Assembly (NCBI GenBank): GCA_964035545.1
Contig: CAXIUT010000230.1
Span: 1,054,001 to 1,118,000 of the forward strand
DNA from: Bugula neritina
Lineage: Eukaryota; Animalia; Bryozoa
Direction: 5' to 3'
DNA: 64,000 bases
Position numbers and translations under genes: made by a program
The notes under the pieces: model-generated
Seen by the model: only the letters and a program-made list of their open reading frames with translations
Databases searched by the model: none
Told to the model about the DNA's origin: nothing
Shown here: positions 1 to 64,000 of the stretch, piece by piece
How positions within the stretch are numbered: position 1 is the first letter of the stretch
Layout of the letters: each line of letters opens with the position of its first letter

Positions 1-3000
1 CCTTGAAAAATACTGCAACATACAAAATATACTGCAAGTGGTGCAACATACTGAAATACAATGTGACACACTGGAATACACTGCAACATACTGCAAGATA
101 CTGCAACGTACGGAAATACAGTGTAACTTATTGAATTACAGTGCATCATACTGCAACATACTGAGATACACTGGAACATATTGATATACACTGCAACACA
201 TTGAAATATACTGCAACCCACTGAACCATATGACAACATACCGAAATTTACTGCGACACACTGAAAAACTTTGCAACATACGAATTATACTTCAAGTGGT
301 GCAACATTCTGAAATACAATGTGACACACTGAAATACACTGCAACATACTGCAACATACTGCAACATACTGAAATGTTGTGCGACACATTGAAATATACT
401 GCAACATATTGAAATATACTGTAACATACTGCAACATACTAAAATACACTGCAACATACTGAAATACATTGCAACACATTAAAATATACTGCGACATACT
501 GAAACATACTGCAACACGCTGAAATATACTGCAACATACTGAAATACACTATAACATATTGAAATATACTGCAACATACTGAATTACACTCTAACATACT
601 GAAATATGCTGTAGCATACTGAAATACACTGCAACACACTGAAGTATACTGTAATACACTGAAATGTAATGCAACATACTGAATTATACTGCAACATAGT
701 GCAACATACTGAAATACACTGTGACACACTGAAATACACTGAAACATAATGCAACATACTGCAACATACTGAAATACACTGTAACATATCGAAATACACT
801 GCAACATACTGCAACATACTGCAACATACTGAAATACACTACAACATACTGCAACATACTGAAATACACTGGAACATATTGAAATACACTGCGACACATT
901 GAAACATACTGCAACATACTGAAATATACTGCAAGATACTGCAACATACTGAAACAGACTGTGACATACTGAAATACACTGCAACATGCTGCAAGATACC
1001 GCAACCTACTGAAATACACTGAAACATATTGAAATACACTGCATCATACTGCAACATACTGAATTACACTGGAGCATATTGATATACACTGCAACACATT
1101 GAAATATACTGCAACATACTGAAATACACTATAACATATTGAAACATAATGCAACATACTGCAACATACTGAAATACACTGTAACATATCGAAATACACT
1201 GCAACATACTGCAACATACTGCAACATACTGAAATACACTACAACATACTGCAACATACTGAAATACACTGGAACATATTGAAATACACTGCGACACATT
1301 GAAACATACTGCAACATACTGAAATATACTGCAAGATACTGCAACATACTGAAACAGACTGTGACATACTGAAATACACTGCAACATACTGCAAGATACC
1401 GCAACCTACTGAAATACGCTGAAACATATTGAAATACACTGCATCATACTGCAACATACTGAATTACACTGGAACATATTGATATACACTGCAACACATT
1501 GAAATATACTGCAACATACTGAAATACACTATAACATATTGAAATATACTGCAACATACTGAATTACACTCTAACATACTGAAATACGCTGCAGCATACT
1601 GAAATACACTGCAACACACTGAAGTATACTGTAATACACTGAAATGTAAAGCAAAATACTGAATTATACTGCAACATAGTGCAACATACTGAAATACACT
1701 ACAACATACTGAAATACACTGGAACATATTGAAATACACTGCGACACATTGAAACATACTGCAGCATACTGAAATATACTGCAAGATACTGCAACATACT
1801 GAAACAGACTGTGACATACTGAAATACACTGCAACATACTGCAAGATACCGCAACCGACTGAAATACACTGTAACATATTGAAATACACTGCATCATACT
1901 GCAACATACTGAATTACACTGGAACATATTGATATACACTGCAACACATTGAAATATACTGCAACACACTGAAACATACGGCAATATACCGAAATTTACT
2001 GCGACACACTGAAAAATTTTGCAACATACGAATTATACTTCGAGTGGTGCAACATTCTGAAATACAATGTGACACACTGAAATACACTGCAACATACTGC
2101 AACATACTGCAACATACTGAACCATTGTGCGACACATTGAAATATACTGCAACATATTGAAATATACTGTAACATACTGCAACATAATAAAACACACTGC
2201 AACATACTGAAATACATTGCAACACATTAAAATATACTGCGACATACTGAAACATACTGCAACATGCTGAAATATACTGCAACATACTGAATTACACTCT
2301 AACATACTGAAATATGCTGTAGCATACTGAAATACACTGCAACACACTGAAGTATACTGTAATACACTGAAATGTAATGCAACATACTGAATTATACTGC
2401 AACATAGTGCAACATACTGAAATACACTGTGACACACTGAAATACACTGAAACATAATGCAACATACTGCAACATACTGAAATACACTGTAACATATCGA
2501 AATACACTGCAACATACTGCAACATACTGCAACATACTGAAATACACTACAACATACTGCAACATACTGAAATACACTGGGACATATTGAAATACACTGC
2601 GACACATTGAAACATACTGCAACATACTGAAATATACTGCAAGATACTGAATTACACTGGAACATATTGATATACACTGCAACACATTGAAATATACTGC
2701 AACACACTGAAACATACGGCAATATACCAAAATATACTGCGACACCTTGAAAAATACTGCAACATACGAAATATACTGCAAGTGGTGCAACATACTGAAA
2801 TACAATGTCACACACTGGAATACACTGCAACATACTGCAACATACTGCAACATACTGAAATACACTGTAACATATTGAATTACACTGCATCATACTGCAA
2901 CATACTGAAAAACACTGGAACATATTGATATACACTGCAACTCATTGAAATATACTGCAACACACTGCAACATACGGCAGCATACCGAAATATACTGCGA

Positions 3001-4109
3001 CACCTTGAAAAATACTGCAACATACTGAAATATACTGCAAGTGTGGCAACATACTGAAATACACTGTGACATACTGAATTACACTGCATCATACTGCAAC
3101 ATACTGAGATACACTGGAACATATTGATATACACTGCAACACATTGAAATATACTGCAACACACTGAACCATATGACAACATACCAAAATTTACTGCGAC
3201 ACACTGAAAAATTTTGCAACATACGAAATATACTTCAAGTGGTGCAACATTCTGAAATACAATGTGACACACTGAAATACACTGCAACATACTGCAACAT
3301 ACTGCAACATACTGAAATATTGTGCGACACATTGAAATATACTGCAACATATTGAAATATACTGTAACATACTGCAACATACTAAAATACACTGCAACAT
3401 ACGGAAATACATTGCAACACATTAAAATATACTGCGACATACTGAAACATACTGCAACATGCTGAAATATACTGCAACATACTGAAATACACTATAACAT
3501 ATTGAAATATACTGCAACATACTGAATTACACTCTAACATACTGAAATATGCTGTAGCATACTGAAATACACTGCAAAACACTGAAGTATACTGTAATAC
3601 ACTGAAATGTAATGCAACATACTGAATTATACTGCAACATAGTGCAACATACTGAAATACACTGTGACACACTGAAATACACTGAAACATAATGCAACAT
3701 ACTGCAACATACTGAAATACACTGTAACATATCGAAATACACTGCAACATACTGAAATATGCTGTAGCATACTGAAATACACTGCAACACACTGAAGTAT
3801 ACTGTAATACACTGAAATGTGATGCAACATACTGAATTATACTGCAACATAGTGCAACATACTGAAATACACTACAACAATCTGCAACATACTGAAATAC
3901 ACTGGAACATATAGAAATACACTGCGACACATTGAAACATACTGCAACATACTGAAATACACTGGGACACATTGAAATACACTGCAAAATACTGCAACAT
4001 ACTGCAACATACTGAAATACATTGCAACACATTAAAATATACTGCAACATACTGAAACATACTGCAACATACTGAAATATACTGCAACACACTGAAACAT
4101 ACGGCAACA

Positions 4110-7100
4110 TACCGAAATAAACTGCGACACGTTGAAAATGACTGCAACATACTGAAATATACTGCGACGCCTTAAAATATACTGCAACATACTGAAATAG
4201 ACTGCAAGTGGTGCAACATACTGAAATACACCGTAACATATCGAAATACACTGCAACATACTGCAACATACTGAAATGCACCGGAACATAATGGAATACC
4301 CTGCAACACATTGAAATATACTGCAACAGACTGAAACATAAGGTAACACAATGAAGTATACTGCGACACGTTAATATATACTGCAACATACTGAAATATA
4401 CTGCAACATACTGAAATGTAATGTAATATACAGAAATGTACTGTAACATACTGAATTATACTGCAACATAGTGCAACATACTGAAATACACTACAACAAA
4501 CTGCAACATACTGAAATACACCGGAACATATTGAAATACATTGCGACACATTGAAACATACTGCAACATACTGAAATACACTGAGACACATTGAAATATA
4601 CTGTAACATACTGCAACATACTAAAATACACTGCAACACATTAAAATATACTGCAACATACTGAAACATACTGCAACATACTGAAATACACTGTGACACA
4701 CTGAAATACACTGCAACATACTGCAACATACTGCAACATACTGAATTACACTGGAACATATTGATATACACTGCAACACATTGAAATATACTGCAACACA
4801 CTGAACCATATGGCAACATACCGAAATTTACTGCGACACACTGAAAAATACTGCAACATACGAATTATACTTCAAGTGGTGCAACATACTGAAATACATT
4901 GTGACACACTGAAATACACTGCAACATACTGCAACATACTGCAACATACTAAAATACACCGCAACACATTAAAATATACTGCAACATACTGAAACATACT
5001 GCAACATACTGAAATACACTGTGACACACTGAAATACACTGCAACATACTGCAACATACTGCAACATACTGAATTACACTGGAACATATTGATATACACT
5101 GCAACACATTGAAATATGCTGCAACACACTGAACCATATGGCAACATACCGAAATTTACTGCGACACACTGAAAAATACAGCAACATACGAATTATACTT
5201 CAAGTGGTGCAACATACTGAAATACAATGTGACACACTGAAATACACTGCAACATACTGCAACATACTGCAACATACTGAAATATTGTGCGACACATTGA
5301 AATATACTGCAACGTATTGAAATATACTGTAACATACTGCAACATACTAAAATACACTGCAACATACTGAAATACATTGCAACACATTAAAATATACTGC
5401 GACATACTGAAACATACTGCAACATGCTGAAATATACTGCAACATACTGAAATACACCATCACACATTGAAATATACTGCGACATACTGAATTACACTCT
5501 AACATACTGAAATATGCTGTAGCATACTGAAATACACTGCAACACACTGAAGTATACTGTAATACACTGAAATGTAATGCAACATACTGAATTATACTGC
5601 AACATAGTGCAACATACTGAAATACACTACAACATACTGCAACATACTGAAATACACTGGAACATATTGAAATACACTGGACACATTGAAACATACTGCA
5701 ACATACTGAAGTATACTGCAAGATACTGCAACATACTGAAACAGACTGTGACATACTGAAATACACTGCAACATACGGCAAGATACCGCAACCTACTGAA
5801 ATACACTGTAACATATTGAAATACACTGCATCATACTGCAACATACTGAATTACACTGGAACATATTGATATACACTGCAACACATTGAAATATACTGCA
5901 ACACACTGAAACATACGGCAATATACCAAAATATACTGCGACACCTTGAAAAGTACTGCAACATACGAAATATACTGCAAGTGGTGCAACATACTGAAAT
6001 ACAATGTGACACACTGGAATACACTGCAACATACTGCAACATACTGCAACGAACAGAAATACAGTGTAACTTATTGAATTACACTGCATCATACTGCAAC
6101 ATACTGAGATACACTGGAACATATCGACATACACTGCAACACATTGAAATATACTGCAACACACTGAACCATATGGCAACATACCGAAATTTACTGCGAC
6201 ACACTGAAAAATACTGCAACATACGAATTATACTTCAAGTGGTGCAACATACTGAAATACAATGTGACACACTGAAATACACTGCAACATATTGCAACAT
6301 ACTGAAATATTGTGCGACACATTGAAATATACTGCAACATGTTGAAATATACTGTAACATACTGCAACATACTAAAATACACTGCAACATACTGAAATAC
6401 ATTGCAACACATTAAAATATACTGCGACATACTGAAACATACTGCAACATGCTGAAATATACTGCAACATACTGAAATACACTATAACATATTGAAATAT
6501 ACTGCAACATACTGAATTACACTCTAACATACTGAAATATGCTGTAGCATACTGAAATACACTGCAACACACTGAAGTATACTGTAATACACTGAAATGT
6601 AATGCAACATACTGAATTATACTGCAACATAGTGCAACATACTGAAATACACTACAACATACTGCAACATACTGAAATACACTGTGACATACTGAATTAC
6701 ACTGCATCATATTGCAACATACTGAGATACACTGGAACATATTGATATACACTGCAACACATTGAAATATACTGCAACACACTGAACCATATGACAACAT
6801 ACCAAAATTTACTGCGACACACTGAAAAATTTTGCAACATACGAAATATACTTCAAGTGGCGCAACATTCTGAAATACAATGTGACACACTGAAATACAC
6901 TGCAACATACTGCAACATACTGCAACATACTGAAATATTGTGCGACACATTGAAATATACTGCAACATATTGAAATATACTGTAACATACTGCAACATAC
7001 TAAAATACACTGCAACATACTGAAATACATTGCAACACATTAAAATATACTGCGACATACTGAAACATACTGCAACATGCTGAAATATACTGCAACATAC

Positions 7101-10100
7101 TGAAATACACTATAACATATTGAAATATACTGCAACATACTGAATTACACTCTAACATACTGAAATATGCTGTAGCATACTGAAATACACTGCAACACAC
7201 TGAAGTATACTGTAATACACTGAAATGTAATGCAACATAGTGAATTATACTGCAACATAGTGCAACATACTGAAATACACTGTGACACACTGAAATACAC
7301 TGAAACATAATGCAACATACTGCAACATACTGAAATACACTGTAACATATCGAAATACACTGCAACATACTGCAACATACTGCAACATACTGAAATACAC
7401 CGTAACATATCAAAATACACTTCAACATACTGCAACATACTGAATTACACTGGAACATATTGATATACACTGCAACACATTGAAATATACTGCAACACAC
7501 TGAAACATACGGCAATATACCAAAATATACTGCGACACCTTGAAAAATACTGCAACATACGAAATATACTGCAAGTGGTGCAACATACTGAAATACAATG
7601 TGACACACTGGAATACACTGCAACATACTGCAACATACTGAAATATTGTGCGACACAATAAAATATACTGCAACATATTGAAGTATACTGTAATATACTG
7701 CAACATACTAAAATACACTGCAACACATTAAAATATACTGCAACATACTGAAACATACTGCAACATACTGAAATACACTGTGACACACTGAAATACACTG
7801 CAACATACTGCAACATACTGCAACATACTAAAATACACTGCAAGACATTAAAATATACTGCAACATACTGAAACATACTGCAACATACTGAAATATACTG
7901 CAACACACTGAAACATACGGCAACATACCGAAATAAACTGCGACACAGTGAAAATTATTTCAACATACTGAAATATACTGCGACGCCTTAAAATATACTG
8001 CAACATACTGAAATAGACTGCAAGTGGTGCAACATACTGAAATACACTGTGACACACTGAAATACACTGCAACATACTGCAACATACTGCAACATACTGA
8101 AATATTGTGCGACACACTGAAATACACTGCAATATACTGCAACATACTGCAACATACTGAATTGCACTGGAACATATTGATATACACTGCAACACATTGA
8201 AATATACTGCAACACACTGAACCATATGGCAACATACCGAAATTTACTGCGACACACTGAAAAATACTGCAACATACGAATTATACTTCAAGCGGTGCAA
8301 CATACTGAAATACAATGTGACACACTGAAATACACTGCAACATAATGCAACATACTGCAACATACTGCAACATACTGAAATATTGTGCGACACATTGAAA
8401 TATACTGCAACGTATTGAAATATACTGTAACATACTGCAACATACTAAAATACACTGCAACATACTGAAATACATTGCAACACATTAAAATATACTGCGA
8501 CATACTGAAACATACTGCAACATGCTGAAATATACTGCAACATACTGAAATACACTATCACATATTGAAATATACTGCAACATACTGAATTACACTCTAA
8601 CATACTGAAATATGCTGTAGCATACTGAAATACACTGCAACACACTGAAGTATACGGTAATACACTGAAATGTAATGCAACATACTGAATTATACTGCAA
8701 CATAGTGCAACATACTGAAATACACTACAACATACTGCATCATACTGAAATACACTGGAACATATTGAAATACACTGCGACACATTGAAACATACTGCAA
8801 CATACTGAAATATACTGCAAGATACTGCAACATACTGAAACAGACTGTGACATACTGAAATACACTGCAACATACTGCAAGATACCGCAACCTACTGAAA
8901 TACACTGTAACATATTGAAATACACTGCATCATACTGCAACATACTGAATTACACTGGAACATATTGATATACACTGCAACACACTGAAATATACTGCAA
9001 CACACTGAAACATACCGCAATATACCAAAATATACTGCGACACCTTGAAAAATACTGCAACATACGAAATATACTGCAAGTGGTGCAACATACTGAAATA
9101 CAATGTGACACACTGGAATACACTGCAACATACTGCAACATACTGCAACATACTGAAATACACTGTAACATATTGAATTACACTGCATCATACTGCAACA
9201 TACTGAAAAACACTGGAACATATTGATATGCACTGCAACTCATTGAAATATACTGCAACACACTGCAACATACGGCAGCATACCGAAATATACTGCGACA
9301 CCTTGAAAAATACTGCAACATACTGAAATATACTGCAAGTGGTGCAACATACTGAATTACACTCTAACATACTGAAATATGCTGTAGCATACTGAAATAC
9401 ACTGCAACACACTGAAGTATACTGTAATACACTGAAATGTAATGCAACATATTGAATTATACTGCAACATAGTGCAACATACTGAAATACACTGTGACAC
9501 ACTGAAATACACTGAAACATAATGCAACATACTGCAACATACTGAAATACACTGTAACTTATCGAAATACACTGCAACATACTGCAACATACTGCAACAT
9601 ACTGAAATACACCGTAACATATCGAAATACACTGCAACATACTGCAACATACTGAAATGCACCGGAACATAATGGAATACCCTGCAGCAGATTGAAATAT
9701 ACTGCGACAGACTGAAACATAAGGTAACACAATGAAGTATACTGCGACACATTAAAATATACTGCAACATACTGAAATATACTGCAACATACTGAAATGT
9801 AATGTAATATACAGAAATGTACTGTAACATACTGAATTACACTCTAACATACTGAAACATGCTGTAGCATACTGAAATACACTGCAACACACTGAAGTAT
9901 ACTGTAATACACTGAAATGTGATGCAACATACTGAATTATACTGCAACATAGTGCAACATACTGAAATACACTACAACAAACTGCAACATACTGAAATAC
10001 ACTGGAACATATTGAAATACATTGCGACACATTGAAACATACTGCAACATACTGAAATACACTGAGACACATTGAAAGATACTGTAACATACTGCAACAT

Positions 10101-13100
10101 ACTAAAATACACTGCAACACATTAAAATATACTGCAACATACTGAAACATACTGCAACATACTGAAATACACTGTGACACACTGAAATACACTGCAACAT
10201 ACTGCAACATACTACAACATACTGAATTACACTGGAACATATTGATATACACTGCAACACATTGAAATATACTGCAACACACTGAACCATATGGCAACAT
10301 ACCGAAATTTACTGCGACACACTGAAAAATACTGCAACATACGAATTATACTTCAAGTGGTGCAACATACTGAAATACAATGTGACACACTGAAATACAC
10401 TGCAACATACTGCAACATACTGTAACATACTAAAATACACCGCAACACATTAAAATATACTGCAACATACTGAAACATACTGCAACATACTGAAATACAC
10501 TGTGACACACTGAAATACACTGCAACATACTGCAACATACTGCAACATACTGAATTACACTGGAACATACTGATATACACTGCAACACATTGAAATATAC
10601 TGCAACACACTGAACCATATGGCAACATACCGAAATTTACTGCGACACACTGAAAAATACAGCAACATACGAATTATACTTCAAGTGGTGCAACATACTG
10701 AAATACAATGTGACACACTGAAATACACTGCAACATACTGCAACATACTGCAACATACTGAAATATTGTGCGACACATTGAAATATACTGCAACGTATTG
10801 AAATATACTGTAACATACTGCAACATACTAAAATACACTGCAACATACTGAAATACATTGCAACACATTAAAATATACTGCGACATACTGAAACATACTG
10901 CAACATGCTGAAATATACTGCAACATACTGAAATACACCATCACATATTGAAATATACTGCAACATACTGAATTACACTCTAACATACTGAAATATGCTG
11001 TAGCATACTGAAATACACTGCAACACACTGAAGTATACTGTAATACACTGAAATGTAATGCAACATACTGAATTATACTGCAACATAGTGCAACATACTG
11101 AAATACACTACAACATACTGCAACATACTGAAATACACTGGAACATATTGAAATACACTGCGCCACATTGAAACATACTGCAACATACTGAAGTATACTG
11201 CAAGATACTGCAACATACTGAAACAGACTGTGACATACTGAAATACACTGCAACATACTGCAAGATACCGCAACCTACTGAAATACACTGTAACATATTG
11301 AAATACACTGCATCATACTGCAACATACTGAATTACACTGGAACATATTGACATACACTGCAACACATTGAAATATACTGCAACACACTGAAACATACGG
11401 CAATATACCAAAATATACTGCGACACCTTGAAAAATACTGCAACATACGAAATATACTGCAAGTGGTGCAACATACTGAAATATAATGTGACACACTGGA
11501 ATACACTGCAACATACTGCAACATACTGCAACGAACGGAAATACAGTGTAACTTATTGAATTACACTGCATCATACTGCAACATACTGAGATACACTGGA
11601 ACATAACGATATACACTGCAACACATTGAAATATACTGCAACACACTGAACCATATGGCAACATACCGAAATTTACTGCGACACACTGAAAAATACTGCA
11701 ACATACGAATTATACTTCAAGTGGTGCAACATACTGAAATACAATGTGACACACTGAAATACACTGCAACATATTGCAACATACTGAAATATTGTGCGAC
11801 ACATTGAGATATACTGCAACATATTGAAATATACTATAACATACTGCAACATACTAAAATACACTGCAACATACTGAAATACATTGCAACACATTAAAAT
11901 ATACTGCGACATACTGAAACATACTGCAACATGCTGAAATATACTGCAACATACTGAAATACACTATAACATATTGAAATATACTGCAACATACTGAATT
12001 ACACTCTAACATACTGAAATATGCTGTAGCATACTGAAATACACTGCAACACACTGAAGTATACTGTAATACACTGAAATGTAATGCAACATACTGAATT
12101 ATACTGCAACATAGTGCAACATACTGAAATACACTACAACATACTGCAACATACTGAAATACACTGGAACATATTGAAATACACTGCGACACATTGAAAC
12201 ATACTGCAACATACTGAAGTATACTGCAAGATACTGCAACATACTGAAACAGACTGTGACATACTGAAATACACTGCAACATACTGCAAGATACCGCAAC
12301 CTACTGAAATACACTGTAACATATTGAAATACACTGCATCATACTGCAACATACTGAATTACACTGGAACATATTGATATACACTGCAACACATTGAAAT
12401 ATACTGCAACACACTGAAACATACGGCAATATACCAAAATATACTGCGACACCTTGAAAAATACTGCAACATACGAAATATACTGCAAGTGGTGCAACAT
12501 ACTGAAATACAATGTGACACACTTGAATACACTGCAACATACTGCAACATACTGAAATAATGTGCGACACAATAAAATATACTGCAACATATTGAAATAT
12601 ACTGTAATATACTGCAACATACTAAAATACACTGCAACACATTAAAATATACTGCAACATACTGAAACATACTGCAACATACTGAAATACACTGTGACAC
12701 ACTGAAATACACTGCAACATACTGCAACATACTGCAACATACTAAAATACACTGCAAGACATTAAAATATACTGCAACATACTGAAACATACTGCAACAT
12801 ACTGAAATAAACTGCGACACGTTGAAAATGACTGCAACATACTGAAATATACTGCGACGCCTTAAAATATACTGCAACATACTGAAATAGACTGCAAGTG
12901 GTGCAACATACTGAAATACACCGTAACATATCGAAATACACTGCAACATACTGCAACATACTGAAATGCACCGGAACATAATGGAATACCCTGCAACACA
13001 TTGAAATATACTGCAACAGACTGAAACATAAGGTAACACAATGAAGTATACTGCGACACGTTAATATATACTGCAACATACTGAAATATACTGCAACATA

Positions 13101-16100
13101 CTGAAATGTAATGTAATATACAGAAATGTACTGTAACATACTGAATTATACTGCAACATAGTGCAACATACTGAAATACACTACAACAAACTGCAACATA
13201 CTGAAATACACTGGAACATATTGAAATACATTGCGACACATTGAAACATACTGCAACATACTGAAATACACTGAGACACATTGAAATATACTGTAACATA
13301 CTGCAACATACTAAAATACACTGCAACACATTAAAATATACTGCAACATACTGAAACATACTGCAACATACTGAAATACACTGTGACACACTGAAATACA
13401 CTGCAACATACTGCAACATACTGCAACATACTGAATTACACTGGAACATATTGATATACACTGCAACACATTGAAATATACTGCAACACACTGAACCATA
13501 TGGCAACATACCGAAATTTACTGCGACACACTGAAAAATACTGCAACATACGAATTATACTTCAAGTGGTGCAACATACTGAAATACAATGTGACACACT
13601 GAAATACACTGCAACATACTGCAACATACTGCAACATACTAAAATTCACCGCAACACATTAAAATATACTGCAACATACTGAAACATACTGCAACATACT
13701 GAAATACACTGTGACACACTGAAATACACTGCAACATACTGCAACATACTGCAACATACTGAATTACACTGGAACATATTGATATACACTGCAACACATT
13801 GAAATATGCTGCAACACACTGAACCATATGGCAACATACCGAAATTTACTGCGACACACTGAAAAATACAGCAACATACGAATTATACTTCAAGTGGTGC
13901 AACATACTGAAATACAATGTGACACACTGAAATACACTGCAACATACTGCAACATACTGCAACATACTGAAATATTGTGCGACACATTGAAATATACTGC
14001 AACGTATTGAAATATACTGTAACATACTGCAACATACTAAAATACACTGCAACATACTGAAATACATTGCAACACATTAAAATATACTGCGACATACTGA
14101 AACATACTGCAACATGCTGAAATATACTGCAACATAATGAAATACACCATCACATATTGAAATATACTGCAACATACTGAATTACACTCTAACATACTGA
14201 AATATGCTGTAGCATACTGAAATACACTGCAACACACTGAAGTATACTGTAATACACTGAAATGTAATGCAACATACTGAATTATACTGCAACATAGTGC
14301 AACATACTGAAATACACTGTGACACACTGAAATACACTGAAACATAATGCAACATACTGCAACATACTGAAATACACTGTAACATATCGAAATACACTGC
14401 AACATACTGCAACATACTGCAACATACTGAAATACACCGTAACATATCGAAATACACTTCAACATACTGCAACATACTGAATTACACTGGAACATATTGA
14501 TATACACTGCAACACATTGAAATATACTGCAACACACTGAAACATACGGCAATATACCAAAATATACTGCGACACCTTGAAAAATACTGCAACATACGAA
14601 ATATACTGCAAGTGGTGCAACATACTGAAATACAATGTGACACACTGGAATACACTGCAACATACTGCAACATACTGAAATATTGTGCGACACAATAAAA
14701 TATACTGCAACATATTGAAATATACTGTAATATACTGCAACATACTAAAATACACTGCAACACATTAAAATATACTGCAACATACTGAAACATACTGCAA
14801 CATACTGAAATACACTGTGACACACTGAAATACACTGCAACATAATGCAACATACTGCAACATACTGCAACATACTGAAATATTGTGCGACACATTGAAA
14901 CATACTGCAACATACTGAAATACACTGAGACACATTGAAATATACTGTACCATACTGCAACATACTAAAATACACTGCAACACATTAAAATATACTGCAA
15001 CATACTGAAACATACTGCAACATACTGAAATACACTGTGACACACTGAAATACACTGCAACATACTGCAACATACTGCAACATACTGAATTACACTGGAA
15101 CATATTGATATACACTGCAACACATTGAAATATGCTGCAACACACTGAACCATATGGCAACATACCGAAATTTACTGCGACACACTGAAAAATACTGCAA
15201 CATACGAATTATACTTCAAGTGGTGCAACATACTGAAATACAATGTGACACACTGAAATACACTGCAACATACTGCAACATACTGTAACATACTAAAATA
15301 CACCGCAACACATTAAAATATACTGCAACATACTGAAACATACTGCAACATACTGAAATACACTGTGACACACTGAAATACACTGCAACATACTGCAACA
15401 TACTGCAACATACTGAATTACACTGGAACATATTGATATACACTGCAACACATTGAAATATACTGCAACACACTGAACCATATGGCAACATACCGAAATT
15501 TACTGCGACACACTGAAAAATACAGCAACATACGAATTATACTTCAAGTGGTGCAACATACTGAAATACAATGTGACACACTGAAATACACTGCAACATA
15601 CTGCAACATACTGCAACATACTGAAATATTGTGCGACACATTGAAATATACTGCAACGTATTGAAACATACTGTAACATACTGCAACATACTAAAATACA
15701 CTGCAACATACTGAAATACATTGCAACATATTAAAATATACTGCGACATACTGAAACATACTGCAACATGCTGAAATATACTGCAACATACTGAAATACA
15801 CCATCACATATTGAAATATACTGCAACATACTGAATTACACTCTAACATACTGAAATATGCTGTAGCATACTGAAATACACTGCAACACACTGAAGTATA
15901 CTGTAATACACTGAAATGTAATGCAACATACTGAATTATACTGCAACATAGTGCAACATACTGAAATACACTACAACATACTGCAACATACTGAAATACA
16001 CTGGAACATATTGAAATACACTGCGCCACATTGAAACATACTGCAACATACTGAAGTATACTGCAAGATACTGCAACATACTGAAACAGACTGTGACATA

Positions 16101-19100
16101 CTGAAATACACTGCAACATACTGCAAGATACCGCAACCTACTGAAATACACTGTAACATATTGAAATACACTGCATCATACTGCAACATACTGAATTACA
16201 CTGGAACATATTGATATACACTGCAACACATTGAAATATACTGCAACACACTGAAACATACGGCAATATACCAAAATATACTGCGACACCTTGAAAAATA
16301 CTGCAACATACGAAATATACTGCAAGTGGTGCAACATACTGAAATATAATGTGACACACTGGAATACACTGCAACATACTGCAACATACTGCAACGAACG
16401 GAAATACAGTGTAACTTATTGAATTACACTGCATCATACTGCAACATACTGAGATACACTGGAACATAACGATATACACTGCAACACATTGAAATATACT
16501 GCAACACACTGAACCATATGGCAACATACCGAAATTTACTGCGACACACTGAAAAATACTGCAACATACGAATTATACTTCAAGTGGTGCAACATACTGA
16601 AATACAATGTGACACACTGAAATACACTGCAACATATTGCAACATACTGAAATATTGTGCGACACATTGAAATATACTGCAACATATTGAAATATACTAT
16701 AACATACTGCAACATACTAAAATACACTGCAACATACTGAAATACATTGCAACACATTAAAATATACTGCGACATACTGAAACATACTGCAACATGCTGA
16801 AATATACTGCAACATACTGAAATACACTATAACATATTGAAATATACTGCAACATACTGAATTACACTCTAACATACTGAAATATGCTGTAGCATACTGA
16901 AATACACTGCAACACACTGAAGTATACTGTAATACACTGAAATGTAATGCAACATACTGAATTATACTGCAACATAGTGCAACATACTGAAATACACTAC
17001 AACATACTGCAACATACTGAAATACACTGGAACATATTGAAATACACTGCGACACATTGAAACATACTGCAACATACTGAAGTATACTGCAAGATACTGC
17101 AACATACTGAAACAGACTGTGACATACTGAAATACACTGCAACATACTGCAAGATACCGCAACCTACTGAAATACACTGTAACATATTGAAATACACTGC
17201 ATCATACTGCAACATACTGAATTACACTGGAACATATTGATATACACTGCAACACATTGAAATATACTGCAACACACTGAAACATACGGCAATATACCAA
17301 AATATACTGCGACACCTTGAAAAATACTGCAACATACGAAATATACTGCAAGTGGTGCAACATACTGAAATACAATGTGACACACTGGAATACACTGCAA
17401 CATACTGCAACATACTGAAATAATGTGCGACACAATAAAATATACTGCAACATATTGAAATATACTGTAATATACTGCAGCATACTAAAATACACTGCAA
17501 CACATTAAAATATACTGCAACATACTGAAACATACTGCAACATACTGAAATACACTGTGACACACTGAAATACACTGCAACATACTGCAACATACTGCAA
17601 CATACTAAAATACACTGCAAGACATTAAAATATACTGCAACATACTGAAACATACTGCAACATACTGAAATAAACTGCGACACGTTGAAAATGACTGCAA
17701 CATACTGAAATATACTGCGAAGCCTTAAAATATACTGCAACATACTGAAATAGACTGCAAGTGGTGCAACATACTGAAATACACTGTAACATATCGAAAT
17801 ACACTGCAACATACTGCAACATACTGAAATGCACCGGAACATAATGGAATACCCTGCAACACATTGAAATATACTGCAACAGACTGAAACATAAGGTAAC
17901 ACAATGAAGTATACTGCGACACGTTAATATATACTGCAACATACTGAAATATACTGCAACATACTGAAATGTAATGTAATATACAGAAATGTACTGTAAC
18001 ATACTGAATTATACTGCAACATAGTGCAACATACTGAAATACACTACAACAAACTGCAACATACTGAAATACACTGGAACATATTGAAATACATTGCGAC
18101 ACATTGAAATATACTGCAACATACTGAAATACACTGAGACACATTGAAATATACTGTAACATACTGCAACATACTAAAATACACTGCAACACATTAAAAT
18201 ATACTGCAACATACTGAAACATACTGCAACATACTGAAATACACTGTGACACACTGAAATACACTGCAACATACTGCAACATACTGCAACATACTGAATT
18301 ACACTGGAACATATTGATATACACTGCAACACATTGAAATATACTGCAACACACTGAACCATATGGCAACATACCGAAATTTACTGCGACACACTGAAAA
18401 ATACTGCAACATACGAATTATACTTCAAGTGGTGCAACATACTGAAATACAATGTGACACACTGAAATACACTGCAACATACTGCAACATACTGCAACAT
18501 ACTAAAATACACCGCAACACATTAAAATATACTCTAACATACTGAAACATACTGCAACATACTGAAATACACTGTGACACACTGAAATACACTGCAACAT
18601 ACTGCAACATACTGCAACATACTGAATTACACTGGAACATATTGATATACACTGCAACACATTGAAATATGCTGCAACACACTGAACCATATGGCAACAT
18701 ACCGAAATTTACTGCGACACACTGAAAAATACAGCAACATACGAATTATACTTCAAGTGGTGCAACATACTGAAATACAATGTGACACACTGAAATACAC
18801 TGCAACATACTGCAACATACTGCAACATACTGAAATATTGTGCGACACATTGAAATATACTACAACGTATTGAAATATACTGTAACATACTGCAACATAC
18901 TAAAATACACTGCAACATACTGAAATACATTGCAACATATTAAAATATACTGCGACATACTGAAACATACTGCAACATGCTGAAATATACTGCAACATAC
19001 TGAAATACACCATCACATATTGAAATATACTGCAACATACTGAATTACACTCTAACATACTGAAATATGCTGTAGCATACTGAAATACACTGCAACACAC

Positions 19101-22100
19101 TGAAGTATACTGTAATACACTGAAATGTAATGCAACATACTGAATTATACTGCAACATAGTGCAACATACTGAAATACACTACAACATACTGCAACATAC
19201 TGAAATACACTGGAACATATTGAAATACACTGCGACACATTGAAACATACTGCAACATACTGAAGTATACTGCAAAATACTGCAACATACTGAAACAGAC
19301 TGTGACATACTGAAATACACTGCAACATACTGCAAGATACCGCAACCTACTGAAATACACTGTAACATATTGAAATACACTGCATCATACTGCAACATAC
19401 TGAATTACACTGGAACATATTGATATACACTGCAACACATTGAAATATACTGCAACACACTGAAACATACGGCAATATACCAAAATATACTGCGACACCT
19501 TGAAAAGTACTGCAACATACGAAATATACTGCAAGTGGTGCAACATACTGAAATACAATGTGACACACTGGAATACACTGCAACATACTGCAACATACTG
19601 CAACGAACAGAAATACAGTGTAACTTAATGAATTACACTGCATCATACTGCAACATACTGAGATACACTGGAACATATCGACATACACTGCAACACATTG
19701 AAATATACTGCAACACACTGAACCATATGGCAACATACCGAAATTTACTGCGACACACTGAAAAATACTGCAACATACGAATTATACTTCAAGTGGTGCA
19801 ACATACTGAAATACAATGTGACACACTGAAATACACTGCAACATATTGCAACATACTGAAATATTGTGCGACACATTGAAATATACTGCAACATATTGAA
19901 ATATACTGTAACATACTGCAACATACTAAAATACACTGCAACATACTGAAATACATTGCAACACATTAAAATATACTGCGACATACTGAAACATACTGCA
20001 ACATGCTGAAATATACTGCAACATACTGAAATACACTATAACATATTGAAATATACTGCAACATACTGAATTACACTCTAACATACTGAAATATGCTGTA
20101 GCATACTGAAATACACTGCAACACACTGAAGTATACTGTAATACACTGAAATGTAATGCAACATACTGAATTATACTGCAACATAGTGCAACATACTGAA
20201 ATACACTACAACATACTGCAACATACTGAAATACACTGTGACATACTGAATTACACTGCATCATACTGCAACATACTGAGATACACTGGAACATATTGAT
20301 ATACACTGCAACACATTGAAATATACTGCAACACACTGAACCATATGACAACATACCAAAGTTTACTGCGACACACTGAAAAATTTTGCAACATACGAAA
20401 TATACTTCAAGTGGTGCAACATTCTGAAATACAATGTGACACACTGAAATACACTGCAACATACTGCAACATACTGCAACATACTGAAATATTGTGCGAC
20501 ACATTGAAATATACTGCAACATATTGAAATATACTGTAACATACTGCAACATACTAAAATACACTGCAACATACTGAAATACATTGCAACACATTAAAAT
20601 ATACTGCGACATATTGAAACATACTGCAACATGCTGAAATATACTGCAACATACTGAAATACACTATAACATATTGAAATATACTGCAACATACTGAATT
20701 ACACTCTAACATACTGAAATATGCTGTAGCATACTGAAATACACTGCAACACACTGAAGTATACTGTAATACACTGAAATGTAATGCAACATACTGAATT
20801 ATACTGCAACATAGTGCAACATACTGAAATACACTGTGACACACTGAAATACACTGAAACATAATGCAACATACTGCAACATACTGAAATACACTGTAAC
20901 ATATCGAAATACACTGCAACATACTGCAACATACTGCAACATACTGAAATACACCGTAACATATCGAAATACACTTCAACATACTGCAACATACTGAATT
21001 ACACTGGAACATATTGATATACACTGCAACACATTGAAATATACTGCAACACACTGAAACATACGGCAATATACCAAAATATACTGCGACACCTTGAAAA
21101 ATACTGCAACATACGAAATATACTGCAAGTGGTGCAACATACTGAAATACAATGTGACACACTGGAATACACTGCAACATACTGCAACATACTGAAATAT
21201 TGTGCGACACAATAAAATATACTGCAACATATTGAAATATACTGTAATATACTGCAACATACTAAAATACACTGCAACACATTAAAATATACTGCAACAT
21301 ACTGAAACATACTGCAACATACTGAAATACACTGTGACACACTGAAATACACTGCAACATACTGCAACATACTGCAACATACTAAAATACACTGCAAGAC
21401 ATTAAAATATACTGCAACATACTGAAACATACTGCAACATACTGAAATATACTGCAACACACTGAAACATACGGCAACATACCGAAATAAACTGCGACAC
21501 GTTGAAAATTATTTCAACATACTGAAATATACTGCGACGCCTTAAAATATACTGCAACATACTGAAATAGACTGCAAGTGGTGCAACATACTGAAATACA
21601 CTGTGACACACTGAAATACACTGCAACATACTGCAACATACTGCAACATACTGAAATATTGTGCGACACACTGAAATACACTGCAATATACTGCAACATA
21701 CTGCAACATACTGAATTACACTGGAACATATTGATATACACTGCAACACATTGAAATATACTGCAACACACTGAACCATATGGCAACATACCGAAATTTA
21801 CTGCGACACACTGAAAAATACTGCAACATACGAATTATACTTCAAGCGGTGCAACATACTGAAATACATTGTGACACACTGAAATACACTGCAACATACT
21901 GCAACATACTGCAACATACTGCAACATACTGAAATATTGTGTGACACATTGAAATATACTGCAACGTATTGAAATATACTGTAACATACTGCAACATACT
22001 AAAATACACTGCAACATACTGAAATACATTGCAACACATTAAAATATACTGCGACATACTGAAACATACTGCAACATGCTGAAATATACTGCAACATACT

Positions 22101-25100
22101 GAAATACACTATCACATATTGAAATATACTGCAACATACTGAATTACACTCTAACATACTGAAATATGCTGTAGCATACTGAAATACACTGCAACACACT
22201 GAAGTATACGGTAATACACTGAAATGTAATGCAACATACTGAATTATACTGCAACATAGTGCAACATACTGAAATACACTACAACATACTGCATCATACT
22301 GAAATACACTGGAACATATTGAAATACACTGCGACACATTGAAACATACTGCAACATACTGAAATATACTGCAAGATACTGCAACATACTGAAACAGACT
22401 GTGACATACTGAAATACACTGCAACATACTGCAAGATACCGCAACCTACTGAAATACACTGTAACATATTGAAATACACTGCATCATACTGCAACATACT
22501 GAATTACACTGGAACATATTGATATACACTGCAACACACTGAAATATACTGCAACACACTGAAACATACGGCAATATACCAAAATATACTGCGACACCTT
22601 GAAAAATACTGCAACATACGAAATATACTGCAAGTGGTGCAACATACTGAAATACAATGTGACACACTGGAATACACTGCAACATACTGCAACATACTGC
22701 AACATACTGAAATACACTGTAACATATTGAATTACACTGCATCATACTGCAACATACTGAAAAACACTGGAACATATTGATATGCACTGCAACTCATTGA
22801 AATATACTGCAACACACTGCAACATACGGCAGCATACCGAAATATACTGCGACACCTTGAAAAATACTGCAACATACTGAAATATACTGCAAGTGGTTCA
22901 ACATACTGAATTACACTCTAACATACTGAAATATGCTGTAGCATACTGAAATACACTGCAACACACTGAAGTATACTGTAATACACTGAAATGTAATGCA
23001 ACATACTGAATTATACTGCAACATAGTGCAACATACTGAAATACACTGTGACACACTGAAATACACTGAAACATAATGCAACATACTGCAACATACTGAA
23101 ATACACTGTAACTTATCGAAATACACTGCAACATACTGCAACATACTGCAACATACTGAAATACACCGTAACATATCGAAATACACTGCAACATACTGCA
23201 ACATACTGAAATGCACCGGAACATAATGGAATACCCTGCAACAGATTGAAATATACTGCGACAGACTGAAACATAAGGTAACACAATGAAGTATACTGCG
23301 ACACATTAAAATATACTGCAACATACTGAAATATACTGCAACATACTGAAATGTAATGTAATATACAGAAATGTACTGTAACATACTGAATTACACTCTA
23401 ACATACTGAAACATGCTGTAGCATACTGAAATACACTGCAACACACTGAAGTATACTGTAATACACTGAAATGTGATGCAACATACTGAATTATACTGCA
23501 ACATAGTGCAACATACTGAAATACACTACAACAAACTGCAACATACTGAAGTACACTGGAACATATTGAAATACATTGCGACACATTGAAACATACTGCA
23601 ACATACTGAAATACACTGAGACACATTGAAATATACTGTAACATACTGCAACATACTAAAATACACTGCAACACATTAAAATATACTGCAACATACTGAA
23701 ACATACTGCAACATACTGAAATACACTGTGACACACTGAAATACACTGCAACATACTGCAACATACTGCAACATACTGAATTACACTGGAACATATTGAT
23801 ATACACTGCAACACATTGAAATATACTGCAACACACTGAACCATATGGCAACATACCGAAATTTACTGCGACACACTGAAAAATACTGCAACATACGAAT
23901 TATACTTCAAGTGGTGCAACATACTGAAATACAATGTGACACACTGAAATACACTGCAACATACTGCAACATACTGTAACATACTAAAATACACCGCAAC
24001 ACATTAAAATATACTGCCACATACTGAAACATACTGCAACATACTGAAATACACTGTGACACACTGAAATACACTGCAACATACTGCAACATACTGCAAC
24101 ATACTGAATTACACTGGAACATTTTGATATACACTGCAACACATTGAAATATACTGCAACACACTGAACCATATGGCAACATACCGAAATTTACTGCGAC
24201 ACACTGAAAAATACAGCAACATACAAATTATACTTCAAGTGGTGCAACATACTGAAATACAATGTGACACACTGAAATACACTGCAACATACTGCAACAT
24301 ACTGCAACATACTGAAATATTGTGCGACACATTGAAATATACTGCAACGTATTGAAATATACTGTAACATACTGCAACATACTAAAATACACTGCAACAT
24401 ACTGAAATACATTGCAACACATTAAAATATACTGCGACATACTGAAACATACTGCAACATGCTGAAATATACTGCAACATACTGAAATACACCATCACAT
24501 ATTGAAATATACTGCAACATACTGAATTACACTCTAACACACTGAAATATGCTGTAGCATACTGAAATACACTGCAACACACTGAAGTATACTGTAATAC
24601 ACTGAAATGTAATGCAACATACTGAATTATACTGCAACATAGTGCAACATACTGAAATACACTACAACATACTGCAACATACTGAAATACACTGGAACAT
24701 ATTGAAATACACTGCGCCACATTGAAACATACTGCAACATACTGAAGTATACTGCAAGATACTGCAACATACTGAAACAGACTGTGACATACTGAAATAC
24801 ACTGCAACATACTGCAAGATACCGCAACCTACTGAAATACACTGTAACATATTGAAATACACTGCATCATACTGCAACATACTGAATTACACTGGAACAT
24901 ATTGATATACACTGCAACACATTGAAATATACTGCAACACACTGAAACATACGGCAATATACCAAAATATACTGCGACACCTTGAAAAATACTGCAACAT
25001 ACGAAATATACTGCAAGTGGTGCAACATACTGAAATATAATGTGACACACTGGAATACACTGCAACATACTGCAACATACTGCAACGAACGGAAATACAG

Positions 25101-25700
25101 TGTAACTTATTGAATTACACTGCATCATACTGCAACATACTGAGATACACTGGAACATAACGATATACACTGCAACACATTGAAATATACTGCAACACAC
25201 TGAACCATATGGCAACATACCGAAATTTACTGCGACACACTGAAAAATACTGCAACATACGAATTATACTTCAAGTGGTGCAACATACTGAAATACAATG
25301 TGACACACTGAAATACACTGCAACATATTGCAACATACTGAAATATTGTGCGACACATTGAAATATACTGCAACATATTGAAATATACTATAACATACTG
25401 CAACATACTAAAATACACTGCAACATACTGAAATACATTGCAACACATTAAAATATACTGCGACATACTGAAACATACTGCAACATGCTGAAATATACTG
25501 CAACATACTGAAATACACTATAACATATTGAAATATACTGCAACATACTGAATTACACTCTAACATACTGAAATATGCTGTAGCATACTGAAATACACTG
25601 CAACACACTGAAGTATACTGTAATACACTGAAATGTAATGCAACATACTGAATTATACTGCAACATAGTGCAACATACTGAAATACACTACAACATACTG
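4110..25700. repeat. Higher-order duplication, offset 13553-13554 bp (approx. 4110-12140 repeated at approx. 17660-25700)
   Basis: Near-identical ORF-track pairs at a constant offset: 5793/19347, 6372/19926, 7000/20554, 8445/21999, 9752/23306, 10828/24382, 11854/25408. The 1-bp shift is explained by the ctggacac deletion variant near 5680. Confidence 0.85.
10060..19170. repeat. Higher-order duplication, offset 4863 bp (approx. 10060-14310 repeated at approx. 14920-19170)
   Basis: ORF pairs 10102/14965, 10619/15482, 11854/16717, 12862/17725, 13828/18691. Shared rare variants include ctgcgccac, ggaacataacgat and gaaataatgtgc. Confidence 0.85.
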
Positions 25701-25975
25701 CAACATACTGAAATACACTGTAACTTATCGAAATACACTGCAACATACTGCAACATACTGCAACATACTGAAATACACTGCAACATACTGAAATACATTG
25801 CAACACATTAAAATATACTGCGACATACTGAAACATACTGCAACATGCTGAAATATACTGCAACATACTGAAATACACTATAACATATTGAAATATACTG
25901 CAACATACTGAATTACACTCTAACATACTGAAATATGCTGTAGCATACTGAAATACACTGCAACACAATGAAGTA

Positions 25976-25995
25976 CACAGTTAGTTTAAGGTCAT
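25976..25995 (+). repeat. Left terminal inverted repeat of transposon copy 1
   Basis: CACAGTTAGTTTAAGGTCAT is a 19/20 match to the reverse complement of 28533-28552. Confidence 0.95.
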
Positions 25996-26871
25996 TACTT
26001 TCCAGATTCAAGCACTGCTTTATGTTATATATAAACGGTTTCCAGGGGATAGCTCGAACAGTTTTTGTCTCACATTAATAAATTTTACATGAAAAGATAG
26101 CTCTTGCATTCCTCTTTCATATACTTTTTTAATTTTTCAATAAAAAATTTTCTGAGAAAGTTGTTGCATAATAAGTAAAATTTTACACCCTCCATGTTCC
26201 ACTGCTGTAGCACAGGGGATTTATTTTATAAAGTCTAAAAGTTAAACTTGACATTCCTTGATATGTTTTCTCTAATATACTTTCTTTGTTTTTTGAAATT
26301 CTGTTTATGCTCTTCACAATTTGGTAAAAACATACACCATTATGCAAGTTTCACTGCAATTTTCTAAATTCTTCATATGGTGGTTCTAGCTACGCTCCTG
26401 TGACTAATTATAACATCCCTAGTACGTTTGCTGCTCTGCGCGCTATCACAATAACATATAGTACCCTCTCGCACAAATTGGCAATCTATTGGATTTCTGC
26501 CAATATAATGTTCCCTGTTTTACATTAGCACTTAGCTGAATCATCTCATTATGTTACAATCTATTGACAATGCCTCAGCACAACATAATTCTTTGTTTGT
26601 TTGGCAGAGTTAATTTCAGCTAAATCACTTCACTTTGCAGTCTTGTCAGTAAAGGTCTGTCTATATTGCAGCAGGTGTACTTCCAGTTTCTCTAATTCAC
26701 ATATGATTATTTCAAGTACATTGTATTCTATAAGATCAATTTAAAGTTTAGCCCAGTGTTCAGTAGCTAAGTATTATGCATGTATGTTGTCTTACTGTTG
26801 AACAAAAGTTAAAAAACCTTTAAAATTATAGCCATATTTATTATACATGCATAGGATTTGCATAAGTTGAC

Positions 26872-26879
26872 AAAAAAAA
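26872..26879 (-). terminator. Putative Pol III oligo-T terminator (T8)
   Basis: A8 on the + strand, 13 nt downstream of the B box on the minus strand. It is conserved as T8 at 32137-32144 in copy 2. Confidence 0.4.
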
Positions 26880-26952
26880 TTGCAACATACTGGGATTGAA
26901 CCATGACCAACCAACTTCTCGCCGCCGCCTATAACCTCTGGACCACGCAGTC
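26872..26952 (-). ncRNA. Degenerate tRNA-derived / Pol III type-2 promoter cassette inside transposon copy 1
   Basis: The minus strand reads GACTGCG-TGGTCCAGAGG (A box, 26945-26935) ... GGTTCAATCC (B box, 26902-26893) ... then T8 (26879-26872). Spacing is tRNA-like, but the cloverleaf stems pair poorly, so it is not a canonical tRNA. Confidence 0.6.
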
Positions 26953-27889
26953 ATCGTTAATAAATTGCCAACTATATGAGTAACTATGAGTACATAAATA
27001 TTTCGCGCGCAAATGGGTTATAATTATTAGGCTGTCAATTCATGTTGATTAGCAGTGAACTGTTGCAATAGCCTCTGGTTACTAGCAAAGCTAATGGTTT
27101 TGAACAAATAACCCAACAGTTTAAAAATAAGTAGCTTGCGTATTACTAGCTACAAAAACAGGTCTGAAATAGACTAATAAAGCAAGGTCTTATTGTAGAG
27201 TTTGCCGATGTGCTCTAAAATAAAACTTAAACTGTATGGTATTACATGAGTATTTGTATGCGAGAGATAAATCAACAATACTGAGTTTCTGGAAAACAAC
27301 ATACTTGAAGTTAACTTTGACAATGGTGTGTTATTTTCATCATGCACTAGCACAGGTAGGGCCTATAGCATAAATCTCTAATCATATGAATCTTTATGAA
27401 GCCCACAGCTCATGTAAGGGTGGCAATGTAATTTGAAACTAAAAATTATGTTGCTGCATTGTGTCTAAGGTATATTAGAGAGCAGAATTTAATTTTACTA
27501 GCCTACCCCAACGGCATTCTACAATGCAGCTTATATGCTTGCAGTTGTAATAAGTACTGTCAATAGCAAGGTTACTATCACTGCTAGCTCTGTGCAGTAT
27601 GTAACCTCTTGAATAATTGCGCCAATTTTAAACTCTTGGAAGTTGGCCAAGTTATCATATCGCAGCCAGCCACCGGAGACAAAGCATCAGAGCTATTCAT
27701 ATAATATTATACTGATGCACTTGGTAGCAAATGTGGCTAATCTAATATAGTTCATAGTTCAACACCCTTTACTTTGGGAATACAGCCTCTTTTTTTAGGT
27801 TTACCTAACAAAGCATGAAAATATCTAAACTGATATTCTGATAATTTAGAGGTAAATTTTGAAAACTAGGTTAATTGCACTTGTTTGCA

Positions 27890-27985
27890 CAACAACAATA
27901 ATAAAATATATATTATGCAGTATAATAAAAACACACATAATACTATAATATAATATATTATAATGATAATAATATAATATTATAA
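27890..27985. repeat. AT-rich low-complexity (TAA/TAT-like) tract inside the transposon
   Basis: aacaacaataataaaatata...taataatatattataatgataataatataatattataag; mirrored at about 31035-31130 in copy 2. Confidence 0.7.
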
Positions 27986-28532
27986 GTACCATTACTGCAT
28001 TTTATAACTAGGATGGTTGCCGAAAAAATGTTTCACAAATTCTGTAATTATACATCAAAAATAGAACTAGCTAGGCAGCAGGTTAGAATAGAGTAAATTT
28101 TTAAAACATGAAATCATGATTTGACTATCGTTTTATTTAGGCCAACCAACCTAGGAATACAAGATTGGGTTTTAGCTGACAGTTTATAACATTTAGCTTT
28201 TGAGCCAGCAGCACTGGCACTTGTGAAGTATAGGCAAAGTTAGTGAAGCGAGACTAACGAGCACTCAAATACAAGGCATATTGAGACACAATAACAAGTC
28301 AGGAGCGTATAAATTGAAAAGAATGTGGAAGGGGGACTATATTTTTCAACACGCTATAACTTAAACATGAATTGGCTTTTGAAAAAAATAAAAAAGTATA
28401 TTGGAGAACATAAGTTTCTTTATCTTTTCATATTTTTTTTGTTCTTGTGACATTCAACCTGTTCGAGCTATCAGTGGAACATTGTTCATATAGAACATAA
28501 AGCACCTGGCAAAGAGCCAGAAAATGAAAAGT

Positions 28533-28552
28533 ATGACCTTAAACCAACTGTG
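28533..28552 (-). repeat. Right terminal inverted repeat of transposon copy 1
   Basis: ATGACCTTAAACCAACTGTG is the reverse complement of CACAGTTGGTTTAAGGTCAT. Confidence 0.95.
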
Positions 28553-30468
28553 TATACTGTAATACACTGAAATGAAATGCAACATACTGAATTATACTGC
28601 AACATAGTGCAACATACTGAAATACACTACAACATACTGCAACATACTGAAATACACTGTGACATACTGAATTACACTGCATCATACTGCAACATACTGA
28701 GATACACTGGAACATATTGATATACACTGCAACACATTGAAATATACTGCAACACACTGAACCATATGACAACATACCAAAATTTACTGCGACACACTGA
28801 AAAATTTTGCAACATACGAAATATACTTCAAGTGGTGCAACATTCTGAAATACAATGTGACACACTGAAATACACTGCAACATACTGCAACATACTGCAA
28901 CATACTGAAATATTGTGCGACACATTGAAATATACTGCAACGTATTGAAATATACTGTAACATACTGCAACATACTAAAATACACTGCAACATACTGAAA
29001 TACATTGCAACACATTAAAATATACTGCGACATACTGAAACATACTGCAACATGCTGAAATATACTGCAACATACTGAAATACACTATAACATATTGAAA
29101 TATACTGCAACATACTGAATTACACTCTAACATACTGAAATATGCTGTAGCATACTGAAATACACTGCAACACACTGAAGTATACTGTAATACACTGAAA
29201 TGTAATGCAACATACTGAATTATACTGCAACATAGTGCAACATACTGAAATACACTGTGACACACTGAAATACACTGAAACATAATGCAACATACTGCAA
29301 CATACTGAAATACACTGTAACATATCGAAATACACTGCAACATACTGAAATATGCTGTAGCATACTGAAATACACTGCAACACACTGAAGTATACTGTAA
29401 TACACTGAAATGTGATGCAACATACTGAATTATACTGCAACATAGTGCAACATACTGAAATACACTACAACAATCTGCAACATACTGAAATACACTGGAA
29501 CATATAGAAATACACTGCGACACATTGAAACATACTGCAACATACTGAAATACACTGGGACACATTGAAATACACTGCAAAATACTGCAACATACTGCAA
29601 CATACTGAAATACATTGCAACACATTAAAATATACTGCAACATACTGAAACATACTGCAACATACTGAAATATACTGCAACACACTGAAACATACGGCAA
29701 CATACCGAAATAAACTGCGACACGTTGAAAATTACTGCAACATACTGAAATATACTGCGACGCCTTAAAATATACTGCAACATACTGAAATAGACTGCAA
29801 GTGGTGCAACATACTGAAATACACCGTAACATATCGAAATACACTGCAACATACTGCAACATACTGAAATGCACCGGAACATAATGGAATACCCTGCAAC
29901 ACATTGAAATACACTGCAACAGACTGAAACATAAGGTAACACAATGAAGTATACTGCGACACGTTAATATATACTGCAACATACTGAAATATACTGCAAC
30001 ATACTGAAATGTAATGTAATATACAGAAATGTACTGTAACATACTGAATTATACTGCAACATAGTGCAACATACTGAAATACACTACAACAAACTGCAAC
30101 ATACTGAAATACACTGGAACATATTGAAATACATTGCGACACATTGAAACATACTGCAACATACTGAAATACACTGAGACACATTGAAATATACTGTAAC
30201 ATACTGCAACATACTAAAATACACTGCAACACATTAAAATATACTGCAACATACTGAAACATACTGCAACATACTGAAATACACTGTGACACACTGAAAT
30301 ACACTGCAACATACTGCAACATACTGCAACATACTGAATTACACTGGAACATATTGATATACACTGCAACACATTGAAATATACCGCAACACACTGAACC
30401 ATATGGCAACATACCGAAATTTACTGCGACACACTGAAAAATACTGCAACATACGAATTATACTTCAA
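28553..30468. repeat. Satellite DNA, same 10-bp family, 1916-bp spacer between the two transposon copies
   Basis: Same monomers and same orientation as the flanks. It matches approx. 3060-4875 at offset 25593 (ORF pairs 3173/28766, 3382/28975, 4172/29765). Confidence 0.98.
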
Positions 30469-30488
30469 CACAGTTGGTTTAAGGTCAT
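30469..30488 (+). repeat. Terminal inverted repeat (right-end type) of transposon copy 2
   Basis: CACAGTTGGTTTAAGGTCAT is identical to the reverse complement of 28533-28552. Confidence 0.95.
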
Positions 30489-32063
30489 ACTTTTCATTTT
30501 CTGGCTCTTTGCCAGGTGCTTTATGTTCTATATGAACAATGTTCCACTGATAGCTCGAACAGGTTGAATGTCACAGGAACAAAAAAAATATGAAAAGATA
30601 AAGAAACTTATGTTCTCCAATATACTTTTTTATTTTTTTCAAAAGCCAATTCATGTTTAAGTTATAGCTTGTTGAAAAACATAGTCCCCCTTCCACATTC
30701 TTTTCAATTTATACGCTCCTGACTTGTTATTGTGTCTCAATATGCCTTGTATTTAAGTGCTTGTTAGTCTCGCTTCACTAACTTTGCCTATACTTCACAA
30801 GTGCCAGTGCTGCTGGCTCAAAAGCTAAATGTTATAAACTGTCAGCTAAAACCCAATCTTGTATTCCTAGGTTGGTTGGCCTAAATAAAACAATAGTCAA
30901 ATCATGATTTCATGTTTTAAAAATTTACTCTATTCTAACCTGCTGCCTAGCTAGTTCTATTTTTGATGTATAATTACAAAATTTGTGATACATTTTTTTG
31001 GCAACCATGTAATTTATAAAATGCAGTAATGGTACTTATAATATTATATTATTATCATTATAATATATTATATAGTATTATGTGTGTTTTTATTATCCTG
31101 CATAATATCTAATTTATTATTGTTGTTGTGCAAACAAGTGCAATTAACCTAGTTTTCAAAATGTACCTCTAAATTATCAGAATATCAGTTTAGATATTTT
31201 CATGCTTTGTAAGGTAAACCTAAAAAAAGAGGCTGTATTCCCAAAGTAAAGGGTGTTGAACTATGAACTATATTAGATTAGCCACTCTGCTACCAAGTGC
31301 ATCAGTATAATTTTATATGAATAGCTCTGATGCTTTGTCTCCGGTGGCTGGCTGCGATATGATAACCTGGCCAACTTCCAAGAGTTTAAAATTGGCGCAA
31401 TTATTCAAGAGGTTACATACTGCACAGAGCTAGCAGTGATAGTAACCTTGCTATTGGCAGTACTTATTACAACTGCCAGCATATAAGCTGCATTGTAGAA
31501 TGCCGTTGGGGCAGGCTAGTAAAACCAAATTCTGCTCTCTAATATACCTTAGACAAAATGCAGCAACATAATTTTTAGTTTCAAATTACATTTGCCACCC
31601 TTACATGAGCTGTGGGCTTCATAAAGATTCATATGATTAGAGATTTATGCTATAGGCCCTATCTGTGCTAGTGTATGATGAAAATAACACACCATTGTCA
31701 AAGTTAACTTCAAGTATGTTGTTTTCCAGAAACTCAGTAATGTCCATTTATCTCTCGCATACAAATACTTATGTAATACCATACAGTTTAAGTTTTATTT
31801 TAGAGCACATCTGCAAACTCTACAATAAGAGCTTGCTTTACCAGTCTATTTCAGACCTGTTTTTGTAGCTAGTAATGCGCAAGCTACTTATTTTTAAACT
31901 TTTGGGTTATTTGTTCAAAACCATTAGCTTTGCTAGTAACCTGATACTATTGCAACAGTTGACTGCTATCAACATGAATTGACAGCCTAATAATTATAAC
32001 CCTTTTGCGCGCGAAATATTTATGTAATGATAGTTACTCATATAGTGCGCGTTTATTAACGAT

Positions 32064-32144
32064 GGCTGCGTGGTCTAGAGGTTAGAGGCGTCAGCGAGGA
32101 GTTAGTTGGTTAAGGTTCAACCCTGTTTTGTCACAATTTTTTTT
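32064..32144 (+). ncRNA. Degenerate tRNA-derived / Pol III type-2 promoter cassette inside transposon copy 2
   Basis: GGCTGCG-TGGTCTAGAGG (A box 32071-32081), GGTTCAACCC (B box 32114-32123) and T8 at 32137-32144. About 72 nt lie between the first G and the T-run. Confidence 0.6.
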
Positions 32145-33049
32145 GTCAACTTATGCAAATCCTACGCATGTATAATAAATATGGCTATAATTGTAAAGTT
32201 TTTTTTAACTTTTGTTCAACAGTAAGACTGCGACACCTTGAAAAATACTGCAACATACGAAATATACTGCAAGTGGTGCAACATACTGAAATACAATGTG
32301 ACACACTGGAATACACTGCAACATACTGCAACATATTGAAATATTGTGCGACACAATAAAATATACTGCAACATATTGAAATATACTGTAATATACTGCA
32401 ACATACTAAAATACACTGCAACACATTAAAATATACTGCAACATACTGAAACATACTGCAACATACTGAAATACACTGTGACACACTGAAATACACTGCA
32501 ACATACTGCAACATACTGCAACATACTAAAATACACTGCAAGACATTAAAATATACTGCAACATACTGAAACATACTGCAACATACTGAAATATACTGCA
32601 ACACACTGAAACATACGGCAACATACCGAAATAAACTGCGACACGTTGAAAATTATTTCAACATACTGAAATATACTGCGACGCCTTAAAATATACAGCA
32701 ACATACTGAAATAGACTGCAAGTGGTGCAACATACTGAAATACACTGTGACACACTGAAATACACTGCAACATACTGCAACATACTGCAACATACTGAAA
32801 TATTGTGCGACACACTGAAATACACTGCAATATACTGCAACATACTGCAACATACTGAATTACACTGGAACATATTGATATACACTGCAACACATTGAAA
32901 TATACTGCAACACACTGAACCATATGGCAACATACCGAAATTTACTGCGACACACTGAAAAATACTGCAACATACGAATTATACTTCAAGCGGTGCAACA
33001 TACTGAAATACAATGTGACACACTGAAATACACTGCAACATACTGCAAC

Positions 33050-36000
33050 ATACTGCAACATACTGAAATATTGTGCGACACATTGAAATATACTGCAACG
33101 TATTGAAATATACTGTAACATACTGCAACATACTAAAATACACTGCAACATACTGAAATACATTGCAACACATTGAAATATACTGCGACATACTGAAACA
33201 TACTGCAACATGCTGAAATATACTGCAACATACTGAAATACACTATCACATATTGAAATATACTGCAACATATTGAATTACACTCTAACATACTGAAATA
33301 TGCTGTAGCATACTGAAATACACTGCAACACACTGAAGTATACGGTAATACACTGAAATGTAATGCAACATACTGAATTATACTGCAACATAGTGCAACA
33401 TACTGAAATACACTACAACATACTGCATCATACTGAAATACACTGGAACATATTGAAATACACTGCGACACATTGAAACATACTGCAACATACTGAAATA
33501 TACTGCAAGATACTGCAACATACTGAAACAGACTGTGACATACTGAAATACACTGCAACATACTGCAAGATACCGCAACCTACTGAAATACACTGTAACA
33601 TATTGAAATACACTGCATCATACTGCAACATACTGAATTACACTGGAACATATTGATATACACTGCAACACACTGAAATATACTGCAACACACTGAAACA
33701 TACGGCAATATACCAAAATATACTGCGACACCTTGAAAAATACTGCAACATACGAAATATACTGCAAGTGGTGCAACATACTGAAATACAATGTGACACA
33801 CTGGAATACACTGCAACATACTGCAACATACTGCAACATACTGAAATACACTGTAACATATTGAATTACACTGCATCATACTGCAACATACTGAAAAACA
33901 CTGGAACATATTGATATGCACTGCAACTCATTGAAATATACTGCAACACACTGCAACATACGGCAGCATACCGAAATATACTGCGACACCTTGAAAAATA
34001 CTGCAACATACTGAAATATACTGCAAGTGGTGCAACATACTGAATTACACTCTAACATACTGAAATATGCTGTAGCATACTGAAATACACTGCAACACAC
34101 TGAAGTATACTGTAATACACTGAAATGTAATGCAACATACTGAATTATACTGCAACATAGTGCAACATACTGAAATACACTGTGACACACTGAAATACAC
34201 TGAAACATAATGCAACATACTGCAACATACTGAAATACACTGTAACTTATCGAAATACACTGCAACATACTGCAACATACTGCAACATACTGAAATACAC
34301 CGTAACATATCGAAATACACTGCAACATACTGAAATGCACCGGAACATAATGGAATACCCTGCAACAGATTGAAATATACTGCGACAGACTGAAACATAA
34401 GGTAACACAATGAAGTATACTGCGAAACATTAAAATATACTGCAACATACTGAAATATACTGCAACATACTGAAATGTAATGTAATATACAGAAATGTAC
34501 TGTAACATACTGAATTACACTCTAACATACTGAAACATGCTGTAGCATACTGAAATACACTGCAACACACTGAAGTACACTGTAATACACTGAAATGTGA
34601 TGCAACATACTGAGTTATACTGCAACATAGTGCAACATACTGAAATACACTGGAACATATTGAAATACACTGCGACACATTGAAACATACTGCAACATAC
34701 TGAAATACACTGGGACACATTGAAATATACTGTAACATACTGTAACATAATAAAATACACTGCAACACATTAAAATATACTGCAACATACTGAAACATAC
34801 TGCAACATACTGAAATACACTGTGACACACTGAAATACACTGCAACATACTGAAATACATTGCAACACATTAAAATATATTGCGACATACTGAAACATAC
34901 TCCAACATGCTGAAATATACTGCAACATACTGAAATACACTATCACATATTGAAATATACTGCAACATATTGAATTACACTCTAACATACTGAAATATGC
35001 TGTAGCATACTGAAATACACTGCAACACACTGAAGTAAACTGTAATACACTGAAATGTAATGCAAAATACTGAATTATACTGCAACATAGTGCAACATAC
35101 TGAAATACACTACAACATACTGCAACATACTGAAATAGACTGGAACATATTGAAATACACTGCGACACATTGAAACATACTGCAACATACTGAAATATAC
35201 TGCAAGATACTGCAACATACTGAAACAGACTGTGACAAACTGAAATACACTGCAACATACTGCAAGATACCGCAACCTACTGAAATACACTGTAATATAT
35301 TGAAATACACTGCATCATACTGCAACATACTGAATTACACTGGAACATATCGATTTACACTGCAACACATTGAAATATATTGCAACACACTGAAACATAC
35401 GGCAATATACCAAAATATACTGCGACACCTTAAAAAATACTGCAACATACGAAATATACTGCAAGTGGTGGAACATACTGAAATACAATGTGACACACTG
35501 GAATACACTGCAACATACTGCAACATACTGCAACATACTGAAATACACTGTAACATATTGAATTACACTGCATCATACTGCAACATACTGAAAAACACTG
35601 GAACATATTGATATGCACTGCAACTCATTGAAATATACTGCAACACACTGCAACATACGGCAGCATACCGAAATATACTGCGACACCTTGAAAAATACTG
35701 CAACATACTGAAATATACTGCAAGTGGTGCAACATACTGAATTACACTCTAACATACTGAAATATGCTGTAGCATACTGAAATACACTGCAACACACTGA
35801 AGTATACTGTAATACACTGAAATGTAATGCAACATACTGAATTATACTGCAACATAGTGCAACATACTGAAATACACTGTGACACACTGAAATACACTGA
35901 AACATAATGCAACATGCTGCAACATACTGAAATACACTGTATTATATCGAAATACACTGCAACATACTGCAACATACTGCAACATACTGAAATACACCGT

Positions 36001-39000
36001 AACATATCGAAATACACTGCAACATACTGCAACATACTGAAATGCACCGGAATATAATGGAATACCCTGCAACAGATTGAAATATACTGCAACAGACTGA
36101 AACATAAGGTAACACAATGAAGTATACTGCGACACATTATAATATACTGCAACATACTGAAATATACTGCAACATACTGAAATGTAATGTATTATACAGA
36201 AATGTACTGTAACATACTGAATTACACTCTAACATACTGAAACATGCTGTAGCATACTGAAATACACTGCAACACACTGAAGTATACTGTAATACACCGA
36301 AATGTGATGCAACATACTGAATTATACTGCAACATAGTGCAACATACTGAAATACACTACAACAAACTGCAACATACTGAAATACACTGGAACATATTGA
36401 AATACACTGCGACACATTGAAACATACTGCAACATACTGAAATACACTGGGACACATTGAAATATACTGTAACATACTGCAACATACTAAAATACACTGC
36501 AACACATTAAAATATACTGCAACATACTGAAACATACTGCAACATACTGAAATACACTGTGACACACTGAAATACACTGCAACATACTGCAACATACTGC
36601 AACATACTGAATTACACTGGAACATATTGATATACACTGCAACACATTGAAATATACTGCAACACACTGAACCATATGGCAACATACCGAAATTTACTGC
36701 GACACACTGAAAAATACTGCAACATACGAATTATACTTCAAGCGGTGCAACATACTGAAATACAATGTGACACACTGAAATACACTGCAACATACTGCAA
36801 CATACTGCAACATACTGCAACATACTGAAATATTGTGCGACACATTGAAATATACTGCAACGTATTGAAATATACTGTAACATACTGCAACATACTAAAA
36901 TACACTGCAACATACTGAAATACATTGCAACACATTAAAATATACTGCGACATACTGAAACATACTGCAACATGCTGAAATATACTGCAACATACTGAAA
37001 TACACTTTCACATATTGAAATATACTGCAACATACTGAATTACACTCTAACATACTGAAATATGCTGTAGCATACTGAAATACACTGCAACACACTGAAG
37101 TATACGGTAATACACTGAAATGTAATGCAACATACCGAATTATACTGCAACATAGTGCAACATACTGAAATACACTACAACATACTGCATCATACTGAAA
37201 TACACTGGAACATATTGAAATACACTGCGACACATTGAAACATACTGCAACATACTGAAATATACTGCAAGATACTGCAACATACTGAAACAGACTGTGA
37301 CATACTGAAATACACTGCAACATACTGCAAGATACCGCAACCTACTGAAATACACTGTAACATATTGAAATACACTGCATCATACTGCAACATACTGAAT
37401 TACACTGGAACATATTGATATACACTGCAACACACTGAAATATACTGCAACACACTGAAACATACGGCAATATACCAAAATATACTGCGACACCTTGAAA
37501 AATACTGCAACATACGAAATATACTGCAAGTGGTGCTACATACTGAAATACAATGTGACACACTGGAATACACTGCAACATACTGCAACATACTGCAACA
37601 TACTGAAATACACTGTAACATATTGAATTACACTGCATCATACTGCAACATACTGAAAAACACTGGAACATATTGATATGCACTGCAACTCATTGAAATA
37701 TACTGCAACACACTGCAACATACGGCAGCATACCGAAATATACTGCGACACCTTGAAAAATACTGCAACATACTGAAATATACTGCAAGTGGTGCAACAT
37801 ACTGAATTACACTCTAACATACTGAAATATGCTGTAGCATACTGAAATACACTGCAACACACTGAAGTATACTGTAATACACTGAAATGTAATGCAACAT
37901 ACTGAATTATACTGCAACATAGTGCAACATACTGAAATACACTGTGACACACTGAAATACACTGAAACATAATGCAACATACTGCAACATACTGAAATAC
38001 ACTGTAACTTATCGAAATACACTGCAACATACTGCAACATACTGCAACATACTGAAATACACCGTAACATATCGAAATACACTGCAACATACTGAAATGC
38101 ACCGGAACATAATGGAATACCCTGCAACAGATTGAAATATACTGCGACAGACTGAAACATAAGGTAACACAATGAAGTATACTGCGAAACATTAAAATAT
38201 ACTGCAACATACTGAAATATACTGCAACATACTGAAATGTAATGTAATATACAGAAATGTACTGTAACATACTGAATTACACTCTAACATACTGAAACAT
38301 GCTGTAGCATACTGAAATACACTGCAACACACTGAAGTATACTGTAATACACTGAAATGTGATGCAACATACTGAGTTATACTGCAACATAGTGCAACAT
38401 ACTGAAATACACTGGAACATATTGAAATACACTGCGACACATTGAAACATACTGCAACATACTGAAATACACTGGGACACATTGAAATATACTGTAACAT
38501 ACTGTAACATAATAAAATACACTGCAACACATTAAAATATACTGCAACATACTGAAACATACTGCAACATACTGAAATACACTGTGACACACTGAAATAC
38601 ACTGCAACATACTGAAATACATTGCAACACATTAAAATATATTGCGACATACTGAAACATACTCCAACATGCTGAAATATACTGCAACATACTGAAATAC
38701 ACTATCACATATTGAAATATACTGCAACATATTGAATTACACTCTAACATACTGAAATATGCTGTAGCATACTGAAATACACTGCAACACACTGAAGTAA
38801 ACTGTAATACACTGAAATGTAATGCAAAATACTGAATTATACTGCAACATAGTGCAACATACTGAAATACACTACAACATACTGCAACATACTGAAATAG
38901 ACTGGAACATATTGAAATACACTGCGACACATTGAAACATACTGCAACATACTGAAATATACTGCAAGATACTGCAACATACTGAAACAGACTGTGACAA

Positions 39001-41620
39001 ACTGAAATACACTGCAACATACTGCAAGATACCGCAACCTACTGAAATACACTGTAATATATTGAAATACACTGCATCATACTGCAACATACTGAATTAC
39101 ACTGGAACATATCGATTTACACTGCAACACATTGAAATATATTGCAACACACTGAAACATACGGCAATATACCAAAATATACTGCGACACCTTAAAAAAT
39201 ACTGCAACATACGAAATATACTGCAAGTGGTGGAACATACTGAAATACAATGTGACACACTGGAATACACTGCAACATACTGCAACATACTGCAACATAC
39301 TGAAATACACTGTAACATATTGAATTACACTGCATCATACTGCAACATACTGAAAAACACTGGAACATATTGATATGCACTGCAACTCATTGAAATATAC
39401 TGCAACACACTGCAACATACGGCAGCATACCGAAATATACTGCGACACCTTGAAAAATACTGCAACATACTGAAATATACTGCAAGTGGTGCAACATACT
39501 GAATTACACTCTAACATACTGAAATATGCTGTAGCATACTGAAATACACTGCAACACACTGAAGTATACTGTAATACACTGAAATGTAATGCAACATACT
39601 GAATTATACTGCAACATAGTGCAACATACTGAAATACACTGTGACACACTGAAATACACTGAAACATAATGCAACATGCTGCAACATACTGAAATACACT
39701 GTATTATATCGAAATACACTGCAACATACTGCAACATACTGCAACATACTGAAATACACCGTAACATATCGAAATACACTGCAACATACTGCAACATACT
39801 GAAATGCACCGGAATATAATGGAATACCCTGCAACAGATTGAAATATACTGCAACAGACTGAAACATAAGGTAACACAATGAAGTATACTGCGACACATT
39901 ATAATATACTGCAACATACTGAAATATACTGCAACATACTGAAATGTAATGTATTATACAGAAATGTACTGTAACATACTGAATTACACTCTAACATACT
40001 GAAACATGCTGTAGCATACTGAAATACACTGCAACACACTGAAGTATACTGTAATACACCGAAATGTGATGCAACATACTGAATTATACTGCAACATAGT
40101 GCAACATACTGAAATACACTACAACAAACTGCAACATACTGAAATACACTGGAACATATTGAAATACACTGCGACACATTGAAACATACTGCAACATACT
40201 GAAATACACTGGGACACATTGAAATATACTGTAACATACTGCAACATACTAAAATACACTGCAACACATTAAAATATACTGCAACATACTGAAACATACT
40301 GCAACATACTGAAATACACTGTGACACACTGAAATACACTGCAACATACTGCAACATACTGCAACATACTGAATTACACTGGAACATATTGATATACACT
40401 GCAACACATTGAAATATACTGCAACACACTGAACCATATGGCAACATACCGAAATTTACTGCGACACACTGAAAAATACTGCAACATACGAATTATACTT
40501 CAAGCGGTGCAACATACTGAAATACAATGTGACACACTGAAATACACTGCAACATACTGCAACATACTGCAACATACTGCAACATACTGAAATATTGTGC
40601 GACACATTGAAATATACTGCAACGTATTGAAATATACTGTAACATACTGCAACATACTAAAATACACTGCAACATACTGAAATACATTGCAACACATTAA
40701 AATATACTGCGACATACTGAAACATACTGCAACATGCTGAAATATACTGCAACATACTGAAATACACTTTCACATATTGAAATATACTGCAACATACTGA
40801 ATTACACTCTAACATACTGAAATATGCTGTAGCATACTGAAATACACTGCAACACACTGAAGTATACGGTAATACACTGAAATGTAATGCAACATACCGA
40901 ATTATACTGCAACATAGTGCAACATACTGAAATACACTACAACATACTGCATCATACTGAAATACACTGGAACATATTGAAATACACTGCGACACATTGA
41001 AACATACTGCAACATACTGAAATATACTGCAAGATACTGCAACATACTGAAACAGACTGTGACATACTGAAATACACTGCAACATACTGCAAGATACCGC
41101 AACCTACTGAAATACACTGTAACATATTGAAATACACTGCATCATACTGCAACATACTGAATTACACTGGAACATATTGATATACACTGCAACACACTGA
41201 AATATACTGCAACACACTGAAACATACGGCAATATACCAAAATATACTGCGACACCTTGAAAAATACTGCAACATACGAAATATACTGCAAGTGGTGCTA
41301 CATACTGAAATACAATGTGACACACTGGAATACACTGCAACATACTGCAACATACTGCAACATACTGAAATACACTGTAACATATTGAATTACACTGCAT
41401 CATACTGCAACATACTGAAAAACACTGGAACATATTGATATGCACTGCAACTCATTGAAATATACTGCAACACACTGCAACATACGGCAGCATACCGAAA
41501 TATACTGCGACACCTTGAAAAATACTGCAACATACTGAAATATACTGCAAGTGGTGCAACATACTGAATTACACTCTAACATACTGAAATATGCTGTAGC
41601 ATACTGAAATACACTGCAAC
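33050..41620. repeat. Tandem higher-order repeat, period 3762 bp, about 2.3 copies, nearly identical
   Basis: ORF series 33133/36895/40657, 33876/37638/41400, 34430/38192, 35300/39062, 36137/39899. Shared private variants include tgcgaaacatt, tgagttatac and cactttcac. Confidence 0.9.
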
Positions 41621-44600
41621 ACACTGAAATACACTGAAACATAATGCAACATACTGCAACATACTGAAATACACTGTAACATATCGAAATGCACTGTAAC
41701 ATACTGCAACATACTGCAACATACTAAAATACACTGCAACATACTGAAATACATTGCAACACATTAAAATATACTGCGACATACTGAAACATACTGCAAC
41801 ATGCTGAAATATACTGCAACATACTGAAAGACACTATCACATATTGAAATATACAGCAACATACTGAATTACACTCTAACATACTGAAATATGCTGTAGC
41901 ATACTGAAATACACTGCAACACACTGAAGTATACTGTAATACACTGAAATGTAATGCAACATACTGAATTATACTGCAACATAGTGCAACATACTGAAAT
42001 ACACTGTGACACACTGAAATACACTGAAACATAATGCAACATACTGCAACATACTGAAATACACTGTAACATATCGAAATGCACTGCAACATACTGCAAC
42101 ATACTGCAACATACTAAAATACACTGCAACATACTGAAATACATTGCAACACATTAAAATATACTGCGACATACTGAAACATACTGCAACATGCTGAAAT
42201 ATACTGCAACATACTGAAAGACACTATCACATATTGAAATATACTGCAACATACTGAATTACACTCTAACATACTGAAATATGCTGTAGCATACTGAAAT
42301 ACACTGCAACACACTGAAGTATACTGTAATACACTGAAATGTAATGCAACATACTGAATTATACTGCAACATAGTGCAACATACTGAAATACACTACAAC
42401 ATACTCCAACATACTGAAATACACTGGAACATATAGAAATACACTGCGACACATTGAAACATACTGCAACATACTGAAGTATACTGCAAGATACTGCAAC
42501 ATACTGAAACAGACTGTGACATACTGAAATACACTGCAACATACTGCAAGATACCGCAACCTACTGAAATACACTGTAACATATTGAAATACACTGCATC
42601 ATACTGCAACATACTGAATTACACTGGAACATATTGATATACACTGCAACACACTGAAATATACTGCAACACACTGAAACATACGGCAATATACCAAAAT
42701 ATACTGCGACACCTTGAAAAATACTGCAACATACGAAATATACTGCAAGTGGTGCAACATACTGAAATACAATGTGACACACTGGAATACACTGCAACAT
42801 ACTGCAACATACTGCAACATACTGAAATACACTGTAACATATTGAATTACACTGCATCATACTGCAACATACTGAAAAACACTGGAACATATTGATATGC
42901 ACTGCAACTCATTGAAATATACTGCAACACACTGCAACATACGGCAGCATACCGAAATATACTGCGACACCTTGAAAAATACTGCAACATACTGAAATAT
43001 ACTGCAAGTGGTGCAACATACTGAATTACACTCTAACATACTGAAATATGCTGTAGCATACTGAAATACACTGCAACACACTGAAGTATACTGTAATACA
43101 CTGAAATGTAATGCAACATACTGAATTATACTGCAACATAGTGCAACATACTGAAATACACTGTGACACACTGAAATACACTGAAACATAATGCAACATA
43201 CTGCAACATACTGAAATACACTGTAACTTATCGAAATACACTGCAACATACTGCAACATACTGCAACATACTGAAATACACCGTAACATATCGAAATACA
43301 CTGCAACATACTGAAATGCACCGGAACATAATGGAATACCCTGCAACAGATTGAAATATACTGCGACAGACTGAAACATAAGGTAACACAATGAAGTATA
43401 CTGCGACACATTAAAATATACTGCAACATACTGAAATATACTGCAACATACTGAAATGTAATGTAATATACAGAAATGTACTGTAACATACTGAATTACA
43501 CTCTAACATACTGAAACATGCTGTAGCATACTGAAATACACTGCAACACACTGAAGTATACTGTAATACACTGAAATGTGATGCAACATACTGAGTTATA
43601 CTGTAACATACTGTAACATAATAAAATACACTGCAACACATTAAAATATACTGCAACATACTGAAACATACTGCAACATACTGAAATACACTGTGACACA
43701 CTGAAATACACTGCAACATACTGAAATACATTGCAACACATTAAAATATATTGCGACATACTGAAACATACTCCAACATGCTGAAATATACTGCAACATA
43801 CTGAAATACACTATCACATATTGAAATATACTGCAACATATTGAATTACACTCTAACATACTGAAATATGCTGTAGCATACTGAAATACACTGCAACACA
43901 CTGAAGTAAACTGTAATACACTGAAATGTAATGCAAAATACTGAATTATACTGCAACATAGTGCAACATACTGAAATACACTACAACATACTGCAACATA
44001 CTGAAATAGACTGGAACATATTGAAATACACTGCGACACATTGAAACATACTGCAACATACTGAAATATACTGCAAGATACTGCAACATACTGAAACAGA
44101 CTGTGACAAACTGAAATACACTGCAACATACTGCAAGATACCGCAACCTACTGAAATACACTGTAATATATTGAAATACACTGCATCATACTGCAACATA
44201 CTGAATTACACTGGAACATATCGATTTACACTGCAACACATTGAAATATATTGCAACACACTGAAACATACGGCAATATACCAAAATATACTGCGACACC
44301 TTAAAAAATACTGCAACATACGAAATATACTGCAAGTGGTGGAACATACTGAAATACAATGTGACACACTGGAATACACTGCAACATACTGCAACATACT
44401 GCAACATACTGAAATACACTGTAACATATTGAATTACACTGCATCATACTGCAACATACTGAAAAACACTGGAACATATTGATATGCACTGCAACTCATT
44501 GAAATATACTGCAACACACTGCAACATACGGCAGCATACCGAAATATACTGCGACACCTTGAAAAATACTGCAACATACTGAAATATACTGCAAGTGGTG

Positions 44601-47600
44601 CAACATACTGAATTACACTCTAACATACTGAAATATGCTGTAGCATACTGAAATACACTGCAACACACTGAAATACACTGAAACATAATGCAACATACTG
44701 CAACATACTGAAATACACTGTAACATATCGAAATGCACTGTAACATACTGCAACATACTGCAACATACTAAAATACACTGCAACATACTGAAATACATTG
44801 CAACACATTGAAATATACTGCGACATACTGAAACATACTGCAACATGCTGAAATATACTGCAACATACTGAAAGACACTATCACATATTGAAATATACAG
44901 CAACATACTGAATTACACTCTAACATACTGAAATATGCTGTAGCATACTGAAATACACTGCAACACACTGAAGTATACTGTAATACACTGAAATGTAATG
45001 CAACATACTGAATTATACTGCAACATAGTGCAACATACTGAAATACACTGTGACACACTGAAATACACTGAAACATAATGCAACATACTGCAACATACTG
45101 AAATACACTGTAACATATCGAAATGCACTGCAACATACTGCAACATACTGCAACATACTAAAATACACTGCAACATACTGAAATACATTGCAACACATTA
45201 AAATATACTGCGACATACTGAAACATACTGCAACATGCTGAAATATACTGCAACATACTGAAAGACACTATCACATATTGAAATATACTGCAACATACTG
45301 AATTACACTCTAACATACTGAAATATGCTGTAGCATACTGAAATACACTGCAACACACTGAAGTATACTGTAATACACTGAAATGTAATGCAACATACTG
45401 AATTATACTGCAACATAGTGCAACATACTGAAATACACTACAACATACTCCAACATACTGAAATACACTGGAACATATAGAAATACACTGCGACACATTG
45501 AAACATACTGCAACATACTGAAGTATACTGCAAGATACTGCAACATACTGAAACAGACTGTGACATACTGAAATACACTGCAACATACTGCAAGATACCG
45601 CAACCTACTGAAATACACTGTAACATATTGAAATACACTGCATCATACTGCAACATACTGAATTACACTGGAACATATTGATATACACTGCAACACATTG
45701 AAATATACTGCAACACACTGAAACATACGGCAATATACCAAAATATACTGCGACACCTTGAAAAATACTGCGACATACGAAATATACTGCAAGTGGTGCA
45801 ACATACTGAAATACAATGTGACACACTGGAATACACTGCAACATACTGCAACATACTGAAATATTGTGCGACACAATAAAATATACTGCAACATATTGAA
45901 ATATACTGTAATATACTGCAACATACTAAAATACACTGCAACACATTAAAATATGCTGCAACATACTGAAACATACTGCAACATACTGAAATACACTGTG
46001 AAACACTGAAATACACTGCAACATACTGCAATATACTGCAACATACTAAAATACACTGCAAGACATTAAAATATACTGCAACATACTGAAACATACTGCA
46101 ACATACTGAAATATACTGCAACACACTGAAACATACGGCAACATACCGAAATAAACTGCGACACTTTGAAAATTATTTCAACATACTGAAATATACTGCG
46201 ACGCCTTAAAATATACTGCAACATACTGAATTAGACTGCAAGTGGTGCAACATACTGAAATACACTGTGACACACTGAAATACACTGCAACATACTGCAA
46301 CATACTGCAACATACTGAAATATTGTGCGACACACTGGAATACACTGCAATATACTGCAACATACTGCAACATACTGAATTACACTGGAACATATTGATA
46401 TACACTGCAACACATTGAAATATACTGCAACACACTGAACCATATGGCAACATACCGAAATTTACTGCGACACACTGAAAAATACTGCAACATACGAATT
46501 ATACTTCAAGCGGTGCAACATACTGAAATACAATGTGACACACTGAAATACACTGCAACATACTGCAACATACTGCAACATACTGCAACATACTGAAATA
46601 TTGTGCGACACATTGAAATATACTGCAACGTATTGAAATATACTGTAACATACTGCAACATACTAAAATACACTGCAACATACTGAAATACATTGCAACA
46701 CATTAAAATATACTGCGACATACTGAAACATACTGCAACATGCTGAAATATACTGCAACATACTGAAATACACTATCACATATTGAACTATACTGCAACA
46801 TACTGAATTACACTCTAACATACTGAAATATGCTGTAGCATACTGAAATACACTGCAACACACTGAAGTATACGGTAATACACTGAAATGTAATGCAACA
46901 TACTGATTTATACTGCAACATAGTGCAACATACTGAAATACACTACAACATACTGCATCATACTGAAATACACTGGAACATATTGATATACACTGCGACA
47001 CATTGAAACATACTGCAACATACTGAAATATACTGCAAGATACTGCAACATACTGAAACAGACTGTGACATACTGAAATACACTGCAACATACTGCAAGA
47101 TACCGCAACCTACTGAAATACACTGTAACATATTGAAATACACTGCATCATACTGCAACATACTGAATTACACTGGAACATATTGATATACACTGCAACA
47201 CACTGAAATATACTGCAACACACTGAAACATACGGCAATATACCAAAATATACTGCGACACCTTGAAAAATACTGCAACATACGAAATATACTGCAAGTG
47301 GTGCAACATACTGAAATACATTGTGACACACTGGAATACACTGCAACATACTGCAACATACTGCAACATACTGAAATACACTGTAACATATTGAATTACA
47401 CTGCATCATACTGCAACATACTGAAAAACACTGGAACATATTGATATGCACTGCAACTCATTGAAATATACTGCAACACACTGCAACATACGGCAGCATA
47501 CCGAAATATACTGCGACACCTTGAAAAATACTGCAACATACTGAAATATACTGCAAGTGGTGCAACATACTGAATTACACTCTAACATACTGAAATATGC

Positions 47601-50600
47601 TGTAGCATACTGAAATACCCTGCAACACACTGAATTATACTGTAATACACTGAAATGTAATGCAACATACTGAATTATACTGCAACATAGTGCAACATAC
47701 TGAAATACACTGTGACACACTGAAATACACTGAAACATAATGCAACATACTGCAACATACTGAAATACACTGTAACATATCGAAATACACTGCAACATAC
47801 TGCAACATACTGCAACATACTGAAATACACCGTAACATATCGAAATACACTGCAACATACTGCAACATACTGAAATGCACCGGAACATAATGGAATACCC
47901 TGCAACAGATTGAAATATACTGCGACAGACTGAAACATAAGGTAACACAATGAAGTATACTGCGACACATTAAAATATACTGCAACATACTGAAATATAC
48001 TGCAACATACTGAAATGTAATGTAATATACAGAAATGTACTGTAACATACTGAATTACACTCTAACATACTGAAACATGCTGTAGCATACTGAAATACAC
48101 TGCAACACACTGAAGTATACTGTAATACACTGAAATGTGATGCAACATACTGAATTATACTGCAACATAGTGCAACATACTGAAATACACTACAACAAAC
48201 TGCAACATACTGAAATACACTGGAACATATTGAAATACACTGCGACACATTGAAACATACTGCAACATACTGAAATACACTGGGACACATTGAAATATAC
48301 TGTAACATACTGTAACATAATAAAATACACTGCAACACATTAAATTATACTGCAACATACTGAAACATACTGCAACATACTGCAACATACTGAAATACAC
48401 CGTAACATATCGAAATACACTGCAACATACTGCAACATACTGAAATGCACCGGAACATAATGGAATACCCTGCAACAGATTGAAATATACTGCAACAGAC
48501 TGAAACATAAGGTAACACAATGAAGTATACTGCGACACATTAAAATATACTGCAACATACTGAAATATACTGCAACATACTGAAATGTAATGTATTATAC
48601 AGAAATGTACTGTAACATACTGAATTACACTCTAACATACTGAAACATGCTGTAGCATACTGAAACACTGCAACACACTGAAGTATACTGTAATACACTG
48701 AAATGTGATGCAACATACTGAATTATACTGCAACATAGTGCAACATACTGAAATACACTACAACAAACTGCAACATACTGAAATACACTGGAACATATTG
48801 AAATACACTGCGACACATTGAAATATACTGCAACATACTGAAATACACTGGGACACATTGAAATATACTGTAACATACTGCAACATACTAAAATACACTG
48901 CAACACATTAAAATATACTGCAACATACTGAAACATACTGCAACATACTGAAATACACTGTGACACACTGAAATACACTGCAACATACTGCAACATACTG
49001 CAACATACTGAATTACACTGGAACATATTGATATACACTGCAACACATTGAAATATACTGCAACACACTGAACCATATGGCAACATACCGAAATTTACTG
49101 CGACACACTGAAAAATACTGCAACATACGAATTATACTTCAAGCGGTGCAACATACTGAAATACAATGTGACACACTGAAATACACTGCAACATACTGCA
49201 ACATACTGCAACATACTGAAATATTGTGCGACACATTGAATTATACTGCAACGTATTGAAATATACTGTAACATACTGCAACATACTAAAATACACTGCA
49301 ACATACTGAAATACATTGCAACACATTAAAATATACTGCGACATACTGAAACATACTGCAACATGCTGAAATATACTGCAACATACTGAAATACACTATA
49401 ACATATTGAAATATACTGCAACATACTGAATTACACTCTAACATACTGAAATATGCTGTAGCATACTGAAATACACTGCAACACACTGAAGTATACTGTA
49501 ATACACTGAAATGTAATGCAACATACTGAATTATACTGCAACATAGTGCAACATACTGAAATACACTACAACATACTCCAACATACTGAAATACACTGGA
49601 ACATATTGAAATACACTGCGACACATTGAAACATACTGCAACATACTGAAGTATACTGCAAGATACTGCAACATACTGAAACAGACTGTGACATACTGAA
49701 ATACACTGCAACATACTGCAAGATACCGCAACCTACTGAAATACACTGTAACATATTGAAATACACTGCATCATACTGCAACATACTGAATTACACTGGA
49801 ACATATTGATATACACTGCAACACATTGAAATATACTGCAACACACTGAAACATACGGCAATATACCAAAATATACTGCGACACCTTGAAAAATACTGCA
49901 ACATACGAAATATACTGCAAGTGGTGCAACATACTGAAATACAATGTGACACACTGGAATACACTGCAACATACTGCAACATACTGAAATATTGTGCGAC
50001 ACAATAAAATATACTGCAACATATTGAAATATACTGTAATATACTGCAACATACTAAAATACACTGCAACACATTAAAATATACTGCAACATACTGAAAC
50101 ATACTGCAACATACTGAAATACACTGTGACACACTGAAATACACTGCAACATACTGCAACATACTGCAACATACTAAAATACACTGCAAGACATTAAAAT
50201 ATACTGCAACATACTGAAACATACTGCAACATACTGAAATATACTGCAACACACTGAAACATACGGCAACATACCGAAATAAACTGCAACACGTTGAAAA
50301 TTATTTCAACATACTGAAATATACTGCGACGCCTTAAAATATACTGCAACATACTGAAATAGACTGCAAGTGGTGCAACATACTGAAATACACTGTGACA
50401 CACTGAAATACACTGCAACATACTGCAACATACTGCAACATACTGAAATATTGTGCGACACACTGAAATACACTGCAATATACTGCAACATACTGCAACA
50501 TACTGAATTACACTGGAACATATTGATATACACTGCAACACATTGAAATATACTGCAACACACTGAACCATATGGCAACATACCGAAATTTACTGCGACA

Positions 50601-53600
50601 CACTGAAAAATACTGCAACATACGAATTATACTTCAAGCGGTGCAACATACTGAAATACAATGTGACACACTGAAATACACTGCAACATACTGCAACATA
50701 CTGCAACATACTGAAATATTGTGCGACACATTGAAATATACTGCAACGTATTGAAATATACTGTAACATACTGCAACATACTAAAATACACTGCAACATA
50801 CTGAAATACATTGCAACACATTAAAATATACTGCGACATACTGAAACATACTGCAACATGCTGAAATATACTGCAACATACTGAAATACACTATCACATA
50901 TTGAAATATACTGCAACATACTGAATTACACTCTAACATACTGAAATATGCTGTAGCATACTGAAATACACTGCAACACACTGAAGTATACGGTAATACA
51001 CTGAAATGTAATGCAACATACTGAATTATACTGCAACATAGTGCAACATACTGAAATACACTACAACATACTGCATCATACTGAAATACACTGGAACATA
51101 TTGAAATACACTGCGACACATTGAAACATACTGCAACATACTGAAATATACTGCAAGATACTGCAACATACTGAAACAGACTGTGACATACTGAAATACA
51201 CTGCAACATACTGCAAGATACCGCAACCTACTGAAATACACTGTAACATATTGAAATACACTGCATCATACTGCAACATACTGAATTACACTGGAACATA
51301 TTGATATACACTGCAACACACTGAAATATACTGCAACACACTGAAACATACGGCAATATACCAAAATATACTGCGACACCTTGAAAAATACTGCAACATA
51401 CGAAATATACTGCAAGTGGTGCAACATACTGAAATACAATGTGACACACTGGAATACACTGCAACATACTGCAACATACTGCAACATACTGAAATACACT
51501 GTAACATATTGATCTACACTGCATCATACTGCAACATACTGAAAAACACTGGAACATATTGATATGCACTGCAACTCATTGAAATATACTGCAACACACT
51601 GCAACATACGGCAGCATACCGAAATATACTGCGACACCTTGAAAAATACTGCAACATACTGAAATATACTGCAAGTGGTGCAACATACTGAATTACACTC
51701 TAACATACTGAAATATGCTGTAGCATACTGAAATACACTGCAACACACTGAAGTATACTGTAATACACTGAAATGTAATGCAACATACTGAATTATACTG
51801 CAACATAGTGCAACATACTGAAATACACTGTGACACACTGAAATACACTGAAACATAATGCAACATACTGCAACATACTGAAATACACTGTAACTTATCG
51901 AAATACACTGCAACATACTGCAACATACTGCAACATACTGAAATACACCGTAACATATCGAAATACACTGCAACATACTGAAATGCACCGGAACATAATG
52001 GAATACCCTGCAACAGATTGAAATATACTGCGACAGACTGAAACATAAGGTAACACAATGAAGTATACTGCGACACATTAAAATATACTGCAACATACTG
52101 AAATATACTGCAACATACTGAAATGTAATGTAATATACAGAAATGTACTGTAACATACTGAATTACACTCTAACATACTGAAACATGCTGTAGCATACTG
52201 AAATACACTGCAACACACTGAAGTATACTGTAATACACTGAAATGTGATGCAACATACTGAATTATACTGCAACATAGTGCAACATACTGAAATACACTG
52301 GAACATATTGAAATACACTGCGACACATTGAAACATACTGCAACATACTGAAATACACTGGGACACATTGAAATATACTGTAACATACTGAAATACATTG
52401 CAACACATTAAAATATATTGCGACATACTGAAACATACTCCAACATGCTGAAATATACTGCAACATACTGAAATACACTATCACATATTGAAATATACTG
52501 CAACATACTGAATTACACTCTAACATACTGAAATATGCTGTAGCATACTGAAATACACTGCAACACACTGAAGTAAACTGTAATACACTGAAATGTAATG
52601 CAAAATACTGAATTATACTGCAACATAGTGCAACATACTGAAATACACTACAACATACTGCAACATACTGAAATAGACTGGAACATATTGAAATACACTG
52701 CGACACATTGAAACATACTGCAACATACTGAAATATACTGCAAGATACTGCAACATACTGAAACAGACTGTGACAAACTGAAATACACTGCAACATACTG
52801 CAAGATACCGCAACCTACTGAAATACACTGTAATATATTGAAATACACTGCATCATACTGCAACATACTGAATTACACTGGAACATATCGATTTACACTG
52901 CAACACATTGAAATATACTGCAACACACTGAAACATACGGCAATATACCAAAATATACTGCGACACCTTAAAAAATACTGCAACATACGAAATATACTGC
53001 AAGTGGTGGAACATACTGAAATACAATGTGACACACTGGAATACACTGCAACATACTGCAACATACTGCAACATACTGAAATACACTGTAACATATTGAA
53101 TTACACTGCATCATACTGCAACATACTGAAAAACACTGGAACATATTGATATGCACTGCAACTCATTGAAATATACTGCAACACACTGCAACATACGGCA
53201 GCATACCGAAATATACTGCGACACCTTGAAAAATACTGCAACATACTGAAATATACTGCAAGTGGTGCAACATACTGAATTACACTCTAACATACTGAAA
53301 TATGCTGTAGCATACTGAAATACACTGCAACACACTGAAGTATACTGTAATACACTGAAATGTAATGCAACATACTGAATTATACTGCAACATAGTGCAA
53401 CATACTGAAATACACTGTGACACACTGAAATACACTGAAACATAATGCAACATGCTGCAACATACTGAAATACACTGTATTATATCGAAATACACTGCAA
53501 CATACTGCAACATACTGCAACATACTGAAATACACCGTAACATATCGAAATACACTGCAACATACTGCAACATACTGAAATGCACCGGAATATAATGGAA

Positions 53601-56600
53601 TACCCTGCAACAGATTGAAATATACTGCAACAGACTGAAACATAAGGTAACACAATGAAGTATACTGCGACACATTATAATATACTGCAACATACTGAAA
53701 TATACTGCAACATACTGAAATGTAATGTATTATACAGAAATGTACTGTAACATACTGAATTACACTCTAACATACTGAAACATGCTGTAGCATACTGAAA
53801 TACACTGCAACACACTGGAGTATACTGTAATACACCGAAATGTGATGCAACATACTGAATTATACTGCAACATAGTGCAACATACTGAAATACACTACAA
53901 CAAACTGCAACATACTGAAATACACTGGAACATATTGAAATACACTGCGACACATTGAAACATACTGCAACATACTGAAATACACTGGGACACATTGAAA
54001 TATACTGTAACATACTGCAACATACTAAAATACACTGCAACACATTAAAATATACTGCAACATACTGAAACATACTGCAACATACTGAAATACACTGTGA
54101 CACACTGAAATACACTGCAACATACTGCAACATACTGCAACATACTGAATTACACTGGAACATATTGATATACACTGCAACACATTGAAATATACTGCAA
54201 CACACTGAACCATATGGCAACATACCGAAATTTACTGCGACACACTGAAAAATACTGCAACATACGAATTATACTTCAAGCGGTGCAACATACTGAAATA
54301 CAATGTGACACACTGAAATACACTGCAACTTACTGCAACATACTGCAACATACTGCAACATACTGAAATATTGTGCGACACATTGAAACATACTGCAACG
54401 CATTGAAATATACTGTAACATACTGCAACATACTAAAATACACTGCAACATACTGAAATACATTGCAACACATTAAAATATACTGCGACATACTGAAACA
54501 TACTGCAACATGCTGAAATATACTGCAACATACTGAAATACACTATCACATATTGAAATATACTGCAACATACTGAATTACACTCTAACATACTGAAATA
54601 TGCTGTAGCATACTGAAATACACTGCAACACACTGAAGTATACGGTAATACACTGAAATGTAATGCAACATACCGAATTATACTGCAACATAGTGCAACA
54701 TACTGAAATACACTACAACATACTGCATCATACTGAAATACACTGGAACATATTGAAATACACTGCGACACATTGAAACATACTGCAACATACTGAAATA
54801 TACTGCAAGATACTGCAACATACTGAAACAGACTGTGACATACTGAAATACACTGCAACATACTGCAAGATACCGCAACCTACTGAAATACACTGTAACA
54901 TATTGAAATACACTGCATCATACTGCAACATACTGAATTACACTGGAACATATTGATATACACTGCAACACACTGAAATATACTGCAACACACTGAAACA
55001 TACGGCAATATACCAAAATATACTGCGACACCTTGAAAAATACTGCAACATACGAAATATACTGCAAGTGGTGCTACATACTGAAATACAATGTGACACA
55101 CTGGAATACACTGCAACATACTGCAACATACTGCAACATACTGAAATACACTGTAACATATTGAATTACACTGCATCATACTGCAACATACTGAAAAACA
55201 CTGGAACATATTGATATGCACTGCAACTCATTGAAATATACTGCAACACACTGCAACATACGGCAGCATACCGAAATATACTGCGACACCTTGAAAAATA
55301 CTGCAACATACTGAAATAAACTGCAAGTGGTGCAACATACTGAATTACACTCTAACATACTGAAATATGCTGTAGCATACTGAAATACACTGCAACACAC
55401 TGAAATACACTGAAACATAATGCAACATACTGCAACATACTGAAATACACTGTAACATATCGAAATGCACTGCAACATACTGCAACATACTGCAACATAC
55501 TAAAATACACTGCAACATACTGAAATACATTGCAACACATTAAAATATACTGCGACATACTGAAACATACTGCAACATGCTGAAATATACTGCAACATAC
55601 TGAAAGACACTATCACATATTGAAATATACTGCAACATACTGAATTACACTCTAACATACTGAAATATGCTGTAGCATACTGAAATACACTGCAACACAC
55701 TGAAGTATACTGTAATACACTGAAATGTAATGCAACATACTGAATTATACTGCAACATAGTGCAACATACTGAAATACACTGTGACACACTGAAATACAC
55801 TGAAACATAATGCAACATACTGCAACATACTGAAATACACTGTAACATATCGAAATGCACTGCAACATACTGCAACATACTGCAACATACTAAAATACAC
55901 TGCAACATACTGAAATACATTGCAACACATTAAAATATACTGCGACATACTGAAACATACTGCAACATGCTGAAATATACTGCAACATACTGAAAGACAC
56001 TATCACATATTGAAATATACTGCAACATACTGAATTACACTCTAACATACTGAAATATGCTGTAGCATACTGAAATACACTGCAACACACTGAAGTATAC
56101 TGTAATACACTGAAATGTAATGAAACATACTGAATTATACTGCAACATAGTGCAACATACTGAAATACACTACAACATACTCCAACATACTGAAATACAC
56201 TGGAACATATAGAAATACACTGCGACACATTGAAACATACTGCAACATACTGAAGTATACTGCAAGATACTGCAACATACTGAAACAGACTGTGACATAC
56301 TGAAATACACTGCAACATACTGCAAGATACCGCAACCTACTGAAATACACTGTAACATATTGAAATACACTGCATCATACTGCAACATACTGAATTACAC
56401 TGGAACATATTGATATACACTGCAACACATTGAAATATACTGCAACACACTGAAACATACGGCAATATACCAAAATATACTGCGACACCTTGAAAAATAC
56501 TGCGACATACGAAATATACTGCAAGTGGTGCAACATACTGAAATACAATGTGACACACTGGAATACACTGCAACATACTGCAACATACTGAAATATTGTG

Positions 56601-59090
56601 CGACACAATAAAATATACTGCAACATATTGAAATATACTGTAATATACTGCAACATACTAAAATACACTGCAACACATTAAAATATGCTGCAACATACTG
56701 AAACATACTGCAACATACTGAAATACACTGTGACACACTGAAATACACTGCAACATACTGCAATATACTGCAACATACTAAAATACACTGCAAGACATTA
56801 AAATATACTGCAACATACTGAAACATACTGCAACATACTGAAATATACTGCAACACACTGAAACATACGGCAACATACCGAAATAAACTGCGACACGTTG
56901 AAAATTATTTCAACATACTGAAATATACTGCGACGCCTTAAACTATACTGCAACATACTGAATTAGACTGCAAGTGGTGCAACATACTGAAATACACTGT
57001 GACACACTGAAATACACTGCAACATACTGCAACATACTGCAACATACTGAAATATTGTGCGACACACTGGAATACACTGCAATATACTGCAACATACTGC
57101 AACATACTGAATTACACTGGAACATATTGATATACACTGCAACACATTGAAATATACTGCAACACCCTGAACCATATGGCAACATACCGAAATTTACTGC
57201 GACACACTGAAAAATACTGCAACATACGAATTATACTTCAAGCGGTGCAACATACTGAAATACAATGTGACACACTGAAATACACTGCAACATACTGCAA
57301 CATACTGCAACATACTGCAACATACTGAAATATTGTGCGACACATTGAAATATACTGCAACGTATTGAAATATACTGTAACATACTGCAACATACTAAAA
57401 TACACTGCAACATACTGAAATACATTGCAACACATTAAAATATACTGCGACATACTGAAACATACTGCAACATGCTGAAATATACTGCAACATACTGAAA
57501 TACACTATCACATATTGAACTATACTGAAACATACTTAATTACACTCTAACATACTGAAATATGCTGTAGCATACTGAAATACACTGCAAAACACTGAAG
57601 TATACGGTAATACACTGAAATGTAATGCAACATACTGATTTATACTGCAACATAGTGCAACATACTGAAATACACTACAACATACTGCATCATACTGAAA
57701 TACACTGGAACATATTGAAATACACTGCGACACATTGAAACATACTGCAACATACTGAAATATACTGCAAGATACTGCAACATACTGAAACAGACTGTGA
57801 CATACTGAAATACACTGCAACATACTGCAAGATACCGCAACCTACTGAAATACACTGTAACATATTGAAATACACTGCATCATACTGCAACATACTGAAT
57901 TACACTGGAACATATTGATATACACTGCAACACACTGAAATATACTGCAACACACTGAAACATACGGCAATATACCAAAATATACTGCGACACCTTGAAA
58001 AATACTGCAACATACGAAATATACTGCAAGTGGTGCAACATACTGAAATACAATGTGACACACTGGAATACACTGCAACATACTGCAACATACTGCAACA
58101 TACTGAAATACACTGTAACATATTGAATTACACTGCATCATACTGCAACATACTGAAAAACACTGGAACATATTGATATGCACTGCAACTCATTGAAATA
58201 TACTGCAACACACTGCAACATACGGCAGCATACCGAAATATGCTGCGACACCTTGAAAAATACTGCAACATACTGAAATATACTGCAAGTGGTGCAACAT
58301 ACTGAATTACACTCTAACATACTGAAATATGCTGTAGCATACTGAAATACACTGCAACACACTGAAGTATACTGTAATACACTGAAATGTAATGCAACAT
58401 ACTGAATTATACTGCAACATAGTGCAACATACTGAAATACACTGTGACACACTGAAATACACTGAAACATAATGCAACATACTGCAACATACTGAAATAC
58501 ACTGTAACATATCGAAATACACTGCAACATACTGCAACATACTGCAACATACTGAAATACACCGTAACATATCGAAATACACTGCAACATACTGCAACAT
58601 ACTGAAATGCACCGGAACATAATGGAATACCCTGCAACAGATTGAAATATACTGCGACAGACTGAAACATAAGGTAACACAATGAAGTATACTGCGACAC
58701 ATTAAAATATACTGCAACATACTGAAATATACTGCAACATACTGAAATGTAATGTAATATACAGAAATGTACTGTAACATACTGAATTACACTCTAACAT
58801 ACTGAAACATGCTGTAGCATACTGAAATACACTGCAACACACTGAAGTATACTGTAATACACTGAAATGTGATGCAACATACTGAATTATACTGCAACAT
58901 AGTGCAACATACTGAAATACACTACAACAAACTGCAACATACTGAAATACACTGGAACATATTGAAATACACTGCGACACATTGAAACATACTGCAACAT
59001 ACTGAAATACACTGGGACACATTGAAATATACTGTAACATACTGTAACATAATAAAATACACTGCAACACATTAAAATATACTGCAACAT
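38620..59090. repeat. Overlapping higher-order duplications at offsets 3044, 10732 and 13776 bp
   Basis: Offset 3044: 41400/44444, 42114/45158. Offset 10732: 44444/55176, 46499/57231, 47970/58702. Offset 13776: 39062/52838, 39899/53675, 42114/55890. Confidence 0.8.
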
Positions 59091-60639
59091 ACTGAAACAT
59101 ACTGCAACATACTGAAATACACTGTGACACACTGAAATACACTGCAACATACTGAAATACATTGCAACACATTAAAATATATTGCGACATACTGAAACAT
59201 ACTGCAACATGGTGAAATATACTGCAACATACTGAAATACACTATCACATATTGAATTATACTGCAACATACTGAATTACACTCTAACATACTGAAATAT
59301 GCTGTAGCATACTGAAATACACTGCAACACACTGAAGTATACTGTAATACACTGAAATGTAATGCAAAATACTGAATTATACTGCAACATAGTGCAACAT
59401 ACTGAAATACACTACAACATACTGCAACATACTGAAATACACTGGAACATATTGAAATACACTGCGACACATTGAAACATACTGCAACATACTGAAATAT
59501 ACTGCAAGATACTGCAACATACTGAAACAGACTGTGACATACTGAAATACACTGCAACATACTGCAAGATACCGCAACCTACTGAAATACACTGTAACAT
59601 ATTGAAATACACTGCATCATACTGCAACATACTGAATTACACTGGAACATATTGATTTACACTGCAACACATTGAAATATACTGCAACACACTGAAACAT
59701 ACGGCAATATACCAAAATATACTGCGACACCTTGAAAAATACTGCAACATACGAAATATACTGCAAGTGGTGGAACATACTGAAATACAATGTGACACAC
59801 TGGAATACACTGCAACATACTGCAAAATACTGCAACATACTGAAATACACTGTAACATATTGAATTACACTGCATCATACTGCAACATACTGAAAAACAC
59901 TGGAACATATTGATATGCACTGCAACTCATTGAAATATACTGCAACACACTGCAACATACGGCAGCATACCGAAATATACTGCGACACCTTGAAAAATAC
60001 TGCAACATACTGAAATATACTGCAAGTGGTGCAACATACTGAATTACACTCTAACATAGTGAAATATGCTGTAGCATACTGAAATACACTGCAACACACT
60101 GAAGTATACTGTAATACACTGAAATGTAATGCAACATACTGAATTATACTGCAACATAGTGCAACATACTGAAATACACTGTGACACACTGAAATACACT
60201 GAAACATAATGCAACATACTGAAATGCACCGGAACATAATGGAATACCCTGCAACAGATTGAAATATACTGCAACAGACTGAAACATAAGGTAACACAAT
60301 GAAGTATACTGCGACACATTAAAATATACTGCAACATACTGAAATATACTGCAACATACTGAAATGTAATGTATTATACAGAAATGTACTGTAACATACT
60401 GAATTACACTCTAACATACTGAAACATGCTGTAGCATACTGAAATACACTGCAACACACTGAAGTATACTGTAATACACTGAAATGTGATGCAACATACT
60501 GAATTATACTGCAACAAACTGCAACATACTGAAATACACTGGAACATATTGAAATACACTGCGACACATTGAAACATACTGCAACATACTGAAATACACT
60601 GGGACACATTGAAATATACTGTAACATACTGCAACATAC

Positions 60640-61630
60640 TAAAATACACTGCAACACATTAAAATATACTGCAACATACTGAAACATACTGCAACATACT
60701 GAAATACACTGTGACACACTGAAATACACTGCAACATACTGCAACATACTGCAACATACTGAATTACACTGGAACATGTTGATATACACTGCAACACATT
60801 GAAATATACTGCAACACACTGAACCATATGGCAACATACCGAAATTTACTGCGACACACTGCAAAATACCGCAACATACGAATTATACTTCAAGTGGTGC
60901 AACATACTGAAATACAATGTGACACACTGAAATACACTGCAACATACTGCAACATACTGCAACATACTAAAATACACTGCAACACATTAAAATATACTGC
61001 AACATACTGAAACATACTGCAACATACTGAAATACACTGTGACACACTGAAATACACTGCAACATACTGCAACATACTGCAACATACTGCAACATACTGA
61101 ATTACACTGGAACATATCGATATACACTGCAACACATTGAAATATACTGCAACACACTGAACCATATGGCAACATACCGAAATTTACTGCGACACACTGA
61201 AAAATACAGCAACATACAAATTATACTTCAAGTGGTGCAACATACTGAAATACAATGTGACACACTGAAATACACTGCAACATACTGCAACATACTGCAA
61301 CATACTAAAAAACACTGCAACACATTAAAATATACTGCAACATACTGAAACATACTGCAAGATACTGAAATACACTGTGACACACTGAAATACACTGCAA
61401 CATACTGCAACATACTGCAACATACTGCAACATACTGAATTACACTGGAACATATCGATATACACTGCAACACATTGAAATATACTGCAACACAATGAAC
61501 CATATGGCAACATACCGAAATTTACTGCGACACACTGAAAAATACTGCAACATACGAATTATACTTCAAGCGGTGCAACATACTGAAATACAATGTGACA
61601 CACTGAAATACACTGCAACATACTGCAACA
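60640..61630. repeat. Short higher-order tandem unit of ~338 bp (328-bp versions at about 4620-5270, 13310-13960, 18170-18820)
   Basis: The marker gaaccatatggcaacataccgaaattt recurs at 60828/61166/61504 (338 bp) and at 4810/5138, 13500/13828, 18363/18691 (328 bp). Confidence 0.85.
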
Positions 61631-64000
61631 TACTGCAACATACTGAAATATTGTGCGACACATTGAAATATACAGCAACGTATTGAAATATACTGTAACA
61701 TACTGCAACATACTAAAATACACTGCAACATACTGAAATACATTGCAACACATTAAAATATACTGCGACATACTGAAACATACTGCAACATGCTGAAATA
61801 TACTGCAACATACTGAAAGACACTATCACATATTGAAATATACTGCAACATACTGAATTACACTCTAACAAACTGAAATATGCTGTATCATACTGAAATA
61901 CACTGCAACACACTGAAGTATACTGTAATACACTGAAATGTAATGCAACATACTGAATTATACTGCAACATAGTGCAACATACTGAAATACACTACAACA
62001 TACTGCAACATACTGAAATACACTGGAACATATTGAAATACACTGCGACACATTGAAACATACTGCAACATACTGAAATATACTGCAAGATACTGCAACA
62101 TACTGAAACAGACTGTGACATACTGAAATACACTGCAACATACTGCAAGATACCGCAACCTACTGAAATACACTGTAACATATTGAAATACACTGCATCA
62201 TACTGCAACATACTGAATTACACTGGAACATATTGATAGACACTGCAACACACTGAAATATACTGCAACACACTGAAACATACGGCAATATACCAAAATA
62301 TACTGCGACACCTTGAAAAATACTGCAACATACGAAATATACTGCAAGTGGTGCAACATACTGAAATACAATGTGACACACTGGAATACACTGCAACATA
62401 CTGCAACATACTGCAACATACTGAAATACACTGTAACATATTGAATTACACTGCATCATACTGCAACATACTGAAAAACACTGGAACATATTGATATGCA
62501 CTGCAACTCATTGAAATATACTGCAACACACTGCAACATACGGCAGCATACCAAAATATAATGCGACACTTTGAAAAATACTGCAACATACTGAAATATA
62601 CTGCAAGTGGTGCAACATACTGAATTACACTCTAACATACTGAAATATGCTGTAGCATACTGAAATACACTGCAACACACTGAAGTATACTGTAATACAC
62701 TGAAATGTAATGCAACATACTGAATTATACTGCAACATAGTGCAACATACTGAAATACACTGTGACACACTGAAATACACTGAAACATAATGCAACATAC
62801 TGCAACATACTGAAATACACTGTAACATATCGAAATACACTGCAACATACTGCAACATACTGCAACATACTGAAATACACCGTAACATATCGAAATACAC
62901 TGCAACATACTGCAACACACTGAAATGCACCGGAACATAATGGAATACCCTGCAACAGATTGAAATATACTGCGACAGACTGAAACATAAGGTAACACAA
63001 TGAAGTATACTGCGACACATTAAAATATACTGCAACATACTGAAATATACTGCAACATACTGAAATGTAATGTAATATACAGAAACGTACTGTAACATAC
63101 TGAATTACACTCTAACATACTGAAACATGCTGTAGCATACTGAAATACACTGCAACACACTGAAGTATACTGTAATACACTGAAATGTGATGCAACATAC
63201 TGAATTATACTGCAACATAGTGCAACATACTGAAATACACTACAACAAACTGCAACATACTGAAATACACTGGAACATATTGAAATACACTGCGACACAT
63301 TGAAACATACTGCAACATACTGAAATACACTGGGACACATTGAAATATACTGTAACATACTGTAACATAATAAAATACACTGCAACACATTAAAAGATAC
63401 TGCAACATACTGAAACATACTGCAACATACTGCAACATACTGAAATACACCGTAACATATCGAAATACACTGCAACATACTGCAACATACTGAAATGCAC
63501 CGGAACATAATGGAATACCCTGCAACAGATTGAAATATACTGCAACAGACTGAAACATAAGGTAACACAATGAAGCATACTGCGACACATTAAAATATAC
63601 TGCAACATACTGAAATATACTGCAACATACTGAAATGTAATGTATTATACAGAAATGTACTGTAACATACTGAATTACACTCTAACATACTGAAACATGC
63701 TGTAGCATACTGAAATACACTGCAACACACTGAAGTATACTGTAATACACTGAAATGTGATGCAACATACTGAATTATACTGCAACATAGTGCAACATAC
63801 TGAAATACACTACAACAAACTGCAACATACTGAAATACACTGGAACATATTGAAATACACTGCGACACATTGAAACATACTGCAACATACTGAAATACAC
63901 TGGGACACATTGAAATATACTGTAACATACTGCAACATATTAAAATACACTGCAACACATTAAAATATACTGCAACATACTGAAACATACTGCAACATAC

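Follow-up and report, generated by a model that had tools for sequence, protein, structure and literature searches.

A tRNA-derived, putative Pol III cassette carried by a young, non-coding DNA transposon of Bugula neritina

In Pack-MULE and CACTA-type capture, a fragment of a host gene lies as cargo between TIRs (terminal inverted repeats) and is amplified together with the element. tRNA-derived SINEs, e.g. those of the MIR, B2 and ID types, are likewise multiplied as mobile DNA, in their case by retroposition, and are degenerate tRNA-like sequences in which the boxes persist from one subfamily to the next and the remainder diverges. Outside the SINEs, Helenus (with tRNA-like LTRs) and Cassandra (with 5S-like LTRs) are non-autonomous LTR retrotransposons that hold a conserved Pol III promoter derived from a small-RNA gene together with a terminator (PMC10886601); in both, it is the LTRs that contain the Pol III unit, from which the transposition intermediate of the element itself is transcribed. 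With regard to the host genes themselves, the mutation rate at active tRNA loci is 7–10 times the genome average with a peak in the 20 nt upstream, the inner 5′ flank being the most divergent part (Thornlow et al. 2018, PMC6130373).

The window analysed in the present study, a 64 kb stretch of B. neritina DNA, contains two copies of a tRNA-like cassette, each situated inside a copy of a DNA transposon. As in Helenus and Cassandra, what appears to be a conserved, small-RNA-gene-derived Pol III promoter with its terminator is found in a mobile element that is not a SINE, but here there is one unit, placed internally, for which no role in DNA-mediated transposition is evident. The arrangement shares with Pack-MULE and CACTA-type capture the presence of host-derived cargo between TIRs, whereas the cargo in the window family looks like a complete Pol III unit with both promoter and terminator. 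The cassette is also similar to tRNA-derived SINEs in being degenerate, tRNA-like and multiplied by mobility, with boxes that are kept across subfamilies and a remainder that drifts; however, it spreads by cut-and-paste in a TIR element and not by retroposition, it has neither body, tail nor free copies, and its terminator follows directly on the tRNA-like part. Small-RNA-gene promoters on mobile elements are known; our search of the literature for a DNA transposon with a tRNA-like Pol III unit returned no described case.

The cassette measures 81 nt with its T-run. Copy 1, on the minus strand at positions 26872–26952 of the window, consists in this order of the leader GACTGCG, an A box TGGTCCAGAGG (26935–26945), a B box GGTTCAATCCC (26892–26902) and T8 (26872–26879). 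Copy 2, on the plus strand at 32064–32144, has the leader GGCTGCG, the A box TGGTCTAGAGG (32071–32081), the B box GGTTCAACCCT (32114–32124) and T8 (32137–32144). Two units, each composed of a 7-nt leader, the two boxes at tRNA-like spacing and T8, had been predicted at these positions and are present there, and the predicted unit length of about 72–73 nt agrees with our reading, as the T-run starts at position 74 and leaves a unit of 73 nt. In cassette numbering the A box occupies positions 8–18 and the B box 51–61, a spacing of 43 nt that matches the 43–44 nt found in the real tRNA genes of this genome. When 562 kb of fetched loci were searched on both strands for the box pair TRGYNNARNGG and GGTTCRANNC with 30–60 nt between them, the only matches were those at 59 loci of the cassette and 21 in real tRNA genes, and because the pair is confined to these two settings, a chance occurrence is excluded. 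As far as sequence can tell, the cassette therefore has everything that a type-2 Pol III unit requires. It lies at reference positions 1614–1694 of an element of approximately 2577 nt, about 950 nt from one end, and has a GC content of 52% compared with 33% in the element, on the cassette strand of which there are only two runs of seven or more T. We also observed a TATA-like CATATA motif at −26 to −21 (32038–32043 in copy 2), approximately 23 nt upstream of cassette position 1, which changes little despite its hypervariable surroundings and could be either a TFIIIB/TBP site or merely AT-rich sequence.

The carrier had been predicted to be a non-coding cut-and-paste element, and its TIRs, its 2-bp TSD (target site duplication), its approximately 220 copies and a search of the element that found no ORF of at least 60 amino acids all bear this out. 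The left copy in the window begins with CACAGTTAGTTTAAGGTCAT... and finishes with ...ATGACCTTAAACCAACTGTG; the element ends read CACAGTT(A/G)GTTTAAGGTCA... and lie inside imperfect inverted repeats of approximately 130 bp. The terminal 19-mer of the TIRs, with the termini CACAGTTRGTTTAAGGTCA, has 440 exact matches in the 216 Mb genome, 219 forward and 221 reverse, and as these are mostly paired, with approximately 2.55 kb between partners, the genome should hold approximately 220 elements. A 2-bp TSD was found in both of the copies for which two flanks were seen, TA/TA for the window copy and CA/CA for locus L002, and excision of the left copy together with one TA restores the register of the surrounding satellite. 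The 3′ flanks of 58 copies are mutually unrelated and start with varied dinucleotides, and hence insertion is not TA-specific; a strict requirement for TA, of the Tc1/mariner type, is ruled out by the CA/CA duplication at L002 and by the fact that only 15 of the 58 flanks begin with TA. The carrier is therefore a young, non-autonomous and non-coding cut-and-paste TIR transposon of 2.58 kb, the copies of which are 95–99.9% identical and lie mostly in unique DNA, across all large contigs. Approximately five or six of the 60 copies sampled (L025, L064, L071, L080 and the two window copies) are situated in the same 10-nt satellite. Three copies (L002, L085 and L087) have internal deletions of approximately 30–350 bp near reference positions 1370–1560, just upstream of the cassette.

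The whole of the window is a single array of a 10/20-nt satellite (unit TGCAACATACTGAAATATAC), which keeps one orientation throughout and is broken only twice, at about 25976–28552 and 30469–32228, by two stretches that are mutually inverted copies across approximately 1.75 kb. The left stretch is a complete, non-coding copy of the TIR element on the minus strand (2577 bp, ‘L’ subfamily), with the 2-bp duplication TA at 25974–25975 and 28553–28554; its imperfect TIR of approximately 130 bp at 28421–28552, the equivalent of which in the right copy is 30469–30600, pairs with 25976–26099 and is 73% complementary to it. The right stretch is a truncated plus-strand copy of 1.76 kb (‘R’ subfamily), in which the last approximately 810 bp are absent and satellite follows. 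The 1.9 kb between the two copies (28555–30468) is again the 10/20-nt satellite, plus strand, in the orientation of the outer array. When compared with copies elsewhere, the left copy is 99.6–99.9% identical to five copies on other contigs, whereas the right copy is only 95.6% identical to reference positions 85–1777 of the element but 97–99% identical to approximately 30 R-type copies, homology with which ends at 32228.

The orientation of the satellite, the mutual identity of 95.6% and the existence of closer relatives elsewhere show that these are two independent insertions of one family, in opposite orientation and from different subfamilies. A single element of 5.4 kb with TIRs of 1.75 kb is ruled out, as the satellite between the arms is oriented like that outside, each arm is of a different subfamily (95.6% mutual identity as against 98–99.9% with copies elsewhere) and full-length copies in other places measure 2.58 kb. 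The original prediction did not mention opposite orientations or separate element copies; the cassette does lie within a DNA transposon, and its two copies came with separate insertions of different subfamilies on opposite strands. The right copy breaks off directly into satellite at position 32228 of the window, about 1777 in the numbering of the full element, perhaps through a deletion or through unequal exchange in the satellite; the approximately 810 bp that it lacks include the second TIR, so that its excision is no longer possible.

The relationship of the cassette to tRNA was examined with several tools. A search against the Rfam tRNA model found nothing at the RF00005 gathering score and, even at E≤10, nothing on 5.6 kb or on stretches of 111–131 nt, so that the covariance-model similarity proposed as a check of the original prediction did not appear. 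ARAGORN at default settings called no tRNA in the window or in the 60 copies; at a 90% threshold, 10 of its 11 matches within 190 kb fell on the cassette. As read from the alignment, the acceptor stem is absent, positions 1–7 (GACTGCG) not being complementary to positions 65–71. In the D, anticodon and T arms, 86% of cells are paired compared with 30–59% in slid controls. No stem covariation beyond that of shuffles was found in the cassette alignment, the minimum free energy of the cassette was no better than that of shuffles (z=−0.1 to +1.7), and the RNAalifold consensus was weak and not a cloverleaf (−9.4 kcal/mol). In addition, local alignment to the 35 distinct tRNAs of the genome yielded no parent tRNA, the scores being no better than those of shuffles, and a metagenome scan with the cassette core gave no match (0).

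With its boxes at positions 8–18 and 51–61, the spacing of 43 nt, the three arms and a T-run after position 73, the cassette is laid out like a eukaryotic tRNA gene or pseudogene, but it differs from one in that the acceptor stem is absent, that neither Rfam nor ARAGORN at default settings calls it, and that it occurs only inside a transposon. The persistence of the D, anticodon and T arms makes the cassette, judged by its sequence, clearly tRNA-derived; since both programs fail to call it, the acceptor stem is lost and the fold is no better than that of shuffles, it is not a functional tRNA gene. Among the other loci, a small contig (G000:C214, locus L032, about 1400–2600) has approximately 12 tRNA genes of bacterial or organellar type arranged head to tail within 1.2 kb, and it could come from an organelle, a symbiont or a contaminant and not from nuclear DNA.

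To follow variation across the family, we aligned 60 of the approximately 220 copies, both window copies included, chosen as the nearest relatives of the two window cassettes. One large cassette subfamily, TGGTCC...TTAGAGG (TGGTCCAGAGGTTAGAGGCG, with C13 and G22), is under-sampled in this alignment to the point of being almost absent; it stands between the two types seen in the window and is probably the most abundant cassette type genome-wide. Nucleotide diversity among the 60 copies is 0.10 in the cassette and 0.023 overall. Parsimony steps per site, counted on a tree of the remaining element sequence and open to inflation by recombination, came to 0.21 in the background (the rest of the element), 0.65 in the flank from −60 to −21, 2.05 from −20 to −1, 0.89 in cassette positions 1–73, 0.27 in the A box, 0.45 in the B box, 0.125 in the T-run and 0.15 in the 60 nt past it. 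In these 60 copies the cassette and its 5′ flank thus change at 4–10 times the rate of the remaining element, and in a tree-free count (alleles minus 1) the enrichment is still 3–4-fold. The hypervariable patch runs from −40 to +73 of the cassette, at 32024–32136 on the plus strand for copy 2 and at 26880–26992 on the minus strand for copy 1, and the subfamily consensus sequences diverge by 17% within it compared with 2–3% elsewhere.

Within the cassette, only 8 of 65 steps fall in the boxes, where approximately 20 would be expected, and permutation supports this sparing with P=0.003–0.009 (0.008 with random sites and 0.003 with blocks). Taken together, the boxes have 0.36 steps per site against the background of 0.21, so that their conservation shows only by contrast with the hot sequence around them. 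All 60 copies retain the A box, 58 of 60 the B box and all 60 a T-run of at least six, as T6 to T9 from position 74. The expectation that boxes and T-run would be more conserved than neighbouring bases is therefore upheld across the 60 copies, in the sense that they are spared within a fast-changing stretch. CpG decay alone does not account for the patch, as non-CpG sites are hot too (π=0.109 in the patch compared with 0.017 elsewhere). Private mutations within subfamilies are approximately 2-fold enriched in the patch, and, as this enrichment is so limited, most of the excess arose along the lineages of source copies.

Comparison with active tRNA loci (PMC6130373) shows the same peak in the 20 nt upstream, at approximately 10 times the background, and the same drop beyond the terminator. 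There are, however, differences: the body of a real gene is conserved by selection, whereas only the boxes and the T-run are spared in the cassette, the 3′ flank of which is not elevated. Nor was a strand asymmetry of substitutions clear in our data, with raw counts of 20 C>T and 21 G>A and, per site, a weak excess of C>T.

Our preferred reading, to which we assign a probability of roughly 0.6, is that the cassette is the relic of a tRNA gene, amplified as transposon cargo, that would still be recognized by Pol III at least in source copies. A complete tRNA gene, together with its T-run terminator, would have become internal cargo of the 2.58 kb non-autonomous cut-and-paste transposon and would have been multiplied with it to approximately 220 copies, two of which would have landed independently, in opposite orientations, in the satellite array of the window. 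The relic could no longer make a tRNA, its acceptor stem having been lost and its fold being unstable, but would retain a consensus A box and B box at their native spacing of 43 nt, with a T6–T9 terminator, in essentially every copy. We infer that TFIIIC, TFIIIB and Pol III still recognize the cassette, at least in the source copies, and the product would be an unstructured RNA of approximately 75–80 nt. On this view, the fast change of the 20 nt upstream and of the interior outside the boxes would be due to transcription-associated mutagenesis, which would also account for the background rate right after the T-run and for the slowness of boxes and terminator; only these last would be spared because the product is unconstrained. 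With moderate confidence, then, the pattern of variation suggests germline transcription of the cassette, present or recent, in the source copies at least. The suggestion in the original prediction that the cargo is a small-RNA gene fares unevenly in this light: the retention of boxes and T-run amid the most variable sequence of the element argues against an inert relic, whereas the cassette has no covariance-model similarity, no acceptor stem and no stable fold.

Alternatively, the cassette might be an inert captured tRNA pseudogene, in which boxes and T-run survive through youth and the hot patch reflects intrinsic mutability or gene conversion between subfamilies, a reading that we regard as unlikely without being negligible. 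The identity of 95–99.9% between copies does make the family young, the 52% GC cassette contains ten CpG sites, another 12 lie in the 60 nt before it, and CpG sites are approximately 5-fold more variable throughout the element. Mosaic haplotypes also exist (e.g. L086, L017 and L085), and both the missing strand asymmetry and the merely 2-fold enrichment within subfamilies are in keeping with such a history. However, the non-CpG sites of the cassette are 6-fold more variable than non-CpG sites elsewhere, and the hottest stretch, from −18 to −6, is partly an AT-only run (ATTTTATT); moreover, intrinsic mutability or conversion sits poorly with variability that is at background immediately past the T-run and with boxes that are spared inside the patch (P=0.003–0.009).

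Another possible origin is a tRNA-derived SINE head, which the original prediction had offered as a decayed and captured one, or a Helenus-type solo LTR, inserted into the ancestor of the element. The degenerate cloverleaf without an acceptor stem is what SINE heads display, Helenus is a published element type (PMC10886601), and a TG...CA unit can be drawn from −42 to +72 with four of five flanking bases in agreement (ATTTA and ATTTT, from the consensus), a weak match in AT-rich DNA. Against this, the 18-nt cassette core TGCGTGGTCYAGAGGTTA has 160 exact matches in the genome, none of which has a non-element flank at the three upstream positions tested, so the cassette is not a free SINE, and no copy with its own TSD outside the transposon, another check that had been proposed, was found among these 160 cores. 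A 24-nt core with up to three mismatches gave 227 matches compared with approximately 220 elements, and BLAST candidates numbered 211 with the cassette alone and 234 with cassette plus flanks. In addition, the T8 at +74 would end a SINE transcript ahead of body and tail; a T-run at the terminator position of a tRNA gene would be intolerable for a SINE, which disfavours the SINE head. We therefore consider an insertion of either type very unlikely, and an origin by capture of a complete tRNA gene, terminator included, is the simpler one.

tDNAs and TFIIIC sites can act as barriers, but that the cassette is a host-selected portable TFIIIC site, forming a chromatin barrier or insulator in satellite heterochromatin, is an analogy we hold to be highly improbable, since besides that general knowledge it has only the intact A and B boxes and the approximately five or six of 60 sampled copies in satellite in its favour, whereas most copies lie in unique DNA over all large contigs, there is no sign of host-level selection, and the copies are young and presumably polymorphic.

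Returning to the reading of a tRNA-gene relic still recognized by Pol III, we tentatively raise the possibility, itself less than even, that this DNA transposon family keeps a working Pol III/TFIIIC unit because selection acts on the element itself. TFIIIC-bound copies might stay accessible and be mobilized more, or the small RNA might serve the element; approximately 220 portable TFIIIC sites, some of them in satellite heterochromatin, would be a side effect, and the turnover outside boxes and terminator would be the footprint of germline Pol III transcription, the product itself being unselected. If the units are transcribed or bound by TFIIIC, they would amount to a natural experiment with hundreds of near-identical Pol III units that carry no constraint on a product and are placed at random in euchromatin and satellite DNA. 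Transcription-associated mutagenesis could then be measured directly, without selection on a gene body, as could the effect of a TFIIIC site on nearby chromatin, and DNA transposons would join SINEs, Cassandra and Helenus as carriers of small-RNA-gene promoters. If they are silent, the cassette would be no more than a captured pseudogene of the usual sort, its mutational hot spot left unexplained.

Finally, a few inverted TIR pairs are 3.3–5.4 kb apart instead of 2.55 kb, at 14737903–14741224, 15458877–15462748 and 15479779–15483633 on contig C1 and at 7190792–7196231 and 9302131–9306445 on contig C2. These pairs could represent longer relatives of the element or copies that bear insertions, and the autonomous partner might be traced through one of them.
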